Shown: positions 1 through 64,000 of the stretch, piece by piece | Layout of the letters: each line of letters opens with the position of its first letter | Numbering within the stretch: position 1 is the first letter of the stretch | Origin: an uncultured candidatus Porisulfidus sp. | GTDB taxonomy: Bacteria; Pseudomonadota; Gammaproteobacteria; Poriferisulfidales; Poriferisulfidaceae | Length of the DNA stretch: 64,000 bases | Assembly: GCA_965204575.1 (NCBI GenBank) | Contig: OZ241993.1 | Location: forward strand, 32,001-96,000 | Direction of reading: 5' to 3' | Notes under the pieces: model-generated | What the model was told of the DNA's origin: nothing | The model's input: the letters and a program-made list of their open reading frames with translations, nothing else | The model's database searches: none | Made by a program: the position numbers and the translations under genes

Positions 1-816
1 GCCGGGGCCCAGGTGCTGTACGGCGTGGTCGGCCACAAGACCCATGCCAAGATGATGCTGGTGGTCCGCCAGGACCAAGACGGCCTGCGCCGCTACGCAC
101 ACCTCGGCACGGGCAACTACCACCCGGTCACGACCCGCCTGTACACCGACTACGCCCTGCTGACATCCAACCAGGACCTGTGCGAGGACGTGCACAAGAT
201 CTTCCTCCAGGTGGCCAGCCTCGGGCGCGCGCCCAAGCTCAGCCTGATGTACCAGTCGCCGCTGACCCTGGGCAAGGGAATCATCCGGAAGATCCTGGCG
301 GCCGCCGAGCAGGCCCGCAAGGGGGAAACGGCGATCATCTACGCCAAGATGAATGCGCTGACCGAATACGGCGTCGTCGACGCCCTCTACGAGGCTTCCC
401 AGGCCGGGGTCACCATCGACCTCCTGGTGCGCGGCGAATGCCGGCTGCGCCCCGGCGTCAAGGGCCTCTCGGAAAACATCCGCGTCCGCTCCATCGTCGG
501 GCGCTTCCTGGAGCACACCCGGGTGTTCTACTTCCGTTCCGGAGAGGACGAGGAAATGTACCTCTCCAGCGCCGACTGGATGACCCGGAACATCCACCGC
601 CGCGTGGAAACCATGTTCCCGGTACTGGACGAGGGCATCAAGAAGCGGGTCATGCGGGAGATTTTCGAGACTTACTCTGCGGACAACTGCCAGAGTTGGC
701 AACTGGAGCCTGACGGCACCTACACCAAGACCCCCATCGGCCGCGGGCACAAGCGGTTCGCCGCGCAGGAAGCGCTGATGGCCATGCACGGAGAGATAGA
801 TGACACCCACGTATAG
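1..816 (+). CDS. ppk1: Polyphosphate kinase 1, C-terminal part (runs in from window edge)
   Basis: Motifs KTHAKM, HLGTGNY, AKMNAL, SIVGRFLEHTRVF, SSADWMTRN are typical of the PPK1 C-terminal PLD-like domains. Confidence 0.96.
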   Translation, partial: AGAQVLYGVVGHKTHAKMMLVVRQDQDGLRRYAHLGTGNYHPVTTRLYTDYALLTSNQDLCEDVHKIFLQVASLGRAPKLSLMYQSPLTLGKGIIRKILAAAEQARKGETAIIYAKMNALTEYGVVDALYEASQAGVTIDLLVRGECRLRPGVKGLSENIRVRSIVGRFLEHTRVFYFRSGEDEEMYLSSADWMTRNIHRRVETMFPVLDEGIKKRVMREIFETYSADNCQSWQLEPDGTYTKTPIGRGHKRFAAQEALMAMHGEIDDTHV

Positions 817-1729
817 CGTTCTGGATCTCGGATCCAACAGCTTCCACATGATCTATGCCCGCGTCGAGGAGGACGGGAAAATCGCTATTCTCGACAAGTT
901 CAAGCAGTACGTCTCGCTCGGGGCCGGCCTCAAGCAAAACGGCGAGATCCGGGAGCGCTACCAGCATGCCGCCGTCAACTGCCTCCGGGAAGCCGCCAAG
1001 GTGATCCGCCGGCAGCAACCCGACTATTTCTCCGCAGTCGCGACCAATGCCTTCCGTTGCCAGAAGGACGACTATTTCAAGAATCTGTGCGAACGCGCGC
1101 TGGGACGCCCGATCCGCGTCCTGAGCAGCGAGGAGGAAGGCGATTACATCTACCGGGGCGTGGTGCAGACCACCCCCCTGTCCGGTCAAGACCACTGCAT
1201 TCTCGACATCGGCGGCAGCAGCACCGAATTCATCCTCGGCAGCGGTGCCCGCGCCAGCTGCATCCTCAGCTGGCAACTCGGCAGCGCCATTCTGACCGAA
1301 CGCTTTTTCGACACCCGCACACTGCGCCCCGCCAACTGGCAGGCTGCGGTCGATTACGCGGATGAAACCATGACGCTGGCCGGCAAGGGCCGCATCCACC
1401 TGCCCGGCATTGAGACGATGTATGGTGCTTCCGGAGCCATCCGCGCCATCAGCAACACCATGATCAAACTGGGCATCAACGACACCGGGACCATTGATGC
1501 AGGGGCAGTGGAAGAGCTGGTCCAAAGCCTGCTGAACATCCGCATCGGCTCTCACTTCAAACACCTGGACCGTTACCGCGTACAGGTTTTCCTGGGCGGG
1601 CTCGCGATCCTGCACGCCATTTTCGAACTGCTGGACGTCCACGACTTGAAGCCGGCCCGAGGGGCGATTCGGGAAGGCGTGCTGCTAGAAATGCACCAGC
1701 AGGCCCTGACTACCGCAAAAGCCGCATAG
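800..1729 (+). CDS. ppx: Exopolyphosphatase Ppx/GppA family (short form, no HD domain)
   Basis: DLGSNSFH, VATNAFR, LDIGGSSTEF, GAIREG motifs; overlaps the ppk1 end. Confidence 0.9.
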   Translation: MTPTYSVLDLGSNSFHMIYARVEEDGKIAILDKFKQYVSLGAGLKQNGEIRERYQHAAVNCLREAAKVIRRQQPDYFSAVATNAFRCQKDDYFKNLCERALGRPIRVLSSEEEGDYIYRGVVQTTPLSGQDHCILDIGGSSTEFILGSGARASCILSWQLGSAILTERFFDTRTLRPANWQAAVDYADETMTLAGKGRIHLPGIETMYGASGAIRAISNTMIKLGINDTGTIDAGAVEELVQSLLNIRIGSHFKHLDRYRVQVFLGGLAILHAIFELLDVHDLKPARGAIREGVLLEMHQQALTTAKAA

Positions 1730-1767
1730 TTCTACAGATGGACCGGTCTCCGTAGCCGAGCTCCGGA

Positions 1768-2049
1768 TCACAGGCTTAATTCACTGTGAGAGCCCAAGCG
1801 GGCCAATTGCAAAGTCTCCGGGTTAGGCTTTCGATAGATGAGTACCAGGTCAGGCATTAGATGACAATCTCGATGACCCTGCCACTGCCCCGCCAAAGCA
1901 TGATCGCGGTAACGCTCATCCAGGGCCTGGTCATTAGCAAGCAGGAACAGTGCTTCAGTCAGAGCGGTGTCAAGCACAGCACGATGCCGACCTTTACGTT
2001 CCCGCTTGTAGTCCAGTTTGAATTTCTTGGCGCGTTCAATCCGGCGCAT
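1768..2049 (-). CDS. yafQ: YafQ-family mRNA interferase toxin
   Basis: FKLDYKR, RDHALAGQWQGHRDCHLMPDLVLIY, RLGSHSEL. Confidence 0.93.
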   Translation of the reverse strand: MRRIERAKKFKLDYKRERKGRHRAVLDTALTEALFLLANDQALDERYRDHALAGQWQGHRDCHLMPDLVLIYRKPNPETLQLARLGSHSELSL

Positions 2050-2299
2050 TCAGGTCTTCCATTAACGCCTCGATACTTTTGAAAGACTCCACTTTGCCTT
2101 GTAGAACATCACGCATAGCGGCAATAGTCTCCGCATTGGGCACCAATGGATCAAACGGCAACGCTTTTTCAACCGCCACACGGGTCAACATCATCCGGAA
2201 AGCATCAGAAACCGTCAGGCCCATGCTGGCCAATACGATTACGGCCTCATTCTTGATCTCCTCGTTGATGCGAGCGCGAACAACAGCATTTGCAGACAT
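2036..2299 (-). CDS. dinJ: DinJ/RelB-family antitoxin
   Basis: VVRARINEEIK..GLTVSDAFR..LPFDPLVPNAETIAAM; overlaps yafQ. Confidence 0.92.
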   Translation of the reverse strand: MSANAVVRARINEEIKNEAVIVLASMGLTVSDAFRMMLTRVAVEKALPFDPLVPNAETIAAMRDVLQGKVESFKSIEALMEDLNAPD

Positions 2300-2326
2300 G
2301 GCCTATTCCTCTCTCGCCAAATATGT

Positions 2327-2341
2327 GGCTATATTGTAGCC
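2327..2341. promoter_or_regulatory. Inverted repeat GGCTA-N5-TAGCC upstream of dinJ, probable TA operator
   Basis: Palindrome about 30 bp upstream of the dinJ start; type II TA operons autorepress at such sites. Confidence 0.45.
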
Positions 2342-2435
2342 CAAAAAATCAGAATTGCAATGAAAATACTCCGGGTTACTTCTGGGCGGAAGCGGGCCGC
2401 AAGGTAAACTATATGCTGCTGGTACAGAGGCAGAC

Positions 2436-2663
2436 ATGAAGCTTACTATCGCCGTCGATAACGAGATTCTTGAACGAGTCCGTGCTCGGGCGAATCGAGA
2501 GAATACGTCCGTGAATATGCTGATCCAAAAATATCTGGAAGAATACGGTGGATCTGGCCAACATCGTGCTGAAACTTGCGAACGATTGTTGGCCTTGTCG
2601 CGGTCCAGCCAGTCGCGACGCGGCAATAACAAGTGGACGAGAGAAGAACTTTACGAGCGTTGA
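2436..2663 (+). CDS. Ribbon-helix-helix (CopG/DUF6364-like) antitoxin, orphan
   Basis: MKLTIAVDNEILERVR..TSVN..LEEY..WTREELYER pattern of VapC-associated antitoxins; no toxin ORF follows. Confidence 0.7.
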   Translation: MKLTIAVDNEILERVRARANRENTSVNMLIQKYLEEYGGSGQHRAETCERLLALSRSSQSRRGNNKWTREELYER

Positions 2664-2766
2664 GCCAAAGCTAATATAGAAATTAGTTCGACGAAAACAA
2701 AAAAATCCACGACACTCTAGTCTTTATAATCAGCAGCGCAACAAAGCTGCCCACTCCGAATCCAAC

Positions 2767-4452
2767 ATGCCCCGCCTGCCGCGCCCGCATTCCAGCGTGA
2801 TCGTCGACGGACTGGAACGGGCTCCTGCCCGCTCCATGCTTCGTGCCGTTGGTTTCAGCGACGGCGACTTCCGCCGCCCCCAGATCGGCATCGCTTCCAC
2901 CTGGAGCGAAGTGACGCCTTGCAACATGCACATCGACCGGCTGGCCCGCCAAGCGGCCGCAGGTGCCAACCAGGCTGGCGGCAAGTCCGTCACCTTCAAC
3001 ACCATCACCATATCCGATGGCATCTCCATGGGCACCGAGGGCATGAAATATTCCCTGGTCTCCCGGGAACTGATCGCCGACAGCATCGAAGCGGTAACCG
3101 CCGGAGAAGGTTTCGACGCACTGGTGGCGATCGGCGGCTGCGACAAGAACATGCCGGGCTGTCTGATGGCGATCGCGCGACTCAATCGTCCGGCCGTGTT
3201 CGTTTATGGCGGGACTATCGCCCCCGGACGGCACCATGGAAAGAACATCGACATCGTCTCGGTATTCGAAGCAGTCGGGGAACGCGCCAAGGGCAAGATT
3301 TCCGGGAAGGAATTGACCTCGATTGAATCCTGCGCCATTCCCGGGGCTGGTTCGTGCGGTGGCATGTACACCGCCAACACCATGGCCTCGGCAATCGAAG
3401 CGCTGGGCATGAGCCTGCCCGGCAGTTCGGCACAGATGGCAACCTCCAAGGCCAAGCGCGAAGACTGCCGCCAGGCTGGCGAAATGGCAGTCCAGTTGCT
3501 GAAACTCGGTGTCACTCCGCGCGACATCATGACGCGCAAGGCCTTCCTCAACGCCATCGCCGTAGCAACCGCTCTGGGCGGCTCCACCAATGTCGTCCTG
3601 CATCTGCTGGCCATGGCCCGCTCCATGGGCGTGCGGCTTTCACTGGACGATTTCGCGCGGGTCGGCCGCAAGGTGCCCGTGGTCGCGGACCTGCGCCCGT
3701 CCGGCCGCTACATGATGTCGGAACTGGTCCGGATTGGAGGGATTCGCCCCCTGATGAAACGCCTACTGGACGCCGGGCTCCTGCACGGAGACTGTCGGAC
3801 GGTCACCGGGCGCACCATGGCCGAAGATCTCGACAAAACGCCGGACTACCCGGAAAACCAGAAGATCATCCTCCCGTTTTCCGACCCGATCAAGCCGGAC
3901 GGCCACCTGGTCATCCTGCGCGGAAACCTGGCGCCCGAGGGCGCCGTGGCCAAGATCTCCGGCAAGGAGGGTTCCACCTTCGCCGGACGAGCCCGCGTGT
4001 TCGACTCCGAGGAACGGGCCCTGCGCGCCATCCTTGACGGCTCCATCCGTGCCGGCGACATAGTGGTGATCCGCTACGAAGGCCCCCGCGGCGGACCTGG
4101 CATGCGCGAGATGCTCGCCCCGACTTCCGCCATCATGGGTCGCGGGCTCGGCAGCGACGTGGCCCTGATTACCGATGGACGCTTTTCCGGCGGTTCACAC
4201 GGATTTGTGATCGGGCACATCACTCCAGAGGCTGCCGTCGGTGGCCCATTAGCCCTAGTGAAAAACGGTGACCGCATCGCCATCGACGCCACGCGCCGGG
4301 AAATCACGCTGAAGGTGCCGAAAAGGGAACTCGACCGACGCCGGAAAGCCTTGAAGCCGCGCCGCCCACGCTACCGCACCGGTGTGCTCGCAAAATACGC
4401 GCGCAGCGTACGTTCAGCCTCGGAAGGCGCAGTCACCGACGTGCCGGACTGA
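2767..4452 (+). CDS. ilvD: Dihydroxy-acid dehydratase
   Basis: [47 protein letters not shown]. Confidence 0.97.
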
Positions 4453-4484
4453 ATTCCCTCCTGATTCTCACCCGGTCCTCCAAT

Positions 4485-4527
4485 ACTGACTTTAAATCAG
4501 TCGGTAGTTTGAATTTAAATTGGTCGG
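4485..4527. promoter_or_regulatory. Tandem imperfect palindromes (TGACTTTAAATCAGTCGG / TGAATTTAAATTGGTCGG, 23-bp period)
   Basis: Direct repeat at 4487-4504 and 4510-4527, each centred on TTTAAA, in the AT-rich region upstream of porin copy 1. Confidence 0.45.
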
Positions 4528-4847
4528 AAATGGTTTCCTGGATATTCGTTCTGCAGTCCAGAATCTGTACATGCCTGAGTAAAATCATCTTATATCATTG
4601 TTAAAAAAGTAATTTACTAGATTTATCTCCAACATGACTCCTGCAAATAAATCCCTTGGCTCCATACGGAAAACTCGTTTATATTCTTCGCTGAAATGAG
4701 CAAATGCAAGCCAGAATTTAAATTAGCCAATACCTTTACATAATATTCCAGACTGCCCCCCTTTACGAAGTAACTCAATATTATTTCTAATCGCCATGGC
4801 TTTGATTGTAGCACCGTTCGGTGCGCAAGCAGAGACGTGGAACATTT

Positions 4848-6195
4848 GGGTCTTCACGGAATTGTGTGGAACGGAGGTCTCGGATACAGGTCGAGTCCGC
4901 CCAAGTGAAAGTAGATGGCTTCACGGAAGCGCTCGCGGCTGCGGTAGCCGCAGGCTTGGCGTTTGATCCACTGCACTTTCGCGTTGATGGATTCCGACAG
5001 GGCATTGCTGATGCCCAGCACGGCGGCGTTCAGGATCTCTTCCACATGCTTCCAGATCGTCTCCGCCGCCTTGATCACCGGGGCCAGCCGCGAGCGTTTC
5101 GCCGCCTGATGCCAGGCTTCCCAGGCGTAGTAGGCCAGGGTCCGGTCGCGCAACGCCCAGATCTCCGCCGCCCGTTCCTTCAGGATCCAGGCCCGGGCCA
5201 CCTTCAGGTCCTCCTTGCGTAACGCTTCCAGACGCTGGCGCCGGGCCGGGCCCATCCGCTCCTCGGTCATCAGCCAGTCGAAACGGGTGCCCGCCAGGCG
5301 GGCATCGCCTTGCGCCAGCAACCTCTTGTGCTCCGCCCGGCGCACCTGGTCCACCGCCTGGTTGAGCAGGCTCACCACATGGAAGCGGTCGATGCAGATG
5401 TCGGCCTGGGTGTACTTCAGGGTCGCCGCGATGTAGGCCGGCGCCAGATCCATCGCGGCCGTCTCAACCTGCGCGCAGGCGGCGTCGCCCAACTCTCTGA
5501 AAAACGGCTCCACCGCTGCCTGATCCTTGCGGTCTCCCACATACAGCACCACCCCCTTGCGCCCGGACGCCGGCTTCTGATCGACCACGATCGAGACATA
5601 TTCATGCCGCTTCTGGAACGAGGTCTCGTCGATGCCGATCCGCTTCGGTGCCTGCGGCCCGCGTCGCGCCAATCCGCGCCGCACCGCCCGCGAGCGGATG
5701 CCGTCCGCCTGATGCCAGCTCAGCCCCCACTTCTGCGCCACCGCCCGCAGCGGCATCGCCAGCAGGTCCTCGATCACCTCCGTCTCGAAGCGCATCGTGA
5801 AACGACCGTGGGACTCCGCCCACGGCACCGCGATCTGCCGAATCCCGTGCTCCGGGCAGTTCGCCCGCGGCACCTCGGCCCGCAAGGTCGTGCGCCAACC
5901 CATCAAATCCAGGTCCCGCCACTCCCGCGCCTTCGTGTCGTGCCGCTTGCACAAGGTCCCGCATTCCGGACACGGCACCAGGCTCTTCGCCTGATAGGCC
6001 AACTCGATCGTGACGCGCCCCGGGCTGCGATCCTCGCCTCCTTCCCGACAGGACACCGAGACCACCTCCCACGGCGGATGCAGAAACATCAGCATCTCGC
6101 AAAACTTGTTCACTGCTTCCATCAGACCACACTCCAGACTAAAACGCGGAAGCATTATCCCTGACCCTCTATTCCACACAAAACCGTGATGCGCC
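4848..6195 (-). mobile_element. ISL3-family insertion sequence
   Basis: Imperfect terminal inverted repeats GGGTCTTCACGGAATTGTGTGGAA / GGCGCATCACGGTTTTGTGTGGAA; perfect 8-bp target duplication GAACATTT at 4840-4847 and 6196-6203. Confidence 0.95.
4854..6122 (-). CDS. ISL3-family transposase
   Basis: CPECG/CPEHG zinc finger, IGIDETSF, AMDL, DRFHVV, SNALSESINAK..KRQACGYR. Start uncertain (6122 or 6179). Confidence 0.93.
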   Translation of the reverse strand: MEAVNKFCEMLMFLHPPWEVVSVSCREGGEDRSPGRVTIELAYQAKSLVPCPECGTLCKRHDTKAREWRDLDLMGWRTTLRAEVPRANCPEHGIRQIAVPWAESHGRFTMRFETEVIEDLLAMPLRAVAQKWGLSWHQADGIRSRAVRRGLARRGPQAPKRIGIDETSFQKRHEYVSIVVDQKPASGRKGVVLYVGDRKDQAAVEPFFRELGDAACAQVETAAMDLAPAYIAATLKYTQADICIDRFHVVSLLNQAVDQVRRAEHKRLLAQGDARLAGTRFDWLMTEERMGPARRQRLEALRKEDLKVARAWILKERAAEIWALRDRTLAYYAWEAWHQAAKRSRLAPVIKAAETIWKHVEEILNAAVLGISNALSESINAKVQWIKRQACGYRSRERFREAIYFHLGGLDLYPRPPFHTIP

Positions 6196-8017
6196 GAACA
6201 TTTATGGTTGGCAGAATCATTCTTGGGAGTTTGTGGATATCGACGGCGGACGCAGCTTCGACCGGATCCAGTCCAACGCGGGCAACATCGGATTCGCGGC
6301 GAGCGTGCCCACCGGCTTCAACGACCTCTCGGTCAACGTCCAGTGCGAGCAGTTCATGTACGTGAACCACTTCGCGGGCGGCACCGGCTGGTGCAACCGC
6401 AACTCCAAGATCGGCCTGTCTCACCCGCAGATGGGTGAGCTGATGCTGGCCACCTGGCTGCTCCCTTACAACGAGGGCGTGGCGCAGTGGGTCGACCCGT
6501 TCTATGACGCTGGCGCGGACTCGCATACCAGCATCATGGGATCGGTCGGTGCCAATACCATCTTCTACAACACTGGTGACTTCGACTTCCAGGCATCCGG
6601 CTCGAGTCCGGGCTCTGCTCAGACCGAGTTCAACTACCAGGTTGGCGGCTACGACACGGGCTTCAACCGTCGTCAGGAGAACATCATCCAGTACTGGTCT
6701 CCGAACTGGAACGGCTTCGTGTTCCGCTTCGCGTGGACCGCTGGCAACCGCGATGAGACCCCTCACATGGGAGGGGAAATCGACCCGGTAATCCGTTCCT
6801 CAAGCCTGGCCTACACCAACGGCCCAGTGTGGGCGGCGGTGACCTGGCAGGACCACGAGGACTGGACCGCGGCTTCCGTCGGCCAGATGGAGACCTCGGA
6901 CGCGGAGAGCCTGCGCGTGGCCGGCCGCTACATCATGGACATGGGCGGCGGCATGAGCGTTCAGGTCTCGGCGATGTGGGAGACCCTGGAGTACGAGTTC
7001 AACGGCGTGACCAACGTCGATGCGGCCATGACTGCGTTCGGGTACTCCAACTTCGGCACCTACGACCTGTATCACGACGAGAGCAAGATCGGAGCGACTG
7101 AGGCGAGTGGAAGGGCTCCTATGCCGATCGAGCCAACCGAAGACCAAGTCCAAGTCAAGGCTGAGATGACCCTTGAACTTTTCTGGGATCTGTTCACCGA
7201 TGGCGAAGATACCCCGGCGATAAACACTCTCGTCGCTGACTCCGACGGCGCTGCAATCACTGTCCCTGCCCTTCTGTCACCTGCGGCAGACAATCCTCTA
7301 ACGGCCGCGGATGAAAGCAAGACGACCGGTTGTAGTGCTGCCACGGCCGCTGTGGAAATGTGTAATGGCGGTCTCAACGTCTTGGCGGAGCCTGGCGGCA
7401 CCAACGCACTGAGGACTGCGGTCGAAGATCTGAACAATGCCCGTGATATGGATAGCACGACGGATGGTATTCAAGCGCCAGACCTGACAGTGGGTGCAGA
7501 TGCTGGTACCGTTGCCGAGGGTGATAGAGTCGGCGGCACTGTGGCTCAGAGAAACGCCCAGGTCCAGTACCGGCTGCTGGTCGACGCAGCCACAGCCGCT
7601 GCTAAGGCAAAGCTTGGAATGACGGAAGATACCCGTATGCCAGCACGCACTGAAGCAGAGAACAGAGCTGCGATGACTATGGGCCAGAACGTCAAGATCG
7701 AGCGCGACGCCTGGATGGTGTCGGGCAAGATCAAGTTCGGCGGCCCCATCGACTTCCGCTTCTCCTACATGGACGCGGACGACCTCGAGGTCTCCTGCGC
7801 ATCCTGCTCGGGCGACTGGGACGAAACCGCGGCCGACGCCTTCAACGTGGGCATCTTCTACACCATGCCGGCCGGCACGGAACTGCGCCTGACCTACTCC
7901 GAAGTCAACAACGACGACAACGGAACCTACGGTCAGGGCATCTCCGGTACCGGACTGGGTTCGCCTGGTGTGGAGATCGAGATGTTCGCAGTCGGTATCG
8001 TGCACTGGTTCGACTAA

Positions 8018-8075
8018 TCCAGTCAGCCAAGGCACACCTTACAAAGCAGGCGCCCTCCGGGGCGCCTGTTTTTTT
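8018..8075 (+). terminator. Porin 3' repeat with intrinsic terminator, copy 1
   Basis: AGGCACACCTTACAAA followed by GCAGGCGCCC-TCCG-GGGCGCCTGT and a T-run. Confidence 0.85.
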
Positions 8076-8154
8076 GCAGATGAAGCAGTCATCCAACTGG
8101 CGAGGAGGAGGCTGACAGACAGTGTATGATGCCCGGTATCATTGAGAAAATGTT

Positions 8155-9708
8155 ATGGATCGCCGCCAGCTTCCGATTGGAATTCAGGACTTCCGAGTCC
8201 TCCGCGAAGAGAGACATTACTATGTGGACAAGACTGCCTTCATCCGGCAGTTAGTGGAGGGGGGGCGCCATTATTTCCTGTCGCGGCCGCGGCGCTTCGG
8301 CAAGAGCCTGCTGATCGACACCCTGCAGGAACTGTTCGAAGGTAACGAGCCCCTGTTCCAGGGGCTGGCTATCCACGGGCACTGGGACTGGTCGGTCCGG
8401 CATCCGGTGCTGCGGCTGAGCTTTGGCGGGAAATACACCGAACCGGGAGACCTGGAAGCGAACATCCAGGACAAGCTGAACGGAATCGAGGAAGGTTTAG
8501 GGCTCGATCCGGAGCCTCGGGCCTTGCTCGGCCCGGAACGCCTGCAATCGCTTCTGCGCCGCCTGCACCGGACCACCGGTCGACAAGTGGTGGTGCTGAT
8601 CGACGAATACGACAAGCCAATCCTGGACGTGTTGAAGAATCCAGAACTGGCGGAAGCAAACCGAGACTACCTGCGCGGCTTCTACGGGATCATCAAGGAC
8701 AGCGCGAAACATGTGCGCTTCGTGTTCGTGACTGGGGTGAGCATGTTCTCGAAGGCGAGCCTGTTCTCGGGGCTCAACAACCTGAAGGATATCAGCCTGG
8801 ATCCGCGCTATGCCGCGATCTGCGGCTATACCGATCGCGACATCGATACCGTGTTCGCCCCGGAGTTGCCGGGGCTCGACCGGGAGGAGATCCGGGCCTG
8901 GTACAACGGCTACGGCTGGCGCGGCGAGGAGAAGCTCTACAACCCGTATGGCGTTTTGCTGCTGTTCGACAGCCGGGAGTTCCAACCACACTGGTTCGAG
9001 ACCGCGACCCCGACTTTTCTGTACCAACTGATGCGGGAACGGAGCGTGAATCCTCTGGAGCTGGAGAGCCGGCGGGTTGATGTGGCGCGCCTGTCGAAGC
9101 TGGATGTGAGCGACATGGACCTGCATGCGCTGATGTTTCAGACGGGCTACCTGACAATCGCGGGGGAGGAGCGCATCGGGACGGAGACCTTCTACCGGCT
9201 GGAATACCCGAACCTAGAGGTTCGGCAGAGTTTCAGTAAGGGTCTGATGGTGGATCTGGGCCGGGAAAGCGAAGAGGTCACGATGCAGGCACATGCCCTG
9301 CTGGGGCTGCTGGAGTCGAACGACTTCGAGGGATTTGCCCGACACCTCCAGTCCTATCTGGCTGGGGTTCCGCACCCGTGGTGGGAGGGGGCGGGAGAAT
9401 TAGGCCGGTACGAGTCGCATTATGCGGCGATGCTGTACATGACGCTGCGTGCGGTGGGGGCGGAGGTTCATGCGGAAGAATCTTCCAGCCACGGTCGTTC
9501 GGACCTAGTGATCCGGCAGGGAGGCCAGGTTTTCGTGCTGGAACTCAAGGTCGCGGAGGGAGAGGACGAGGCGGAAAGTACGCTGGATGCGGCACTGGAC
9601 CAGATTCAGGATCGGGGCTATGCGGAGAAGTACCGATCTGAGGGCGAGCCGGTGTACCTTCTGGGGCTGGTGTTCGGGAAGGAGGAGCGAACGTTACTTG
9701 GAATGTGA
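8155..9708 (+). CDS. AAA-ATPase-like domain fused to a C-terminal PD-(D/E)XK nuclease domain
   Basis: LPIGIQDF, YYVDKT, LSRPRRFGKSL (Walker A), VLIDEYDKP, GRSDL..VLELK..ALDQIQDRGY. Confidence 0.9.
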   Translation: MDRRQLPIGIQDFRVLREERHYYVDKTAFIRQLVEGGRHYFLSRPRRFGKSLLIDTLQELFEGNEPLFQGLAIHGHWDWSVRHPVLRLSFGGKYTEPGDLEANIQDKLNGIEEGLGLDPEPRALLGPERLQSLLRRLHRTTGRQVVVLIDEYDKPILDVLKNPELAEANRDYLRGFYGIIKDSAKHVRFVFVTGVSMFSKASLFSGLNNLKDISLDPRYAAICGYTDRDIDTVFAPELPGLDREEIRAWYNGYGWRGEEKLYNPYGVLLLFDSREFQPHWFETATPTFLYQLMRERSVNPLELESRRVDVARLSKLDVSDMDLHALMFQTGYLTIAGEERIGTETFYRLEYPNLEVRQSFSKGLMVDLGRESEEVTMQAHALLGLLESNDFEGFARHLQSYLAGVPHPWWEGAGELGRYESHYAAMLYMTLRAVGAEVHAEESSSHGRSDLVIRQGGQVFVLELKVAEGEDEAESTLDAALDQIQDRGYAEKYRSEGEPVYLLGLVFGKEERTLLGM

Positions 9709-9769
9709 GCCGAGCGGTCATCCTGCCAACCATAGTTTGTCCGGCAACACCACAAAAGTCACGGATGAC

Positions 9770-10226
9770 AAACAAATCTTCGGCAAGATCCTCATTCTCA
9801 TACAAGATCATGACGTCAAAGAGATCACGCGGATGTTGCCGGTCAAGTGCTGCATGCAGTTTGCCACTGTAGAGGTCTTCAAACGCAAGGATATTCATTT
9901 CGGCGAAACCGAAATGCTCTGTCACCACGTCCGAGACCCTCATCGTCGGCGGCGGATACACGGTTTCGCGAGTCACCGCGGAGGTTTCGATCTTTATTGG
10001 CAATGGTCTCCGTAATCCGGCTGAGCGTCATGTCGATATCATTCAACGCAACCGCGCGGTCAGTGACTGGCAAGTAAGCAAGGTCTATGTCTATGGAAAG
10101 GCGCGGCATGTCCCGGTAGAACAGATTGATGGCTGTCCCGCCCTTAAGGGCGAAGGCTTCCTCGGCAGCGATATCCGGCAGTACGCCCAAGAGCAGGCGG
10201 ACTTGTTCGGCATAGCGATCAAGCAT
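9770..10226 (-). pseudogene. AbiEii nucleotidyltransferase toxin, frameshifted and truncated
   Basis: FALKGGTAINLFYRDMPRLSIDIDL in one frame and GKLHAALDRQHPRDLFDV in another; C-terminus missing. Confidence 0.85.
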
Positions 10227-10605
10227 TGGCTTTGGCCTCTTCCCCGTCGACAAGATTTTCCGGCACGTAGATCCGATATGCCGAGTGGACCCTGCCGCCC
10301 TTCACCAAGGCACGCGGCCCGGAACCGAAATCGATTTTCGATGCATCGAGATGCTTGCGCCACGGATGTCGATGCCTGTCCGAGAAAACGAAGAACAGCC
10401 GGCGCACTTTCACGCTCCGGCAACGCATAAGCAGCGCCATCAATTGCTTGGGCCGCAGGGTTACGAGTCCCTCGAAGATCTTGTCCAGGTTGTCGAAACC
10501 CGCATGGTGTGGCAGATCATCAAGTGCTTCGAGGATGGCGCGCTCTGGAGACGATGCCTTGACAGGCCAATGCCACACGCTCACCGTACGGCTGATTCCC
10601 TCCAC
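10219..10605 (-). pseudogene. AbiEi type IV antitoxin, C-terminal fragment
   Basis: SSPERAILEAL..GLVTLRP..CRSVKVRRLF..IDFGSGPR..YRIYVP; the 5' part is cut off at the orphan terminator repeat. Confidence 0.8.
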
Positions 10606-10663
10606 GACAGTCTAGCTAAGGCACACCACACAAAGCAGGCGCCCTTCGGGGCGTCTGTCTTTT
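10606..10663 (+). repeat. Orphan copy of the porin 3' repeat/terminator (copy 2)
   Basis: GACAGTCTAGCTAAGGCACACCACACAAAGCAGGCGCCCTTCGGGGCGTCTGTCTTTT aligns with 13220-13277 and 8018-8075, but no porin precedes it. Confidence 0.85.
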
Positions 10664-10737
10664 AGACATATAATATTGGCGAAAGACGCGAGTTGGTTCG
10701 CCACAGTAGAACATCAGATATTTATGGAGGATTAGTC

Positions 10738-10992
10738 ATGCAAAAAGTCACATCTACTGAATATGAGAAAAACTTGGATTATTTTCATACTAAGGCAATC
10801 AAGTCTCCATTATCAGTTACCCGCCATGAGGGAAGCGCATTGGTAATTTTGTCTGCCAAGGAGTATGAACGCCTTATATGCCGCGACCGTCGAGCATTTG
10901 CCATAGAGGAATTGTCTGATGAAGAAGTCGAGGCGATTCTAAAGGCTGAACCACCAGAAGAAGCCAAGCAATACGACCATGAATTAGTCTAG
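10738..10992 (+). CDS. Phd/YefM-family antitoxin
   Basis: MQKVTSTEY..AIKSPLSVTRHEG..VILSAKEYERL; GGAGG RBS upstream. Confidence 0.8.
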   Translation: MQKVTSTEYEKNLDYFHTKAIKSPLSVTRHEGSALVILSAKEYERLICRDRRAFAIEELSDEEVEAILKAEPPEEAKQYDHELV

Positions 10993-10996
10993 CGAC

Positions 10997-11425
10997 GTGG
11001 CACTCCCTGAACCAGTACCGGGACTTGTCATTCGCTACGATTACCTTTGGCGACATGAAGCCGAACAAGGACGAATAGAAGCATCCAAATATCGACCCAG
11101 TGTGGTTGTTCTATCAATAACCGGCAAAGAAACTGACAAGAAAGTTGTGTGGGTTGCGCCAATTACTCGTCGCCAGCCTCATGATGCATCAGCCGCAATC
11201 GAGATACCAAATCAAGTAAAACAACGCCTTGGTCTGGACGCAGAGAAGTCGTGGATCATCATTTCCGAGGTAAATAGGTTCATATGGCCGGGACCGGATA
11301 TCCGTCCGGTCAGCCAAGGGCAGTGGGCGTACGGTGTGTTACCACATCGTCTATTTCAAGCAATCCTTGATAGGCTGAAAATTTATCGCGATCAACGCCA
11401 GACAAAGCAGGTTCAACGTGATTAA
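10997..11425 (+). CDS. PemK/MazF-like toxin
   Basis: PGLVIRYDYLW..KYRPSVVV..VAPIT..LGLDAEKSWII.SEVNRFIWPGPD; directly follows the antitoxin. Confidence 0.7.
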   Translation: MALPEPVPGLVIRYDYLWRHEAEQGRIEASKYRPSVVVLSITGKETDKKVVWVAPITRRQPHDASAAIEIPNQVKQRLGLDAEKSWIIISEVNRFIWPGPDIRPVSQGQWAYGVLPHRLFQAILDRLKIYRDQRQTKQVQRD

Positions 11426-11475
11426 TCCCCACTTGCTGAATATTGACCAATTAAAAATTTCTAATATTTTTTGCC

Positions 11476-13219
11476 TTGGCGGCGATTCCATTCGCAGCCC
11501 AGGCCGAAACATGGAATATTTATGGTTGGCAGAATCATTCTTGGGAGTTTGTGGATATCGACGGCGGACGCAGCTTCGACCGGATCCAGTTCAACGCGGG
11601 CAACATCGGATTCGCGGCAAGCGTGCCCACCGGCATGAACGACATCTCGGTTAACGTGCAGTGCGAACAGTTTACGTACTACAACCAACTCGGTGGAAAA
11701 ACCGGCTGGTGTAACCGTAACTCCAAGATCGGCCTGTCTCACCCGCAGATGGGTGAGGTCATGCTGGCTACCTGGCTGCTCCCTTACAACGAGGGCGTGG
11801 CACAGTGGGTCGACCCGTTCTATGACGCTGGCGCGGACTCGCATACCAGCATCATGGGTTCGGTCGGTGCCAATACCATCTTCTACAACACCGGCGAGTT
11901 CGGCGCGTTCGACTACACTGTGGCCGGAGCCTACGACACCGGCTTCAATCGTCGCCAGGACAACATCATCCAGTACTGGTCGCCGAACTGGAACGGCTTC
12001 GTGTTCCGCTTCGCGTGGACCGCCGGCAACCGGGATGAGACAAAAGCCCGGAACGACCACGAGATCGATCCGGTGATTCGTTCCTCAAGCCTGGCCTACA
12101 CCAACGGCCCGCTGTGGGCGGCGGTGACCTGGCAGGACCACGAGGACTGGACCGCGGCTTCCGTCGGCCAGATGGAGGCCTCGGACGCGGAGAGCCTGCG
12201 CGTGGCCGGCCGCTACATCATGGATATGGGCGACGGCATGAGCGTTCAGATCTCGGCGATGTGGGAGACCCTGGAGTACGAGTTCAACAACGTGAGCAAT
12301 GTCGATGCGGCCATGGCTGCGTTCGGCTACAGCAACTTCGGCACCTACGACTTGTTCCACAACGGGAACAAGATTGTAGGGACTGATGCGGTTGCGGCAA
12401 AAAAAGCGGTCTACACGACCTATGACGGCCAGACCGACGAAGAGAAGGAAAATGCGGTCAAGGCACAGAAGACCCTTGAACTTGTGCGTAGTTTGTTCTA
12501 CGACGAAGCCACTGACGGCGGCGGACGAAAGTGCGACCGGTTGCGCTGCCGCTACTCCCCCGACGTGTACTGATCTCAGTCTCAACGTCTTGGCGGATAC
12601 TAATACCGCTACTGACGGGCAGCAGACTGTACTTAAGGCTGCGATCGATGCTCTGAACAATGCCCGCGACACTGATGCCTCCACGGATGGCGTACAGGCG
12701 CCGGACTTGTCTGACGCGGATAGTGGTACTACGGCCCAGAGAGACGCCGAGACGCAATACCAGCTACTGGTCGAGGCGGCTACGAAAGCAGCGATGGAGG
12801 CATTCGAGCCTGAACTGGTCACGGCTGCCGTAGATGCAGTCGCGGCCAAGACGGCGGCAGAAAACAGAGCTGCAATGACTATGAACCAAAACGTCAAGAT
12901 CGAGCGTGACGCCTGGATGGTGTCCGGCAAGATCAAGATGGGCGGTCCCATCGACTTCCGCTTCTCCTACATGGACGCGGATGACCTTGAGGTCTCCTGC
13001 GGCTCTTGCTCGTGTGACTGGGACGAAACCGCGGCCGACGCATGGAACGTGGGCATCTTCTACACCATGCCGGCCGGCACGGAACTGCGTCTGACCTACT
13101 CCGAAGTCTCCAACGACAAAAACGGAACCTACGGCCAGGGCATCTCCGGTACCGGACTGGGTACTGCTGGTGCGGAGATCGAGATGTTCGCAGTCGGTAT
13201 CGTGCACTGGTTCGACTAA
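11476..13219 (+). pseudogene. Giant porin copy 2, frameshifted near 12508
   Basis: ORFs 11476-12573 and 12386-13219 together match copy 1. The frame changes at FYDE|PLTAADES, where copy 1 has about 30 extra codons. An in-frame TAA at 11452 precedes the signal-peptide-like KFLIFFALAAIPFAAQA. Confidence 0.85.
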
Positions 13220-13277
13220 GACAGTCCAACTGAGGCACACCTTACAAAGCAGGGCCCTTCGGGGCGCCTGTTTTTTT
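13220..13277 (+). terminator. Porin 3' repeat with intrinsic terminator, copy 3
   Basis: AGGCACACCTTACAAAGCAGGGCCCTTCGGGGCGCCTG followed by a T-run. Confidence 0.8.
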
Positions 13278-13450
13278 ATGGGACACTAGTGAAATAAGAA
13301 AACGGCATTGGCAGTACATTTCAGACAGGAAGAAAACCGGAAATTGGACGGCATACTTAGCATACAATCAGACGGAATAGTAACCGTAAATTATCCGATA
13401 GGTTAGTGTGCAATAAGTCGGAGAAGTTGAGTCAAGTCGATCGGCCTCCT

Positions 13451-13579
13451 ATGGGTCCTTCCCTTTCTCTGTTTCCTAGACTAGTCGAGCCGGCTATCCG
13501 CACAGCCTTGGCGGACACTCCCGTCGTATGTGTCGTCGGTCCCCGGCAAAGTGGGGAGCCGGCTGCAAAAACTCAGTAG
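13451..13579 (+). pseudogene. N-terminal relic of an AAA_14/DUF4143-type ATP-binding protein
   Basis: Manual translation MGPSLSLFPRLVEPAIRTALADTPVVCVVGPRQSGE..*, which breaks off inside the GPRQSGK Walker A motif. Confidence 0.7.
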
Positions 13580-13911
13580 CCCCCCTTGCGGCGGCTTTCG
13601 GGCAACCCGGAAATACGCCCTCCCTGCTTGCTCGGATCTCCGGGAAACAGGTCATAGAGGGTCTTGGCGTTGATCTTTTCATTCCAGAGCCTGCTCAGGT
13701 GTTTCACCAGGTTGCGGGTGTTCGGCTGGTTCCCGGCGTTCTGGAAAAATTCCTCGCGAAGATGCTTGATGACATCCCAGTGCCGCGATGTCAGTTCCAG
13801 GTCCTCGGATTTTGCGATTTGCTCGGCCAAGCCTTCGCTCCAATCGTCCGCATTGACCAGGTAGCCGCTCGGCGTAGTCTCTATCGTCTGTCCGTCAAAT
13901 TCAATGCCCAT
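13573..13911 (-). CDS. DsrC/TusE-family protein lacking C-terminal cysteines (RspA-like)
   Basis: GYLVNADDWSE..HWDVIKHLRE..LYDLFPGDPSKQGGRISGLP, ending RRKGGY with no Cys. Confidence 0.88.
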   Translation of the reverse strand: MGIEFDGQTIETTPSGYLVNADDWSEGLAEQIAKSEDLELTSRHWDVIKHLREEFFQNAGNQPNTRNLVKHLSRLWNEKINAKTLYDLFPGDPSKQGGRISGLPESRRKGGY

Positions 13912-14047
13912 GCAGTCCTCCGTGAATTTTTGAAAGATCGAGAAATGTATGCAGAAATTATAGTGCTACCTGAAGTCACTTGTGCGCAATCAAGTCCATG
14001 GAGAGGGTTCGAGACATGAAAAAAGGTCGTAGAGGTCTTTCATTCCG

Positions 14048-14656
14048 CTATTGCCGAGACGCAGCGACCGTTTCGAGGTAAGGTTGAAGGACTGACCAGA
14101 TGCGGGTCTTGTAGGCATATTGGGCGATTTCCGCAGGCTTCGCCTGGCCTGACTCCATAACGTTATGCAGGGCTTCAAGTGCGACGTCGAGACCCACGGC
14201 TTTCCTGAACCTGAAACAATCCACGACTGTCTTGGCAGGACTGAAAACGGGAACGGGCACGCCATCAATGGAGTGAACCTGCACACCAAGAGAAAATGCC
14301 GCCTCCCCGAACCTTGCAACACGTATCGGAGGGTATTCGACCTTGGGTTTCCGTGCTTTTGAATGTATGGCCACCCAGACCTGGCGCGGCAGTTGCAGGG
14401 TAAGCTCATGGAACTGTAGAGCGGAAACGAGGCAGATGATTCCTTTGGGGACGAGTTTCGCCACTTCGGCAAGACCGTGTTGTGCCGAAATATCGGCATC
14501 AGCAGACTGGTACAGGCCGCGGACGTCGCGAGTGATGGTGCCCTCCTTGACCAGCCGGGAGAGTGTTTCGGGATGGATACCCGCACGGATGAGTTCGGCA
14601 CAACGCAGGATGCCGTGTTTTTCGATGAGCTTGACTGCCCGGTCCCCTTGCGACAT
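14048..14656 (-). CDS. AbiEi type IV antitoxin / transcriptional regulator
   Basis: N-terminal wHTH (RGLY), GIICLVSALQFHELT, FSPAKTVVDCFRFRKAVGLDVALEAL. Confidence 0.88.
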   Translation of the reverse strand: MSQGDRAVKLIEKHGILRCAELIRAGIHPETLSRLVKEGTITRDVRGLYQSADADISAQHGLAEVAKLVPKGIICLVSALQFHELTLQLPRQVWVAIHSKARKPKVEYPPIRVARFGEAAFSLGVQVHSIDGVPVPVFSPAKTVVDCFRFRKAVGLDVALEALHNVMESGQAKPAEIAQYAYKTRIWSVLQPYLETVAASRQ

Positions 14657-14775
14657 ATCCGTAGGGAAGGTAAGTGAATAATTGTCTATAGAAATATTCT
14701 ATCTATTATCATTATATCACAAACAATTACTTTATTTTCGGGCTTTAACCCAGACAGGCAACCGTATGCGAGACG

Positions 14776-15093
14776 CTATATCGTCGCCATGTCCTTTGCG
14801 CGACAACGCACCTGCATACGAATAGCCTCACCGCGTTCAACCAACTCTTTTGACAGTTCATGCACCTTTTGGGCATTCAACCAAAACTCTGGAGTCTGCT
14901 CGAAAAATGCAGCGAGTGCGATTGCCGTCTCCGCGCTGACGCCGCGACGTTCATATGCGATCTCATACAGACGGGTTGCTGGCAACCCTATGGCTCGGGC
15001 AACGCCATGTACGGTTAATCCCATTTCCTCAATCTGCCCGAGCAATAGCGCTCCGGGATGCGTGGCGACTCGTTGCGTGGGAATTAAGGTCAT
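14776..15093 (-). CDS. higA: HigA-family antitoxin, orphan
   Basis: THPGALL..ARAIGLPATRLYEI..RGVSAETAIAL..TPEFWLNAQ. Confidence 0.85.
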   Translation of the reverse strand: MTLIPTQRVATHPGALLLGQIEEMGLTVHGVARAIGLPATRLYEIAYERRGVSAETAIALAAFFEQTPEFWLNAQKVHELSKELVERGEAIRMQVRCRAKDMATI

Positions 15094-15251
15094 TTCCGTG
15101 CCTCATGCCTCGGAATTAAGGATGGTTCCAAATTCTGACCACCTAGATAAAACAAAGGGTCTCGGAAAGTTTTCCCAAGACTCTGTGGCCCGCCAACGAA
15201 ATGACGAGGGTGGTAGATGAAAAGTTTAACAGAAATTGGCAATGTCTAACC

Positions 15252-15271
15252 TACCCCTTAGGGGATATAAT
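15252..15271 (+). promoter_or_regulatory. TACCCC-TTA-GGGGATA palindrome abutting a TATAAT -10 box upstream of dsrA
   Basis: Sequence TACCCCTTAGGGGATATAAT about 100 bp upstream of dsrA. Confidence 0.55.
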
Positions 15272-15368
15272 GACAAGTTCCCGGCTTACCCCATAGTGAA
15301 ATTTATATCTGCTTCAAAATCATTTATCCTACGCACTGGCCACGTGTTTGACAGGAGGACCGTGAACC

Positions 15369-16631
15369 ATGACAGACGAACAGCATAAAACGCCGATGCT
15401 GGACGACCTGGAGCAAGGGCCCTGGCCCAGCTTCATCTCCGGCATCAAGCGGCTCCGCGACCAACATCCCGACCAACGGATCAACGGCGTCGCGAACGAC
15501 CTTCTCGGGCAACTGGAGCATTCCTACGAAACCCGAAAGGGCTACTGGAAGGGAGGCACGGTCAGCGTCTACGGATACGGCAGCGGCATCATCCCGCGTT
15601 TCTCCGAAGTCGGCGCCACCTTCCCCGCCTCCAAAGAATTCCACACCCTGCGCGTGCAGCCGCCCGCAGGCAACTACTACACCACCGATGTTCTCCGCCA
15701 GCTCGGCAACAGCTGGGAACGCTGGGGTTCCGGCCTGGTGACCTTCCACGGCCAGACCGGCAACATCATGTTCATCGGCGCCAGCACGGAGAACACCCAG
15801 CACTTCTTCGACGAGATCAACGACTACGGGTTCGACCTCGGCGGGGCCGGCCCCTGCGTGCGAACCGGCATGTCCTGTGTCGGCGCGGCCCGCTGCGAGC
15901 AGTCCAACACCGACGAGATGCGGGTCCACCGGACATTGCTCAATAACTTCACCGACGACGTGCATCGCCCGGCCCTGCCGTACAAGTTCAAGTTCAAGGT
16001 GTCCGGTTGCGGCAACGACTGCATGAATTCGATCGAGCGTTCCGACTTCTCCATCATCGGAACCTGGCGCGACGACATGAAGGTCGACCAGGAAGCCATC
16101 GCCGGCTACCTCAAGACCAAGGGTCGCCAGTACCTGATCGACAACGTGGTCGCACGCTGTCCGACCAACGCCCTGTCCCTGTCGGACGACGACGAGTTGC
16201 TGGTCGACAACCGCAACTGCGTACGCTGCATGCATTGCCTGAACGTGCTGCCCAAGGCCCTGTCCCCGGGAGACGACAAGGGGGTGTCGATCCTGATCGG
16301 CGGCAAGCGCACGCTGAAGATCGGCGACCTGATGGGCACCATGATCGTGCCGTTCATGAAGCTCGAGACCGAGGAGGACTACGAGCGCCTGGTCGAACTC
16401 GCCGAGGAAACCATCGACTTCTGGGCCGAGAACGGGCTGGAGCACGAGCGCTGCGGCGAGATGATCGAGCGCATCGGCTTGGTCAACTTCCTGGAAGGCA
16501 TCGGCGTGGAGGTGGATCCCAACATGATCAACGAACCGCGCACGAGTTCCTATGTCCGCATGGACGACTGGGAGGAAGAGGCCGAGAAGTGGTTCCAGCG
16601 CAAGTCGGAAGAAACCCAGGCCGCGGCCTGA
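15369..16631 (+). CDS. dsrA: Reverse dissimilatory sulfite reductase alpha subunit
   Basis: TPMLDDLEQGPWPSF, YWKGGTVSVYGYG, CVGAARCE, KFKFKVSGCGNDC. Confidence 0.98.
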   Translation: MTDEQHKTPMLDDLEQGPWPSFISGIKRLRDQHPDQRINGVANDLLGQLEHSYETRKGYWKGGTVSVYGYGSGIIPRFSEVGATFPASKEFHTLRVQPPAGNYYTTDVLRQLGNSWERWGSGLVTFHGQTGNIMFIGASTENTQHFFDEINDYGFDLGGAGPCVRTGMSCVGAARCEQSNTDEMRVHRTLLNNFTDDVHRPALPYKFKFKVSGCGNDCMNSIERSDFSIIGTWRDDMKVDQEAIAGYLKTKGRQYLIDNVVARCPTNALSLSDDDELLVDNRNCVRCMHCLNVLPKALSPGDDKGVSILIGGKRTLKIGDLMGTMIVPFMKLETEEDYERLVELAEETIDFWAENGLEHERCGEMIERIGLVNFLEGIGVEVDPNMINEPRTSSYVRMDDWEEEAEKWFQRKSEETQAAA

Positions 16632-16649
16632 GCGCGGAGGGACTGATCC

Positions 16650-17723
16650 ATGGCCACTGAACATCGCTCGCCGGTCGAATCCGGTTGCCCGGACGGCTTC
16701 CAGTACCTGCACCCGTTGATGCGCAAGCATTACGGGAACTGGGCCTACCACGAAGACCCGCGCCCCGGCGTGTTGCGCCATGTCGCGCACAACGGGGAAT
16801 CCATCTGGACCGTGCGCGCCGGCACCCAGCGCATCCTGGACGTGTTCACCCTGCGCAAGCTGTGCGACATCGGCGACGAGTTCGGCGACGGCTACGTCCG
16901 CTTCACCATCCGCAGCAACATCGAGTACATGGTGGCGGACCAGGAGAAGGTCGTACCGCTGATCGATGCGCTGGAAGACTCCGGCTTCATCGTCGGCGGC
17001 ACCAAGAACTCGGTGGCGATGATCTCGCACACCCAGGGCTGGCTGCACTGCGACATCCCCGGTACCGACGCCTCCGGCGTGGTCAAGGCGATGATGGACG
17101 AACTGATCGACGAGTTCCGCGGCTGGAACATGCCCAACCGGGTGCACATCACCACGTCCTGCTGCCAGATCAACTGCGGCGGCCAGGGCGACATCGCGAT
17201 CAACGTCCAGCACACCAAGCCGCCCAAGATCAACCACGACCTGGTCTCCAACGTCTGCGAGCGCCCGTCCGTGGTGGCACGCTGCCCGGTGGCGGCCATC
17301 CGCCCGGCCCTGGTCAACAACAAGCCTTCGCTTGAGGTCGACGAGAAGAAGTGCATCTGCTGCGGCGCCTGCTACCCGCCCTGCCCGCCCATGCAGATCA
17401 ACGACCCGGAGCACACCAAGCTCGCCATCTGGGTCGGCGGCAACCACTCCAACGCCCGCGGCAAGCCGACCTTCCAGAAACTGGTTGCGGCCGGCATCCC
17501 AAACAATCCGCCGCGCTGGCCGGAGGCCACCGCCGTGGTCAAGCGCATCCTGCGCGCCTACCGCGACGATGCCCGGGACTGGGAGCGCATGAACGACTGG
17601 ATCGAGCGGATCGGCTGGCCCCAGTTCTTCGAACGCAGCGGCCTGCCGTTCACCAAGTTCCATATCAACAACTGGCGCGGTTCCCGAGCCAGCTTGAACG
17701 CCTCGGCGCACATCCGCTTCTGA
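16650..17723 (+). CDS. dsrB: Reverse dissimilatory sulfite reductase beta subunit
   Basis: HTQGWLHCDIPGTDASG, SCCQINCG, CICCGACY. Confidence 0.98.
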   Translation: MATEHRSPVESGCPDGFQYLHPLMRKHYGNWAYHEDPRPGVLRHVAHNGESIWTVRAGTQRILDVFTLRKLCDIGDEFGDGYVRFTIRSNIEYMVADQEKVVPLIDALEDSGFIVGGTKNSVAMISHTQGWLHCDIPGTDASGVVKAMMDELIDEFRGWNMPNRVHITTSCCQINCGGQGDIAINVQHTKPPKINHDLVSNVCERPSVVARCPVAAIRPALVNNKPSLEVDEKKCICCGACYPPCPPMQINDPEHTKLAIWVGGNHSNARGKPTFQKLVAAGIPNNPPRWPEATAVVKRILRAYRDDARDWERMNDWIERIGWPQFFERSGLPFTKFHINNWRGSRASLNASAHIRF

Positions 17724-17748
17724 GCCTTGACTCCTGGGAAGTGCCGCC

Positions 17749-18141
17749 GTGAAATTCGGAATCCTGGTCAACGAGGGTCCTTACCAGCACCAAGCCTCTG
17801 ATAGCGCCTATCAGTTCGCCCAGGCGGCGCTGGCCGCCGGGCACGAAATCTTTCGGATCTTCTTCTACCACGACGGGGTCAACAACGGCACCCGGCTGAC
17901 CGTGCCGCCGCAGGACGACCGCAACGTCGTGGACCGCTGGTCGGAACTGGCCCAGGAACACGAACTGGACCTGGTCCTCTGCGTGGCCGCCGCGCAGCGC
18001 CGCGGCCTGCTCGACGCCGACGAGGCCCAGCGCCACGGCAAGGACGCCGACAACATCGCCCCGGGCTTCCGCATCTCGGGACTCGGGCAGCTGATCGAAG
18101 CCGCCATCCAGTCGGACCGGCTGGTGACGTTCGGAGACTGA
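17749..18141 (+). CDS. dsrE: Sulfurtransferase subunit DsrE
   Basis: EGPYQHQASDSAYQF, FFYHDGV, LCVAAAQRRG (active-site Cys). Confidence 0.96.
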   Translation: MKFGILVNEGPYQHQASDSAYQFAQAALAAGHEIFRIFFYHDGVNNGTRLTVPPQDDRNVVDRWSELAQEHELDLVLCVAAAQRRGLLDADEAQRHGKDADNIAPGFRISGLGQLIEAAIQSDRLVTFGD

Positions 18142-18143
18142 GG

Positions 18144-18560
18144 ATGAGCGAAGAAGGCATCGTCAAGAAACTCATGTACGTCAACCGCAAGGCGCCGTAC
18201 GGCACGATCTATGCACTGGAATCCCTGGAAGTCGTCCTGATCGGCGCGGCATTCGACCAGCAGGTCAGCCTGGCCTTCGTCGACGACGGCGTGTACCAGT
18301 TGACCCGGAGCCAGAACACCGACGGCATCGGCATGAAGAACTTCTCTCCGACCTACGCCGCGCTCGGCGACTACGACGTCCGCCACATCTACGTGGAACG
18401 CGAGTCGCTGGAGGCGCGCGGGCTGACGGTCGAGGACCTGATGCCGCTCACCTACGAAGACGAAGACGACGACTGGGCGGAGAAGGAATCTCTGCGAATC
18501 GTCGACAGCAGCGAACTGGCCGCGGTGATGAGCGAACAGGACGTCGTGCTGAGTTTCTGA
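18144..18560 (+). CDS. dsrF: Sulfurtransferase subunit DsrF
   Basis: NRKAPYGTIYALESLE, FVDDGVYQL. Confidence 0.96.
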   Translation: MSEEGIVKKLMYVNRKAPYGTIYALESLEVVLIGAAFDQQVSLAFVDDGVYQLTRSQNTDGIGMKNFSPTYAALGDYDVRHIYVERESLEARGLTVEDLMPLTYEDEDDDWAEKESLRIVDSSELAAVMSEQDVVLSF

Positions 18561-18562
18561 CC

Positions 18563-18871
18563 ATGAGCCTGCTGCACACCGTCAACAAGTCTCCGTTCGA
18601 GCGCAACTCGCTCGAGTCCTGCCTGCGGCTGGCCGAAGACGGCCACGCGGTGCTGCTGATCGAGGACGCCGCCGTGGCGGCCCTGGACGGCACCGCACAC
18701 ATGGAAACGATCAAGAACGCAACCGGGCGCCTGTCCATGTACGTGCTGGGCCCCGACCTTGACGCGCGCGGTCTTTCGAGGGACCGCGTCATCGACGGCA
18801 TTGAAGTCGTCGATTACGACCGATTCGTGACGCTCGCGTGCGAACACGACAGCGTCCAATCATGGCTATAA
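18563..18871 (+). CDS. dsrH: Sulfurtransferase subunit DsrH
   Basis: LHTVNKSPFERNSLESCLR, LLIEDA, VQSWL. Confidence 0.96.
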   Translation: MSLLHTVNKSPFERNSLESCLRLAEDGHAVLLIEDAAVAALDGTAHMETIKNATGRLSMYVLGPDLDARGLSRDRVIDGIEVVDYDRFVTLACEHDSVQSWL

Positions 18872-18907
18872 ATTTTAAAACAGTCTCAACGAGACGGGAG
18901 TCACATC

Positions 18908-19240
18908 ATGCCCCTTGAAGTGAACGGCAAAAGCTACGAAACCGACGAAGAAGGCTACCTGGCCAACATCAACGAATGGGAGCCCGGACTGGCGGACGCC
19001 ATGGCCGAGGCGGACGGCACCAGCCTGGGTGACAACCACTGGGAAGTCATCAACTTTCTTCGCGAGTACTACGAGGAATACCAGATCGCCCCGGCGGTCC
19101 GCGTCCTGACCAAGGCGATCGGCAAGAAGCTGGGCAAGGACAAGGGCAACAGCAAGTACCTGTACGAGCTTTTCCCCTACGGCCCGGCCAAACAAGCCTG
19201 TAAGTACGCGGGCCTGCCGAAACCGACCGGTTGCGTCTGA
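18908..19240 (+). CDS. dsrC: Sulfur carrier DsrC
   Basis: C-terminal ACKYAGLPKPTGCV with both conserved Cys. Confidence 0.98.
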   Translation: MPLEVNGKSYETDEEGYLANINEWEPGLADAMAEADGTSLGDNHWEVINFLREYYEEYQIAPAVRVLTKAIGKKLGKDKGNSKYLYELFPYGPAKQACKYAGLPKPTGCV

Positions 19241-19282
19241 CCGGCGCGCGGCCGCCCGCCGGCGGCCCCGACGCACGTTGAC

Positions 19283-20020
19283 ATGGATGCAGCAAGCCTG
19301 GCTTTGACCTTCCTCTTTTACGGCGCCACCCTGGTGCTGGTGCTGGGTGTCGCCCTGCGCATCCGCCGGTACGCCACGGTTCCGGCCCCCCTCAAGATCC
19401 CGACCACGCCGGCTCCGACCAGCCGCACCGGCGTCGCCCTGCGCATGCTCCGGGAACTGACCCTGTTCGAGAGCCTGTTCAAGTCGAACAAGTGGATCTG
19501 GCTGTTCGGCTGGATGTTCCACTTCGGCCTGCTGCTGGTGCTGCTTCGCCACCTGCGCTACTTCACCGATCCCGTCTGGGGCTGGGTGGCGTTCCTGCAA
19601 CCGTACGGGAAGTACGCCTCCCTGATGATGGTGATCGGGCTGCTGGGGCTCTGGTTCCGGCGCGTGGCGGTCGACCGGGTGCGCTACATCTCCGCACTGT
19701 CCGACCACCTGATGCTGGCCCTGCTGATCGCCATCGGCGCCACCGGCATCGCCATGACCTTCGCCGTCGGCACGGACGTGGTTGCCGTCAAGGCATTCTT
19801 CCTCGGGCTGATGTGGTTCGACTGGCAGCCGCTGCCGGCCGACCCGCTCCTCTACCTGCACCTGGTACTCGTCGCCCTGCTGATGCTGGTGTTCCCGTTC
19901 AGCAAGCTGCTGCACGCCCCCGGCGTGTTCTTCAGCCCCACCCGCAATCAGGCCGACAACCCCCGGGAACACCGCCACGTCTCCGCCTGGGCGCTGAAAC
20001 TCGAGAAAGGAAATGGCTGA
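19283..20020 (+). CDS. dsrM: DsrM, NarI-like cytochrome b
   Basis: PLKIPTTPAP, MFHFGL..RHLRYF, FPFSKLLHAPG; hydrophobic. Confidence 0.96.
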   Translation: MDAASLALTFLFYGATLVLVLGVALRIRRYATVPAPLKIPTTPAPTSRTGVALRMLRELTLFESLFKSNKWIWLFGWMFHFGLLLVLLRHLRYFTDPVWGWVAFLQPYGKYASLMMVIGLLGLWFRRVAVDRVRYISALSDHLMLALLIAIGATGIAMTFAVGTDVVAVKAFFLGLMWFDWQPLPADPLLYLHLVLVALLMLVFPFSKLLHAPGVFFSPTRNQADNPREHRHVSAWALKLEKGNG

Positions 20021-21545
20021 ACAACCCGCCTTCGATGTCCCGGAACTCAAGCCGTACCCGGTCATCCCGAAGCTGGTCGAGGATACGATGGCGCACAGCC
20101 AGCCGTTCGTCGCCAAGCCCGACTTCCAGGAACCGCTCGGCTTCCCGGGTGAACTGGTCGACGACTGGCAGGACGTCGCGATCAAGAAGATGGGCGAGTT
20201 GACGGACCGTTACCGCTCGCTGCAGGTGTTCCTCGATTCCTGCGTCAAGTGCGGCGCCTGCACCGACAAGTGCCACTACTATCTCGGCACCACCGACCCC
20301 AAGAACATGCCGGTCGCCCGCCAGGACCTGTTCCGCAAGGTGTACCGGCGCCACTACACGTTCGCCGGCAAGTACCTCCCGTGGCTGGTCGGCGCCGAGG
20401 ACCTGACCGAAGAGGTGCTCGACGACTGGTACAAGTACTTCCACCAGTGCTCGCAGTGCCGCCGCTGCTCGGTCTACTGCCCCTACGGCATCGACACCGC
20501 GGAGATCTCGATGGCGGCGCGCGAGGTCATGGATGCGATCGGCAAGGGCCAGAAGTACTGCAACGAGATCATCGGCAAGGTGCACACCATCGGCAACAAC
20601 CTGGGCCTGCCGGAACCGGCCCTGCTGGACACCCTGGAAGGCCTGGAGGAAGAAGTCGAGGAAGATACCGGCGTTGCGGTCAAGTTCCCGCTGGACCAGA
20701 AAGGCGCCGACATCCTGCTGGTGACCCCCTCGGCCGATTTCTTCGCCGAACCCCACGTCGACGGCCTGATCGGGTACGCCAAGGTCCTGCACGAGGCCGG
20801 GCTGTCCTGGACCCTGAGCTCGCACGCTTCGGAAGCCGCCAACTTCGGCATGTTCATCGGCAGCTACGAAAACATGCGCAAGGTCGCCCTGCGCATCCGG
20901 GAGGCGGCGCTGGACCTCGGCGTGAAGCGCATCGTGTTCGGCGAATGCGGCCACGCCTGGCGGGTCGCGTACAGCTTCCTCAACACGCTGGCCGGCCCCT
21001 TCGACTTCCTGGACCCCCGATACCCGGTCCCCCAGCACATCTGCGAAGTCACCCATGGCCTGATCCAGGAAGGCAAGCTCCGGCTCAACAAGTCGGAAAA
21101 CGACCACATGGTGCTGACCTACCACGATTCCTGCAACGTGGCCCGCGCCTCGCGCATGGGCGACATCCCGGGCGGACAGTTCGAGATCCCGCGCGCCATC
21201 ATCCGCGCCAGCTGCAACCATTTCTACGACATGCCGGCCGATACCGTCCGCGAAGCGACCTACTGCTGCGGCGGCGGCGGCGGGCTTCTGACCGACGACC
21301 TGATCGAGTTGCGCGTCAAGGGCGCCCTGCCCCGCATGGAGGCCCTCAAACAGGTTGTCGAGGACCACGGCGTCACCCACATGGCCGCCATCTGCGCCAT
21401 CTGCAAGAGCCAGTTCGCCAAGGTCCTGACCTACTACGGATTCCAGATGGACCAGATCGTCAGCGTTCACCAGTTGGTGAGCGAGGCCGTCATCCTGACC
21501 GGAAGCGAACAAGAGAAAGAGGCCGAGATGAGCGAGGCCGCTTGA
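20013..21545 (+). CDS. dsrK: DsrK, Fe-S/CCG-domain protein
   Basis: CVKCGACTDKC, CSQCRRCSVYC, GECGHAWR, YCCGGGGG. Confidence 0.97.
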   Translation: MAEQPAFDVPELKPYPVIPKLVEDTMAHSQPFVAKPDFQEPLGFPGELVDDWQDVAIKKMGELTDRYRSLQVFLDSCVKCGACTDKCHYYLGTTDPKNMPVARQDLFRKVYRRHYTFAGKYLPWLVGAEDLTEEVLDDWYKYFHQCSQCRRCSVYCPYGIDTAEISMAAREVMDAIGKGQKYCNEIIGKVHTIGNNLGLPEPALLDTLEGLEEEVEEDTGVAVKFPLDQKGADILLVTPSADFFAEPHVDGLIGYAKVLHEAGLSWTLSSHASEAANFGMFIGSYENMRKVALRIREAALDLGVKRIVFGECGHAWRVAYSFLNTLAGPFDFLDPRYPVPQHICEVTHGLIQEGKLRLNKSENDHMVLTYHDSCNVARASRMGDIPGGQFEIPRAIIRASCNHFYDMPADTVREATYCCGGGGGLLTDDLIELRVKGALPRMEALKQVVEDHGVTHMAAICAICKSQFAKVLTYYGFQMDQIVSVHQLVSEAVILTGSEQEKEAEMSEAA

Positions 21546-21567
21546 AGACCACTCCCAGGAGAACCCC

Positions 21568-23526
21568 ATGAGCAGTTCAAACGAGTCCCCAATGGAACAG
21601 AAACTCACCTTCCGTCGTTTTGAGGACGACGACTATCAGTGGTCCAGGCCGGGAGACTCGATCTTCGAGGCGGATCATTCGCACAAGTGCCCCACCTACG
21701 TGCACCGCACGCCGCCGTGCCAGGGCAGTTGCCCGTCCGGCGAGGACATCCGCGGCTGGCTGGACATCGTGCGCGGCATCGAGACCCCGCCGGAAGGCAT
21801 GAGCATGCAGGAGTACGCCTTCCGCCGCTCGACCGACGCCAACCCGTTCCCGTCCATGATGGGCCGGGTCTGCCCGGCCCCGTGCCAGGACGGCTGCAAC
21901 CGCAACCACGTCGAGGATTTCGTCGGCATCAATTCGGTCGAGCAGTACATCGGCGACTCGGCCTACGACGAGGGCTTCACGTTCGAACGCCCCGAGCAGA
22001 CCAGCGGCAAGCGGGTCGCCGTCATCGGCGGAGGCCCGGCGGGCCTGGCGGGCGCCTACCAGTTGCGCCGCCGCGGCCATGCCAGCACCGTCTTCGAGAG
22101 CCAGGAGGAACTCGGCGGCATGATGCGCTACGGCATCCCCGGCTACCGCACGCCCCGCGCCTACCTGGACCGCGAGATCGAGCGCATCCTGGAGATGGGC
22201 GACATCGAGGTGCGCAACAACACCAAGGTCGGGACCGACGTCACCATCGAGGAGCTGGAGAAGGAATTCGACGCCATCCTCTGGGCGGTCGGCTGCCAGA
22301 CCGGACGCAAGTTGCCGGTCCCCAACAGCGACGCCCCGAACTGCATCTCCGGTGTCGCCTTCCTCGAAGCCTTCAACAAGGGCCACCTGCAGGTGACCGC
22401 CAACCGCGTCATCTGCGTCGGCGGCGGCGACACCTCCATCGACGTGGTCTCCGTGGCACGACGCCTCGGCAAGATCCAGAGCATGGACGAAAAACTGCGC
22501 CCCGAGCACGTCGTCGGCGGATACGTGGCGCACGATTCCGCAATGGCCGCGGCCCGCGAAGGGGCCGACGTGACGCTCACTTCCCTGTTTCCCAAGGAAG
22601 AGATGACCGCGGCCGAGCACGAGGTGCACGATGCCCTGCACGAAGGCGTCACCATCCGCGATGGCGTCATGCCGGTCGAGGTGCTGCTGGACGACACCGG
22701 CCGCGCCCGCGCCCTGAAAATGGCGGAATGCACCATAGAGGAAGGCCGTCCAAGCCCCGTGGAAGGCACGGAATTCGAGATCGAGGCCGACCTGATCGTG
22801 TCCGCCATCGGCCAGGGCGGCGACCTCGGCGCAGGCCTGGCGGAACTCGACAACGGCCGCGGCCTGATCGACGCCAGCAAGTTCTTCGAGGTCGAAGGCC
22901 GGCCCGGGCATTTCGTGGCGGGCGACATCATCCGCCCGCACCTGCTGACCACCGCCATCGGGCAGGCATCCATCGCCGCCGAAGGCATCGACCAGTACCT
23001 GAAGCAGGCCGAACTGCGCAAGCGCCCGAAGGTGGACGTGCATCACTTCGACCTGCTGGCAAAACTGAGCGAGGCCGGGCTGGACCCCACGCCCTACGAG
23101 GTCGGCGAGACCCGGGGCACCTGCGACAGCGACTTCTCGGTTCACAACTACGAGGACCGCTCCAGCCAGGAGATCATCACCCACGAGAAGCTGTTCCTCG
23201 CCCACTTCCCCTATCAGTCCCGCACCCTGCGAGGCGAATCCGGGCCCGACAGCGAGGCCGTGCTGGGTCACTTCGAGGAACGCGTGATCGGCCTGAACGA
23301 AGAGGAGGCGGTCGCCGAGGCCGGACGCTGCATGAGCTGCGGCATGTGTTTCGAGTGCGACAACTGCGTCGTGTTCTGCCCTCAGGATGCCGTGTTCCGG
23401 GTCAAGAAGGACGAGCATACGACCGGACGCTACGTTGACACCGACTACGACAAGTGCATCGGCTGCCATATCTGCGCCGACGTCTGCCCGACCGGCTACA
23501 TCGACATGGCTCTGGGAGAGCATTAA
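21568..23526 (+). CDS. dsrL: DsrL, NAD(P)H:acceptor oxidoreductase
   Basis: GRVCPAPC, VIGGGPAG, VGGGDTSID, C-terminal ferredoxin motifs CMSCGMCFEC and CIGCHICADVCP. Confidence 0.96.
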   Translation: MSSSNESPMEQKLTFRRFEDDDYQWSRPGDSIFEADHSHKCPTYVHRTPPCQGSCPSGEDIRGWLDIVRGIETPPEGMSMQEYAFRRSTDANPFPSMMGRVCPAPCQDGCNRNHVEDFVGINSVEQYIGDSAYDEGFTFERPEQTSGKRVAVIGGGPAGLAGAYQLRRRGHASTVFESQEELGGMMRYGIPGYRTPRAYLDREIERILEMGDIEVRNNTKVGTDVTIEELEKEFDAILWAVGCQTGRKLPVPNSDAPNCISGVAFLEAFNKGHLQVTANRVICVGGGDTSIDVVSVARRLGKIQSMDEKLRPEHVVGGYVAHDSAMAAAREGADVTLTSLFPKEEMTAAEHEVHDALHEGVTIRDGVMPVEVLLDDTGRARALKMAECTIEEGRPSPVEGTEFEIEADLIVSAIGQGGDLGAGLAELDNGRGLIDASKFFEVEGRPGHFVAGDIIRPHLLTTAIGQASIAAEGIDQYLKQAELRKRPKVDVHHFDLLAKLSEAGLDPTPYEVGETRGTCDSDFSVHNYEDRSSQEIITHEKLFLAHFPYQSRTLRGESGPDSEAVLGHFEERVIGLNEEEAVAEAGRCMSCGMCFECDNCVVFCPQDAVFRVKKDEHTTGRYVDTDYDKCIGCHICADVCPTGYIDMALGEH

Positions 23527-23554
23527 TTCTGAACTCTGGGGTGATCTTCGCGCC

Positions 23555-23983
23555 ATGCGAGCAATCTTGCTCATGCTGTCAGTTGTCGCACTGACAGCGT
23601 TTACGGACGCTTCGGCTGAAGGGTTGGGGCCGTTTATCCCCAAGGCCAAGGGCGAACAATGCGTCGAACCCACCCAGGTGATGCGCGAGCGGCACTGGGA
23701 ATTCATCCTGCACCAGCGCGACGAGACCGTGCACAAGGGCATCCGCACCACCCGCCACTCCCTGAAGAACTGCCTGGAATGCCACGTGCAGGCGGACGAG
23801 GAAGGACGCTTTCCACGGAGTACCGAGCCGGCCCACTTCTGCACCAACTGCCATGTCTTCGCCGGCATCCGCATCGACTGCTTCGAATGCCACGCCGACC
23901 GTCCGCATGAGGCCTACGGCGCAATCCCCCGCCACTCCCGGCTGAGCCTGAACGACCTGTTCCGCAGGAGGGTCGTCCGATGA
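23555..23983 (+). CDS. dsrJ: DsrJ, triheme cytochrome c
   Basis: Signal peptide from ATG 23555; three CxxCH (CLECH, CTNCH, CFECH); HQRDETVHKGIR. Confidence 0.93.
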   Translation: MRAILLMLSVVALTAFTDASAEGLGPFIPKAKGEQCVEPTQVMRERHWEFILHQRDETVHKGIRTTRHSLKNCLECHVQADEEGRFPRSTEPAHFCTNCHVFAGIRIDCFECHADRPHEAYGAIPRHSRLSLNDLFRRRVVR

Positions 23984-24702
23984 GCCTGGATTTCACCCGG
24001 CGCGAATTCCTGCAGGGGGCCGGCGCGGCCGGCGCCCTGACCCTCGCCCCCGGCGTGTTCCTGTACGCCAAGGACCCGGAAGCCCCGGTGACCGATGCCG
24101 TGCGCTGGGGACTGCTGGTGGACACCCGGCTGTGCCAGGAAGACTGCGATGCCTGCGTGACGGCCTGCAACGAGGAGCACAACCTGGAGGATCTCGGCCG
24201 TCCCGAGACCGATGCGCAATGGATCCGGAAACTGACCGTCCGCGACCCGCTCGGGGGGCGGACGATCTCGCTACCGATGATGTGCCAGCACTGCGAGCAT
24301 CCCCCCTGCGTGGATGTCTGCCCGACGGGCGCCTCGTTCCGCCGCGAGGACGGCATCGTGCTGGTCGACAAGCACACCTGCATCGGCTGCCGCTACTGCA
24401 TGATGGCCTGCCCCTACAAGGCGCGCTCGTTCATCCATGAAAACCTGACCGAACAGCTGCCCGACGCGCCGCGCGGCAAGGGCTGCGTCGAAAGCTGCAC
24501 GATGTGCGTGCACAAGGTCGATGCCGGGGAGAACACGACCGCCTGCGCGGAAGCCTGCCACAAGGACGGGCACCAGGCCATCCTGTTCGGCGACCTGAAC
24601 GACCCGGGCAGCGAGATCTCCAAGCGCATCCGGGAGTTCGGCGCGACCCAGATCCGGGCCGACCTCGGGCTCAACACCGGCGTACGCTACCAGAACCTAT
24701 GA
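23980..24702 (+). CDS. dsrO: DsrO, Tat-exported ferredoxin-like protein
   Basis: TRREFL Tat motif; CQHCEHPPCVDVCP and CIGCRYCMMACPY. Confidence 0.95.
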   Translation: MSLDFTRREFLQGAGAAGALTLAPGVFLYAKDPEAPVTDAVRWGLLVDTRLCQEDCDACVTACNEEHNLEDLGRPETDAQWIRKLTVRDPLGGRTISLPMMCQHCEHPPCVDVCPTGASFRREDGIVLVDKHTCIGCRYCMMACPYKARSFIHENLTEQLPDAPRGKGCVESCTMCVHKVDAGENTTACAEACHKDGHQAILFGDLNDPGSEISKRIREFGATQIRADLGLNTGVRYQNL

Positions 24703-25898
24703 GCATCGCCTCGACCCGCTACGCTACCCTGGATGCCGGCCGCAGCTACTGGGGCCTGCTCGCCGTGCTGGCGGGGGTGACTCTGGCCGGGCTGGCCGGA
24801 TTCCTCCACCTGGAGCACGAGGGCCATTGGATCACCGGCATGAACAACCAGGTCGTGTGGGGCATCCCGCACGTCTTCGCCGTGTTCCTGATCGTCGCCG
24901 CTTCCGGTGCCCTGAACGTCGCGTCCATCGCCTCCGTATTCGGCCAAGTTACCTACAAGCCATTGGCCCGCCTGTCCGGGCTGCTGGCCGCAGGCCTCCT
25001 GATCGGCGGCCTGGCCATCCTGGTGCTGGATCTCGGCCGACCGGACCGGCTGATCGTGGCCATGACCTACTACAACTTCAAGTCCATCTTCGCCTGGAAC
25101 ATCTTCCTGTACACCGGGCTGCTGGCCGTGATCGCCATTTACATGTTCGTGCTGTTCCAGCCTGCGTTCGCCCGCTGGACCCGGGCCGCCGGCATCCTGG
25201 CCTTGCTGTGGCGCTTGATCCTGACCACTGGTACCGGCGCCATCTTCGGTTTTCTGGTCGCCCGCCAGGGATACGACGCGGCCATCATGGCACCCCTGTT
25301 CATCATCATGTCGTTCTCGTTCGGCACGGCCGTGTTCCTGCTGGTCCTGGCCGCGGCCTGCCACGGTTCCGGACGCGTCCTCGGTGACGCCCTGCTGTTC
25401 CGCCTGAAGAACCTGCTCGCCGTATTCGTCTCCGCGGTGCTTTACTTCGTCCTGGCCTACCATCTCACCAACCTCTATGCCACCGAGCACCATGGCTATG
25501 AGGCATTCATCCTGAATTTCGAGAGCCTGTACTCGAAGCTGTTCTGGCTTGGACAGGTCGGCCTCGGTTCTCTCTTGCCGCTGGCCCTGTTCTACTCCCC
25601 GAAGACCCGGCACTGCCGCGTCAGCACGCTTGTCGGCGCAAGCCTGGTTATCCTCGGCGGCCTGATCCAGATGTACGTCATCATCATCGCCGGGCAGGCG
25701 TACCCGCTAGTCCTGTTCCCCGGCATGGAGGAAAGCAGTTCGTTCTATGACGGCGTAGTCGCCTCTTACATCCCGAGCATCTGGGAGTTCCTGCTGGGCT
25801 TCACCGGCGTCGCCATCAGCCTGATCGTTGTGGTCGCGGGTTTGGGCGCGTTGGGCATTCTCCCCGAAAACCTGTCGGATCCCGAGCCGACCGCCTAG
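24699..25898 (+). CDS. dsrP: DsrP, NrfD/PsrC-family membrane protein
   Basis: TGMNNQVVWGIPHVFA, LDLGRPDRL; many transmembrane helices; start at ATG 24699 overlapping the dsrO stop. Confidence 0.95.
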   Translation: MSIASTRYATLDAGRSYWGLLAVLAGVTLAGLAGFLHLEHEGHWITGMNNQVVWGIPHVFAVFLIVAASGALNVASIASVFGQVTYKPLARLSGLLAAGLLIGGLAILVLDLGRPDRLIVAMTYYNFKSIFAWNIFLYTGLLAVIAIYMFVLFQPAFARWTRAAGILALLWRLILTTGTGAIFGFLVARQGYDAAIMAPLFIIMSFSFGTAVFLLVLAAACHGSGRVLGDALLFRLKNLLAVFVSAVLYFVLAYHLTNLYATEHHGYEAFILNFESLYSKLFWLGQVGLGSLLPLALFYSPKTRHCRVSTLVGASLVILGGLIQMYVIIIAGQAYPLVLFPGMEESSSFYDGVVASYIPSIWEFLLGFTGVAISLIVVVAGLGALGILPENLSDPEPTA

Positions 25899-25907
25899 GC
25901 TTTGCCC

Positions 25908-27284
25908 ATGCCCGGCCAGAACCGCCGGCTTTACCTGTCGGCAAGCCGGAAGTCCAGCGGAAAGACCTGTCTCTCCATTGGCCTCCTGCACACGCTCGGC
26001 CAACAAGGAATCACTGCCCAACCTTTCAAGAAAGGGCCCGACTACATTGATCCGATGTGGCTGTCCCGCGCCGCCGGGCAGCCCTGCTACAACCTGGACT
26101 TCAACACGCAAAGCCATCAGGAGATCCTCGACACCGCTGCCCGCGATTCCGCTACCGGCTGCACCCTAATTGAGGGTAACTTGGGGCTGTTCGATGGCAT
26201 GGCAGAGGATGGCTCTGATAGCAATGCGGCTCTCGCGAAGCTGCTGCAGGCGCCCGTTGCGCTCGTGTTGGACTGCGAGGGCATGACCCGGGGCATTGCG
26301 CCGCTGGTCCTCGGCTACCAGCAGTTCGACCCCGAACTGCAATGGACCGGCGTGATTCTCAATCGAACCGCCGGCAGCCGGCATGAATCCAAACTCCTCC
26401 ATGCCGTGGAGCAGCACACCGACCTGTCCGTGCTTGGGGCTGTTGGGAGATCCCCAGACATGGAACTGACCGAGCGCCACCTCGGGCTCATCACTCGTAC
26501 GGAGCAAGTCGATGCGGATCAGCGCATTGAAAAGATGGGCCGAGTCGTAACCGAGAACATCGATATCGAAAGACTGTTCAGTCTGGCGAACGGCCCGGAC
26601 ACAGCTCCAGTGACAGGAGCCCCGATATCTACGCCCGAGCCGAATTTACGCATTGGCTATGCCCAGGATGCCGCGTTCGGGTTCTACTACGCGGACGACC
26701 TGGAACGGTTCGCCCAGTTGGGTGCAGAGTTGGTGCCGTTTGACACGCTGCACGACACCAAACTCCCCGAGATGGACGGCCTGTGGCTCGGCGGCGGGTT
26801 TCCGGAAACCCAAGCTGAAGCCCTCTCAGCCAACACCCCCATGAAGGAAGCCCTGTGTGAGCGTATCGCGGCCGGATTGCCGACCTACGCCGAGTGCGGC
26901 GGCCTCATGTACCTGTCCAGGAAAATCTCCTGGGAAGGCCAGACTCACGAGATGGTGGGCGTCGTCCCCGGCGATTGCGTGATGGATTCACGCCCGCAAG
27001 GACGAGGGCTGGTGGAACTGGAGGCCACGGGTGACTTCCCCTGGCCCGATGTGCCCTCGGAGCTGCAGGTGCCCGCACACGAATTTCATTACTCGCGCCT
27101 TGAAAATCTGGATGGCGGCCTGCGCTGGGGCTGGCGGGTCCGGCGCGGCACCGGCACGGCCGAGGAAATGGACGGCCTGATCCTAGGCAACCTGTTTGCC
27201 AGTTATTGTCACCTGCGTCATACGGAGCGCTTCGAGTGGATTCGGTATTTTCTTGAATTTGTGCGGAAATGTGAGGACATGTAA
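25908..27284 (+). CDS. dsrN: DsrN, siroheme amidase (CobB/CbiA family)
   Basis: KSSGKT, FKKGPDYIDP, YAECGGLMYL, HEFHYS; last gene of the dsr operon. Confidence 0.93.
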   Translation: MPGQNRRLYLSASRKSSGKTCLSIGLLHTLGQQGITAQPFKKGPDYIDPMWLSRAAGQPCYNLDFNTQSHQEILDTAARDSATGCTLIEGNLGLFDGMAEDGSDSNAALAKLLQAPVALVLDCEGMTRGIAPLVLGYQQFDPELQWTGVILNRTAGSRHESKLLHAVEQHTDLSVLGAVGRSPDMELTERHLGLITRTEQVDADQRIEKMGRVVTENIDIERLFSLANGPDTAPVTGAPISTPEPNLRIGYAQDAAFGFYYADDLERFAQLGAELVPFDTLHDTKLPEMDGLWLGGGFPETQAEALSANTPMKEALCERIAAGLPTYAECGGLMYLSRKISWEGQTHEMVGVVPGDCVMDSRPQGRGLVELEATGDFPWPDVPSELQVPAHEFHYSRLENLDGGLRWGWRVRRGTGTAEEMDGLILGNLFASYCHLRHTERFEWIRYFLEFVRKCEDM

Positions 27285-27382
27285 CTCTCAAAATATTTAA
27301 ATGTAATTCACTAAAAATAATGCCTTGATTTATTCTATAAGTAAGGATATACTTATAAAAGTAATGACACCTTTATTAATCA

Positions 27383-27622
27383 ATGCTTGAATCAACCATT
27401 ACCTCCAAGGGGCAGACCACGCTGCCAAAGCCTGTACGGGAAGCACTCGGGGCTTCTCCGGGAGACCGTGTACGCTACGTCATCCTTGATGACGGCATTC
27501 GAATCCTGCCTCTGCGATCAATCAAAACATTGTTCGGGGCATTCAAATCTCACTATAGTGGGCCGCCGGCAACGCTGGAAGACATGGATCGCGCCATCGC
27601 GAAAGGGGCATGCGAAGAATGA
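27383..27622 (+). CDS. AbrB/MazE-family antitoxin
   Basis: STITSKGQTTLPKPVREALG..GDRV. Confidence 0.9.
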   Translation: MLESTITSKGQTTLPKPVREALGASPGDRVRYVILDDGIRILPLRSIKTLFGAFKSHYSGPPATLEDMDRAIAKGACEE

Positions 27623-28023
27623 TCGCGCTTGATACGAACGTATTGGTTCGTCATCTACTTGACGACGATGAACACCAAGCCAAGGCAGCGCGGAATCTGC
27701 TTTCGGAATTAACTCCCGAGCAGCCGGGCTTTATTTGTCGCGAAGTGACCGTCGAACTTGCTTGGGTTCTCCAAAATACCTATGGATTCTCCCGTGACCT
27801 AATCTCAGAAGCACTGGAAGACCTTATTGCCACTAAGGAACTCAAGTTTGAGGCTGCCGACGATGTTGTGTCCGCCATCAATCATTACAGAGAAGGCGGA
27901 GCTAGCTTGCCAGACCGGATGATTGTTGCAGCGTCAAAGCGGCGCGGAGCACATTCCCTTTTTACTTTCGATCAAAAGTTGGCGCGTCTTGAAGGGGTCT
28001 CTCTGCTGGGAGAGCCAGCTTGA
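27619..28023 (+). CDS. vapC: VapC PIN-domain toxin
   Basis: MIALDTNVLVR, ELAWVL, D.MI, FTFDQKL; ATGA overlap with the antitoxin. Confidence 0.9.
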   Translation: MIALDTNVLVRHLLDDDEHQAKAARNLLSELTPEQPGFICREVTVELAWVLQNTYGFSRDLISEALEDLIATKELKFEAADDVVSAINHYREGGASLPDRMIVAASKRRGAHSLFTFDQKLARLEGVSLLGEPA

Positions 28024-28042
28024 AGATACTGTAAACGAAAGC

Positions 28043-28291
28043 CTACTTCATTAAATCATCGACACTGCGCCAATGAATCAATCCCTCTCCTGTCTGAGCT
28101 TGGCGAATGGCTTCACGAGTCTCCTCATTAGGGATATTCACCGGAAAAGGTAGACCTTGGCACAGAGCGACCTGTTTGTAGAACAATGTAATTGCTTCGG
28201 CCGCGGATAAACCGAGGGTCGAAAAGGCTTCTTCGGCGTCACGTTTGACGTCAGGATCTACGCGAGCTCGAATTGTTACAGTCTTGGCCAT
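28043..28291 (-). CDS. RelB/DinJ-family antitoxin, orphan
   Basis: IRARVDPDVKRDAE..LGLSAAEAI..GLPFPVNIPNEET; no toxin downstream. Confidence 0.88.
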   Translation of the reverse strand: MAKTVTIRARVDPDVKRDAEEAFSTLGLSAAEAITLFYKQVALCQGLPFPVNIPNEETREAIRQAQTGEGLIHWRSVDDLMK

Positions 28292-28298
28292 GAAGTCC

Positions 28299-29333
28299 CT
28301 ACTCCATCAGGTTAACCGCCACTCCTTTTTCTTGCAGGTGCTCCGCCCGCACTTGAATGTAACGCTGGAATTCGTCGTATTCTAAATACGCTCCCGAAGC
28401 CACATAGTCCAGGATGGACTGCACGTGAAAGGCCTTGACATAGCCTTCGTTCCGGAAAACTTCCTTACCTTCCGGATCGAACATTACTTGCGTCGGGACG
28501 ACCTTGACTCCCAGGTGCATCGCCCAGTTCAAGGAGTCCGTCTCTTTCCCTGAGGGGGTTGTCAGCGGTGCTCTCTCGCGGATATCCAATACTGCGATCT
28601 CGAATTTCTCAAGAACGTCCCGCGTTTCCGGCCGGCGAAAAATATCCTGATGCAGTTCGTCACAGCCCAAGCACTCTTTTTGTTCGAACATGACTAACAG
28701 GGGCTTGTCAGGATCGCGCTTTGTCAGATCAAACGGCGGCCCGGACACAGTCGAAGACTCGACATGGAGAGTTCCGCTCCCGGCCTGCTTGTCCTGGCTT
28801 CCGTAGTACTCGACGAACCGCTCGCTCGTATAGCGTCGTTCCGAGATGAAACGCATCACAGCCCGGAACCGGGGCGGCGTGTAGTAGCCGTTCATGCGAA
28901 AGATGACCAAACCGTCCTCGCCAAAAACCAAAAGGGTCGGAGTAAACATCACCCGGACCTTCATTGCGAATTCGCTCTCGGGCAGAACCTCTCCATCCAC
29001 ATCGGTCACTTCCAGGGAGCCGAACATGTTGATTGCCACGATGTCGAAGTGCTGCTGGGCATATTCGGCAATGTCGTACTGGCCCAAGTCATTCTCAATG
29101 AACATCTTGCAGTACGGACAACCATCCTGATAGAAATACAACATCAGGTGGCGGTCTTCCGCAGAGGCTTCCTCAATATCCTCGTTCAGGTCCAGAAACG
29201 ACTGCTTGAACCACTCCGGATGGGGCACGTAGCCCGGATTGGTCATGTCCGAACCCAATGCGGGGTCAGACTCGGCCCAAGCCGCAGGCCAAGCCAGCGT
29301 ACAGATCAAAAGAGCGGCAAACAGCCTGCGCAT
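28299..29333 (-). CDS. Exported double thioredoxin-fold protein (SoxW-like)
   Basis: Signal peptide; two thioredoxin-like domains with CPYC and CLGC; distal end of the sox cluster. Confidence 0.78.
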   Translation of the reverse strand: MRRLFAALLICTLAWPAAWAESDPALGSDMTNPGYVPHPEWFKQSFLDLNEDIEEASAEDRHLMLYFYQDGCPYCKMFIENDLGQYDIAEYAQQHFDIVAINMFGSLEVTDVDGEVLPESEFAMKVRVMFTPTLLVFGEDGLVIFRMNGYYTPPRFRAVMRFISERRYTSERFVEYYGSQDKQAGSGTLHVESSTVSGPPFDLTKRDPDKPLLVMFEQKECLGCDELHQDIFRRPETRDVLEKFEIAVLDIRERAPLTTPSGKETDSLNWAMHLGVKVVPTQVMFDPEGKEVFRNEGYVKAFHVQSILDYVASGAYLEYDEFQRYIQVRAEHLQEKGVAVNLME

Positions 29334-29341
29334 AACTCCGG

Positions 29342-29809
29342 TTACTCTTCGAATTCCAGGTCGCTCATGACCTCATCGATCCCGGCTTGGGCGCAGACCT
29401 CGTCAATTTCCCCGGTCGCGCCGGAAACCCCCACACCCCCGTAGAACTGGCCTCCCGCCTCGATCGGCAGTCCGCCGCGCAAACGAGTCAATTTCTTGCT
29501 GGCACGCGCCAGGGGTTTTGGAACTTCCATGCTTGCCAGGCGCATGTTCGCTGAAGTCTTGGCCTTTTTCTTGGCGATTTTGACCGTGACCGGCGAAGCG
29601 AGCGCATGGCGTAACAACGCCTGGATCCGCCCATCGCGCGCCACCACTGCGGCCGTGACCTGGTAGCCTTCCTTGGCGCAATGCTCCAAGGCGGTCACCA
29701 CGATCCGCTGGGCAATGTCCGCGGTGATCAACTTGACCGTGACCGTATTGCCTGCGACGACAGGCGCCGCAAGGCAAAACAGCAATAAACCTGTAGCGAT
29801 TCGTTTCAT
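29342..29809 (-). CDS. Exported GlcG/HbpS-family heme-binding protein
   Basis: VTAAVVARDG, AKKKAKTS, GGLPI..GGVGVSGA..DEVCAQAG. Confidence 0.85.
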   Translation of the reverse strand: MKRIATGLLLFCLAAPVVAGNTVTVKLITADIAQRIVVTALEHCAKEGYQVTAAVVARDGRIQALLRHALASPVTVKIAKKKAKTSANMRLASMEVPKPLARASKKLTRLRGGLPIEAGGQFYGGVGVSGATGEIDEVCAQAGIDEVMSDLEFEE

Positions 29810-29829
29810 GAATTCCTCCTTTTGAAGTT

Positions 29830-31575
29830 TCAGAGCCCAATCCCTGGGTTGTTTTCAACGTTCAGCAGGCGCGGCTGGTTGAGCGTCGCAAGATTGACTT
29901 CCTTTCGCGAGAGCAGCCAATTCTTCACTATATCCCAAACCGGCGGCCCCGGCGCCACCGAGCCGACCACTCCCCAGCCCGTCACCTTGTAGCGGCGCTT
30001 CGGATCCAGCGCTGCGCCGTCACGGGTGCGCAGGTCCCGGAGCCTTTCCCCGATCGGGGCCATCGGGTCCAGGCTGTATTCGACCCCAGCCACGCGCACC
30101 ATGTCCCCTCCCTGCTGCTGGTAGGGATCCAGGTTGAAGAGGTTGTCCGCCACATCCTCCAGAATCAGCTTGATCTGCTCCCCGCTCATCTCGTTCATGT
30201 ACGTTTCCGGGTACGTGATGGCCGTCTGGGCCAGGACGTGCTCCATGGTCAGGGTTTTACCCGGCAATACGCTCGTCCCCCAGCGGAAGCCCGGAGACAG
30301 GGCGATTTCGGCATCGTAGTGCTCCAGAAGCGCCTCGCAGATGACCTGGTCGAAAGTCCCGTTGAAATTGCCCCGGCGGTACAGGGTCTGCCCCGCCACA
30401 GCAAGCGGCTGGTTCAGGGTTTCCAGGTGCGGGAACCGCGCCTGATCGATCCAGTTCTGCATTTCAGGATCCGGCGGAAGCAGCGAGGAGAATACCGGGA
30501 GCAAACGATAGCGAGCTTCGGCCATGCGACCCTGCTTCACTTGAAAATCCATGACGCCCAGGAATTTGCCATTCGACCCCGCATTGGTCACCAGCGTCAT
30601 CCCTCCGGAATTCTTGACTTCGATCGCCGCCGGCACCCCGTCGTGGGTATGCCCGCCGAAAATCGCATCCAGCCCCGACACCCGGGAAGCAAGTTTGAGA
30701 TCCACGTCCATGCCGTTGTGCGACAACAGCAGGACAAGGCCCGGATTGTGGCGTGCGCGAATTTCTCCGACCAACGCCTGCAGGGCGGCCTCCTGGATAC
30801 CGTAACTCCAGTCGGGAACGAATCGCCTGGGATTCGCAACCGGCGTGTACGGGAACGCCTGCCCGATCACAGCCACCTGCACACCCCCGACATCGCGCAG
30901 GGTGTAGGGCTGGAAGGCATGCCCGGTCTCCTCGTCGAATGCCGGACGTTCATCGAACAGGGCCTCTTCCGTCAGGAAAACGTTCTGGGCAACGAATTCG
31001 GCTTCCGACTGCGCCAGATTGGCACGCAGCGCTTCCTCTCCGTACGTGAATTCCCAGTGTCCGGTCATCACATCCACGCCCAAGCGGTTGCACGCTTCCA
31101 CCATGTCCGCGCCCTTGCTCCACATGGCGGTCGCCGACCCCTGCCAAGTGTCGCCACCGTCCAGCAGCAAGGTATTCCCTGCGCCCGCAGCCTCCCTCAG
31201 GCGCGAAATCAAGGTCGATAGATGCGCAAAGCCTCCCACCTTGCCGTATTTTTCCGCCAAAGACGGAAAATCGAGATAGGTCAGCGCATGCGCTTCCGCA
31301 CTGCCTGCACTCAGGCCGAAGTGATCCAGGAAAGCTTGCCCGACCAAGTGGGGCGGTCTCCCCTGCGCCGGCCCGAACCCCAGATTGGTGGACGGCTCGC
31401 GAAAGTAGACCGGCAGCAACTGCGCGTGGCAGTCGGTGAAGTGCAGGATTCTGACGTTGCCGAAAGATGGGAGGTCGTACAGGGCATCCGCAGCCCGCGC
31501 ACCGCGGTACGGCAGGATCCCTGCCGCTGAAGCCGCCACCATCACCGACAGAAATTCGCGTCGGTTCAGGTGCAT
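29830..31575 (-). CDS. soxB: SoxB thiosulfohydrolase
   Basis: NRREFL Tat signal; HFTDCHAQL, LDGGDTWQGS, GHWEFTYG, SHNGMDVD, QQQGGDMVR. Confidence 0.97.
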   Translation of the reverse strand: MHLNRREFLSVMVAASAAGILPYRGARAADALYDLPSFGNVRILHFTDCHAQLLPVYFREPSTNLGFGPAQGRPPHLVGQAFLDHFGLSAGSAEAHALTYLDFPSLAEKYGKVGGFAHLSTLISRLREAAGAGNTLLLDGGDTWQGSATAMWSKGADMVEACNRLGVDVMTGHWEFTYGEEALRANLAQSEAEFVAQNVFLTEEALFDERPAFDEETGHAFQPYTLRDVGGVQVAVIGQAFPYTPVANPRRFVPDWSYGIQEAALQALVGEIRARHNPGLVLLLSHNGMDVDLKLASRVSGLDAIFGGHTHDGVPAAIEVKNSGGMTLVTNAGSNGKFLGVMDFQVKQGRMAEARYRLLPVFSSLLPPDPEMQNWIDQARFPHLETLNQPLAVAGQTLYRRGNFNGTFDQVICEALLEHYDAEIALSPGFRWGTSVLPGKTLTMEHVLAQTAITYPETYMNEMSGEQIKLILEDVADNLFNLDPYQQQGGDMVRVAGVEYSLDPMAPIGERLRDLRTRDGAALDPKRRYKVTGWGVVGSVAPGPPVWDIVKNWLLSRKEVNLATLNQPRLLNVENNPGIGL

Positions 31576-31582
31576 GGGAATT

Positions 31583-31894
31583 TTATTGCAGGAAAGGATC
31601 GAGTCCGACTTTGCCAGCCTGCGAAGTCATTTGCTCGTAGCCCCGGTGTCCCTGGTGCTCCGCTTTCTTCGCCAACTTGATGGCCCCTTCGAAATCGCCT
31701 TCCTCAGCCTTTTTCTTGGCCTCTTTCAGCATCTTTGCGGTATCGCGCCATTCGCCGCTGACCGAAGCCGCTTTCTGCTGCGCAGCGACCGCTGCCTCGT
31801 ATGCCTTGTCGAAGCCCGCCTGATCGGCCGCCAACGCAACCGTCGAACCCAGGCACAAGGCCAAGACCACAAGAACTGGCATTCTCGATTTCAT
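31583..31894 (-). CDS. soxK: SoxK (SoxAX-binding protein)
   Basis: Signal peptide, AASVSGEWRDT motif; located between soxA and soxB. Confidence 0.85.
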   Translation of the reverse strand: MKSRMPVLVVLALCLGSTVALAADQAGFDKAYEAAVAAQQKAASVSGEWRDTAKMLKEAKKKAEEGDFEGAIKLAKKAEHQGHRGYEQMTSQAGKVGLDPFLQ

Positions 31895-31901
31895 AATCGC
31901 C

Positions 31902-32759
31902 TCACTTTCGTGCTGCCGGCCCGTTCAGGGGCAAACCGTTGCTCATATGGGTATGGAAGTATTCCAGGTTCCGGTACTCCTCGCCCTGGGCCTCGAACGG
32001 CTTGGCGCGAACTTGCTTGTTGCAACCGGTGTAGCGGCGGTGCAGGGTGCCGGTCGCGCCCCACTTCGACCGGTAGACCGGCCAGCCGGTCGCCTGGCCC
32101 AGCGCCGGGCTTAGGGGCTCGGTCCGAAGCGTGCGCCCCGCCATGCTGAAATGGCAGTGCGCGCAAGCGAAATTCAATTGGCCGCGGCGCGTGAAATAGA
32201 ACTCGCGCCCCTTCTTGTACGCCTCCAGCGCACCGGGGTCGTCCTCGGGCACCACCACATCGATGATCTGGCCCCGCGATTCGTACGCCATGTAGGCCAG
32301 AAGATCCACGATCGGGCCTTTCTTGTACTCCAGCGGTTCTTCGCCATGGGCCTCGCGGCACTGGTTGATCGCAAGTGCCAAGGTGACAACCTGCCCTTGC
32401 TCCCTGTCCCACCGCGGGTAGTGGTGCTGAACGCCCGGCTCTCCGAAGCAGTCCGCATAAGACTTCCCGTTGGCGAACGGGGTGTTCCACATTTCTTCGC
32501 CATTGGCGACCGCGATTTCATAGGGTGGAAATTCTTCGATCAACAGCCAGTTCTCATACCAGGCCTTGTTCAAGGCGTATGTACCATTGGCGAAGTCTTC
32601 CCAAGCGATCTCGGGAAACTTTTCCGTGAAGAATTTCTGGATCGCCTCCAGATCCTTCTTTGGACTCACATCGGCATCCAGGCTTTCCGCGCCCGCATTG
32701 GCCACCAGCCCCACCAGCAGCAGGGAAGCCGACCAAGCCAGGACTTTTCTAGAGATCAT
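31902..32759 (-). CDS. soxA: SoxA cytochrome c (monoheme type)
   Basis: RRGQLNFACAHCH, WPVYRSKWG, HRRYTGCNKQVRA, GPAARK. Confidence 0.96.
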   Translation of the reverse strand: MISRKVLAWSASLLLVGLVANAGAESLDADVSPKKDLEAIQKFFTEKFPEIAWEDFANGTYALNKAWYENWLLIEEFPPYEIAVANGEEMWNTPFANGKSYADCFGEPGVQHHYPRWDREQGQVVTLALAINQCREAHGEEPLEYKKGPIVDLLAYMAYESRGQIIDVVVPEDDPGALEAYKKGREFYFTRRGQLNFACAHCHFSMAGRTLRTEPLSPALGQATGWPVYRSKWGATGTLHRRYTGCNKQVRAKPFEAQGEEYRNLEYFHTHMSNGLPLNGPAARK

Positions 32760-33064
32760 TTGACCTCGGCCTCCAGAGAATCAGAATTGCCCTGATTGTC
32801 CGTCCAGCTCAGGATCACGATGTCGCCCTTGGCGCCCTTGTATTTGAATGACAGATACGGATTCTTGGAGACACCGGTCCCCCAGTTCGCGGTAAAGACG
32901 ACCTTGTCGCCAACCGTCGCAGTGACTTCCTGGATAAAGTGCGCCGGAATGATGTTTCCGTCACCGTCCTTGCGCAGGCCCGTCTCCATCGGATGGGTAA
33001 TCAGGGCCTTTACGGTCACGACACCGCCTTTTTCCTTAGCCCGTACACGCATGCTTCCTGCCAT
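32756..33064 (-). CDS. soxZ: SoxZ
   Basis: HPMETGLRKD..IPAHFI..GVSKNPYLSF..WTDNQG. Confidence 0.97.
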   Translation of the reverse strand: MAGSMRVRAKEKGGVVTVKALITHPMETGLRKDGDGNIIPAHFIQEVTATVGDKVVFTANWGTGVSKNPYLSFKYKGAKGDIVILSWTDNQGNSDSLEAEVK

Positions 33065-33080
33065 GATTTTGCCTCCTCGT

Positions 33081-33518
33081 TCAGCCGCCGCAGCCGCCGA
33101 TGGTTACTTTGACTTCCCGCACGCCGGAATACGACTTGCCGCCCGCTTCGACCAGTGCCACGACGTTGGATGTCCTGAGCATCTTCACCCGGGTCGAGAC
33201 ATACGGAACCGAATCGGCGGTCAGATCGTACGTGGACGTCAACGGCAGAGGATTCTGCTCGACCACGATGCTGATCCGGGTCACACCTTCCAGCGTCGTG
33301 GAAACCGAAATCGGGACCACTGCGCCGTTTTCCGCAATGTCGGGGGCGGTAATGGTGATCGCGTCGCTGGGTGCCGGCTCGCTGCTTGCCAACATGTCGA
33401 TCAGTGCGCCGGACTCTTGGGCCTCGAACGCCTCTTTGGGCCAAGCGGCCTGCACGGAACCCGCCACGCATAGCGTCCCCAGGCCTAGACCCGCTGTCAG
33501 AAAAGTTCTTCGATCCAT
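33081..33518 (-). CDS. soxY: SoxY sulfur carrier
   Basis: MDRRTFL Tat signal from ATG 33518; C-terminal VKVTIGGCGG. Confidence 0.97.
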   Translation of the reverse strand: MDRRTFLTAGLGLGTLCVAGSVQAAWPKEAFEAQESGALIDMLASSEPAPSDAITITAPDIAENGAVVPISVSTTLEGVTRISIVVEQNPLPLTSTYDLTADSVPYVSTRVKMLRTSNVVALVEAGGKSYSGVREVKVTIGGCGG

Positions 33519-33537
33519 GGTTTTGTTCTGGGAATTA

Positions 33538-34788
33538 CTAACATAACTTGACAGACTCGCGTCTGCCATATTCTGCAATTATTTGACGCTTCCCAGGCCG
33601 ACTGTGGCGGGAGACCCCGCCGGTGTCGCCACCTCCACGTCCAGCCGCCCCATTCCCGAAGGCCAAAATGTTCAATGCGGCGTTCACATCCGCATCGTCC
33701 GCATGCCCGCAAGCGGTGCACTTGAAGTCTGTTCCATTTCTGTTTCTCTCATCGACGTGCCCGCATGAATGGCAGGTCTGGCTGGTGTACGCCGGAGGCA
33801 CATGGCGCACCTCCATCTTGTAGTCCAGGCAGAGCTCCAGCGTGCCCCATGCGCTGGCCAGTATCTTCCGGTTCAGAGCCGCCTTCGCCTTCACGTTCCT
33901 GCCGGGTTTCTGTTTCGTGCCCCTGGCCGATTTCGTCATGCCCTTGATGTTCAGCTTCTCGACATAGGCCACGTCGTATTCTGACGCAATTCCCTTGCTG
34001 ACGTGGTGCGCCCAGTTCAACCGGGCGAAGCGTTCCGCATGGAATGCCCTCTGCAATCGAACTTTGGTGATCTTCCTGCGATTGCTTCCCTTCGCCTGCC
34101 GCGCCATCTTGCGCTGGTAGCGCCTGCGCTTGGCCTCTTTCCACGCTAAGTCAGGCCCCGGGTGCTTCGTGCCATCCGACAATACCGCCCACCCGTCCGC
34201 GTTCACGTTGCGGTCGATGCCCACTTCCTTGATCGTGTGAGGAAGACTGGCTTCCGTCTGGACTTCATAGGTCAGGTAGGCGTACCAGTTGCCACATTCG
34301 TACTTGATCTGGCCGGACTTGAACTCGCCGTCCAAGTAAGGGTTGTTGCCGACTATCTTCATCCAGCCGACCTTCTGCACATACAGGCTTTCTCCTGCTA
34401 CCTTGGAACAATAGCGGTCTAATGGAAACGAAGGCTCGGCCGTCCACTTGCCGTGGAACTGGGGAAGTTTCCGGTTCAATTTTCCTCCTGTCTTGCAGTC
34501 CTTGAAATATTCACGGTAAGCCGTCTCGATGGGTTGCAGGGAACTCTTCACCACATACGCCGAATAATCCTGCAACCACTTGTAACTGTGCCTTCTCAAA
34601 ACGGTGAATACCTTGCCCAACGAGAAATAAGTCCATTCCGGCTTGATTCCGAATTCGTATTCGTCCCTGAGCTTCCCGACCATGTGGTTCCAGACGAAGC
34701 GGCAGGCCCCGGCGGTGCCGTGCAGTTGCCGGTTCTTTCTTGCAGAACCCGGATGCAGGCGGTAGCGGACGGTGCGATGGACTTTCAT
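33538..34788 (-). CDS. tnpB: TnpB RNA-guided endonuclease
   Basis: N-terminal YRLHP..GACRFVWN, RuvC-I VGIDRN, RuvC-II YVEKLNI, YTSQTCHSCG..CTACG zinc finger, RuvC-III DADVNAALNI. Confidence 0.96.
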   Translation of the reverse strand: MKVHRTVRYRLHPGSARKNRQLHGTAGACRFVWNHMVGKLRDEYEFGIKPEWTYFSLGKVFTVLRRHSYKWLQDYSAYVVKSSLQPIETAYREYFKDCKTGGKLNRKLPQFHGKWTAEPSFPLDRYCSKVAGESLYVQKVGWMKIVGNNPYLDGEFKSGQIKYECGNWYAYLTYEVQTEASLPHTIKEVGIDRNVNADGWAVLSDGTKHPGPDLAWKEAKRRRYQRKMARQAKGSNRRKITKVRLQRAFHAERFARLNWAHHVSKGIASEYDVAYVEKLNIKGMTKSARGTKQKPGRNVKAKAALNRKILASAWGTLELCLDYKMEVRHVPPAYTSQTCHSCGHVDERNRNGTDFKCTACGHADDADVNAALNILAFGNGAAGRGGGDTGGVSRHSRPGKRQIIAEYGRRESVKLC

Positions 34789-34794
34789 GGGAAG

Positions 34795-34823
34795 ATTCTG
34801 ATGCCGGGTTTAGAGTCTGTCAA
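34795..34823 (-). promoter_or_regulatory. Sigma70-like promoter for tnpB with -35 inside the TIR
   Basis: Minus strand TTGACA-N17-CAGAAT-N6-ATG. Confidence 0.65.
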
Positions 34824-34856
34824 GTTATGTTAGTAATCCCCTTTATTCTCTCCCGG

Positions 34857-35204
34857 CTACAGAGTGTGTATGAATTCGACAATCTTGTCGATTTCCTCTT
34901 CCGTCAGAATCTGGTGCTTGCCGAACGGCGGCATCATGGCGTGCGGCCGGAACTGGGTCTGATCCCAGACATTCTGCCGCAAGACTTCCTTGTCGGGGAA
35001 ACGTGCCTGCATCGCGACCAGCGGCACGGAAATGGTGCCCGGAACTTCGCCCCCCGCGATCGAATGGCAGGAGAGGCAGTTCCCCTTCTTACTGTCGAAG
35101 GCGATTTGCCGCCCTTCTTCGATCATTGCGTCGTCCGCCTGCGCCAATGGCGCGAAGCCTACGCATGCGACGACGAGCAGCAGCGACAAGCTAGAGAATT
35201 TCAC
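34857..35204 (-). CDS. soxX: SoxX cytochrome c
   Basis: KKGNCLSCH, MMPPFGKHQILTEEEID; signal peptide from GTG 35204. Confidence 0.95.
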   Translation of the reverse strand: MKFSSLSLLLVVACVGFAPLAQADDAMIEEGRQIAFDSKKGNCLSCHSIAGGEVPGTISVPLVAMQARFPDKEVLRQNVWDQTQFRPHAMMPPFGKHQILTEEEIDKIVEFIHTL

Positions 35205-35338
35205 GTTTAACGCCTTGAAAATTCGCAACGGCGAAACATTATACCTAAAGAAAATAGGGGTTTTTTGACAGAAATTTGACGGGAAACACCTTAAAATATT
35301 GGAGAAACTCATCGCGGCTGGTAGACTGTTTTGCGGAT

Positions 35339-35413
35339 GGGCGATTAGCTCAGGGGGAGAGCGCTGCCTTCACACGGCAGAGGTCGCTGGTTCAATCCCA
35401 GCATCGCCCACCA
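35339..35413 (+). tRNA. tRNA-Val (CAC)
   Basis: Acceptor stem GGGCGAT/ATCGCCC, anticodon arm CTGCC-TTCACAC-GGCAG, GGTTCAATCC, encoded CCA. Confidence 0.96.
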
Positions 35414-35481
35414 CTCCCGACCGCACCTCGCTCCGGCGACTTAAAACATGTCGCCGCCTGCTAGAATTTCTAATGTGTTCC

Positions 35482-35557
35482 GCCCCCATCGGTTAAGCGG
35501 ATAAACCACGGGATTCCTAATCCCGGACTGGTGGTTCGAATCCACCTGGGGGCGCCA
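35482..35557 (+). tRNA. tRNA-Arg (CCT)
   Basis: Acceptor stem GCCCCCA/TGGGGGC, anticodon arm CGGGA-TTCCTAA-TCCCG, GGTTCGAATCC, encoded CCA. Confidence 0.93.
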
Positions 35558-35562
35558 CCCCC

Positions 35563-37215
35563 TCAGATCGGACAGACGATCTCGCCGAGGTGCTTGCTCA
35601 GGCGCATGTTCTCGTTATAGTCGATCGGCACCACGATCAGGGACGGCCCTTCTTCCTCGAACGCCGCCTCCAGCGTCGCCTCGAGATCCCGGCTGGCCGT
35701 GACCACGTGCCCGTACCAGCCGAACGCCCGGGCCAGGTTCAGCCAATCCGGATTCGTGAACTCCAGTTCCGTGTGACGGTCGAATTGCTGCTCCTGCTTC
35801 CAGGAAATCAACCCATAGCCGCCATCCTCCCACACCATCACGACAATGGGCACGCCCAAGCGGCGGGCGGTCTCCATCTCCTGCACGTTCATCAGGAACC
35901 CGCCGTCGCCACAGATCGCCAGGATTCTGCGGGTCGGATGCACGAGACTCGCCGAAATTGCTCCGGGCAACGCAAACCCCATCGAGCAAAATCCGTTAGG
36001 AATCAAGCAGGTATTGGGTTCATGGCAGTGATAGTGGCGGGCGATCCACATCTTGTGCGCGCCAACGTCGGACAGCAGGATATCCGACGGGCCCATGACC
36101 TTGCGCACGTCCCAGAGCACTTTCTGGGGGCGTAATTTTCCTTCCGCATCGTCATCCTTGTAGGTGGCGAATTCGCCCAGCATCTCTTCCCGGACCCTTT
36201 TCTCCCGGGACAAGTCCCAATCCATCTGCCCGTTCGTCCGCGCCCGCTCGTTGAGCATGGCCAGAGTCTGGGCTAGATCGCCGACCAGTTCCACCTCGGG
36301 ATGGTAGTGGAAGTCGATCTCGGCTGGTTGGAAATCTGCATGGATGATGGTTTTGAGACCCTCCGGATTCCACAGATGCGGGTGATACTCGACCATGTCG
36401 TATCCGAGCGCCAGCACCACATCCGCCGCATCGATCGCGCAAGCCACCAGGTCCTTGGCCCCCAGGCCAATCGTGAACAGGCAGTAGTCCTCGTCCATGT
36501 CCACACAACCCTTCGCCATGAACGTGCTGATCACGCCGATGTTGTTCTGCTCGCAGAACATGCGCAACTGCTGGCTGGCCCGGGTGCGGATGCAGCCATT
36601 TCCGGCAAGAATCACCGGACGCCGCGCCCGGCACAGCATTTCGAAGGCCCGGTCGACTTGCTCCTCGGCTGGAATCGGTCGACGGAAGCGGACCGGGGAG
36701 ATCGGCTCCACGTCAGTGTCGTGTTTCGCAATGTCCTCCGGCAACTCAAGGTGGACGGCGCCAGGCTTTTCACTGCGCGCGATGCGAATCGCCTTGCGCA
36801 CGATTTCCGGAAGACTATTCGGCTGGATAATGCTGGTCGACCATTTCGTCACCGCCTGGAACATGCTCACGGCATCCATGATCTGGTGGGATTCCTTGTG
36901 CTGGCGGGCGGTGGAGCCCTGGCCAGTCAATACCAGCATCGGCGACCGGTCCATGTTGGCGTTCGCCACGCCCGTCACCAGGTTGGTGGCGCCCGGACCC
37001 AAGGTGCCCAGGCAGCCTGCCGGCTGCCCGGTCAATCGGCCGTACACATCGGCCATGAATGCCGCCCCCTGTTCGTGCCGGGTCAGGATGAATTCAATCT
37101 TGTCCGACTTCGACAGGGACATGACGAAGTCCGCATTCTCTTCTCCGGGAACGCCGAATACGTACTCGATGCCCTCGGCCTCAAGGCAACGGACAAACAG
37201 GTCAGACGCTTTCAT
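35563..37215 (-). CDS. Acetolactate synthase large subunit-like TPP enzyme
   Basis: FGVPGEEN, RHEQGAAFMA, GPGATN, GDGGFLMN; start ATG 37215. Confidence 0.9.
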   Translation of the reverse strand: MKASDLFVRCLEAEGIEYVFGVPGEENADFVMSLSKSDKIEFILTRHEQGAAFMADVYGRLTGQPAGCLGTLGPGATNLVTGVANANMDRSPMLVLTGQGSTARQHKESHQIMDAVSMFQAVTKWSTSIIQPNSLPEIVRKAIRIARSEKPGAVHLELPEDIAKHDTDVEPISPVRFRRPIPAEEQVDRAFEMLCRARRPVILAGNGCIRTRASQQLRMFCEQNNIGVISTFMAKGCVDMDEDYCLFTIGLGAKDLVACAIDAADVVLALGYDMVEYHPHLWNPEGLKTIIHADFQPAEIDFHYHPEVELVGDLAQTLAMLNERARTNGQMDWDLSREKRVREEMLGEFATYKDDDAEGKLRPQKVLWDVRKVMGPSDILLSDVGAHKMWIARHYHCHEPNTCLIPNGFCSMGFALPGAISASLVHPTRRILAICGDGGFLMNVQEMETARRLGVPIVVMVWEDGGYGLISWKQEQQFDRHTELEFTNPDWLNLARAFGWYGHVVTASRDLEATLEAAFEEEGPSLIVVPIDYNENMRLSKHLGEIVCPI

Positions 37216-37244
37216 TACGAAGGGTTTGCCCGCCCATTTTAGAC

Positions 37245-37907
37245 TTAATGCTTGCGTGCCAAAGTCAGGCCGTCTCCGATCGGCACCAGGCTGGCCATGA
37301 CCCGGGAATCTTTCGCCAGCGCCCGGTTGAATTCCCGGATGGCAACCGTGTCGGATTCCTGTTCGGCAGGATCCGCCACCCGGCCGGACCACAAGGTGTT
37401 GTCCACCGCGATCACCCCGCCAGGCCGAATCAAATCCAGCAGGTGTTCGTAGTAAGCCTGATAATTCCCCTTGTCGGCATCGATGAAGGCGAAATCGAAG
37501 CGTCCGGCCTCTCCGGCCTCGCGCATCTCCGCCAAGGTTTCAAGCGCCGGGGCCAGCCGCAGGTCGATGCGCTCCGCCACTTTGGCCTGCTCCCAGAACT
37601 CCCGCCCGATCGCGGTCCATTCCTCGCTGATGTCGCAGCATACGACTCGCCCGCGAGCCCCGACCGCCTGCGCCATGCACAAAGCGCTGTAACCGGTATA
37701 GGTGCCGACCTCGATGACCTGCTGCGCATTCATCAGTTTGAGCAGCAGCTTGAAGAATTGCCCTTGTTCAGGGCTGATCTGCATGTAGTGCTCTTCCAGC
37801 GTGGCCGTCCGGGCACGCAGGGCGCAAGCCACCGGATCCTCGTCGACCGACACATCCAGCAGGTACTGATGCAGCGTGTCGTCCAGGCCGAGGGTTCGCG
37901 TGCTCAT
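37245..37907 (-). CDS. Class I SAM-dependent O-methyltransferase (caffeoyl-CoA OMT-like)
   Basis: MQISPEQG, IEVGTYTGYS, FDFAFIDADK, VDNTLWSG, PIGDGLT. Confidence 0.93.
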   Translation of the reverse strand: MSTRTLGLDDTLHQYLLDVSVDEDPVACALRARTATLEEHYMQISPEQGQFFKLLLKLMNAQQVIEVGTYTGYSALCMAQAVGARGRVVCCDISEEWTAIGREFWEQAKVAERIDLRLAPALETLAEMREAGEAGRFDFAFIDADKGNYQAYYEHLLDLIRPGGVIAVDNTLWSGRVADPAEQESDTVAIREFNRALAKDSRVMASLVPIGDGLTLARKH

Positions 37908-38686
37908 GATCCTTCCCGCAAGACGGTATGCACAGTCCGGTTACCGAGCGGCTGCACGGGCCGGGCATTCTGCCCTCTTTGTTGTTCCAGCCAACGCTGC
38001 TCTGCCGGCCCCAGAGCCATCGGCTCCATCGCCAGCAGCCAATTCACCCCCTCGGTGCACGGCGGCATCGTCAAGGACCCTCGATAACCCAAAAAACTGC
38101 TCTGCCGGGGAATCAGTCCGGTCGGGTCGAAAGTCAGCGGCTCACCGGTCTTGGCGGCCTGCAGCCAATCCCAGAAAGAGTCTGGAAAAGCCTGCGCCGC
38201 ATCGGGGCGCAACGGGACTCCAAGCACGGCGATTTCTCCCGAATCGGTCGTATGCACCAGGTGAAGTTCTCCCGCCTCCGCGCCATTCGGCCACAAGTGT
38301 TCGCTCGGAGTATGGAAGTGGAATTGCCTCAAGGAAAAGGCCCGGTCCCCGAGGAGCAACCGGGAGCCCGGCTCCATATCCACCCGCACGGCATGCGCGT
38401 TGTCGCTCAGTCGCCCGGTCGTCGGCTGATAGTGGAGCGCAAGACGTTCGGCCGTCGGCTCTGCTTCTTCCTCTGACAAGACAATTGGGGACTGTTCCCG
38501 GCCCTCGGCGCATGCTCTCCAGTCCGGATGCAGATGTCCCCATCGCTCCGGACCTCCGTCCCCATCGTAGCTCCAACAGGGAAGCTCCTGATGTTTGCAC
38601 GAAGTCACGGCAAGAGCCCTACCGGCCCCGAGAGACAGTCCAAAACATGCGATCGAACCTAGGAATTTCCGTCGATTCCACGCCAT
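37904..38686 (-). CDS. Alpha-class carbonic anhydrase with Tat signal
   Basis: NRRKFL; WSY..GPERWG, QSPI, QFHFHTPSEH, ELHLVH, YRGSLTMPPCTEGVNW, NARPVQPL. Confidence 0.93.
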   Translation of the reverse strand: MAWNRRKFLGSIACFGLSLGAGRALAVTSCKHQELPCWSYDGDGGPERWGHLHPDWRACAEGREQSPIVLSEEEAEPTAERLALHYQPTTGRLSDNAHAVRVDMEPGSRLLLGDRAFSLRQFHFHTPSEHLWPNGAEAGELHLVHTTDSGEIAVLGVPLRPDAAQAFPDSFWDWLQAAKTGEPLTFDPTGLIPRQSSFLGYRGSLTMPPCTEGVNWLLAMEPMALGPAEQRWLEQQRGQNARPVQPLGNRTVHTVLREGS

Positions 38687-38817
38687 AACAGATCCCGATT
38701 GTTGAGCAGGACACGCGAGTCACTTCTGAAGTTGAGTTTGCAGGTCATTGTACCTGCCTGTCTGCACTCCGAGGCAAATCCTTCAAGTGTTAAAGTATGC
38801 GTGCCCGAGGGTTCGCC

Positions 38818-39489
38818 ATGCCTCTTTCCGACCAGATTGCCCCGTCCATCCTGTCCGCGAATTTCGCACGTCTCGGTGCGGAAGTGGATGCGGTTGTCGA
38901 AGCCGGGGCTGACATGATTCACTTTGACGTGATGGACTACCATTACGTTCCCAACCTCACCATCGGGCCGCTGGTCTGCGAGGCCCTGCGCAAGCACGGC
39001 GTCACCGTACCCATTGATGTTCACTTGATGGTGACCCCGGTGGACGGGCTGATCCATGATTTCGCCAAGGCGGGAGCCAGTTCCATTACGTTCCACCCGG
39101 AAGCGACCCAGCATGTTGACCGCAGCCTGCAGTTGGCCCGCGATCTCGGTTGCAAGAACGGATTGGTGCTCAACCCGGCCACGCCTTTGAGCGCCTTGGA
39201 TCATGTTCTGGACAAAATCGACATGGTCCTGCTGATGTCCGTCAATCCCGGGTTCGGGGGGCAGTCCTTTATCCCGCAAACTCTGGAAAAGATTCGCCAG
39301 GTTCGCGCCCGGCTCGACACCTGCGACCAGCCGGTACGCCTGGAGGTCGACGGCGGCATCAAGGTGGACAATATCGCCAGCGTGAAAGAGGCCGGAGCAG
39401 ATACGTTCGTCTGTGGCTCTGCTGTCTTCGGCAGCGACGATTACACAGCTACGATGGCTGCGCTGCGCTCAGAACTGGACCGAATCTGA
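38818..39489 (+). CDS. rpe: Ribulose-phosphate 3-epimerase
   Basis: [34 protein letters not shown]. Confidence 0.97.
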
Positions 39490-39605
39490 CCGGTCGATTA
39501 GATCTGAAGGGAAAATAATCGCTGGGTATATGCGGGCTATGCTTGCCAACCGATTGCGGGGAAGCAGGTGCGACGATCGTGTGCTGATCTGAAGGTAAAA
39601 CGACC

Positions 39606-42600
39606 ATGAGGAAACTCCCGAAACGCACGTTCCCCAAAGCGGCATTGGTTGCGGCAGAAAGTTTATTGTCCAAGCGCGATGGCCCGGAGGACCACGTCCG
39701 GCAAAACATCGGCCGGCTTCTCGACGCGCTCGGAATTGATAACGAGTTGACCTATCGGACCGCCGAAGGACCAGCCGACATTTATCTGCCTCGTCGCCGG
39801 ATCTTCATTGAAGCGAAATCAATTGGCCTAGCCGACGATCCCAACAAACCCCAAGCAAGAGACAATGACGAATCGCCCCGCCAGCAAATGGAACGTTATC
39901 TCTTGAGCGAATTACGGGAAGAGTGCGATCTCCCTCTCGAAAGCGCCCACGACAGGCCGTGGACCGGAATTGTCACCGACGGACATGTCTGGCATGTCTG
40001 GCTCTATGACGCGGCATCCGGCAGGGTCATACAACATCTTCTTGACGGGTTCCGGCCGTCCAGCGCAAAAGAATTGCTCGGCACAATATGGCCCTTGGTC
40101 GAGAGCAATCCGATCGGCAAGCCATGGATCTTCGCCGACCCCCGGCCGCTGTTCGAGCCCCTGCGCGAAGAGCTTCAGAAAATTTTCGAAGGCCTGCGCG
40201 AACAACACCGGGCGGAAACTGCCACGAAACAACAACTCTGGCTAGACATGCTCCGGACCTCCAACATGGAGCCGGAGAATGATGCGGCCACACAACGACT
40301 GTTCGTGACACATTCTTTTCTCGTTGCGCTGGCTCGCGGCGTCATCCACACGTTGGCACGGCCGCGCGAGAAGCCCGACCCGCGCAAGATACTGGCGGAC
40401 GGTTTCGTCGCATGGATTACGGCCACGGTCGCAGGCCGTCAGTGGGCACAGGGGTTTTTGGAGAAGATTCATTCGTATGAATGGCGGCGGCGGCGCGGTG
40501 ATGTACTCCGCCCGCTTTACGAACGTTTTGTAGATGTCCATGACAGACAAGACTTCGGGGAATACTACACGCCAGACTGGCTGGCAGAAATCATAGTCCA
40601 CGAAGTATTGGATGACGACTGGTGTGAACACGCCGTTGAAGCCGCGCTTGCCGCCGACCGGAACCCCGAATTCCTCTATGGCCGAGGGGTGCTTGATCCC
40701 ACTTGTGGTTCGGGCACGTTCCTCTACCATGCGGCCCGGCGAATACTAGGGTCTGACGCACTTGCGAGACAGCAACTGGATTCGGTCGGACGCGCACGGG
40801 TCGTTGCCGGGCTTGTCAACGGGGTTGACGTACATCCCGTGGCCGCAGAGATTGCCCGCGCCACACTCCTGCGCGCCTTGCCCTCAGAGCCCCCAGGGGG
40901 AAGCGCCGCAATCCGGATTTACGAAGGCGATGCTTTGCTTGTCCGATCCCATGACGAAAGTTCATTGTTCCGTCCAACGAACGGCGAATTCCGATTCGAA
41001 ACTCCGGCCGGGCGGGCGGTGCTGCTTCCCCGCTCCTTCGTCAATCTGGCAGGATTTGCGGATCTGCTTCGACGCCTTATCGACGCTGCGATGAAAGACC
41101 AGCCTGTCCCCACTGATGTTGGCACCAGCATCCCGAAAGAAGACCGGGACGCACTGGTGAAGGCCCGCGACAGTCTCGTGGAAATCATCCAGAACGAAGG
41201 CAATTCGGTTTGGACTTGGTTCATCACCAACATTACTGGCCCTTTCAGACTGATGGAGCAGAAAATCGACCGGATCGTTGCCAACCCCCCGTGGGTTTCG
41301 ATGGCTGGAATTCAGGCCATATCAAGAAAGCGAGCGCTGGAAGAGTTTTCGAAAGACCCGTGCGACCTTTGGACCGGCGGCAGAAATGCGCCGCATTTCG
41401 ATATCGCCCAACTGTTTGTCAGGCGCTGTCGGGAGATTTATCTTGCGGACCCGGACAACGATCCAGCTGGCTGGTTGGTCAAGCGCGCCGCACTGAAGTC
41501 CGAAAACTGGAGCCGATTTCGGCTGTGGCATGAAAAAATTCTTGCCCAGTCGATCGACCTGCTAGAAATCCAGCCTTTTGGCGGTGGGGATGCCCGCCGC
41601 TGTTGCATTCTGTTCGACCACCGACCTGCGTCGACAGCTTTGACGCGAGTGCGGGGACGAGAACTTCGGGCGCGAATCCTAGGGCGGGAGCGTCCGGAAC
41701 AGGATATGCCACGCGCAGCAGCGCTGGAGCTGATGGAATTCGCTCCTGTAGAGGCTCCGTTCCCCAAACAGGCTTCCGCCTATTGCAACGAAAAGGGCAA
41801 GCCCTGGTTCCGGCAAGGAGCCACGGTGACCCCGATGGTCCTCGCTGTAGCCGCCATCGTCAGGCGCGAAAAAACAGGGCCGGAACACTTGCTGACCGTA
41901 ACAACCGCCAAATCAAGCAAAGAGCCATGGTCCCGGATTGATTCCCAAGTGGGCGAGTTCCCCGAGAACTGGGTGCGTCATCTGCTGACTTCGAACGACT
42001 TTTATCCTTTCGCGACTGCACACCATCTGCAACAGGCAATTATTCCCGTAAATCAAAAAGGCCAATTACTTCCGGACCCCGGTGCTGTGTCCGATTCATG
42101 GCAAGAATTCGACGAAATATACAGGGAGCACAAAGGGCGCGGACAGAATACGCCTGTCACCCTTATTGGCCGGATAGACTACGGCAAAGGACTTTCCTCT
42201 CAACTCTCGTTGACTGGCACAAAAAAGACACTGGTTCTGCACCCCACGTCAGGCGACATCATGCGTGCCGCGCGGGTTGTCCCTGGTTCAGTCATCGTCG
42301 GTCACACACTTCACTGGTATCCCGCCGCAACCGAAGCGGAGGCCGCCTATCTGATCGGGGTACTGAATACCCCCGCGCTCAATCCTGCGTTTGTCGACGC
42401 GCGAACCGGTGGAAGGCATTTTGTCAACCATCCATGGCGCGCAATTCCCATCCCCCGGTATGATTCCAGTCAGAAGCTTCACCGAGAGATTGCGCGGCTG
42501 ACAAGGCGCGCGGAAAAGATTGTTGACCGCTGGTATTCAGAGAATCCAAGTCCGAGCGGGCAAGTGAAGATATCCAAACGAATCCGCAGTCTGCTGGAAG

Positions 42601-42671
42601 ACCGCGGAATTTTTGATGTGCTCAATGCCTCTGTGTACCAGTTACTGCCACATCATGTGCGTAGGAAATAG
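39606..42671 (+). CDS. Fused restriction-modification enzyme (Type IIG-like: nuclease + N6-adenine MTase + TRD)
   Basis: AD..IFIEAK nuclease motif, GEYYTPDWLA, LDPTCGSGTFL, IVANPPW. Confidence 0.85.
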   Translation: MRKLPKRTFPKAALVAAESLLSKRDGPEDHVRQNIGRLLDALGIDNELTYRTAEGPADIYLPRRRIFIEAKSIGLADDPNKPQARDNDESPRQQMERYLLSELREECDLPLESAHDRPWTGIVTDGHVWHVWLYDAASGRVIQHLLDGFRPSSAKELLGTIWPLVESNPIGKPWIFADPRPLFEPLREELQKIFEGLREQHRAETATKQQLWLDMLRTSNMEPENDAATQRLFVTHSFLVALARGVIHTLARPREKPDPRKILADGFVAWITATVAGRQWAQGFLEKIHSYEWRRRRGDVLRPLYERFVDVHDRQDFGEYYTPDWLAEIIVHEVLDDDWCEHAVEAALAADRNPEFLYGRGVLDPTCGSGTFLYHAARRILGSDALARQQLDSVGRARVVAGLVNGVDVHPVAAEIARATLLRALPSEPPGGSAAIRIYEGDALLVRSHDESSLFRPTNGEFRFETPAGRAVLLPRSFVNLAGFADLLRRLIDAAMKDQPVPTDVGTSIPKEDRDALVKARDSLVEIIQNEGNSVWTWFITNITGPFRLMEQKIDRIVANPPWVSMAGIQAISRKRALEEFSKDPCDLWTGGRNAPHFDIAQLFVRRCREIYLADPDNDPAGWLVKRAALKSENWSRFRLWHEKILAQSIDLLEIQPFGGGDARRCCILFDHRPASTALTRVRGRELRARILGRERPEQDMPRAAALELMEFAPVEAPFPKQASAYCNEKGKPWFRQGATVTPMVLAVAAIVRREKTGPEHLLTVTTAKSSKEPWSRIDSQVGEFPENWVRHLLTSNDFYPFATAHHLQQAIIPVNQKGQLLPDPGAVSDSWQEFDEIYREHKGRGQNTPVTLIGRIDYGKGLSSQLSLTGTKKTLVLHPTSGDIMRAARVVPGSVIVGHTLHWYPAATEAEAAYLIGVLNTPALNPAFVDARTGGRHFVNHPWRAIPIPRYDSSQKLHREIARLTRRAEKIVDRWYSENPSPSGQVKISKRIRSLLEDRGIFDVLNASVYQLLPHHVRRK

Positions 42672-42740
42672 ATTGAACTGTGACACGCTTTTATCCCAGT
42701 CCACAATCCAAGGCTTGGCTTCCCGGTGACAAGACTGGCT

Positions 42741-43028
42741 TCAAGCCGCAACGAAATGTTCGACTGAGATCTTCTCAGCGCGGTCTTGAGCCTGCCATAA
42801 GTCATACGCCATCTGCATCCCGAGCCAAGTCTCAGGAGTCGAACCAAATGCCTTCGACAGGCGGACCGCCATATCAATGGAAATGCCTGTACGCTCGTTC
42901 ACAAGTTTGGAAAGTGCTTGTCGCGTGACTCCCAAGCCTTGAGCGGCCCGGGTGACGGAAAGTCCCAGAGGCTCAAGGCATTGCCTCTTCACGATTCCAC
43001 CTGGATGTGGAGGGTTTTTCATAGGCAC
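42741..43028 (-). CDS. higA: HigA-family antitoxin, orphan
   Basis: MKNPPHPG..LSVTRAA..GVTRQALSKLVN..STPETWLGMQMAYDL. Confidence 0.9.
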   Translation of the reverse strand: MPMKNPPHPGGIVKRQCLEPLGLSVTRAAQGLGVTRQALSKLVNERTGISIDMAVRLSKAFGSTPETWLGMQMAYDLWQAQDRAEKISVEHFVAA

Positions 43029-43141
43029 CAAATGTTACCGTGCAACGCATCAATTGACAATTGGTAATGGCAAGTATGGGGCCAAGATACTCGCTCAAAT
43101 AAGGTACAATGCCGACATTCACATTGGCTGAGAAATAGGCT

Positions 43142-43345
43142 ATGGGCGGCATCAGCATCTGGCAGATTCTTATCATTCTGGCCATCGTGCTGTTGCTGTT
43201 CGGCACCAAGCGCCTGCGCAACATAGGCGGCGATCTGGGCGAGGCCATCAAGGGTTTCAAGCAGTCCATGCAGTCTGCCTCACAGACTGACAAGTCTGAC
43301 ACCGACGATTCCACCGAATCCAAGAAAGATAGTCCGGGCAGTTAA
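43142..43345 (+). CDS. tatA: Twin-arginine translocase TatA/TatE
   Basis: [35 protein letters not shown]. Confidence 0.95.
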
Positions 43346-43525
43346 CGCCTGATCGGCGGCTACCTGCCGCCTCAACCTCTGTTTGACAATAAGTCGGCAA
43401 GCACCTGCCCTTGCTTCAATATTGGCCTATGCAGAGGAAAAAGTCACAATGAGAATGGCCGGATTCCCAAGTATTTCCACTCCAATAGAGACTTAATTCA
43501 ATAATATTTATATTGCATGATAATC

Positions 43526-43545
43526 TTGCATTATTTATAATGCAA
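43526..43545. promoter_or_regulatory. Perfect palindrome TTGCATTA-N4-TAATGCAA, probable XRE operator
   Basis: Lies about 25 bp upstream of the XRE/ImmA gene start. Confidence 0.6.
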
Positions 43546-43569
43546 TTTATATCAGCTGGAGGAAATGCC

Positions 43570-44679
43570 ATGTCTCGGCATCTGATTGGGCAAAGAATCA
43601 AGGCACTGAGGAAGGAAAGGGGGTTGACACAAGATGGCCTCACGGAACTGTTGGGCTTCAACGACCGGCAAACCGTTTCCGCCATCGAAACCGGGACGCG
43701 CCGCGTCACCGCGGATGAACTGGTGCTGGTCGCCGAGAAATTCGGCGAGTCGCTCGACTACTTCACTGATCCCTTCCGGCTTGTCGGCGAAGGACGTTTT
43801 TCCTGGCGTCAGGCAGGCGCAAAACCTGAGCAGCTGAATGTTTATGAACAACTTGCGGGAAGTTGGATTGCCGCGTATCGCACTTTGAGTGCCCAAATCG
43901 GATATGAACGGCCGCTTCTACGGCGCGCGCTCAGCCTCGACCGCCATGCACATTGCGAGGATTCGATGCAGGCAGGAGAACGTTTTGCCAGCCAATTCAG
44001 CCTCGGAAAAGCACCCGCATTGCGACTTGCCGAGGTGATGGAGAACGATCTGGGCATTTCCGTGCTTATGGTCGATGCGCCTGACAGCATTTCCGGCGCG
44101 GCCTGTCGATTGCCGGATCTGGATGTTGTACTGATTGCGCGTCACGAAGTGGCTGCACGGCGCCACTTCAATCTTGCCCACGAACTTTTCCATCTGCTTA
44201 CCTGGGAAGCCATGCCGCCCAAGCATATAGAAGAGGTAGAAGGCAAAACCGGAAACCGTGTCGAGCAACTCGCCAATAGTTTCGCAGCAGCAGTACTCAT
44301 GCCGTCGGAAGTCCTGGATCAATTTGGCGAATGGTCCGGTTTTGACGAAAAAGAGCTAATCGCCCACTTGAACCTCGCGGCGGATGAATTGCATGTGACA
44401 TCTTCGGCGTTGAAATGGCGTCTGGTCGCGCTTGGAAAACTAAAAAAAGCAGTTGCGAATTCATTGCCTCAAGTCGAATTGCGGAATAACGGCCGCGACT
44501 CTGTCGCGGAACAAGATCCTCCTCCCCTGTTCTCCCCATCCTTCATGAAAGTTATCGGCAACGCGATTGAAGACGGAAAGGTTTCAGTCCGGCGTTTGGC
44601 ACAGTTATTTGACATGTCTGTCGACGATCTTCCAGATCTGTTCACGGCACAGGGCCTGGAAAACCCTATTTCCCTGTGA
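43570..44679 (+). CDS. XRE HTH fused to an ImmA/IrrE-family metallopeptidase domain
   Basis: IGQRIKALRKERGLTQ..VSAIETGTR; RRHFNLAHELFH (HExxH), EQLANSFAAAVLMP. Confidence 0.9.
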   Translation: MSRHLIGQRIKALRKERGLTQDGLTELLGFNDRQTVSAIETGTRRVTADELVLVAEKFGESLDYFTDPFRLVGEGRFSWRQAGAKPEQLNVYEQLAGSWIAAYRTLSAQIGYERPLLRRALSLDRHAHCEDSMQAGERFASQFSLGKAPALRLAEVMENDLGISVLMVDAPDSISGAACRLPDLDVVLIARHEVAARRHFNLAHELFHLLTWEAMPPKHIEEVEGKTGNRVEQLANSFAAAVLMPSEVLDQFGEWSGFDEKELIAHLNLAADELHVTSSALKWRLVALGKLKKAVANSLPQVELRNNGRDSVAEQDPPPLFSPSFMKVIGNAIEDGKVSVRRLAQLFDMSVDDLPDLFTAQGLENPISL

Positions 44680-44690
44680 AGTGCCATGAC

Positions 44691-44707
44691 CCGACCCGAA
44701 AGGTCGG
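44691..44707. other. GC hairpin CCGACC-CGAAA-GGTCGG downstream of the XRE gene
   Basis: Perfect 6-bp stem; no U-tract. Confidence 0.35.
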
Positions 44708-44801
44708 ACACAAGCAACCTCGGCATGCGCGACACGAGTGATTACCCTGCGACTTGCCCCACCTGCGCGTAAAATGCGTTCACCAAACAACGGATTTCAC
44801 C

Positions 44802-46277
44802 GTGGACGACCGCCCAACCCTGAGTCAGGCTCAATTCGAGCGCTACCGTTCCGAAGGCTGCACGCATGTCCCGCTGGTGGCCACGCTGCCGGCAGGCCAG
44901 CGCAAGGCCTCAACCCTGTACGCGCCGATGGCGGATCAGCCGGGCAGCTACCTGCTGGAATCCGGAGAAATTGATACGCACGCCGGGCGGTACTCGATCA
45001 TCGGCATGCCCACCGCGGTTGAACTGATATACCAGGATGGCCAATTTCGTGTCGTGGAAGGCGGCGAAACCCAAAGTGCCCAGGAGACCGACGACCCGTT
45101 GTCCTGCGTGGAAGACTACCTGCACAGTCATAAAGTCGCCCCCCTGACGGAAGCTCTGCGCTTCGGAGGCGGCTTGGTCGGGTATTTCGGCTATGACCTG
45201 ATCCGAACCATCGAGCCGGTTCTCGCCGGGAGCCGGCCGGACGACCTGCTCGGCCTGCCGGACCTGTGGCTGCTTCGCTCGACCGAGTTAATCATGCTGG
45301 ATAACCAGACTGGGCAGATCCTGCTGATCGTCAACCAACCGGTAGATGTTCCGGAAGCCTATGCGGCAGGATGCCGACGGCTGCAGGAATTGCGCACCCA
45401 AGTCGAAGAGACTCCAGAGCCGGAACCACTGATGGAAACACCGGACCAGGAATCCTCGTTTACATCGGGGTTTACCGAGGCCGGGTTCTGCAAAGCAGTT
45501 CAGACGGCCCGCGAATACATCATCGCGGGTGATCTGATGCAAGTCGTGCTCTCGCAGCGGCTCAGCCGGCCCTACCAGGGCGATCCGTTTCACATGTACC
45601 GCGGCCTGCACGCGCTCAACCCTTCTCCCTACATGTACTTCCTGAATCTCGGCCCGGTCCAAGTGGTCGGCTCCAGCCCGGAAATCCTGGTGCGCCGCGA
45701 GGACGATGACGTCACGGTGCGCCCGATCGCCGGAACCCGCTGGCGCGGCGAGACGGAAGAAGAAGACCAGAGGCTGGAAGCGGAACTTCTGGCCGACCCG
45801 AAAGAATGCGCCGAACACCTGATGCTGATCGACCTCGGCCGCAACGATATCGGCCGGGTCTGCCAGCCGGGCACGGTCCGACTGACCGAACAGATGGTGA
45901 TCGAGCGCTACTCCCATGTCATGCACATGGTCTCGAACGTGGAGGGAAAGCTGTCGCCGGGCATCTCGACCCAAGACGTACTGCGGGCGACTTTCCCGGC
46001 CGGTACGGTCAGCGGTGCCCCCAAAATACGGGCCATGGAGATCATCGACGAACTGGAACCGTCAAGCCGCGGGATTTATTCCGGGGCCATCGGCTACTTC
46101 GGATGGGACCGGAACCTCGACACCGCTATCGCCATCCGAACCGCAATCGTTCACAATGGGCAGATTCATGTACAGGCCGGAGCCGGGATCGTTTACGATT
46201 CAATTCCGGAGCGAGAATGGCATGAAACCATGCACAAGGCGCAAGCCCTGCTCCAGGTTGCCGACCGGTACTGCTGA
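44802..46277 (+). CDS. trpE: Anthranilate synthase component I
   Basis: YLLES, GGLVGYFGYD, NPSPYMY, GSSPEIL, RPIAGT, EHLMLIDLGRND, SGAPKIRAMEII. Start approximate. Confidence 0.96.
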   Translation: MDDRPTLSQAQFERYRSEGCTHVPLVATLPAGQRKASTLYAPMADQPGSYLLESGEIDTHAGRYSIIGMPTAVELIYQDGQFRVVEGGETQSAQETDDPLSCVEDYLHSHKVAPLTEALRFGGGLVGYFGYDLIRTIEPVLAGSRPDDLLGLPDLWLLRSTELIMLDNQTGQILLIVNQPVDVPEAYAAGCRRLQELRTQVEETPEPEPLMETPDQESSFTSGFTEAGFCKAVQTAREYIIAGDLMQVVLSQRLSRPYQGDPFHMYRGLHALNPSPYMYFLNLGPVQVVGSSPEILVRREDDDVTVRPIAGTRWRGETEEEDQRLEAELLADPKECAEHLMLIDLGRNDIGRVCQPGTVRLTEQMVIERYSHVMHMVSNVEGKLSPGISTQDVLRATFPAGTVSGAPKIRAMEIIDELEPSSRGIYSGAIGYFGWDRNLDTAIAIRTAIVHNGQIHVQAGAGIVYDSIPEREWHETMHKAQALLQVADRYC

Positions 46278-46292
46278 ACACGGGTTACCATC

Positions 46293-46865
46293 ATGTTGCT
46301 CCTGATTGACAACTACGACTCGTTTACCTACAACCTGGTGCAGTATTTCGGCGAACTCGGTGTCGAGGTCAAGGTGGCGCGTAATGACCAGATCAGCCTG
46401 GAGACGATTCGCGCCATGGCGCCACGGCACCTGGTAATTTCTCCCGGCCCCTGCACCCCGAACGAGGCCGGCATCTCGGTCGCGGCAGTTCAGGAATTTT
46501 CAGGACAGATTCCCTTGCTCGGCGTCTGCCTGGGGCACCAGAGCATCGCGCAGGCGTTCGGCGGCACGATCGTCCGTGCAACCCACATCATGCACGGGAA
46601 GACTTCCACCATCCGGCACCAAGGAGAGGCATTGTTCGAGAATCTGCCGCAACCCCTAACGGCCACTCGCTACCATTCACTGGTGGTGCGCCAGGACGAC
46701 ATCCCCTCGTGCCTCAAGATCACCGCCTGGACCGACGACGAAGACAACGAGATCATGGGGCTGCAGCATGAAACCTATCCGGTGTTCGGCGTTCAGTTCC
46801 ATCCGGAATCGATACTGACCGAAAGCGGCCACACGCTGCTGCAGAACTTCCTCGACCAGACATGA
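46293..46865 (+). CDS. trpG: Anthranilate synthase component II
   Basis: [32 protein letters not shown]. Confidence 0.96.
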
Positions 46866-47908
46866 CCCCGGACCACGCCCTCGAGATCGCCCAAGCCGGC
46901 TCCGACCTCGACGCCGCACAGATGGAGGCGTTGATGCGCTCGATCATGGCAGGCGAAGTGGAGCCCGAGAAACTCAAGGCCCTGCTGATCGCCTGGCGCG
47001 ACAAGGGCGAGGCGGTTTCGGAAATCGTCGGGGCCGCAAGGGCTATGCGCACCTGTTCCGTACGCATCGACATCCATGCGCCACTGATTCTCGATACCTG
47101 CGGCACCGGAGGCGATGGCCTGGGAACTTTCAATGTTTCCACCGCCGTGGCAATCGTTGCTGCAACAGCGGGCGTTACCGTGGCGAAACACGGCAATCGC
47201 GCAGTCAGTTCCAGCAGCGGCAGCGCCGATGTGCTCGCCGCGGCCGGCCTTGCGATCGACCTTCAGCCAGAGTCGGTGCGCCACTGCATCGAAGAAGCCG
47301 GAATCGGTTTCCTGTTCGCCCCCTCCCACCACCCGGCAATGCGGCACGCCGCGCCGGTCCGCAAGGAAATCGGGACCCGGACGCTGTTCAACCTGCTGGG
47401 CCCCCTGACCAATCCGGCTGGCGCGACCCATCAGTTGATCGGGCTGTTCGACGCCCGCTGGCTGCGCCCCTACGCTGAAACCCTGGCGGAACTGGGCAGC
47501 ACGCGCGCCATGGTGGTGCACTCGCGGGACGGCATGGATGAAGTCTCGCTGAATGCGCCGACCGATTTCGCCCTGTTGGATCAGGGAGAGGTTTCCACCG
47601 GAACGCTGGATCCCAAAGCGTACGGATTCGATCCCGTGGACCCGGCTTTACTGCAGGCCGATTCCGCCGAGAACAGCCTCGCCATGATTCGCGAGGCGTT
47701 TGCCGGCAAGCCCTCGCCCGCGGCAGACCTGATCTGCCTGAACGCCGGCGTAGCGCTGCATACCGTCGGAAACGTCGAGGACATGAATGACAGCATCCAC
47801 CAGGCTCGCACCATCCTTGAAGACGGCTCCGCCGCCGCCGAACTGGATCAACTCGCGCAAATCACCCAGCGTCTGAAGCAGGAGGAAGCCGATGCAGATG
47901 CTGGATGA
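46862..47908 (+). CDS. trpD: Anthranilate phosphoribosyltransferase
   Basis: [33 protein letters not shown]. Confidence 0.97.
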
Positions 47909-48683
47909 GATCCTGGCGCACAAGCGCGATGAAATCAAGAAGCGAAAACTCAAGGTGACGGAAGCGGGATTCCGGGAGATGGCGCATGAGAACCCGTCGC
48001 CGGGTGGTTTCCGTGATGCTCTCCAGTCCTCCATCGAACAAGGCCGCCCGGCCGTTATCGCTGAACTCAAAAGAGCCTCTCCGAGCCAAGGCGTCATCCG
48101 CGAAGACTTCGACCCGACTGCCATAGCCGGCAGTTATCAGCGCGGCGGTGCCGCCGCCTTGTCGGTGCTGACCGATGCAAAATATTTCAAAGGCTCCGGA
48201 GTCGTCCTGGAGTTGGCCCGACGGGGCTCCACCCTGCCCATCCTGCGCAAGGATTTCATACTCGACCCTTACCAGGTCTACGAAAGCTGCGCCATGGGAG
48301 CCGCCGCCATCCTGCTGATCGTCGCGGCCCTGTCGGATGATGAACTCAAGGAGCTCCAACAACTGGCCCGAACCTTCGGGCTGGATGTGCTGGTGGAAGT
48401 GCACGATGGCGAAGAACTGGATCGCGCGGCATCGATCGGTGCGGATCTGATTGGCATCAACAACCGCGACCTGCAGGCCTTCGACGTGAGCTTGGACACA
48501 ACCGTCCAGCTGGCCCCACAAGCACCTGAAAATGCCGTTGTGGTCGCGGAAAGCGGCATTCACGCCCCGGAGGACATCGCCAAGATTCGTGCCTGCGGCG
48601 TGCAGGCTTTCCTGATCGGCGAGAGCCTGATGCGCGCGGACAACCCAGGCGACCGCTTGGCCGAACTGTTGCAGGAAGCATGA
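47892..48683 (+). CDS. trpC: Indole-3-glycerol-phosphate synthase
   Basis: IAELKRASPSQG, LSVLTD, LRKDFI, GINNRDL, AESGI. Confidence 0.97.
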   Translation: MQMLDEILAHKRDEIKKRKLKVTEAGFREMAHENPSPGGFRDALQSSIEQGRPAVIAELKRASPSQGVIREDFDPTAIAGSYQRGGAAALSVLTDAKYFKGSGVVLELARRGSTLPILRKDFILDPYQVYESCAMGAAAILLIVAALSDDELKELQQLARTFGLDVLVEVHDGEELDRAASIGADLIGINNRDLQAFDVSLDTTVQLAPQAPENAVVVAESGIHAPEDIAKIRACGVQAFLIGESLMRADNPGDRLAELLQEA

Positions 48684-49096
48684 AAGCGCGCGTTACTTGG
48701 CAGGAGCACCGCACATTCGTCGGAGAATCCGGCAGCGGGCATACGGTCGTCATGGACGGCGCGCCTGAGCACGGCGGGCGCAACCTCGCCGCACGCCCGA
48801 TGGAAATGATGCTGCTCGGCATGGGTGGATGCAGCGCATTCGACGTAGTCGGCATGCTGGAACGTGCCCGCCAGCCTCTGGATCGGCTGGAACTGGAAAT
48901 CGAGGCGGAACGGGCCGAGGACATTCCCCAGGTGTTTACCCGCATTCACGTGATCTACCGGGCATTCGGCAGCGGCCTGTCGGAGGCGCAGGTGCGCCGT
49001 GCCGTCGACCTCTCGGTCACCAAATACTGTTCCGCCTCCCTGATGCTCGGAGAGACCGCCGAAATCACCTACGACCTTGAACTGATCGAAAGCTGA
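48680..49096 (+). CDS. OsmC/YhfA-family protein
   Basis: RPMEMMLLGMGGCSAFDV, SVTKYCSAS. Confidence 0.92.
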   Translation: MKARVTWQEHRTFVGESGSGHTVVMDGAPEHGGRNLAARPMEMMLLGMGGCSAFDVVGMLERARQPLDRLELEIEAERAEDIPQVFTRIHVIYRAFGSGLSEAQVRRAVDLSVTKYCSASLMLGETAEITYDLELIES

Positions 49097-50385
49097 TGGG
49101 CACTCCGCCCGAATGGACTGCCCTGGATCCTCGCCACCTGTGGCATCCGTACGCACCTGCCCCTGACCCTCTTCCGGCGCACCCGGTCGTCGGCAGCGAG
49201 GGCATCCACCTGATATTGGCCGATGGGCGCAGATTGGTCGACGGGATGGCCTCCTGGTGGTGCGCCATCCACGGCTACCGGCACCCGGAAATGGTGCGGG
49301 CCCTGCAGGAACAGGTCGATGTCCTGCCGCATGTCATGTTCGGCGGACTAACCCATGAATCCGCCGCGCGGCTGGCAGAGAGGCTGGCCCGGCTCTCCCC
49401 TGGGGATCTTAATCGAGTCTTCTTCTGTGATTCCGGCTCTGTTTCGGTCGAAGTCGCCCTAAAACTAGCCGTGCAGTATTGGCAAGCACGCGAGTGTCCG
49501 GAGAAATGTTGTTTCCTCGCCCTTCGCGGGGGCTACCACGGCGACACTTTCGCTGCCATGTCGGTCAGCGACCCGGACAACAGCCTGCACGACCGTTTCC
49601 GCAACCTGTTGCCGCGGCAGTATTTCACTCCACAACCTCCCGACGCGGATTGCACCATATCCGAACTGGAAGACGCTTGTGCGCGGTTCGAAGCCGATCT
49701 CGTTGCCCACCAGTACGAACTTGCCGGAGTCGTGTTAGAGCCCGTGCTTCAGGGGGCTGGGGGATTCCATCCCTACCCGCCCGCATTCCTGGCACAGGTC
49801 GCCGCCTTGTGTGCCCGGCATCAAGTGCTTCTGATCGCCGACGAGATCGCCACCGGATTCGGAAGGACCGGAACCCTGTTCGCCTGTGAGCAGGCCGACG
49901 TCGTCCCGGATATCCTGTGCCTCGGCAAGGCGTTGACGGGCGGCATGCTGAGCCTGGCTGCCACGTTGACACGTGAAGAAATTGCAAAGGTGGTCAGCGA
50001 AGCCGGGCCGTTCCTGCACGGCCCCACGTTCATGGCGAATCCTGCGGCCTGCCGGGTCGCGCTGGCGAGCTTGGATCTCTTGGAATCCCGGGACTGGAAG
50101 ACTGAAGTCGCTGCGATCGAAACAATCCTGCAGCGCGAGTTGCTGCCGCTGCAATCGGCCGAAGGTGTCGCAAGAGTGCGCGTGCTCGGCGCATTTGCTG
50201 TTGTCGAGACTTCTAAACCGGTGGATGCCCAGGCTTGGCAAGCCTTGGCTATCCAGCGCGGAGTCTGGCTGCGGCCGTTTCAGAATTTTGTGTACCTGAT
50301 GCCACCCTTTATCATTCAGGAAGCAGAGTTAATGCAACTAGCAAGTACTATCCAATCTGGTGTATCCGAACTCCTACAAGCATAG
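49096..50385 (+). CDS. bioA: Adenosylmethionine-8-amino-7-oxononanoate aminotransferase
   Basis: LWHPY, DGMASWWCAIHGY, SGSVSVEVALK, DEIATGFGRTG, GKALTGG, HGPTFMAN. Confidence 0.96.
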   Translation: MGTPPEWTALDPRHLWHPYAPAPDPLPAHPVVGSEGIHLILADGRRLVDGMASWWCAIHGYRHPEMVRALQEQVDVLPHVMFGGLTHESAARLAERLARLSPGDLNRVFFCDSGSVSVEVALKLAVQYWQARECPEKCCFLALRGGYHGDTFAAMSVSDPDNSLHDRFRNLLPRQYFTPQPPDADCTISELEDACARFEADLVAHQYELAGVVLEPVLQGAGGFHPYPPAFLAQVAALCARHQVLLIADEIATGFGRTGTLFACEQADVVPDILCLGKALTGGMLSLAATLTREEIAKVVSEAGPFLHGPTFMANPAACRVALASLDLLESRDWKTEVAAIETILQRELLPLQSAEGVARVRVLGAFAVVETSKPVDAQAWQALAIQRGVWLRPFQNFVYLMPPFIIQEAELMQLASTIQSGVSELLQA

Positions 50386-50439
50386 GATTTCAAAGCATGA
50401 TAGTATATACATTATATATCTTTCTGTTGAGGCAAAGCT

Positions 50440-50679
50440 ATGGGGGCAAAATCACATGTTGCCAAATGGGGCAGTAGTTTAGCGGTTCGCATTCCCAAGC
50501 CCATTTGCGAACTGTGGGGCGTCCAAGAAGGCACTCTCATTGAACTGAGCCCTAAGGGCGACCATGTTGTCATGCGCAAGAAGACCTATCATCTTGACGA
50601 CATGCTGGCCCAGATTACGTCCGAAAACCTTCACCCCGAGTGGGATACCGGTCCTACTCAAGGCAAAGAAGAATGGTGA
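50440..50679 (+). CDS. mazE: MazE antitoxin
   Basis: VAKWGSSLAVRIP..LDDMLAQITSENLHPEWDTG..GKEEW. Confidence 0.93.
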   Translation: MGAKSHVAKWGSSLAVRIPKPICELWGVQEGTLIELSPKGDHVVMRKKTYHLDDMLAQITSENLHPEWDTGPTQGKEEW

Positions 50680-51023
50680 AACGCCCGTACATTCCAGACG
50701 CGGGAGATATCGTGTGGCTCAGTTTTTCTCCACAATCCGGGCACGAGCAGGCCGGGCGCCGCCCCGCCCTTGTGCTGAGTCCCCGAGACTACAACAAAAA
50801 GGCCGAGATGGCCCTGTTTTGCCCAATCACCTCGCAAATCAAAGACTACCCCTTTGAGGTTCACCTGCCCTCGGATGGTGCTGTTACCGGCGTTATCCTA
50901 GCCGACCAAGTTAGGAGCTTGGACTGGCGGGCACGCCAGTGCCGTTTTGATTCGAAAGCCTCACCTCGGATGGTGAGCGAAACTCTGGAGAAGTTGTCGG
51001 CCCTTTTGGACCAAAATGGATAG
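50673..51023 (+). CDS. mazF: MazF endoribonuclease toxin
   Basis: YIPDAGDIVW.SFSPQSGHEQAGRRPALVLSP, CPITSQIKDYPFEV, DQVRSLDWRAR. Confidence 0.95.
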   Translation: MVKRPYIPDAGDIVWLSFSPQSGHEQAGRRPALVLSPRDYNKKAEMALFCPITSQIKDYPFEVHLPSDGAVTGVILADQVRSLDWRARQCRFDSKASPRMVSETLEKLSALLDQNG

Positions 51024-51875
51024 TTAAGCCAGCGCGACGCGCAACTTTTTCATTGCGGCAGCTTCAATCTGTCGAATCCGCTCACCCGAAACACCAAACT
51101 CTTCCGCCAGTTCCTGCAAGGTCCGCTTGGGCTCGGCAAACCAACGCTGCTGCAAGATCGAACGGCTGCGCTCATCCAACTCAGCCAACGCTTCGTGCAA
51201 GCGTGCATCACGGGTCTGTGCGTAATCTTCCGCCTCCACTTGCGGAGCCGGATCGGCACCGGGAGCCGGAAGATATGCCATCGGGGAAAGTGGAGCTTCC
51301 TCGTCGTCGGAATCTATCTCAAACGGCATGTCCGGCTGATTGAGACGGGACTCCATGTCCCGGATCTCACGGGCAGTCACGCCCAAGTCCTCCGCCACCG
51401 CGTTCACTTCGTCCTCATTCATCCAACCCAGCCGCTTCTTGGCCTTGCGCAGGTTGAAGAACAGTTTGCGCTGCGCCTTGGTCGTGGCCATCTTGACGAT
51501 GCGCCAGTTGCGCAGGACATATTCATGGATTTCGGCACGGATCCAGTGCACGGCGAAAGACACCAGCCGTACTCCGACCTCGGGATCGAAGCGTTTCACC
51601 GCCTTCATCAGGCCGATGCTGCCTTCCTGGATCAAGTCCGCTAGCGGCAGGCCATAGCCGCTATAGCCGCGGGCCACGTGGATCACGAAACGGAGGTTGT
51701 GCAGCACCAACTTACGCGCCGCCTCGACATCACCCTCATCGCGCAGGCGCAACGCCAGCTCGCGCTCCTCTTCAGGGCTGAGCACCGGCAAACTGTAGGC
51801 CAGCTGGATATATTGATCCAGACTGCCCGCCGCAACCGGCAGGTTTGGGGCGTAGTCCGAAACCGCTTGTGCCAT
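51024..51875 (-). CDS. rpoH: RNA polymerase sigma-32 factor
   Basis: RpoH box QRKLFFNLR; [18 protein letters not shown]; [11 protein letters not shown]. Confidence 0.97.
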
Positions 51876-51930
51876 TTATTTTCTCCCGGAACAGGGAAAT
51901 TTCCCCTGCCCGCGACACCCTATTTTAGCA

Positions 51931-51959
51931 AATTGGGGTATTCTTGTCCACATTTCAAG
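51931..51959 (-). promoter_or_regulatory. Sigma32-type promoter upstream of rpoH
   Basis: Minus strand CTTGAAA-N14-CCCCAATT, close to the sigma32 consensus CTTGAAA-N13/14-CCCCATNT. Confidence 0.65.
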
Positions 51960-52095
51960 CCCTATGCCTTTTGCCGCCCGTTTGGTCGAGGCATTTGATT
52001 TGACTGCTGATTTTACCGAAAATTCCCTCGGCCCACCGCTCCGGCATACTATTTTCGGCCCCATCGCGAATTACGCCATTACTATAATGCGCCAC

Positions 52096-53454
52096 ATGAT
52101 TGACCTCCTGTATCCCCGTTTTTTCCTTCTGCTGGCGCTCGCGCTGCCCCATGCAGCGTTGGCGGAACCGCCTCCGGTGTTCACCCGAACCCTGGACAAC
52201 GGCCTGAAAGTGCTGGTACAACCCGATACGCGAGCCCCGGTGGCCGTCCAGCAACTTTGGTACGGCGTCGGCGCCGCCCATGAATCCCCAGGCCAGACTG
52301 GCATCAGCCATTTGCTGGAACACATGATGTTCCGGGGCACCGAACGCTATCCCGGGGAGGCATTCAGCCACACCATCGCCTCTCTCGGCGGCCGCGACAA
52401 CGCCTTCACCGGCCGCGACTACACGGCCTACTACCAGATTCTCGGCAGCGACCAGCTTGCGGTCGCGATGGAGATGGAGGCCGACCGCATGCAGAACCTG
52501 CTCCTGACCGAGGCGGATATCGAAAAGGAACTGGAGGTCGTGAAGGAGGAACGCCGGCTGCGGACCGAAGATCGGCCCGAGTCCTTGGCGTTCGAACAGC
52601 TGCAGGCGACCGCGTTCCAGAACCATCCGTACGGCCAACCGGTGATCGGATGGATGAGCGACATCGCGCAATTGGACCAGCAGCAGTTGCGTGACTGGCA
52701 ACGGCGCTGGTACGCCCCCAGCAATGCACGTCTGGTGGTGGTCGGCGACGTGGATCCGGAGCAGATCTTCGAGATGGCCGAAGAGCATTTCGGGTCTGTC
52801 CCGAATCATGAAATCACACCTACCCCAAGGCGCCAGGAACCGGTGCAACGAGGCGCGCGCAATGTCTCCCTGCGCATTCCCGCCCAGACTGAATACCTGC
52901 TCATCGGCTACAAGACCCCGGTCATGGCGCAGCTGCCCAAGAAACAACGCTGGGAAGCCTATGCGCTATCCATGCTGACCTCCATACTGGACGGCGGCAA
53001 TGCCTCACGGCTGGCAAAACGGCTGGTCCGAGGCCAGAAAATCGCTGCCAGCGCCAGTGCCGCCTACTCCCTGTACAGCGCTCTCAACAGCCTGCTCGTC
53101 CTGGATGCCACGCCCAACCCGGGGCACACCGCGGAAGAGATGGAACAGGCCCTACTCGCAGAAATTGCCGATCTTCAGGCCAACCCGGTCAGCGAAGCCG
53201 AACTGCAACGCGCCCGTGCGCAAGTGATCGCGCACATGGTCTACGCCCAGGACTCCCTGCGCCATCGCGCCTACATGATCGGAATGCTTGAGACGAACGG
53301 CCTCGGCTGGGAAATCGAACAGCAACTGGTCGCCGGCTACCAGGCCGTCACCGCCGCACAATTGCAGGAGGTCGCCCAGCGCTATCTGACCGACTACACC
53401 CGCACCACGGTCACGATCCACCCCATCGACATCACTGCAATCCCGGCCCCTTGA
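52096..53454 (+). CDS. M16-family zinc peptidase, active subunit
   Basis: TLDNGLKV, GISHLLEHMMFRGT (HxxEH), NAFT; signal peptide. Start approximate. Confidence 0.93.
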   Translation: MIDLLYPRFFLLLALALPHAALAEPPPVFTRTLDNGLKVLVQPDTRAPVAVQQLWYGVGAAHESPGQTGISHLLEHMMFRGTERYPGEAFSHTIASLGGRDNAFTGRDYTAYYQILGSDQLAVAMEMEADRMQNLLLTEADIEKELEVVKEERRLRTEDRPESLAFEQLQATAFQNHPYGQPVIGWMSDIAQLDQQQLRDWQRRWYAPSNARLVVVGDVDPEQIFEMAEEHFGSVPNHEITPTPRRQEPVQRGARNVSLRIPAQTEYLLIGYKTPVMAQLPKKQRWEAYALSMLTSILDGGNASRLAKRLVRGQKIAASASAAYSLYSALNSLLVLDATPNPGHTAEEMEQALLAEIADLQANPVSEAELQRARAQVIAHMVYAQDSLRHRAYMIGMLETNGLGWEIEQQLVAGYQAVTAAQLQEVAQRYLTDYTRTTVTIHPIDITAIPAP

Positions 53455-54764
53455 CCATGCCTCGAATCCTAACTGCCAGTCTTCTGGCCCTCGCCATCGG
53501 CACGCAGGCGCAGGCCGGTCCGCGCATCGAACACTGGACCAGCGACAGCGGCACCCCGGTGTACTTCATTGCCGCCCCGCAGATTCCTATGCTGGACATC
53601 CAAGTCGTTCTGGATGCCGGCAACAGTCGCGACGGCGCGCTTCCAGGACTGTCGCAAATCACCCATGCCCTGCTCAACACCGGCGCGGGAGACCTGGATG
53701 CGGACGCCATCGCCCAGCAATTCGAGGACGTCGGCGCGGCCTACAATGCCGAAGTCTGGCTGGACCGCTCCATGCTGTCCCTGCGCACCCTGGTGGATCC
53801 CGAATGGCGGGAACAGGCCCTGCAGACTTTCGTGACGTTGATCGGCCAGCCCGGATTTCCAGAGTCGGAACTGGAACGCCGCCGGAAACAGATGGAGGTC
53901 GCGCTCAAGAAGATCGAGGAGGATCCCGGCGCCATCGCGAAACGGGCCTTCTACCAGGCCGTCTATCCGGGTCACCCTTACTCTTCGCCTACCGCGGGGA
54001 CCCGTGATTCCCTCGCCGCCATCACCCGAAGCGATGTCGAGGCGTTCTACCGGACTTTCTTTTCCGCCGCCGGTGCCGTCGTCGCGATGGTCGGCGCCAT
54101 AGACCGGACCGAAGCCGAAACAATCGCAAACCGTATCAGCCAAGCACTCCCGCAAGGACCGGAACCGGAGCCGCTGCCGCCGCCCTCCGCGGTGACCGAA
54201 GCGAAAACCGTGACCATCCCGCACCCGTCCGAGCAGGCGCATGTCCTGATCGGCCGGCAGGGAGTCGCCCGCGGGGAGGCACTTCACTTCCCGCTGTATC
54301 TCGGCAACTTCACCTTGGGCGGCGGCGGGTTCTCTTCGCGCCTGATGCAGGAAATCCGCAACAACCAGGGCCTCGCCTATTCCGTGTACAGTTATTTCTT
54401 CCCCATGAGACATCGCGGACCCTTCCGGCTGGGATTCCAGACACGGAAGGACCAGGTCGATCAGGCTCTGGACGCGGCCTATGCGGAGGTGCGGCGTTTT
54501 GTGGCCGACGGGCCGACCGAAGAAGAACTGGAGCACAGCCGTAACAGCCTGGTGTTGGGATTCCCGCTGCGGATCGCGGACAATGCCAGCATGATCAACT
54601 ACCTCTCGATGATCGGCTACTACCGCCTGCCCCTGGACTACTTGGACACCTGGGCGGCGCGAATCAGCGCCATCAGCCATGAGCAGATCGTCACGGCGTT
54701 CCAAGACCGGCTGGACCCCGACCAAATGATCACGGTGATCGTCGGTGGCCAAGACCAGCCCTAA
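53451..54764 (+). CDS. M16-family peptidase, partner subunit lacking HxxEH
   Basis: LGGGGFSSRLMQEIR..GLAYSVYS; paired with the upstream M16 gene. Confidence 0.9.
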   Translation: MTMPRILTASLLALAIGTQAQAGPRIEHWTSDSGTPVYFIAAPQIPMLDIQVVLDAGNSRDGALPGLSQITHALLNTGAGDLDADAIAQQFEDVGAAYNAEVWLDRSMLSLRTLVDPEWREQALQTFVTLIGQPGFPESELERRRKQMEVALKKIEEDPGAIAKRAFYQAVYPGHPYSSPTAGTRDSLAAITRSDVEAFYRTFFSAAGAVVAMVGAIDRTEAETIANRISQALPQGPEPEPLPPPSAVTEAKTVTIPHPSEQAHVLIGRQGVARGEALHFPLYLGNFTLGGGGFSSRLMQEIRNNQGLAYSVYSYFFPMRHRGPFRLGFQTRKDQVDQALDAAYAEVRRFVADGPTEEELEHSRNSLVLGFPLRIADNASMINYLSMIGYYRLPLDYLDTWAARISAISHEQIVTAFQDRLDPDQMITVIVGGQDQP

Positions 54765-55362
54765 GAACCAACCGCCGCAACGGGTCCGCATCATCGCCGG
54801 CCTCTGGCGCGGCCGTTATCTCCAGGTTCCTTCCATTCCCTCGGTGCGGCCGACCCCCGCGCGGGTGCGCGAGACCGTGTTCAACTGGCTGGCTGGAAAC
54901 GTCGAAAATGCCGAATGCGCCGACCTTTATGCCGGCAGCGGAGCCTTGGGGTTCGAAGCCGCTTCGCGCGGAGCCCGGCAGGTCACGCTGGTGGACCGCA
55001 ATCGCACCATCGTGCAATGCCTGCGACAGGAAACGCAAAGATTTTCCGCCACGCAGATCGAAGTCGTGCATGCCCGGGCGCTGGCCTATATCGACTGCCT
55101 GCGCGAACCGCTTGACATCCTGTTCATCGATCCGCCATTCGCGCTGGGCACCGAACTGCTCGAAAAAACCTGCTCGCACCTTGCCGCATCCCGAGCCCTG
55201 AAAGAATCCAGCCTCGTCTACGTCGAATCCCCCGCCGATTGGATCGTGCGGATTCCTTCCCGCTGGACTTCGCTGAAATCCAAGCAGGCCGGGCAGGTCG
55301 GCTACCACTTGTTCGCGGCACGCCCCTACGTTCCATCCGACCCGGCGACGCCCTCCTCATAG
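54745..55362 (+). CDS. rsmD: 16S rRNA m2G966 methyltransferase
   Basis: VRIIAGLWRGR, RPTPARVRETVFNWL, DLYAGSGALGFEAASRG, FIDPPF. Confidence 0.95.
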   Translation: MAKTSPKNQPPQRVRIIAGLWRGRYLQVPSIPSVRPTPARVRETVFNWLAGNVENAECADLYAGSGALGFEAASRGARQVTLVDRNRTIVQCLRQETQRFSATQIEVVHARALAYIDCLREPLDILFIDPPFALGTELLEKTCSHLAASRALKESSLVYVESPADWIVRIPSRWTSLKSKQAGQVGYHLFAARPYVPSDPATPSS

Positions 55363-55381
55363 TTACAATGGGGGGAGAACC

Positions 55382-55864
55382 ATGACTCGTTGCGCAATCT
55401 ACCCGGGGACTTTCGACCCCCTCACGTTCGGCCACATCGACCTGGCCCAACGCGCATTGCGCCTGTTCGACCGGCTGATCGTCGCCATCGCGACCGATGC
55501 CGGCAAACATCCCACCTTCACGGCGGAGGAACGCGTCGAAATGGCGCAACTGGCCTTCGCCGACGAGGGCGACAAGATAGAAATCTCTTCCTTCGACGGC
55601 CTGCTCGTCGATTTTGCGCGGGACATGGGGGCGCAAGCCATCATTCGGGGCCTGCGGGCCGTATCGGATTTCGAGTACGAGTTCCAGCTCGCCAGCATGA
55701 ACCGAGAGTTGGCTCCGGACCTGGAGTCCATCTTCCTGACGCCCGGCAAGGAATATGCTTTCGTTTCATCGTCGCTGGTCAAGGAAGTGGCCATGCTGGG
55801 CGGCGACGTCTCGCATTTCGTGCCCAGGGAAATCGAGCAGATGCTGATTTCCAAACTTCGCTAA
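55382..55864 (+). CDS. coaD: Phosphopantetheine adenylyltransferase
   Basis: YPGTFDPLTFGH, IRGLRAVSDFEYE, VSSSLVKE. Confidence 0.97.
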   Translation: MTRCAIYPGTFDPLTFGHIDLAQRALRLFDRLIVAIATDAGKHPTFTAEERVEMAQLAFADEGDKIEISSFDGLLVDFARDMGAQAIIRGLRAVSDFEYEFQLASMNRELAPDLESIFLTPGKEYAFVSSSLVKEVAMLGGDVSHFVPREIEQMLISKLR

Positions 55865-55901
55865 GCATAAGCCTTTCTTGAAATAGCCTGACTCCTGAAG
55901 G

Positions 55902-57578
55902 ATGTTCTTGGTGAAACGGCCGGCCCTGCTGCTCTGCCTGTTCCTCCTGTCCGGCGGCCTGTCGACGGCCTCGGCCAATCCACCCGGACATGCCTTGGCG
56001 ACCGCGCATCCGGCCGCAACCGAGGCTGGTCTCGAAATCCTCAATGCCGGCGGCAACGCCTTCGATGCGGCCATTGCGGTTTCGGCGGTTCTGGGTGTCG
56101 TGGAACCCTACAGCTCGGGAATCGGCGGCGGCGGTTTCTTCCTCTTGCACGACAGTGCCCGAAACCACACCACGATGCTGGACGCCCGCGAACGCGCCCC
56201 GCTGGCCGCCCACCGCGACTTGTACCTGGATGCGGACGGAAACGTGGACCGCGACCGGGCGCTGAACGGTCCCCTGGCCGCCGGCATTCCCGGAATCGCC
56301 GCCGCCTGGGGTCACCTGGCGGAGCACTATGCGCAACTGCCGCTCGCTCGCTCGCTCGAAACCGCCATCCATCACGCCCGGGACGGCGTGCCGCTCAACC
56401 CCAAACTGCGACAAGCCATGGCCGCGCGGGCAGAAGCTTTTCTGCGCTGGCCGGGTTCTTCGGTCTTCGTGCTGGACTCTCCCAATCCGCCACCCGATAC
56501 GCGGATCGTCCAAGACGACCTGGCATCAACTTTGGCCCTGCTGGCCGAAAAGGGAGCGCAGGGCTTTTATCGCGGCCCGCTCGCGGAAACCTTGGTTGCG
56601 GAAGTCCAGGACGCCGGCGGCATTTGGTCGCTTGAAGACCTCGAACAGTACCGAGTCGTCGAGCGGGAACCGGTCACGGTCCACTGGCGCGGTGCCGAGA
56701 TCGTGACGGCAGCGCTGCCCTCCGCAACCGGCGTCATGCTGGCGCAGGCCTTCAACATGTTGGGCGAGGACTGGCTCGACGAAAAAAGGGGCGACGTTCG
56801 CGTTCATCGCCTGATCGAGGCCTTGCGCCGGGCCTACCTGGAGCGTGCCGCACACCTGGGCGACCCCGACCACGTGGACGTTCCGGTCGAGCGACTGACC
56901 GGCGCGGAGCATGCCCGGGAACTGATGGCGGATTTCGATCCCGGGCACGCCACTTCTTCCCAAAGCCTCTACACGGCCGAACCGGAAGCCGGGAACACCA
57001 CGCATTTCAGCATTCTGGACCGGGACGGCAACTGGGTCAGCGCCACTTTGTCCATCAACGGCCTGTTTGGCTCCGGGTTCATCGCGCCCGGCACCGGAGT
57101 CCTGCTGAACAACGAGATGGACGATTTCTCCGCCAAACCCGGCAGCCCGAATCTGTATGGCCTGATCGGCAGCGAGGCCAACGCCATCGCACCCGGAAAA
57201 CGCATGTTGTCTTCGATGGCGCCGACTGCCGTACACCACGCCAACACGCTGGCCCTGCTCGGAACCCCCGGCGGCAGCCGGATTACCACGATGGTGATGC
57301 AGGGGATCCTGCAGTTCCTGCAAGGCGCCAATGCCGAATCCCTCGTCTCCAGCCCGCGACTGCACCACCAGGCCCTGCCGGACAAGGTCTTCATCGAGCC
57401 CGATACGGTGGTGGACCGAGAGCGGCTTGAAGCAAAAGGGCATGTGTTCGAGGTTGCAGAACCCTGGGGCAACATGCAGGTGGTGGTGTGGGATACCCAC
57501 GAAGCTCGGCTGGATGCCGCATCGGACCCCCGGGGTCTCGGGTCTGCGAAAATCGAGATGCTGAATACCAATGACTAA
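55902..57578 (+). CDS. ggt: Gamma-glutamyltransferase
   Basis: GGNAFDAAIA, SGIGGGGF, TTHFS nucleophile, LLNNEMDDFS, RMLSSMAPT, GTPGGSRI. Confidence 0.95.
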   Translation: MFLVKRPALLLCLFLLSGGLSTASANPPGHALATAHPAATEAGLEILNAGGNAFDAAIAVSAVLGVVEPYSSGIGGGGFFLLHDSARNHTTMLDARERAPLAAHRDLYLDADGNVDRDRALNGPLAAGIPGIAAAWGHLAEHYAQLPLARSLETAIHHARDGVPLNPKLRQAMAARAEAFLRWPGSSVFVLDSPNPPPDTRIVQDDLASTLALLAEKGAQGFYRGPLAETLVAEVQDAGGIWSLEDLEQYRVVEREPVTVHWRGAEIVTAALPSATGVMLAQAFNMLGEDWLDEKRGDVRVHRLIEALRRAYLERAAHLGDPDHVDVPVERLTGAEHARELMADFDPGHATSSQSLYTAEPEAGNTTHFSILDRDGNWVSATLSINGLFGSGFIAPGTGVLLNNEMDDFSAKPGSPNLYGLIGSEANAIAPGKRMLSSMAPTAVHHANTLALLGTPGGSRITTMVMQGILQFLQGANAESLVSSPRLHHQALPDKVFIEPDTVVDRERLEAKGHVFEVAEPWGNMQVVVWDTHEARLDAASDPRGLGSAKIEMLNTND

Positions 57579-57699
57579 GAGGTCATTGCCGCCGTCTTCC
57601 AAGGCTCAGGGGGGTTATACTAGTCAACCTCCAAAACCGGTCCAGGCGAACCCGGGATTCCTTCCTTACGTATGGAGTATCTGGGAGATGAGGAGCTGA

Positions 57700-58875
57700 A
57701 TGGACGACGACGCGATCAAAGACGCTAAAGTCAAAATCCTGGTCGTCGACGACGAAGTGGATCTGGAGCAGCTGATGTTGCAACAGATGCGCAGGGAGAT
57801 CCGGCGCGGGCGCTACTCTTTTGAATTCGCGCACAACGGTGCGGAAGCCTTGGAGCGCTTGCGCGAGGAGCCCGATTTCGACATCGTGCTGTCCGACATC
57901 AACATGCCCGTGATGGACGGGCTGACGATGCTGGAACAGATCCCGGACGTCAACCCCAACATCCGCGCCGTGATGGTTTCCGCCTACGGCGACATGGAAA
58001 ACATCCGTACCGCGATGAATCGCGGAGCATTCGACTTCGTCACCAAGCCGATCGACTTCGGAGACCTCAAGGTGACGGTGGAGCGCACGGTTGAAAACCT
58101 GATGCTGTGGCGCGAAGCATTAAGTTCGCGCGACAAGCTCGTCGCGGTCCAGCACGAACTGGGCGTGGCGCAGTCAATGCAACAGAACATCCTTCCCCAA
58201 ACTTTTCCGACGACTGAAAACTTCGACGTCTACGCCCACATGGTCGCGGCCCGTTCCGTCGGTGGCGATTTTTATGATGTCTACGACCTTGGCAACGGCC
58301 GGCTGGGCGTCGTCATCGCCGACGTGTCGGACAAGGGCGTGCCGGCAGCCATGTTCATGATGGCCAGCCGAACGCTGCTGAAAGCCTGTGCGTTTTGCTC
58401 CGTTTCCCCCTCCCAGGTTCTGGGACAGGTGAATCAGATGCTGTCCGAAAACAACGAGGCCATGACCTTCGTGACTCTCCTGTACGGCATTTACGACCCC
58501 GAAACCAGGAGTTTCACCTACTCGAATGCCGGTCACAACTTCCCTATCGTCGTCCGCCCGGGACCCTCGGTGGAACTGCTGGAATCCACTGGCGGCATTG
58601 CCCTCGGTATCGAGGGAGAATTCCCGTTCCAGGAAGAGACCACGACCCTCGAGCCGGGCTCCATGATCGTGCTGTATACCGATGGGGTATCGGAGGCGGA
58701 AAGGGAGAACGGCGAAATGTTCGAGATGGAACGATTTGGCCAGATTTTCAAAGACAATTCCTACGAGAGCGCCCAACAGGCCACGGACGCGGTATTCGAT
58801 GCCGTTCATGATTTCGTTGGCGACAGCCCGCAGTCCGACGACATCACCTGCCTGGTCCTGAAGATTTCGGAATAA
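57700..58875 (+). CDS. Response regulator receiver + PP2C/SpoIIE phosphatase (RsbU-like)
   Basis: ILVVDDE, SDINMPVMDG, FVTKP; VGGDFYD, IADVSDKG, LYTDGVSEA, DDIT. Confidence 0.93.
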   Translation: MDDDAIKDAKVKILVVDDEVDLEQLMLQQMRREIRRGRYSFEFAHNGAEALERLREEPDFDIVLSDINMPVMDGLTMLEQIPDVNPNIRAVMVSAYGDMENIRTAMNRGAFDFVTKPIDFGDLKVTVERTVENLMLWREALSSRDKLVAVQHELGVAQSMQQNILPQTFPTTENFDVYAHMVAARSVGGDFYDVYDLGNGRLGVVIADVSDKGVPAAMFMMASRTLLKACAFCSVSPSQVLGQVNQMLSENNEAMTFVTLLYGIYDPETRSFTYSNAGHNFPIVVRPGPSVELLESTGGIALGIEGEFPFQEETTTLEPGSMIVLYTDGVSEAERENGEMFEMERFGQIFKDNSYESAQQATDAVFDAVHDFVGDSPQSDDITCLVLKISE

Positions 58876-58892
58876 CCGGCACGGCCGAGAAA

Positions 58893-59309
58893 ATGGAATC
58901 CTCGCGCACCTTGATTGTCTCCAATCGCATCGAGGAAATCCGGACGATCGAGAGGTTTTTGACCGAATTCTCCGAACAGCATGACTTCCCGCCTGACGCG
59001 ATGTTCCAAATCCAGCTTTCACTGGAAGAGATTTTCACCAATGTCGTCAGCTACGGGTACGACGACGATACGGAGCACGACATCGAGATCATGCTTTCCA
59101 AAAACGGGGGGGCCGTAACCATCGAGATCGCAGATGACGGCCGCCCTTTCGATCCATTGCAGGACGCGCCGGAAATGGATGCAGAAAGCGCACTCGAAGA
59201 GCGCCGGGTTGGCGGCGCGGGAATCGCATTGACGAAAACCATGATGACTGACTTGCGCTATCACCGGGACGACGGCCGAAATCACCTGATCATGGTGAAG
59301 GATCTTTAG
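58893..59309 (+). CDS. Anti-sigma factor / Ser kinase (RsbW-like HATPase)
   Basis: LEEIFTNVVSYG, IADDGRPFDP, RVGGAGI, NHLIM. Confidence 0.9.
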   Translation: MESSRTLIVSNRIEEIRTIERFLTEFSEQHDFPPDAMFQIQLSLEEIFTNVVSYGYDDDTEHDIEIMLSKNGGAVTIEIADDGRPFDPLQDAPEMDAESALEERRVGGAGIALTKTMMTDLRYHRDDGRNHLIMVKDL

Positions 59310-59313
59310 CGAC

Positions 59314-60516
59314 GTGCGGACATTGCGGAAGCAGATTCCAAAAAGCATGTTCGCGGCTTTTGTGGCGGCGACACTGGCCGGTGTGGCTCTCGCCCAAGAC
59401 CACCAAGAATCATCCGCCGCGCCCGGAGTGTTCGAGGATCGCATCCTGTTCGGGCAGTCCGCTGCCTTCGAAGGTCCGGCTCAGGAACTCGGCCGGAGCA
59501 TGCAGGCCGGCGTTCTGGCTGCATTCAAGGAAATCAATGACCAGGGGGGCGTTCATGGGCGCCGCCTCGAACTGAGATCCCTGAATGATTCCTATGAACC
59601 GGACAAGGCCATTGCCAACACCCGACAGTTAATCGAGGAAGGCGTCTTCGCGCTGATCGGCGCAGTCGGCACCCCGACTTCCAAAGCCGTGGTGCCGGTC
59701 ACCGAAGAGAACCCCATTCCCTACCTGGCTCCGATGACCGGCGCAGAATTCTTGCGGGACAACGCGCACCATACCGTCATCAACCTTCGAGCCTCGTACT
59801 ACCAAGAAACCGAAGAAATGGTCAAACGATTGACGGTTGACCGGAAAATCAAGCGCATCGCCATTCTGTACCAGGACGATTCATTTGGCCGCGCCGGCTT
59901 GCGGGGGGTCCTTCGCGCCCTTGAGAAACGCAAGCTTTTCGCTATCGGCACGGGAGTGTTTTCCCGAAACACCGTTGCAGTCAAGACGGCGCTTCTGGAT
60001 TTGAAGGCGGTCGAACCGGAAGCCGTCATCATCATTGGCCCGTACCAGCCGACTGCGACGTTCATCAAATGGGCGCACCGCTTCGGCATGGAGTCCGCCG
60101 TTTTTATGACACTTTCCTTTGTCGGCAGCAACGCCTTGGCGAAGGAGTTAGGCGCCGATGGGGACGGAGTCCTCGTCACGCAAGTCGTTCCCTTCCCGAC
60201 AGGTGACACAGTGCCGGTTTCCGCGTTATACCGTGCCGCGCTGAAAACCTACGACCCCTCGATAACCCCCGGGTTCATCTCGTTCGAGGGCTACCTGGCT
60301 GGCCGCCTCGCCATTCATGCCCTGCAACAATGCGGTGAAAAGGTGGACCGGGACTGTATTCATTCCGCGCTGCGGAGCGGCAGCGACATTGATCTGGATG
60401 GATTCATCCTGCGGTTCGGCAAGTACGACAACCAGGGTTCGGATCGCGTATTCCTGACGGCTATCGGCCCTGATGGCCAATACATGCCGCTCACCACTTT
60501 GCCCTCTCGGCAATAG
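59314..60516 (+). CDS. Periplasmic binding protein, branched-chain amino acid (type I PBP) family
   Basis: GQSAAFEGP, INDQGGVHGRRLEL, DSYEP, IGAVGTPT, YQDDSFG. Confidence 0.88.
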   Translation: MRTLRKQIPKSMFAAFVAATLAGVALAQDHQESSAAPGVFEDRILFGQSAAFEGPAQELGRSMQAGVLAAFKEINDQGGVHGRRLELRSLNDSYEPDKAIANTRQLIEEGVFALIGAVGTPTSKAVVPVTEENPIPYLAPMTGAEFLRDNAHHTVINLRASYYQETEEMVKRLTVDRKIKRIAILYQDDSFGRAGLRGVLRALEKRKLFAIGTGVFSRNTVAVKTALLDLKAVEPEAVIIIGPYQPTATFIKWAHRFGMESAVFMTLSFVGSNALAKELGADGDGVLVTQVVPFPTGDTVPVSALYRAALKTYDPSITPGFISFEGYLAGRLAIHALQQCGEKVDRDCIHSALRSGSDIDLDGFILRFGKYDNQGSDRVFLTAIGPDGQYMPLTTLPSRQ

Positions 60517-60530
60517 AAAGGAAATTACCC

Positions 60531-62786
60531 GTGTTCGGCAAATTCCCCAGAATCTGGAACCAGATCTCGACGCAGCTCCACACTAGTTTTGGGGGCGCCG
60601 TGGCGCTGATTGTCGCCATCAGCCTTCTCACCATATTCGTGCTTGACCATATCAAGACCCTCCAGTACAACATCAGCGAGCAAAGCATGCCGGACATGCA
60701 GGCCGCATTCTCCGTTGCACAACAAACGTCTACGCTCGTCGCAGCTGCCCCCCAACTTTCGACCGCAGCTACGCTGGAGCAATTCGAAGAAGTTGTCGTA
60801 TCGGTAAACAGGCAGGAAAAGGCTTTCGAGGCTCGACTATCGGCCATGCTGGCTAGGCAAGAAGGCGGCGAGCATATACAGAAAATCCAGGAAGACGGGG
60901 AGGACATCATCGAGGACATCGAGCGCATCAAAGTGCTCGTCCAGGAACGGTTCGACCTCCGTCAGCGCAGTTATCTTCTCAAGGAGGAGCTCCGCTCGGT
61001 GCATGATGAGTTGATGACGGTTTTGATCAGCGAAATCGACAACCAGATGTTCTACACGATCACGGGCTACTGGTCCCTTGACGGCGCTCAATCGCCACGC
61101 CCGGACCATTTCTCCGAAGAAGAATTCCTGACTTACCGCCGTCTGGTCGAACTTCGTGAAGCAGCAACTGTGACCACCCAGTTGCTGGCGACAGCATTTA
61201 CAGTTGGCGACGCTGCCCTACTGCAACCGCTGCGCGAGGAATTCAACGCGACGACCGGACTTGCCAACCGATCCCTTGAGTATCTCGAAGGCCGTCCGAT
61301 ACATGAGGATTTGTCCCGAGCCTTCTCGAATCTTTTTTCAATCGGCCGTCGGCAAGACAACGGCTTTGATCTGCATGGCCAAGAACTCGCCGTCGAGGCG
61401 GAATTGTCCTTCCGGCTCCAACACAGCCAAACCTTGGGAGCAGAGATCGTGTGGCTGGTGGAGGAGATCGTTGGCCAGTACAGTCTGGCTGCGCTGCAGA
61501 TGACAGCGGAAGCCGCCGAGGTCACCAAGACGAGCTCAACGCTGTTGCTCATCATCAACATTATCAGCATCACCGGCGCGGTTCTGATTGGATGGCTTTT
61601 CGTGGAACGGCGCCTGATCCGGCGCTTGGGCATTGTCTCCCAGCAAATACAGCGCATCGCCGGTGGCAACCTGGAAATTCCCATCGAAGTGTCCGGCAAT
61701 GATGAGATTGGAGAACTGGCCAAGGCGCTCGAGGTGTTCCGGCAAAACGCACTGGAGGTGCAACGCCTCAGCCTCGTCGAGCAACTTGCCGACGAGCTGA
61801 AAGAAATGTATCAGGATTTGGAGCAGTCGAACGAAAAACTGAAGAGTGCGCAAGATCAGATCGTGATGCAGGAAAAACTCGCCGCTCTAGGCCAACTGAC
61901 GGCGGGAGTCGCACACGAAATCAAGAACCCCATGAATTTCATCATGAACTTCGCCCAAGTCTCGAAAGACCTGCTGGAAGAACTGTTGGAAGAAGTGGCC
62001 AAAACCAAGCCGGACGCAGAAGCCGAAGAAGAATACGACCCGGAACTGGTTGACGAAATCGCTGGAGACCTGACCGGGAACCTGGAACGCATCCACGAAC
62101 ACGGCACCCGCGCCAACCGGATCGTGATGGACATGCTCAAGATGGGTCGGCACGACTCTGGAGACTGGCAGCCGGCCGATATGGGCGTACTGCTGAACCA
62201 GCATGCCATGCTCGCGTTCCACAGCGCCCGCGCGACCGATCCTGACTTCCAGCTCGACATCCAAGAAGACTACGTGCCGGATGTCGACAAGATCATGGTG
62301 AAGCCTCAAGATCTCGGCCGGGTATTCTTGAACTTGGTCACCAATGCGTGCTACGCAACGGACGAAAAGCGGAAGGCCTTGATGGCAGAGAGTGGCAATG
62401 GCGCGACAACGTATCAGCCGACACTCAACTTAAGCACACAGTTGGCGGGAGAATTCCTTGAAGTGCATGTCCGCGACAATGGAAACGGCATCCCTGAATC
62501 CGCCTTGGAACAGATCTTCAACCCGTTCTTCACGACGAAACCACCGGACAAAGGTACGGGCCTTGGACTGTCACTGTCCAGCGACATTGTCCGAGAACAC
62601 GGCGGCGAATTCCGCGTGGATACGAAAGAGGGCGAATACACCGATATGATCGTCTCCCTGCCACTCAAAACCCCAGAAGAGTTGATGGCCGCTCCAGAGA
62701 AAAACGAAGAGGACAGCGCCCCAGATGCACCGGCGCCGGACACGCCGGAAGACTCGGCGGACACTCAGGATGGGGAAACTGCTTAG
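60531..62786 (+). CDS. Membrane sensor histidine kinase (large helical periplasmic domain, HAMP, HisKA, HATPase)
   Basis: Two transmembrane segments, [57 protein letters not shown]. Confidence 0.93.
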
Positions 62787-62795
62787 AAAGGCACC

Positions 62796-63152
62796 TCAGC
62801 AGGTCACTGCGGAGACTGCCTCTGAAGGGGATTCGTAGACATCGATGACTTTATCTAAACCCGCCGTCTTGACCATAGAGCCAACGGCTTCCGTCAAAGA
62901 ACATATCGCGAATTTCTTGCCCTTGGCGTGGAGTATCTTCGCAGTCACCAGAATTGCACGCAATCCGGCGCTACTGATATAAGCCAAGGTTGCTAGATCC
63001 AAGATGACGGCATCGCCCCCGTAAGTCCTGACCTTTTCATTCAGCCCGGCTTGAAACTCTTCTGCATTCAGACCGTCGATATGACCCGCCACATCCACCA
63101 TGAGTGCGCTTTCAGTCTCGCGAATCTGAAATCCGAACTGATGATCAGAAAT
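62796..63152 (-). CDS. STAS anti-anti-sigma factor 1
   Basis: GHIDGLNA, LDLATLAYISSAGLRAIL. Start uncertain (ATT 63152 or GTG 63194). Confidence 0.9.
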   Translation of the reverse strand: MSDHQFGFQIRETESALMVDVAGHIDGLNAEEFQAGLNEKVRTYGGDAVILDLATLAYISSAGLRAILVTAKILHAKGKKFAICSLTEAVGSMVKTAGLDKVIDVYESPSEAVSAVTC

Positions 63153-63257
63153 GGTTCTTCTCCCTAAAACAATTCCTTCCGAATCATAGCACACGGCAAC
63201 CGCAAACGCGGAAGAAATTGCCGCCTAAATGTGGAACGAGAATACGCGGCACGGCAC

Positions 63258-63620
63258 TCACTGTGTCACCGCTTCAATAGCCGAGGAACGGGACATGTAG
63301 ACATCGATAATGTTGTCAAAGCCTGTCGTCTGGATGATTTCCAGGATCGTGCCCGGCAAAGAGCAGAGTGCCAGTTTTTTACCCCGACGATTCATCGCCT
63401 CGGCAACCAGAAGAATCGCGCGCAGTCCTGCACTGCTGATGTAGGACAGGTCCTCAAAATCCAGGATGATGGCAGGACCGCCGTAGCTTCGCGTTGTTTG
63501 CTCCAAGCCGCTTCGAAACTCACGCGTATTCATGCCGTCCACGCGGCCCACGATATTGATCACGAGCGTGTTCTCAAGCTCTTCGGTCTGCAAATCGAAT
63601 TGGGTCTCTGAATCTGTCAT
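63258..63620 (-). CDS. STAS anti-anti-sigma factor 2
   Basis: GRVDGMN, LDFEDLSYISSAGLRAIL, TGFD. Confidence 0.92.
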   Translation of the reverse strand: MTDSETQFDLQTEELENTLVINIVGRVDGMNTREFRSGLEQTTRSYGGPAIILDFEDLSYISSAGLRAILLVAEAMNRRGKKLALCSLPGTILEIIQTTGFDNIIDVYMSRSSAIEAVTQ

Positions 63621-63707
63621 GTTTCGGTGCCGGGTGGTTTCATAAGCAGACCTGAAATCCCCGTCCAGCCCCAGCGACCAGTCGGCAAAAAAGATTCCTG
63701 GGTTTAT

Positions 63708-64000
63708 TCAACCGGTCGTCGCCGTGACCGCCACGGAGCGAGACTCATGTATGTCGATAATCTTGTCAAAACCGGTAATCTGAATGATCTCCATAATGGG
63801 ATCGGGCAACGCACACATGGCAAACTTTATTTGTTTGCTCTTGAGCGTCTTGGCGATAAGCAAAATCGAGCGCAACCCGGCACTACTGATGTAGGACAGG
63901 TTCTCGAGATCCAAAACAATGGCTTGACTGTCGCTAGAACTCTCGGCCTTCTGATCCAGATTTTCCTGGAAATCTTGTGCGTTTACGCCGTCGATGCGGC
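63708..64000 (-). CDS. STAS anti-anti-sigma factor 3 (5' end beyond window)
   Basis: RIDGVNAQDFQ.. at the window edge; LDLENLSYISSAGLRSIL, TGFD. Confidence 0.92.
   Translation of the reverse strand, partial: RIDGVNAQDFQENLDQKAESSSDSQAIVLDLENLSYISSAGLRSILLIAKTLKSKQIKFAMCALPDPIMEIIQITGFDKIIDIHESRSVAVTATTG

Follow-up and report, generated by a model that had tools for sequence, protein, structure and literature searches.

The two porin genes in the 64,000-nt stretch of DNA analysed here (the window), copies A and B, are best explained as archived, untranslatable members of a family that probably encodes the only Porin_4-type porin of the organism. We favour, with moderate confidence, an organization in which one expression locus coexists with archived full-length cassettes, with exchange between them by gene conversion and inversion. 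The first-pass annotation had placed a possible expressed porin elsewhere in the genome and advised a search for further paralogues, and a paralogue search found three more copies (C1, C2 and C3, at 4.4, 15.4 and 21.4 kb of the genome), all beyond the window, so that the family has five members. Only C3 (genome 21428–23320, about 8.7 kb before the start of the window) has a ribosome-binding site and an ATG. Its start region consists of AGGAG followed by ATG-AAA-AAA-CCA, a string that occurs once, at C3, in the 1.82 Mb of genome searched; it is preceded by a promoter-like TTGACA-16-GACAAT and by a leader of about 240 nt upstream of the start that is conserved in 6 species, and the protein begins with MKKPFLIAMALIVAPFGAQA/ET. 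In the four other copies, homology to C3 begins only with the fifth signal-peptide codon, at TTTCTAAT, and they are therefore untranslatable in place; a single locus thus has promoter-like site and start, and 4/5 copies are start-less. Genome-wide, TTTCTAAT occurs 22 times, and 6 of these sites mark porin 5' ends or the orphan fragment. Across the 40 copies examined, whatever their flank class or species, the homology boundary always lies at (CCA)TTTCTAAT, a constancy that does not by itself pinpoint a cleavage or crossover site.

Membership in Porin_4 is supported by profile scores well above the curated PF13609 cut-off of 27 (48.6 bits for A, 49.2 bits for B), and the nearest atlas clusters to the family are Porin_4 (0.96–0.97). 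The 7/7 Porin_4 matches listed for the genome fall within C1, C2, A or B; C3 is not among the matches listed, though its halves equal A and C2. The mature protein has ~610 amino acids, including a hypervariable insert of roughly 230. Conservation is high in the predicted strands (0.87) and lower outside them, where positions vary (0.55); the AlphaFold model (mean pLDDT 57.5) has predicted strands that are not countable, and no sequence match to the porin was found among solved structures. Tested for an aromatic beta-signal, the C-terminus (..VHWFD) ends in D, which is not aromatic. The 3' homology common to all copies includes a terminator-like hairpin.

Both window copies are on the plus strand and, as the first-pass annotation had stated, both are disabled. 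Copy A has no start codon and is split by an insertion sequence. Its 5' piece (4784–4847) carries signal-peptide codons 5–20 and the first mature codons, and its upstream flank ends in ..AATATTA, the boundary type of C1. The ISL3-family element (4848–6195, minus strand, 1348 bp; DDE_Tnp_ISL3, E 8e-64) has a transposase ORF at 4854–6179 on the minus strand, terminal inverted repeats matching at 23/30 positions and an 8-bp target duplication, GAACATTT, at 4840–4847 and 6196–6203; its two other copies in the genome are both 100% identical. The body of copy A (6196–8017, Porin_4) is open to its stop codon over 609 mature codons, with the central hypervariable insert at about 7071–7689, and is followed by a terminator-like hairpin with a T-run (8025–8074, plus strand, repeat family D5). 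Copy B (11458–13219, Porin_4) has ATT..TAA in the place of the ATG and diverged signal-peptide codons, and its frame is broken near 12508 by a deletion, relative to the closest paralogue segment, of 110 nt, which is not a multiple of 3, leaving open pieces at 11476–12573 and 12386–13219; its hairpin lies at 13228–13277 (plus strand, D5, 74%). Between the two copies, an orphan terminator-like 50-mer (10614–10663, plus strand, 88% to the reference copy) has no porin body adjoining it and matches only sequences downstream of porins in the genome; a lost porin copy may have left it behind. The region around the porins is rich in toxin–antitoxin and mobile genes.

Aligned pairwise, A (6196–8090) and B (11514–13295) alternate between conserved blocks and divergent windows, and the peptide pairs quoted previously from these windows are present in both translations. 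The blocks had been described as almost identical, which overstates identities of 92–94%: 339/367 (92.4%) for 6204–6570 versus 11522–11888, 264/281 (94.0%) for 6790–7070 versus 12075–12355, and 303/328 (92.4%) for 7690–8017 versus 12892–13219. The alternation itself stands, as identity falls to 67% at 6340–6385, 35% at 6571–6650, 54% at 6755–6790 and 48%, with large indels, in the central insert (7071–7689). The signal-peptide DNA is more diverged between the two copies than the blocks, as had been noted (40/64 identical), yet that of A is 100% identical to C3 from TTTCTAAT (codon 5) on. Such non-uniform, mosaic divergence argues against simple duplication and decay, the outcome that was to count against the first-pass proposal.

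The expressed gene is itself a mosaic of silent-copy tracts. C3 equals A over alignment columns 178–1043 (866 identical columns) and 1993–2357, and equals C2 over columns 867–2105 with 1 mismatch (identical tracts of 389 and 849 columns), while outside the shared tracts C3–A and C3–C2 identity is 38–85%. Recombination tests agree with this: the longest concordant runs span 249 and 257 of the 621 polymorphic sites, lengths reached in 0/5000 permutations, and a PHI-like statistic of 0.276, against 0.420±0.007 on permutation, was reached in 0/1000. Judged from these tracts, the copies look to have exchanged long stretches of DNA recently, and similar within-genome tracts are present in the sister species (G001) and in G008 (G000 being the genome of the window and G001–G015 its congeners). 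The centre shared by C2 and C3 matches the expressed copy of G001 at 74% identity and the silent partner in that genome at 44%; it therefore probably moved from the expression locus to the silent copy, which is the opposite of a pure donor model. The earlier proposal that these copies are donor cassettes for an expressed porin thus holds in part, in that A shares the 866-column tract with C3 and the archives appear to be maintained, but the C2/C3 tract probably ran in the reverse direction. Such mosaic genes would, we propose, arise through homologous gene conversion for which the conserved barrel-coding blocks, the signal-peptide DNA and the terminator-bearing 3' end serve as anchors. No variant junctions or minor alleles were seen among Logan contigs, which drop rare variants.

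A second route of exchange is suggested by a module that the first-pass annotation did not mention. In G000, G001, G008, G009 and G013, a start-less porin on the minus strand is followed by a BRCT-domain gene (plus), a recombinase gene (minus) and a start-bearing porin (plus), so that opposed cassettes flank the segment with the start and the recombinase; G010 has a variant order. Judged against the CbbQ-amidase-ATPase flank, the inner segment of G009 (BRCT gene, recombinase and start) has the opposite orientation to that of G000, and its start sits on the positional orthologue of the start-less C2. Both orientations are thus seen between species, and G000, G001 and G008 share one state, which suggests that inversion is too infrequent to scramble species. 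We propose that inversion of the segment between the divergent porin pair, with its promoter and start codon, would transfer the start to the opposite copy. Simple inversion could not switch C1, A or B, which lie in direct orientation to C3.

By its domains (DEDD_Tnp_IS110 and Transposase_20, E 1e-15 to 1e-19) and its motifs (invariant D73, E123, D156 and D159, and GLVP....SG), the recombinase, of about 390 amino acids, belongs to the IS110/IS1111 DEDD family; its orthologues are 75–92% identical. It is single copy in G000 and in 13/16 genomes of the genus, and in 10 genomes a syntenic orthologue lies no more than 3 kb from a porin, with dN/dS of 0.04–0.09; in G015 and G004 the orthologue is not beside porins. 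A true IS110-family element of the same genome is only 24% identical to it. A search for a guide (bridge or seek) RNA gave no Rfam match, the upstream region had no consistent complementarity to the junctions, and the upstream consensus fold is weak (-6.8 kcal/mol, from 4 sequences only). Being single copy and syntenic, with no guide RNA found, the protein is therefore a family member by sequence and not an active IS. It may be the catalyst of the inversion. In a stronger version, which we regard as possible and put forward tentatively, a domesticated IS110/Piv DEDD recombinase and its conserved BRCT-domain partner would run a porin 'shufflon', flipping the sole promoter, leader and start between divergent full-length cassettes, while homologous gene conversion with further archives, A and B among them, would reshuffle the giant surface insert.

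Comparison with the congeners bears on the main alternative, an ordinary decaying paralogue family with sporadic gene conversion (concerted evolution), in which start-less copies are pseudogenes and the recombinase is a retained old IS. The family is multi-copy in 15/15 congeners, whereas the other matching families of the order have copies of about 450 amino acids, mostly one or two per genome. The pattern of the genus is one or two start-bearing copies beside 1–8 start-less ones: exactly one copy with ribosome-binding site and ATG in each of G001, G008, G009 and G015, two in G013, and in G010 one with a ribosome-binding site and a second with an in-frame upstream ATG. Copies of one genome have the same signal-peptide DNA, which differs from genome to genome. 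Of the start-less copies in 9 genomes, 24/28 have retained a frame of 430–630 codons that reads through to the C-terminal VHWFD (a count that includes copy A, split by the IS). Start-less positional orthologues have dN/dS of 0.09–0.18 at dS 0.56–1.17, including 0.09–0.15 at dS up to 1.17 for those that are start-less in three species, compared with 0.09–0.12 for expressed orthologues. These open frames and low ratios support the view that start-less copies may be maintained coding archives and not debris, although dN/dS could also be low because the expressed copy repeatedly overwrites the silent ones, and not because selection acts on them. Decay does occur: an active IS has inserted into A, and B has lost its frame through the 110-nt deletion, which shows that constraint does not extend to every copy. 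Toxin–antitoxin and mobile genes filling the region, the resemblance of the C2/C3 tract to homogenization from the expressed copy, and the contigs free of population-level variation also fit the pseudogene reading. Yet we consider that reading unlikely, as it accommodates poorly a 5' boundary fixed at TTTCTAAT in every flank class and species, and a single-copy recombinase kept in synteny in 10 genomes under constraint.

Independent expression of all copies, through non-canonical or internal starts (TTG, ATT), through A-run slippage with Opa-type phase variation, or as differential expression of tandem outer-membrane genes, would also account for open and constrained frames. It gains from the ATG kept by 4/4 copies of G006 and from two copies, G009 L020:11312 and G010 L026:3862, in which an ATG with A5 instead of A6 lies one base out of frame, the latter being the G010 copy with the in-frame upstream ATG. 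It is nevertheless improbable: TAA or TAG stands exactly at the ATG position in six copies of G000, G001, G008, G010 and G015, no AGGAG or leader precedes start-less copies, the leader being kept at just one or two loci of each genome, and internal TTG starts in G000 would yield signal peptides of 10–12 residues devoid of an n-region. Least credible of all is that the mosaic is an assembly artefact, a consensus collapsed or made chimeric where 2-kb repeats occur. In its favour, the genome was assembled as a single contig, by a method not given, and its paralogues lie 6–15 kb apart. Against it, three runs yielded independent word-based contigs in which the unique 6025-nt stretch separating C2 from C3 recurs with 0 differences, and in which both the A-specific and the C3-specific sequence continues past the breakpoints (loose ends at L029 9439 and 10356). 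The tracts of G001 and G008 are comparable, and a 656-nt contig of the C2/C3 centre is covered about twice as deeply as its unique neighbours (59 versus 27–32, X1), a weak hint because contig depth is not copy number.

The favoured organization, an expression locus with archived cassettes, has several known counterparts. In Mycoplasma pulmonis vsa, as outlined in PMC4534519, a single expression site holds the promoter and the DNA coding for the N-terminus; the silent genes, which have neither promoter nor 5' end, can become linked to that site by inversion. Similarly, the start and about 4 codons are unique here, and the segment of the divergent pair occurs in both orientations across species. 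The vsa recombinase is a tyrosine recombinase and vsa genes encode lipoproteins with tandem repeats, unlike the full-length porins and the DEDD IS110-type recombinase of this putative system, which also has long gene-conversion tracts inside the porin genes and is known from sequence comparisons. In Campylobacter fetus sap, a promoter-bearing segment inverts, in a RecA-dependent manner, between opposed full-length cassettes with conserved 5' regions; unlike the porins here, these cassettes keep their own start codons. Dichelobacter nodosus Omp1 (omp1A–D) belongs to an animal pathogen, whereas the present genus is found in sponge samples, and here one gene pair flanks the recombinase with the other copies dispersed over 45 kb. 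According to PMC11187229, Moraxella Piv, which is related to the IS110/IS1111 DEDD transposases, catalyses an inversion and requires the SG of its G--P----SG motif, with Piv-group proteins of 315–330 amino acids. The predicted orthologues here likewise keep the motif and DEDD positions, are single copy and lie at a surface-protein locus; their length of about 390 amino acids is nearer that of the IS110 subgroup, and the target of Piv is a pilin, not a porin.

Anaplasma msp2/p44, Neisseria pilE/pilS and Treponema tprK are described as an expression locus with promoter-less copies and mosaic expressed genes (PMC4534519; PMC10063172), and Msp2 may have porin function according to PMC4534519. The present family shares with them the single expression locus, promoter-less copies, conserved flanks around hypervariable segments and a mosaic expressed gene. 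Those three organisms are pathogens under antibody pressure, and the donors of msp2, pilS and tprK are truncated and feed the expression site in one direction only; the copies of the present family, by contrast, are full length, wanting only about 4 codons, and at least one tract is seemingly reversed. A strict analogy to the truncated pilS or vls cassettes named in the first-pass annotation is not supported. Brucella omp2a and omp2b are reported in PMC7050475 as two porin genes reshaped by gene conversion. The Brucella system has two copies, unlike the family here. We know of no expression-site logic in it.

In conclusion, this looks like a surface-variation system in a small-genome, sponge-associated bacterium. 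It may be used as a switch, the likely result being that the major porin varies in its exposed loops and its insert, with pressure from phages or the host as the putative selector. Under the tentative shufflon version, a non-pathogenic symbiont would vary its sole major porin in a programmed way, presumably against phages or host phagocytosis.

A paralogue search with A and B, the two disabled porin copies of the window, over the whole 1.82-Mb contig (BLAST) recovered three more full-length copies, all located before the window: C1 (genome 4412–6361, plus strand), C2 (15469–13550, minus strand) and C3 (21428–23320, plus strand). The first-pass annotation had proposed that A and B are silent donor cassettes for an expressed porin elsewhere, and an intact locus does exist: C3 alone carries AGGAG, a 9-nt spacer and ATG-AAA-AAA-CCA, a string found once in the genome, with a promoter-like site 87 nt upstream of the start. 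Since the Porin_4 matches listed in the genome all fall inside this five-copy family, it is the organism's only porin of Porin_4 type. C1 and C2 have no start, yet they are open for 650 and 640 codons; C2 has a TAA at the exact position of the expected ATG, and C1 and A share the flank ..ATATTA directly before TTTCTAAT. Homopolymer phase variation at the C2 5' end (GTG followed by A7) was rejected for this genome, because the DNA reads AGT-AAAAAAAA and has a TAA in frame.

The roughly 240 nt that precede the start codon of the expressed porin are conserved in six species (L002:5190–5427, in a stretch of this genome, and the orthologous regions, alignment A3). They hold promoter-like hexamers and three hairpin-like palindromes in a leader of about 85 nt, a composition suggesting that they may form a regulatory 5' UTR. 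An orphan fragment of about 35 nt resembling a porin 5' end (GTG, an A-run, CCATTTCTAATCGCC..) lies 276 nt before the C3 start, at L002:5150–5185 (genome 21150–21185), and unrelated DNA comes after it; the fragment adjoins an inserted Phd/PIN-like toxin–antitoxin pair (about L002:4486–5138) and may have been left, as a scar, when the expression site was rearranged earlier. Downstream of C3, a 1459-bp IS110-family insertion sequence (L029:12148–13598, in another stretch; genome 24145–25603) splits an AlbA_2/HATPase_c_4 regulator gene and has a 99.9% identical copy at genome 713–715 kb; a contig of sequencing run X4, from a related strain, joins 12148 to 13598, so that strain does not carry the element. 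A convergent AAA_14/DUF4143 ATPase gene follows both C1 (L001:6475–7785, minus strand) and C2 (L001:12110–13456, plus strand); these ATPases are 59% identical paralogues, so porin and ATPase were seemingly duplicated as a unit, and beside the start-bearing porin of the congener G009 lies an orthologue of the C2-side ATPase (89% identical).

A and B are paralogous Porin_4 genes (48.6 and 49.2 bits in a profile search, for a cut-off of 27). Both are disabled, as had been noticed, neither having an in-frame start codon before the signal-peptide codons. Copy A is split into a 5' piece of 64 nt (4784–4847) and a body (6196–8017) by a 1348-bp ISL3 element with a transposase ORF on the minus strand (4854–6179), an 8-bp target duplication GAACATTT and terminal inverted repeats that match at 23 of 30 positions; two more copies of the element in the genome are 100% identical, so the insertion into A is recent. 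Copy B (11458–13219) reads in two frames and, compared with the closest paralogue segment, misses 110 nt near 12508, which is no multiple of three. The alternation of conserved and divergent blocks described for this pair stands, but 'almost identical' was generous for the three conserved blocks (92.4%, 94.0% and 92.4%); identity drops to 35–67% in the windows between them and is 48%, with large indels, in the central part. A and B look like the decaying fringe of the porin family.

Directly downstream of A, 8155–9708 is predicted to encode an AAA-ATPase_like protein carrying a PD-(D/E)XK (PDDEXK_9) domain, and the homology between A and C3 stops at the start of this gene (about 8165). An AbiEii/AbiEi_3 type IV toxin–antitoxin pair on the minus strand (9545–10605) appears broken, the AbiEii match spanning profile positions 1–82 of 238 and the AbiEi_3 match 57–157 of 157. 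A third porin terminator-like 50-mer (10614–10663), with no adjoining porin body, abuts the start of the truncated AbiEi_3 gene. Directly upstream of B lies a Phd/YefM-like antitoxin and PemK/MazF-like toxin pair (10693–11425), the antitoxin scoring below the Pfam cut-off and the toxin exactly at it.

In a five-way alignment of all copies, with the insertion sequence left out of A, C3 is a mosaic. It is identical to A over 866 columns starting at TTTCTAAT, and again over 189 and 151 columns at the 3' end and in the downstream flank, while it equals C2, with one mismatch, over 389 and 849 columns spanning the centre; outside these tracts C3 is only 38–85% identical to A or C2. Smaller patches join other pairs, for example C1 and B, which are 91% identical in one window of 100 columns and 40–48% identical in the windows on either side. 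Among 621 polymorphic ungapped sites, concordant runs of 249 and 257 sites were reached in none of 5000 permutations, all ten copy pairs scored at most 3/5000 in this test, and a PHI-like incompatibility score was 0.276 compared with 0.420±0.007 after permutation (0/1000); rate heterogeneity inflates both tests, though by less than the effect observed. An assembly artefact is argued against by contigs of three public runs, which reproduce the unique C2–C3 segment and the paralogue-specific continuations at the breakpoints. At the level of sequence, the long identical tracts and the position of breakpoints within conserved coding blocks indicate homologous gene conversion.

The direction of transfer bears on the role first proposed for the silent copies. 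The insert of C2/C3 type is 74% identical to that of the expressed copy of the congener G001 (654 nt aligned, 6 gapped), and 44% identical to the insert of G001's silent partner, so the centre of C2 probably came from the expression locus. Of the silent-donor reading, an expressed locus and a mosaic gene are borne out; a donor-to-expression-site direction is not supported, and the C2 tract probably ran from the expression site to a silent copy. It seems that the archive is not only read but also overwritten.

All 15 congeneric genomes (1.2–2.0 Mb) have several copies of the family, in clusters; other matching families of the order have copies of about 450 amino acids, mostly one or two per genome. 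We examined 40 copies in nine genomes, the present one (G000) and clusters from eight congeners. A ribosome-binding site with ATG is found on exactly one copy in each of G001, G008, G009 and G015 and on two in G013; G010 has one such copy and a second with an in-frame upstream ATG, G006 has an ATG on all four copies and G004 on neither of its two. In the 28 start-less copies homology begins at (CCA)TTTCTAAT, and the sequence before it falls into a small number of flank types found in more than one species: in one, TAA or TAG replaces ATG (G000, G001, G008, G010, G015); a second has ..AATAT(T/C/A)A at its end (C1 and A of G000, G001, G009). Uninterrupted reading to the C-terminal VHWFD was observed for 23 of the 28; A is open but split by its insertion sequence, and the remaining four, namely B, one copy of G013 and both copies of G004, are broken. 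Signal-peptide DNA is identical or nearly so among the copies of one genome and different between genomes. Start-less positional orthologues have a dN/dS of 0.09–0.18 (at dS 0.56–1.17), the same as expressed orthologues (0.09–0.12), which argues that these copies stayed protein-coding through speciation while being untranslatable in place.

The variable parts were placed on a structure model of low confidence (mean pLDDT 57.5), too weak for strand numbering or for assigning outer-face loops and used only to contrast strand and non-strand positions: conservation is 0.87 in strands and 0.55 elsewhere, so that the variable parts coincide with non-strand positions of this model. Variability, of sequence and of length alike, is greatest in an insert of about 230 residues that follows residue 295. 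A profile search of solved structures gave no match to the porin.

The C2–C3 interval holds an ORF with a BRCT domain, together with a gene of IS110 type (DEDD_Tnp_IS110 plus Transposase_20). G000, G001, G008, G009 and G013 share the order start-less porin (−), BRCT (+), recombinase (−), start-bearing porin (+), and G010 has a variant of it. The recombinase gene is single-copy in G000, and its product shares just 24% identity with a true IS110-family element that is multi-copy in the same genome; orthologues, 75–92% identical, keep the DEDD and G--P----SG positions (the latter motif as defined in PMC11187229). Thirteen of 16 genus genomes carry the gene, ten of them within 3 kb of a porin, and dN/dS is 0.04–0.09 for the recombinase and 0.11–0.17 for the BRCT ORF. 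No orthologue was found in a search of G006, the sole genome with an ATG on every porin; the G006 cluster contains a tyrosine recombinase. This is a single case. The four G006 porins (L025, G006:C1:442001–454000) are shorter (429–447 mature amino acids), in orientations + − + −, with an AGGAG-like site on the two minus-strand copies only and a Phage_integrase gene between copies 2 and 3.

In G009 the inner segment (BRCT, recombinase, leader and start) is oppositely oriented to that of G000 against a shared outer flank (MlaA ... CbbQ, penicillin amidase, the AAA_14 ATPase with 89% identical orthologues, and the porin 3' part), and the G009 start is joined to the porin in positional correspondence with start-less C2. 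The genus thus has the promoter-bearing segment in both states, one of them common to G000, G001 and G008, and this comparison of gene orders shows one inversion between the divergent porin pair during evolution. The recombinase would catalyse such inversions, like Piv at pilin genes, and silent copies would provide the expressed gene with new loops. The search for a bridge or seek RNA serving the recombinase gave no Rfam match in L002 1–10000, a weak consensus structure and, across four genomes, no k-mer complementarity (k≥7) that consistently joins its upstream region to the junctions, a comparison that misses shorter split guides. Contigs of runs X1–X4 on L029, which cannot show rare variants, contain no joint indicating inversion or a variant C3, their joints and loose ends being explained by cross-mapping of A, C1 and C2 and by the insertion sequence. 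The X4 contigs of the related strain give no cover over the porin bodies. A metagenome scan for the start-site string returned two contigs, from other species (73–82% identity), both ending inside the porin 5' region, before they could reveal the body that is joined to the start.

The logic of this system matches that of the Mycoplasma pulmonis vsa locus, where inversion joins an expression site (promoter and N-terminal codons) to silent genes (PMC4534519), and it is similar to the inversion system proposed for Dichelobacter nodosus Omp1 (PMC4196234) and to gene-conversion systems of Anaplasma, Neisseria and Treponema. What sets it apart is a general porin as product, full-length cassettes, an IS110-type recombinase with a BRCT protein as its partner, and a sponge-associated host bacterium with a small genome; contigs of close relatives in a sponge metagenome run are 95–99% identical over the flanks. 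We found no description of such a system in the literature searched on sponge-symbiont porin phase variation and silent-copy porin conversion. Nearly all known cases of programmed surface variation by one expression site and silent copies are in pathogens exposed to antibodies; the present bacterium, of 1.8 Mb and with close relatives in sponge metagenomes, has the same logic in its sole general porin. If real, the system would account for the breaking of genus assemblies at porin genes, and would offer a natural example in which a recombinase of IS110 type is retained as a host gene at a fixed locus, bearing on the domestication of guide-RNA recombinases. It would also mean that selection on porin loops in a symbiont is strong enough to keep several 2-kb untranslatable genes in a reduced genome, the variation probably acting against phage receptors or host uptake.

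Follow-up and report, generated by a model that had tools for sequence, protein, structure and literature searches.

TnpB omegaRNAs contain a pseudoknot in which an apical loop is joined to five nucleotides flanking the guide (ISXfa1 U-130A/A-3U; PMC10711439, in excerpt). The TAM of systems of the ISDra2/ISXfa1 type is described as T-rich and is a 4-5-mer in the comparison made. Fanzor RNAs of transposons with terminal inverted repeats (TIRs) as well as duplications of the target site (TSDs) include the TIR in their scaffold and reach ~15 nt past the TSD (PMC10711439, in excerpt). A passage of PMC13565253 assigns the 3' TSD of Fanzors to the scaffold and the 5' TSD to the TAM. A 2023 paper asks for what reason the association of TnpBs is confined to IS200/605 and IS607 when Fanzors occur in many transposon families (PMC10711439). 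Prokaryotic DDE-OMEGA associations are called rare in a 2026 review, with rigid target recognition as the suggested cause (PMC13565253). On the transposon side, 8-bp TSDs are usual for members of the IS1595 family (PMC8101967, in excerpt).

The locus described here lies between soxX and soxY in a window of 64,000 nucleotides, which is the whole stretch of DNA analysed. Its TIRs and 8-bp TSDs mark a DDE (IS1595-family) transposon, a point that the sequence-only reading missed. Judged by comparison with its relatives, the element is probably a non-autonomous member of that family in which tnpB and an omegaRNA gene replace the transposase, the explanation as a whole being rated likely but well short of certain.

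Anatomy and family of the tnpB element

Read along the minus strand, the element spans 1312 bp (33530-34841) and has an 8-bp TSD on either side. Its parts and borders are as follows.

33538..34788, minus strand: tnpB ORF of 416 aa, with Pfam, NCBIfam and structure-homologue matches and the motifs IDRN, VEKLN and DADVNAALNI
34813..34841, minus strand: left TIR, GGGGATTACTAACATAACTTGACAGACTC, an inverted-repeat match to the right arm
33530..33558, minus strand: right TIR, enclosing the tnpB stop codon TAG (33540-33538)
34842..34849, minus strand: left TSD copy, AGAATAAA, equal to the right copy at 7/8 positions
33522..33529, minus strand: right TSD copy, AGAACAAA, the proposed first 8 nt of the guide
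34795..34823, minus strand: promoter-like TTGACA-17-CAGAAT, a consensus match only, with the -35 box within the left TIR

The two TIR arms are 29 nt long and match at 28/29 positions (97% complementary); their 25-nt core occurs only twice in the window, where no occurrence is expected (100 shuffles). The tnpB ORF does run into the TIR, as had been noticed earlier, ending ...GRRESVKLC-TAG with the stop inside the right arm. The promoter-like site agrees with the consensus at 10/12 positions and is the only such hit in 33400-34950.

The protein carries the Pfam domains HTH_OrfB_IS605, OrfB_IS605 and Cas12f1-like_TNB, with scores that all exceed the cut-off (PF07282, 67 bits; PF01385, 46.6; PF12323, 30.1). 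Among the NCBIfam models it exceeds the cut-off of guided_TnpB (NF040570, 206.5 bits vs 100) and falls under those of IS200_TnpB (155.8 bits vs 425) and IS607_TnpB (81.6 bits vs 350). The nearest natural relative of solved structure is ISDra2 TnpB (8bf8/8exa, E 5e-26). The RuvC-type motifs IDRN, VEKLN and DADVNAALNI align along the length of ISDra2-like chains and presumably hold the catalytic D/E/D of RuvC. Many divergent tnpB copies, 73-85% identical, are found in the same genome.

The insertion site is known in its empty form. At 10 of 11 same-genus loci the sequence reads soxX-stop...gggagAGAACAAAACCATGG without insert, and the remaining locus gave no anchor. The right TSD copy AGAACAAA is the unoccupied site of the two nearest relatives (L176 and L177); the left copy and the guide mismatch at position 5, where a contig from RNA library run X2 has the left-copy variant. 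In that contig 33521 is joined directly to 34842, which is the empty junction. The contigs of two RNA libraries, which cover a small share of the stretch, include the soxX side and the empty junction and none on the element. All public runs compared consisted of assembled contigs, and those beyond the two RNA libraries are of unrecorded kind. Homology among element copies ends exactly at the TIR tip. The soxYZ genes lie downstream on the same strand, and their Shine-Dalgarno sequence is displaced. The idea of a mini-MITE that had received an IS605-type insertion was dropped: the architecture is common to all copies and the tip takes part in the predicted RNA pairing.

Members of the TnpB-element family have TIRs of 24-29 nt and 8-bp TSDs. 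The 32 distinct sites whose TSD matches at no fewer than 6/8 positions comprise 21 at 8/8, 8 at 7/8 and 3 at 6/8, and seven more elements of the window genome, from two other tnpB subfamilies, likewise carry TIRs and are bordered by TSDs (3 at 8/8, 4 at 7/8). The left TIR shares its tip and TTGACA core with IS1595-family transposase elements in relatives. Autonomous elements with the same TIRs (L080/L096, L099/L171, L083, L073/L094/L161 and L097) code for IS1595-family transposases that match NF033547 (189 and 183 bits) and PF12762, and their TSDs are 8/8 at 16/16 sites. The likeness is illustrated by the TIR pair of autonomous L099, from the same genus (GGGAATTATGTAGGTAACTTGACAA), and TnpB element L067 (GGGAATTATGTAGATAACTTGACAG). 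Since the TIRs (GGGAATTAT...TTGACA) and the TSD length match those of autonomous IS1595-family elements of relatives, the element is taken for one of IS1595 type that is non-autonomous and carries tnpB as its cargo. The terminal consensus of the ISNwi1 group is 'ggnnatTAT', which GGGAATTAT would presumably fit.

A transposase of IS1595 type, acting in trans, would have moved the element into the soxX-soxY spacer. PF12762 co-occurs with this TnpB in 15/16 genomes. The sole IS1595 transposase gene of the window genome is frameshifted, and a search for its right TIR found none. The ORFs of two other cargo elements have no Pfam match. Two families were rejected for the present element. Against IS200/IS605, including the IS1341 group, whose elements have subterminal hairpins at either end, stand the 29-nt TIR, the TSDs at 32 sites, a left end in which no hairpin was seen, and the count of Y1 TnpA genes (PF01797, 0 matches in the window genome, a single contig that is 98.75% complete). 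IS607, a family with a serine-recombinase TnpA and with neither TIR nor TSD, was set aside on 0 matches to serine recombinases (PF00239) in the window genome together with the IS607_TnpB score under cut-off.

Predicted structure of the right end

The sequence-only reading had described the tail of tnpB after NAALNIL as poorly conserved, and the protein tail indeed differs among sister copies; the DNA retains RNA-type covariation. It had also proposed to align the 3' regions of sister copies. Such an alignment was built from 56 related right ends, and its helices, named S0, S1 and S2, show compensatory changes. The features of this end are listed below.

33530..33719, minus strand: predicted omegaRNA scaffold (alignment A1, 56 related right ends; 190 nt analysed)
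33647..33663, minus strand: stem-loop S1, whose apical loop CGGGAAU (GGGAAU 33657-33652) is complementary to the TIR tip
33583..33592, minus strand: GAAGCGTCAA, whose GCGUC closes helix S2 with GACGU 33641-33637
33530..33582, minus strand: terminal module of 53 nt, a single imperfect hairpin in which the right TIR makes up the 3' half
33549..33568, minus strand: apex hairpin UGGCAGAC-GCGA-GUCUGUCA, the hairpin noticed earlier
33530..33535, minus strand: TIR tip AUUCCC, the proposed 3' pseudoknot strand, with the loop GGGAAU as partner

The S1 stem is paired in 96.1% of cells, with both sides changed at 2 pairs. The motif GAAGCGTCAA, reported just upstream of the hairpin, was recovered at 33592-33583, and the closure of S2 to which it contributes is paired in 99.6% of cells (n=52 sequences with letters there). 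The 53-nt end folds in the sense direction with -14.7 kcal/mol (z -3.36; 1/200 shuffles equally good) and in the antisense direction with -7.0 kcal/mol (z -0.93). In nearly all of 55 unique variants the terminal module is one hairpin. G.U pairs are counted 114 times and 1x1 mismatches of A.C type 14 times, and in 41/52 folding in the sense direction is better than in the antisense direction.

The stem with a GCGA loop overlapping the TIR is present at 33567-33550 and extends to 8 bp with the flanking U-A 33568-33549. Its loop is of GNRA type in the window copy, as had been stated, but this is not conserved: GAGA, GTGA, GTTA, AAT and longer loops are found elsewhere. Across the family 5/8 pairs of this hairpin have changed on both sides; it is flagged as terminator-like too. 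The small hairpin forms only the top of a longer one that takes in all 53 nt of the end, which the sequence-only reading missed. Rfam, run with permissive filters over 33300-35100, returned no family, the only match being atpB at chance level (E 8.2). Taken together, these patterns are most likely explained by an RNA-type structure at the right end, that is, by one scaffold with the TIR built in.

The loop GGGAAU and the tip AUUCCC are paired in 97.9% of cells (n=56 sequences), and four relatives from Caldilineaceae keep this complementarity in right ends from which the GAAGCGTCAA motif is absent. At pair 109-261, A-U is replaced by C-G in 5 sequences and by G.U in 7, the covariation being confined to this one pair and to about two independent lineages. 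Each strand is constrained in another way as well, the loop as codons for Gly-Asn and the tip as a site of the transposase, so their complementarity could be partly fortuitous. The predicted tip-loop pairing sits where TnpB omegaRNAs form the guide-adjacent pseudoknot.

Flanking signature, proposed guide and rival explanations

Two further features lie outside the element.

34850..34853, minus strand: TAM-like positions -4..-1, GGAG, directly 5' of the left TSD (putative TAM)
33510..33529, minus strand: proposed guide AGAACAAAACCATGGATCGA, made of TSD and flank, which includes the soxY ATG (33519-33517)

A purine occupies position -1, on the 5' side of the left TSD, at 32/32 TnpB-element sites (binomial 4.7e-10) and at 9/16 sites of autonomous elements (Fisher 1.6e-4), a small control in which 8 of the 16 sites come from one IS of one genome. 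At the same 32 sites position -3 is never T and position -2 is C in 2/32, while the mirror position of the right flank gives 14/32 and no signal. Seven further elements, from other tnpB subfamilies, have G at position -1 in 7/7. From these alignments the purine at -1 looks like a TAM. Note that a degenerate R-D-R purine motif differs from the T-rich TAMs reported for TnpB in the excerpted PMC10530073.

The sequence-only reading had left two assignments of the guide side by side, the flank beyond the element or a fixed internal stretch. The flank AGAACAAAACCATGGATCGA is the better supported, given that homology ends at the tip, that empty sites exist, that the tip is complementary to the loop and that the purine is found at 32/32 sites; we infer with reasonable confidence that the guide is this sequence just outside the element. 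An 18-mer of the flank has no hits in IMG/VR.

The favoured explanation can be followed from transcription to spread. Transcription of tnpB would start from a promoter with its -35 box in the left TIR, and the omegaRNA would derive from transcripts reading through the right end. The inner part of the right TIR would form the 3' arm of the long terminal hairpin, and the tip AUUCCC would pair with the apical loop GGGAAU ~125 nt upstream to give the guide-adjacent pseudoknot. Because the TIR tip would form this pseudoknot, the guide would be the first 16-20 nt outside the element, namely the 8-bp TSD and the next flank, here AGAACAAAACCAUGGAUCGA. The RNP would then cut chromosome copies without the element, which present 5'-R-D-R, then the TSD, then the flank, and would spare the occupied site because the TIR tip places CCC at the TAM position. 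Repair from the occupied copy would restore or spread the element. On a further and less probable reading, taken up with the Fanzors below, a relaxed TAM would permit homing into the near-random sites picked by a DDE transposase, and every site of today would have its purine because no insertion lasts unless a TAM flanks it. The comparisons show the anatomy, the TSD, the empty sites, the TIRs in common, the RNA-type covariation and the flank signature, whereas the RNA's expression and processing, a TAM role for the purine, cutting and homing are inferred from them.

Four rival explanations were weighed. The right-end hairpin might serve as a terminator or 3'-end stabiliser and as an insulator, in which case the RNA stops inside the TIR, the flank signature comes from the transposase or from chance, and there is no donor-site guide. 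A terminator-like listing (TGGCAGACGCGAGTCTGTCA then AGTTATGTTA) and the UUUU run found 3' of the stem in several subfamilies speak for it, but in most variants the longer hairpin has the U-rich stretch base-paired as well, and soxYZ, downstream on the same strand, presumably depends on read-through. A terminator gives the tip-loop complementarity no role, and the purine signature is absent from autonomous elements. This explanation is considered unlikely.

The internal assignment holds that the scaffold ends at GAAGCGUCAA and that the next 16-20 nt (AUAAUUGCAGAAUAUGGCAG) travel with the element, directing TnpB to a target other than the donor site. It draws on the near invariance of G-GAAGCGTCAA in gammaproteobacterial right ends (33 sequences; 52 with letters there), on the drop in conservation and variation in length directly 3' of GAAGCGTCAA, and on TCAA in this region, which resembles the right-end cleavage site of IS608. 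However, in 99.6% of cells CGUC forms a nested helix with GACG and so is not a free guide-adjacent strand. The sequence that follows CGUC is 35 to 59 nt long and folds on itself, and in variants of 41 to 44 nt the would-be guide lies within the hairpin. CGUCAA was dropped as scaffold end on the helix and this folding. The search of genome and phages that had been suggested for this guide gave no convincing target: in the genome, 20-mers of 7 copies at <=4 mismatches matched sister copies and scattered weak sites only. In IMG/VR the internal 18-mer had one hit, on an unrelated AT-rich contig diverging directly after 18 nt, which is about the number expected by chance by a hand estimate rather than a computed one. 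An internal guide also leaves the left-flank purine unexplained, and the Caldilineaceae relatives keep the loop-tip complementarity without the motif. The assignment is disfavoured and rated as quite improbable.

It is more doubtful still that the IS1595 end has its TIR, its hairpin and its subterminal TTGAC(A/G) repeats as DNA-level features to which the transposase binds, with RNA-like signals left by a decaying palindrome. In autonomous elements, too, TTGACA recurs 25-35 nt in from one end, in some with a small hairpin there (L080), and the linker can be read as a TIR copy that is inverted and degenerate. Yet the excess of G.U over A.C (114 vs 14) and the better sense fold speak for selection on one strand, and the linker follows TIR changes that are specific to a subfamily (for example AUACGA/UCGUAU, ACAAAAGU/ACUUUUGU, GAAGAUUGGC/GCCAAUUUUC). 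Finally, it is highly improbable that the guide is the TIR tip itself, a single-stranded tail with or without the TSD that directs TnpB to cut the element ends at its own or rival IS1595-type TIRs: a conserved single-stranded tail of 7-11 nt, (U)AUAAUUCCC, does follow the hairpin and reads outward at both element ends, but it is too short for a guide, its hairpin-to-tip distance ranges from 7 to 20 nt, it would cut the element's own ends, and neither the loop-tip pairing nor the flank signature would be accounted for.

Comparison with known systems

The TnpB-only elements of the IS1341 group resemble the present family in having a single tnpB of ~400 aa with HTH, OrfB_IS605 and zinc-ribbon domains, a structured RNA over the tnpB 3' end, many divergent copies and no tnpA. 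IS200/IS605 and TnpB-only elements are, in the excerpted sources, described as being without TIRs and TSDs (PMC3627910, PMC13565253, PMC3119063), whereas this family has both. The OMEGA systems of ISDra2 and ISXfa1 share with it a homologous protein, predicted stems with a pseudoknot between a loop and guide-adjacent nucleotides, and a scaffold that ends at the transposon boundary (PMC10711439, in excerpt). The differences lie in the last stem and the pseudoknot strand, which here would come from the TIR of a DDE transposon, in the purine-type candidate TAM, and in a putative guide of which half is TSD.

Likeness to the IS1595 family of DDE insertion sequences, relatives of eukaryotic Merlin, resides in the 8-bp TSD and in TIRs that start with GG and are near-identical to those of NF033547/PF12762 elements in relatives (PMC8101967, in excerpt). 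The present elements differ by having no transposase gene and by carrying as cargo tnpB and a predicted omegaRNA gene that uses the right TIR. Prokaryotic tnpB genes are reported beside DDE transposases of ISL2, IS630 and IS1031, families among which IS1595 is not named. In the present case no other gene accompanies tnpB between the TIRs, and the RNA architecture and the flank signature are legible. The literature searched, at the level of listings and passages, yielded no paper that describes TnpB within IS1595 elements.

The family is a compact bacterial counter-example of ~1.3 kb whose ends are defined, whose empty sites occur in nature and whose diverged copies number in the dozens. Together these features give direct sight of a predicted scaffold, a predicted pseudoknot and a candidate relaxed TAM, all testable in E. 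coli. If the TAM is truly of purine type only, the nuclease would also have practical appeal, being a small editor that few sequence restrictions would limit. For annotation there is a warning that elements labelled 'IS200/IS605-family TnpB' may bear TIRs and TSDs, in which case they are members of a different transposon family.

The Fanzor1 and Fanzor2* transposons with TIRs and TSDs, such as the SfAV Fanzor1 element, are similar in having the nuclease as sole gene, the TIR in the scaffold and the guide beyond the element (excerpts of PMC10711439 and PMC10530073). Membership among Fanzors was rejected on the bacterial genomes and the matches to the TnpB model; the element would work like a Fanzor element without being one. 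It differs from Fanzor1 in its bacterial host, its TnpB-type protein (NF040570) and a pseudoknot that is seemingly kept, where it is reported lost in Fanzor1. Unlike in Fanzors, whose TSDs are assigned to scaffold and TAM in PMC13565253, the TSD is apparently guide here. It is proposed tentatively, as a possibility that falls somewhat short of being probable, that a bacterial TnpB lineage of sponge-associated Gammaproteobacteria and Chloroflexota was captured by IS1595-family transposons as Fanzors were in eukaryotes, with the 3' stem and pseudoknot strand rebuilt from the TIR, the TAM relaxed to R-D-R, and CCC as anti-TAM.

The tnpB gene and the boundaries of its element

The gene, the ends of its element (TIR, terminal inverted repeat; TSD, target-site duplication) and their surroundings are located as follows:

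34788..33538, minus strand: tnpB ORF, 416 aa, carboxyl terminus ...GRRESVKLC-TAG
33530-33558, minus strand: right TIR arm, 29 nt, enclosing the tnpB stop codon
34813-34841, minus strand: left TIR arm, complementary to the right arm at 28 of 29 positions
33522-33529 and 34842-34849, minus strand: right (AGAACAAA) and left (AGAATAAA) TSD copies, one base apart
33517-33545 and 34850-34856, minus strand: stretches that concern the soxY start and its Shine-Dalgarno-like motif

The ORF product is a TnpB defined by the Pfam domains HTH_OrfB_IS605, OrfB_IS605 and Cas12f1-like_TNB. It scores 206 bits against the NCBIfam guided_TnpB model (cut-off 100) and falls under the cut-offs of both IS200_TnpB and IS607_TnpB; ISDra2 TnpB is its closest natural solved relative (E 5e-26). 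The genome, a single contig (G000:C1) with a completeness of 98.75%, has six sister copies with 73-85% DNA identity and 18 PF07282 matches at 16 loci, two of which are split in two. The zinc-ribbon domain is spread over two frames (PF07282 in two pieces) in the sister copies G000:C1:1618249-1619468 and 435815-436996, which look like frameshifted pseudogenes that retain TIRs and TSDs. Outside the window, a 129-nt fragment (G000:C1:1695-1823) matches the 5' portion of tnpB in the window at 95% identity, nearer than any full-length sister copy, and may be the remnant of a source copy.

The TIR core has no further occurrence within the window (0 expected). Homology between sister copies begins and ends exactly at the TIR tips, each copy having its own matched TIR pair of the form GGGAATTAT(G/A)TA...TTGACA. 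Direct repeats of 8 bp flank the elements at 32 distinct sites of this genome and its relatives (21 at 8/8, 8 at 7/8 and 3 at 6/8), a set that leaves out three sites at 5/8 or below and one locus duplicating a site. The site without insert (...soxX stop-ccgggagAGAACAAAACCATGG...) is found in 10 of 11 same-genus loci, the remaining one giving no anchor. In one RNA-library contig, window base 33521 adjoins 34842 and a single TSD copy is present; the short side of this contig is only 14 letters long, though unique in the window. Both empty-site alleles thus exist in nature, since the nearest relatives carry AGAACAAA and the RNA-library contig AGAATAAA.

The insertion parts soxY from the Shine-Dalgarno-like GGGAGAG, which lies ~9 nt before the ATG in empty sites and here remains at the soxX flank, 1.3 kb away. 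The tnpB stop is 18 nt ahead of the soxY ATG. Because of this displacement and proximity, soxY translation may rely on read-through transcription and coupling to the tnpB tail.

Relation to IS1595-type elements

The shared ends make it very probable that this is a non-autonomous element of the IS1595 type, carrying tnpB as cargo. Transposase-encoding elements of relatives (NF033547 at 189 and 183 bits; 1.25-1.4 kb long) are bounded by the same TIRs, namely GGGAATTATGTATTTAACTTGACAGAGG at locus L080, the ends being the same at 8 sites of one genome, and GGGAATTATGTAGGTAACTTGACAA in the autonomous element of the same-genus locus L099. The TSDs of autonomous elements match at 8/8 positions at 16/16 sites, and passages of PMC8101967 give 8-bp TSDs as usual for the IS1595 family. 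PF12762 (DDE_Tnp_IS1595) occurs in 24 of 41 related genomes, including 15 of the 16 that carry this TnpB, an overlap that is co-occurrence only, among relatives and not independent genomes. TIRs and 8-bp TSDs also mark seven elements of the same genome that belong to two tnpB subfamilies of more distant relationship, as well as Caldilineaceae TnpB homologs (~40% identity). Note that neither a Y1 TnpA nor a serine recombinase was found in the genome; an IS200/IS605 identity was rejected, as the element is a TIR/TSD transposon in a genome without Y1 TnpA.

The sole IS1595-family transposase gene of the genome (G000:C1:1081611-1082527) is frameshifted near 1082219. Its left end is TIR-like (GTGAATTATAAAGAAAGGTTGATGA), while a search for its right TIR found none. 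The tnpB elements are probably now immobile in this genome. A third tnpB subfamily at six loci (e.g. G000:C1 164753 and 1469364) has other TIRs (GGGGCTCCGAGGTTTTGTGTGGAAA / ...TTCCACAC...GAAGCGCC), 8-bp TSDs and G at the base directly 5' of the left TSD. Two further elements outside the window have the same ends and other cargo:

G000:C1:16578-17142: 565-bp element, TIRs GAGAATTATGTAGCAAAATCC... / ...GGATTTTGCTACATAATCCCC, perfect TSD AAAATCGC
G000:C1:585386-587351: 1966-bp element, related TIRs, perfect TSD TCGAATTT

A Pfam search gave no match for the small 86-aa and 66-aa ORFs of the former or for the 310-aa and 223-aa ORFs of the latter. The 310-aa ORF contains NPPW, a motif of N6-adenine methyltransferases, and this cargo might be restriction-modification-like.

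The right end and the source of the guide

33529-33510, minus strand: proposed guide AGAACAAAACCAUGGAUCGA, identical to the unoccupied site in the two closest relatives
33657-33652, minus strand: GGGAAU loop of S1, a predicted stem-loop of the omegaRNA scaffold, at -128..-123 from the element end

The sequence-only reading had offered two sources for the guide: the flank beyond the element, or a fixed internal stretch following a scaffold that ends at CGUCAA. The pairing of CGUCAA, the terminal hairpin, the tip-loop pairing, the left-flank signature and the Fanzor precedent together favor the first; the guide is probably flank-derived, with the TIR folded into the predicted omegaRNA. In the alignment of 56 right ends, 99.6% of cells are paired between GCGUC of the CGUCAA motif and GACGU, located 70 nt upstream, and the variable stem enclosed by this helix shows compensatory changes. 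CGUCAA is therefore not the scaffold end. The stretch beyond it (55 unique variants; 53 nt in 17, 44 nt in 15, 56 nt in 8, 41 nt in 6) forms a single imperfect hairpin, beginning 3-7 nt past CGUCAA and stopping 7-11 nt short of the tip. The hairpin noticed earlier is present at 33568-33549 as the apex of this longer one, and GAAGCGTCAA lies upstream at 33592-33583 as described.

A fixed internal guide is unlikely. In short variants it would sit inside the hairpin; 20-mers taken after CGUCAA from seven copies match only each other, besides scattered weak matches in the genome, and the single IMG/VR match, to an 18-mer, diverges right past 18 nt and is about chance by estimate, not by computation. 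Among the points against a flank guide, the two TSD copies of the window differ at one base, and the apex hairpin is terminator-like in a simple scan. That the right end is a terminator only is a minor alternative, as is a role at the DNA level only. The TIR constitutes the 3' half of the terminal hairpin, whose 5' half follows subfamily-specific TIR changes. The hairpin has 114 G.U pairs vs 14 A.C 1x1 mismatches, and the sense fold beats the antisense fold in 41 of 52 right ends (window copy: -14.7 kcal/mol, z -3.36, vs -7.0 kcal/mol, z -0.93), which argues for selection on the tnpB-sense strand; most simply, it would act as RNA. RNAalifold also gives a long-range helix GCGG/CUGU (alignment columns 28-31 with 240-243; window ~33710-33707 with 33553-33550) that links the start of the analysed region to the inner TIR; variation is confined to one of its sides, and the helix may be spurious.

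The element ends in AUUCCC, a hexamer complementary to the GGGAAU within S1's 7-nt apical loop; this pairing is kept in 97.9% of cells of the 56 sequences. An A-U pair becomes C-G in five (four Caldilineaceae, GGGACA/AGTCCC, and locus L053) and G.U in seven. In the account of PMC10711439, a pseudoknot of TnpB guide RNAs joins five guide-flanking nucleotides to an apical loop, as shown for ISXfa1 by U-130A/A-3U rescue. Because the tip-loop pairing matches this hallmark, the guide would start directly after the TIR tip. Against this, the predicted pseudoknot covaries at one pair only and both strands are constrained otherwise, the loop as Gly-Asn codons and the tip as transposase site. At the Caldilineaceae loci L127-L130 the TIR begins with GGGGCTTATATA, the 8-bp TSDs are perfect and tip and loop are complementary as GGGAC/GUCCC, without the GAAGCGTCAA motif; the same architecture in another phylum suggests an old association or transfer within a shared community.

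The base directly 5' of the left TSD (-1, tnpB orientation) is A or G at 32/32 sites (binomial 4.7e-10), -3 is never T and -2 is C only twice, while the right-side mirror position gives no signal (14/32). Autonomous elements have a purine at -1 in 9/16 (Fisher 1.6e-4), a small control of which half comes from one IS; G occupies -1 in 7/7 elements of two other tnpB subfamilies. The signature sits where the TAM, the motif adjoining a TnpB target, would lie if the guide begins with the right TSD. At an occupied site the TIR tip places CCC there, by which the site would be spared; that the guide aims at the TIR is a minor alternative. The purine motif could be a TAM supporting homing, a tentative reading.

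Comparison with known systems

TnpB-only elements are described in passages of PMC3627910 as devoid of TIRs and TSDs, and IS200/IS605 elements likewise in parts of PMC13565253 and PMC3119063. Prokaryotic TnpBs with DDE transposases (ISL2, IS630, IS1031) are termed rare in a section of the former, a 2026 review. A literature search for TnpB in IS1595-type elements found no account, the survey behind the review's DDE-linked TnpBs lying outside that search. TAMs reported for TnpB in portions of PMC10530073 are T-rich, whereas the candidate here is a degenerate purine motif, a point against the flank-guide reading. In eukaryotic TIR/TSD transposons, Fanzor RNAs incorporate the TIR and reach ~15 nt past the TSD (sections of PMC10711439); in the Fanzor description within PMC13565253 the TSD is assigned to the scaffold and TAM, unlike the arrangement proposed here, and this too speaks against it. 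The element would work like a Fanzor-bearing non-autonomous DNA transposon, but its protein is a TnpB and its ends are those of IS1595.

Follow-up and report, generated by a model that had tools for sequence, protein, structure and literature searches.

TnpB is the ancestor of Cas12, and its accepted role, worked out for IS605 and IS607, is to restore the transposon after scarless excision. In the IS1341 group of the IS200/IS605 elements, a solo tnpB encodes a protein with HTH, OrfB and zinc-ribbon domains and is overlapped at its 3' end by a guide RNA; these elements depend on a Y1 transposase and have neither inverted ends nor a target-site duplication. Both are likewise absent from the IS607 family, which uses a serine recombinase. 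The IS1595 family, which includes members with passenger genes (ISfinder classification), is recognized by GG ends, an 8-bp A/T-rich duplication and a DDE transposase whose N-terminus bears a zinc ribbon.

An association of TnpB with DDE transposases between inverted ends was already published in 2023. In the sections of their article drawn on here, Altae-Tran et al. (2023; PMC10691335) delimit six DDE-associated TnpB branches, DDE-1 to DDE-6, with inverted terminal repeats, and describe solo TnpBs mobilized in trans whose ends are the same as those of transposase-bearing copies, IS630 being the one family that these sections name. The branches resemble the element studied here in that TnpB lies between terminal inverted repeats (TIRs), its 3' end falls less than 250 bp from the element end, and solo copies share the ends of transposase units. 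Within the portions used, IS1595 and ISL3 are named neither in the main text of that article nor in a 2026 review (PMC13565253), the sections on the DDE branches describe no flank or target-adjacent motif (TAM) signature, and overlap of these branches with the clade of our element is possible. The review, in the part consulted, lists ISL2, IS630 and IS1031 and asks why OMEGA (TnpB plus guide RNA) so seldom occurs together with DDE transposases.

Two further systems come close. Fanzor1/Fanzor2* elements (PMC10711439, PMC3627910; both used in part) are non-autonomous, have inverted repeats and a duplication, and encode a nuclease only, with the repeat predicted to lie in the RNA scaffold; the excerpted account of Yoon et al. 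(2023; PMC10711439) has repeats and duplications entering Fanzor guide-RNA scaffolds. Cas12n (type V-U4; PDB 9J09, PMC12216341), which according to the sections of that article used here reads a rare purine-rich PAM, has a CRISPR-system context and resembles our TnpB over residues 215-375, with a shared insertion after RuvC-II.

Here we describe a tnpB element within a window of 64,000 nt, the whole stretch of DNA that was analyzed, from an uncultured candidatus Porisulfidus sp. (contig OZ241993.1). The element has the GG ends and 8-bp A/T-rich duplication of the IS1595 family, and in sister genomes the same ends enclose a DDE transposase of that kind, zinc ribbon included; it differs from that family in having no transposase, its only gene being tnpB with a putative guide RNA. 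It shares the solo tnpB, the domains and, putatively, the overlapping guide RNA of the IS1341 group and differs from both that group and IS607 in having inverted ends and a duplication, in a genome without Y1 transposase or serine recombinase. Unlike Fanzor, as far as the parts of those articles used here describe it, it is prokaryotic, encodes a TnpB of canonical size and, judging from a conserved purine, appears to place its duplication in the guide and not in the scaffold or TAM. Unlike Cas12n, the window TnpB has no CRISPR array. A full-text literature search, covering titles and the beginnings of abstracts, returned no association of TnpB with ISL3 or with IS1595. As far as we have searched, there is no published account of the specific families, of three lineages occurring together without Y1 or serine transposase, or of the flank signature; the preliminary description of this DNA, which had called the TnpB-transposon association possibly undescribed, overstated its novelty in view of the DDE-associated TnpBs with TIRs reported in the cited sections of PMC10691335.

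Results

A tnpB unit inserted between soxX and soxY

The boundaries of the element and of its duplication are as follows, with left end (LE) and right end (RE) defined in tnpB orientation:

33530..34841, minus strand: whole element, read as a non-autonomous IS1595-type element with tnpB; 1312 bp, delimited by the inverted repeat pair and by the empty site in sister genomes
33530..33558, no strand: terminal inverted repeat at RE; includes the tnpB stop codon (33538-33540)
34813..34841, no strand: terminal inverted repeat at LE; includes the -35 box of the predicted tnpB promoter
33522..33529, no strand: target-site duplication copy at RE, TTTGTTCT; equal to the single 8-mer of the L026 empty site
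34842..34849, no strand: target-site duplication copy at LE, TTTATTCT; one transition from the RE copy

The preliminary description had proposed a tnpB-only unit with 29-bp inverted repeats, a 25-bp core and a flanking 8-bp duplication, and each of these holds. The 29-nt arms match at 28 of 29 positions (97% complementary, one mismatch) and begin with the tip GGG, the window contains exactly two instances of the 25-nt core, against none in 100 shuffles, and tnpB is the sole long ORF of the 1312-bp unit. The two 8-mers, read directly, abut both arms and agree at 7/8 positions.

NCBIfam equivalogs identify the neighbors as SoxX (34857-35312, minus strand) and SoxY (33081-33521, minus strand), and SoxZ, SoxA and SoxB come after SoxY on the same strand; the soxX-soxY spacer hit by the insertion is 18 bp long. 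When 41 related genomes were searched at the DNA level, many of those from the same genus proved to have the soxY and soxX flanks directly adjoining. At six of seven sister-genome loci examined, the soxY ATG and the soxX stop are joined via a single 8-mer, as had been predicted for the empty site, and in L026 this 8-mer is exactly TTTGTTCT; the seventh locus, L034, had no match to the flank anchor used. The unit entered the soxX-soxY spacer by a staggered 8-bp cut.

These boundaries bear on the opposing case that the preliminary description had itself raised, namely that an ordinary IS200/IS605 IS1341-type tnpB-only element is nested in an unrelated miniature inverted-repeat element. The RE repeat contains the tnpB stop codon, and the LE repeat, 53 bp from the ATG, holds the -35 box, so that there is no room for separate IS605-type ends.

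Related TnpBs recur between inverted ends

A TnpB protein search of the 1.82-Mb single-contig genome to which the window belongs (G000) returned 20 matches, among them a first family of seven copies and one fragment (71-100% identity), a second of three copies (~42% identity) and a third of six copies (~37% identity). Inverted ends and 8-bp duplications delimit the second and third families as well. Allowing up to 3 mismatches, the 25-mer core was found nowhere else in the genome; a reading that the repeat occurs nowhere else was nevertheless dropped, since the first-family paralogs carry diverged versions of it. These ends show the tip GGGAATTAT, each with its own 8-mer, and in the five further first-family copies with readable 8-mers the duplication is perfect in two and has one mismatch in three.

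Related first-family elements were gathered from 34 species-collection loci and 21 regions from relatives, giving 55 elements with both ends in reach. In 37 of the 55, both ends were found together with a duplication matching at 7/8 positions or better, while the remaining 18, whose ends were not resolved by the scan, were left out of the end counts. The loci belong to uncultured Chromatiales, Candidatus Porisulfidus and, at ~40% identity, Caldilineaceae. Thus other TIR pairs do enclose tnpB at different sites with their own 8-bp duplications, as the preliminary description had anticipated, and the recurrence of this architecture in 37/55 elements argues against a chance nesting of an IS1341 element. 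No transposase was found within the same ends as tnpB in the 34 species-collection loci. Transposase fragments lie ~2 kb from tnpB in L058 and L061 only among these loci.

Searches of this genome gave no match for Y1 transposase (PF01797), for which control genomes were positive, and none for serine recombinase (PF00239); the former result also speaks against nesting. A point on the other side is that distant relatives of this TnpB are classical IS605: a profile scan of metagenome contigs yielded at least 80 loci at 27-46% identity, all distant relatives, and a Y1 transposase is adjacent in 22 of the 80 among the matches listed, as it is in L071. A general scan for inverted ends with a duplication, however, was passed by only 1 of the 68 listed metagenome loci with ends in reach.

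Placement of the TnpB in a phylogeny, by a quick maximum-likelihood tree of 83 rows with a midpoint root, separates the two groups further. One fully supported branch sets off 32 rows as a clade (19 of them Y1-adjacent, the other 13 further metagenome rows), and all TIR-bounded TnpBs, together with the 20 nearest database representatives, fall on the opposite side of it. Counted by context, 31/34 IS605-type or context-unknown metagenome rows (19/20 Y1-adjacent, 12/14 others) lie beyond this branch, apart from the TIR-bounded TnpBs; exceptions are the very long, Y1-adjacent row Y1_L244 and mg_L166, which sits on the TIR-bounded side and failed the TIR/TSD scan (best 14/20 and 7/8). With no room for IS605-type ends and no Y1 transposase in the genome, we regard the nested IS1341 element as extremely improbable.

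The same ends enclose IS1595 transposases

A 20-nt end pattern had matches in 21 of 41 relatives and a single match in a reversed control. Four end pairs are farther apart than in the tnpB unit (in genomes G012, G002, G005 and G022), and these enclose an IS1595 transposase, each with its own 8-bp duplication. The enclosed ORF of 307 aa matches DDE_Tnp_IS1595 (8e-44) and Zn_ribbon_IS1595 and scores 204 bits with NCBIfam transpos_IS1595; it is broken in G022. The ends of three transposase-bearing loci (L036, L037 and L038) have the same tip as the window element. By protein search, the IS1595 transposase is present in 17/40 relatives, and where ends were resolved (9/30 further transposase loci) they match at 24-26 of 26 positions with perfect 8-bp duplications (8/8 in 9/9); in some of the resolved transposase-bearing elements, the ends are of a subtype near the one seen in the window copy. 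The search for TIR pairs around a DDE transposase suggested in the preliminary description was therefore productive, and its proposal of a non-autonomous DDE-type element with IS1595-like hallmarks gains support from the 307-aa transposase of sister genomes between ends of the same tip. From the ends common to the element and to the IS1595 transposase units, we infer mobilization in trans.

The IS1595 genes of this genome comprise one that is frameshifted and one small fragment. As no intact copy was found in the genome, the window copy may now be stranded. The frameshifted gene, at G000:C1:1081612-1083100 (L165), is the sole IS1595 DDE match there and is followed by a DNA methylase-like ORF. 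In the IS1595 elements of L036 and L037, a DNA methylase likewise lies beside the transposase, and in L037 it is fused to an HNH nuclease domain.

In this genome, cargo other than tnpB is also enclosed by ends of this type, in units of 1966 bp and 565 bp and in one that contains an AbiEi-like ORF. That IS1595-type ends here enclose unrelated cargo favors the alternative in which the element is an IS1595 derivative with TnpB as a passive passenger, to which we return below.

The 1966-bp unit (L163, G000:C1:585386-587351) has a perfect 8-bp duplication and ORFs of 354 and 228 aa, neither of which has a Pfam match; a 'restriction-modification' label for this cargo was rejected, its sole basis being an NPPW motif that visual inspection revealed in one ORF. 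Short units with the same end type lie at G000:C1:16578-18770 (L164), where one region has an ORF with an AbiEi antitoxin domain.

ISL3 ends carry another TnpB family

A second type of DDE end is present in the window:

4848-6195, strand not given: complete ISL3 copy, 1348 bp, with a perfect 8-bp duplication

This resident ISL3 is present in the genome as three identical copies, and an 8-bp duplication accompanies each of them. The TIR of the tnpB element differs from the ISL3 ends, as first described; yet the third TnpB family of the genome uses those very ends, its own ends matching those of the resident ISL3 at ~21/24 positions (by reading). A duplication of at least 7/8 was found in 13 of 23 ISL3-type tnpB elements of relatives, the other 10, whose ends the scan did not resolve, being left out of the counts. 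The ISL3-type TnpB family forms a single clade in the quick tree.

TnpB is under purifying selection and overlaps a putative guide RNA

The coding and predicted RNA features of the element are listed here:

33538..34788, minus strand: tnpB, 416 aa, with an intact RuvC triad (D192/E277/D367) and a CxxC..CxxC zinc finger
34795..34823, minus strand: predicted sigma-70-like promoter, TTGACA-17-CAGAAT, with 10/12 consensus matches only; just upstream of the tnpB ATG and partly in the LE repeat
33583..33672, minus strand: putative omega RNA scaffold, its conserved portion, which overlaps the tnpB 3' end; 22 predicted pairs, 6 compensatory, 15 sequences
33530..33582, minus strand: variable terminal hairpin with core stem 33549-33568, its 3' arm in the inverted repeat and followed by the single-stranded repeat tip; also terminator-like
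33510..33529, minus strand: predicted guide, made of the duplication copy and ~12 nt of flank over the soxY start, as TnpB geometry would place it

The window TnpB has the Pfam domains HTH_OrfB_IS605, OrfB_IS605 and Cas12f1-like_TNB. It passes the NCBIfam model guided_TnpB (206.5 bits, cut-off 100) and scores below the cut-offs of IS200_TnpB (155.8, cut-off 425) and IS607_TnpB (81.6, cut-off 350). The three RuvC acidic residues and the zinc finger noted at the outset correspond to D192, E277 and D367 and to C339, C342, C357 and C360, all of which are conserved among solved TnpB/Cas12 chains and in a 30-sequence alignment. Among the five intact paralogs of this genome, dN/dS is 0.09-0.20 in 10/10 pairs, while dS of 0.55-2.3 means that the copies are old relative to each other and reflect no recent burst. 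Judged from its sequence, TnpB is a maintained and probably active RNA-guided nuclease. In library searches, 606 representative clusters fall at E < 1e-30, the best at 50% identity.

Over residues 215-375, the closest solved match is an AI-designed nuclease, followed by Cas12n (PDB 9J09), at E 4e-26. As this similarity lies in the nuclease half and not in the PAM-reading half, the link to purine recognition by Cas12n is only a lead.

Toward the 3' end, comparison at the nucleotide level shows the last ~140 nt to be conserved more strongly than coding alone would require, and these form the consensus fold with the 22 pairs listed above. The region past the scaffold varies by end subtype, yet in 10/10 copies tested a hairpin is predicted there that takes its 3' arm from the inner repeat, with z-scores from -0.3 to -4.2. 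For the terminal 60 nt, the RE fold is more stable than its LE equivalent in 35/37 elements; RE and LE did not differ in how many bases of the repeat pair with upstream sequence (10.0 vs 9.2, p 0.27). A search of positions 33300-35100 against Rfam at a permissive threshold gave no match, and the fold that RNAalifold predicted for the 3' ends of ISL3-type tnpB was weak (1 compensatory pair in 12).

The RE hairpin and the T-rich stretch after it (33568-33549, minus strand) score as an intrinsic terminator as well, and if the hairpin acts as one, less of the flank would be transcribed. This site, together with the complementarity of the segment after the conserved scaffold to the inverted repeat, would suit an element whose RNA holds a fixed internal guide, or a nuclease-independent regulator, with the RE hairpin as terminator and no guide derived from the flank. 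We find this very unlikely, given that the catalytic triad is intact and that the hairpin contains G-U pairs and mismatches, which are like RNA structure and unlike a guide-target match; it would also leave the purine at the LE flank unexplained.

The base beside the left end is strand-asymmetric

Flank bases were counted in tnpB orientation, for the first family after removal of orthologous duplicates (35 elements). In the window element, the position of interest is the following:

34850..34852, minus strand: candidate target-adjacent motif, G at -1 and G at -3 (tnpB orientation), directly 5' of the LE-side duplication

In the first family, the base 5' of the LE duplication is A in 11 elements, G in 24 and C or T in none (purine in 35/35), and two bases farther out on the LE side a purine is found in 29/35. 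The mirror position past the RE duplication is A in 13, C in 7, G in 6 and T in 9, with purines on that side reported as 16/35. The ISL3-type tnpB elements have G 5' of the LE duplication in 13/13 cases, preceded by T (8/13), C (8/13) and C (7/13). Transposase-bearing controls, counted over both flanks, show a purine in 12/24 and G in 4/24 for IS1595 and G in 2/14 for ISL3. Fisher tests on these flank-base counts give p values from 1e-7 to 5e-4. Within the duplication itself, A/T is preferred in a roughly palindromic pattern, which is what a transposase would be expected to leave. Next to the left end, first-family elements have no conserved motif of 4-5 nt.

If the guide starts at the RE tip, the TAM must fall exactly at the asymmetric LE-flank base. 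We therefore propose that the purine or G at the LE flank is the imprint of the TAM of TnpB, a statistical signal that would correspond to TAM recognition. The TAMs known for studied TnpBs are stronger than the candidate motif seen here, which amounts to one to three loosely defined bases.

The same counts weigh on the alternative of an IS1595 derivative with TnpB as passive cargo, in which the LE purine would stem from, for example, an asymmetric target preference of the transposition complex. Besides the unrelated cargo noted above, this alternative draws on the argument, made in the part of the 2026 review used here (PMC13565253), that a DDE excision break is already repairable by recombination from the sister copy, so that a nuclease adds little. 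The flank bias, however, is present on the tnpB-upstream side only, is absent from transposase-bearing elements and is common to elements moved by two unrelated transposase families, and passive cargo would not be expected to show purifying selection on TnpB and a conserved RNA scaffold. On balance, we think passive carriage unlikely.

Discussion

A proposed cycle of transposition and retention

We consider it likely that the unit is an IS1595-type element in which tnpB and a guide RNA replace the transposase, that it is mobilized in trans, and that TnpB cuts empty sites, which recombination then restores. Such an element would be a non-autonomous IS1595 member whose transposase gene was replaced by tnpB with its guide RNA, and would move only when an IS1595 transposase recognizing the element ends is supplied in trans. 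Its RNA scaffold would end in a hairpin partly built from the inverted repeat, and its guide would be read from the duplication copy and the flank beyond the right end. A guide of this origin would match the precise empty site, where the base before the target would be the LE-flank purine, mostly G.

Empty sites can arise as naive alleles or by slippage between two 8-mers. TnpB would cut chromosomes that do not have the element, whether they never had it (naive alleles) or lost it by precise excision between the two 8-mers, and repair templated by an occupied copy would restore it. The element would presumably not cut itself, since at the occupied right end of the window element the corresponding flank position is C.

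More tentatively, with what we would call somewhat less than an even chance, TnpB-guided homing or retention may act on bacterial DDE elements of both IS1595 and ISL3 type and leave a readable imprint in the flank, the last hairpin of the guide RNA being built from the transposase binding site in both families. Because the transposases do not choose the base in question, homing or retention would let only those insertions persist that place a TAM before the duplication; if this is true, its mark is the strand-asymmetric purine or G 5' of the LE duplication (C-C-T-G in the ISL3-type family). The flank signature would then predict where the guide begins and which motif lies next to the target, and small nucleases with a purine- or G-type motif would follow.

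Why TnpB should help a DDE cut-and-paste element is a point raised by the 2026 review, in the portion consulted (PMC13565253). The genome described here and its relatives are a compact natural test case for it, with three TnpB lineages, IS1595 and ISL3 ends, no Y1 or serine transposase and clear empty sites.

The soxX-soxY junction in the occupied allele

The insertion has parted soxY from its likely ribosome-binding site, a GGAG-type stretch that has ended up at the soxX end of the element. In the occupied allele, no GGAG-type stretch was seen before the soxY ATG (positions 33500-33560 and 34835-34880 of the window), and expression of soxYZAB may depend on read-through from the element. Contigs from two RNA runs contained 5% of the sampled words and covered 34842-35000 only. 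In one of them, X2, the 14 letters before 34842 read like the start of soxY, which is below the 31-letter bridging criterion and thus a weak hint; if bridging, the contig would represent an empty-site allele with the A variant of the 8-mer. In another genome of the same genus, the soxY and soxX flanks lie ~940 bp apart (G006:C1:1392155-1393992), and something else may sit at or near the spacer.
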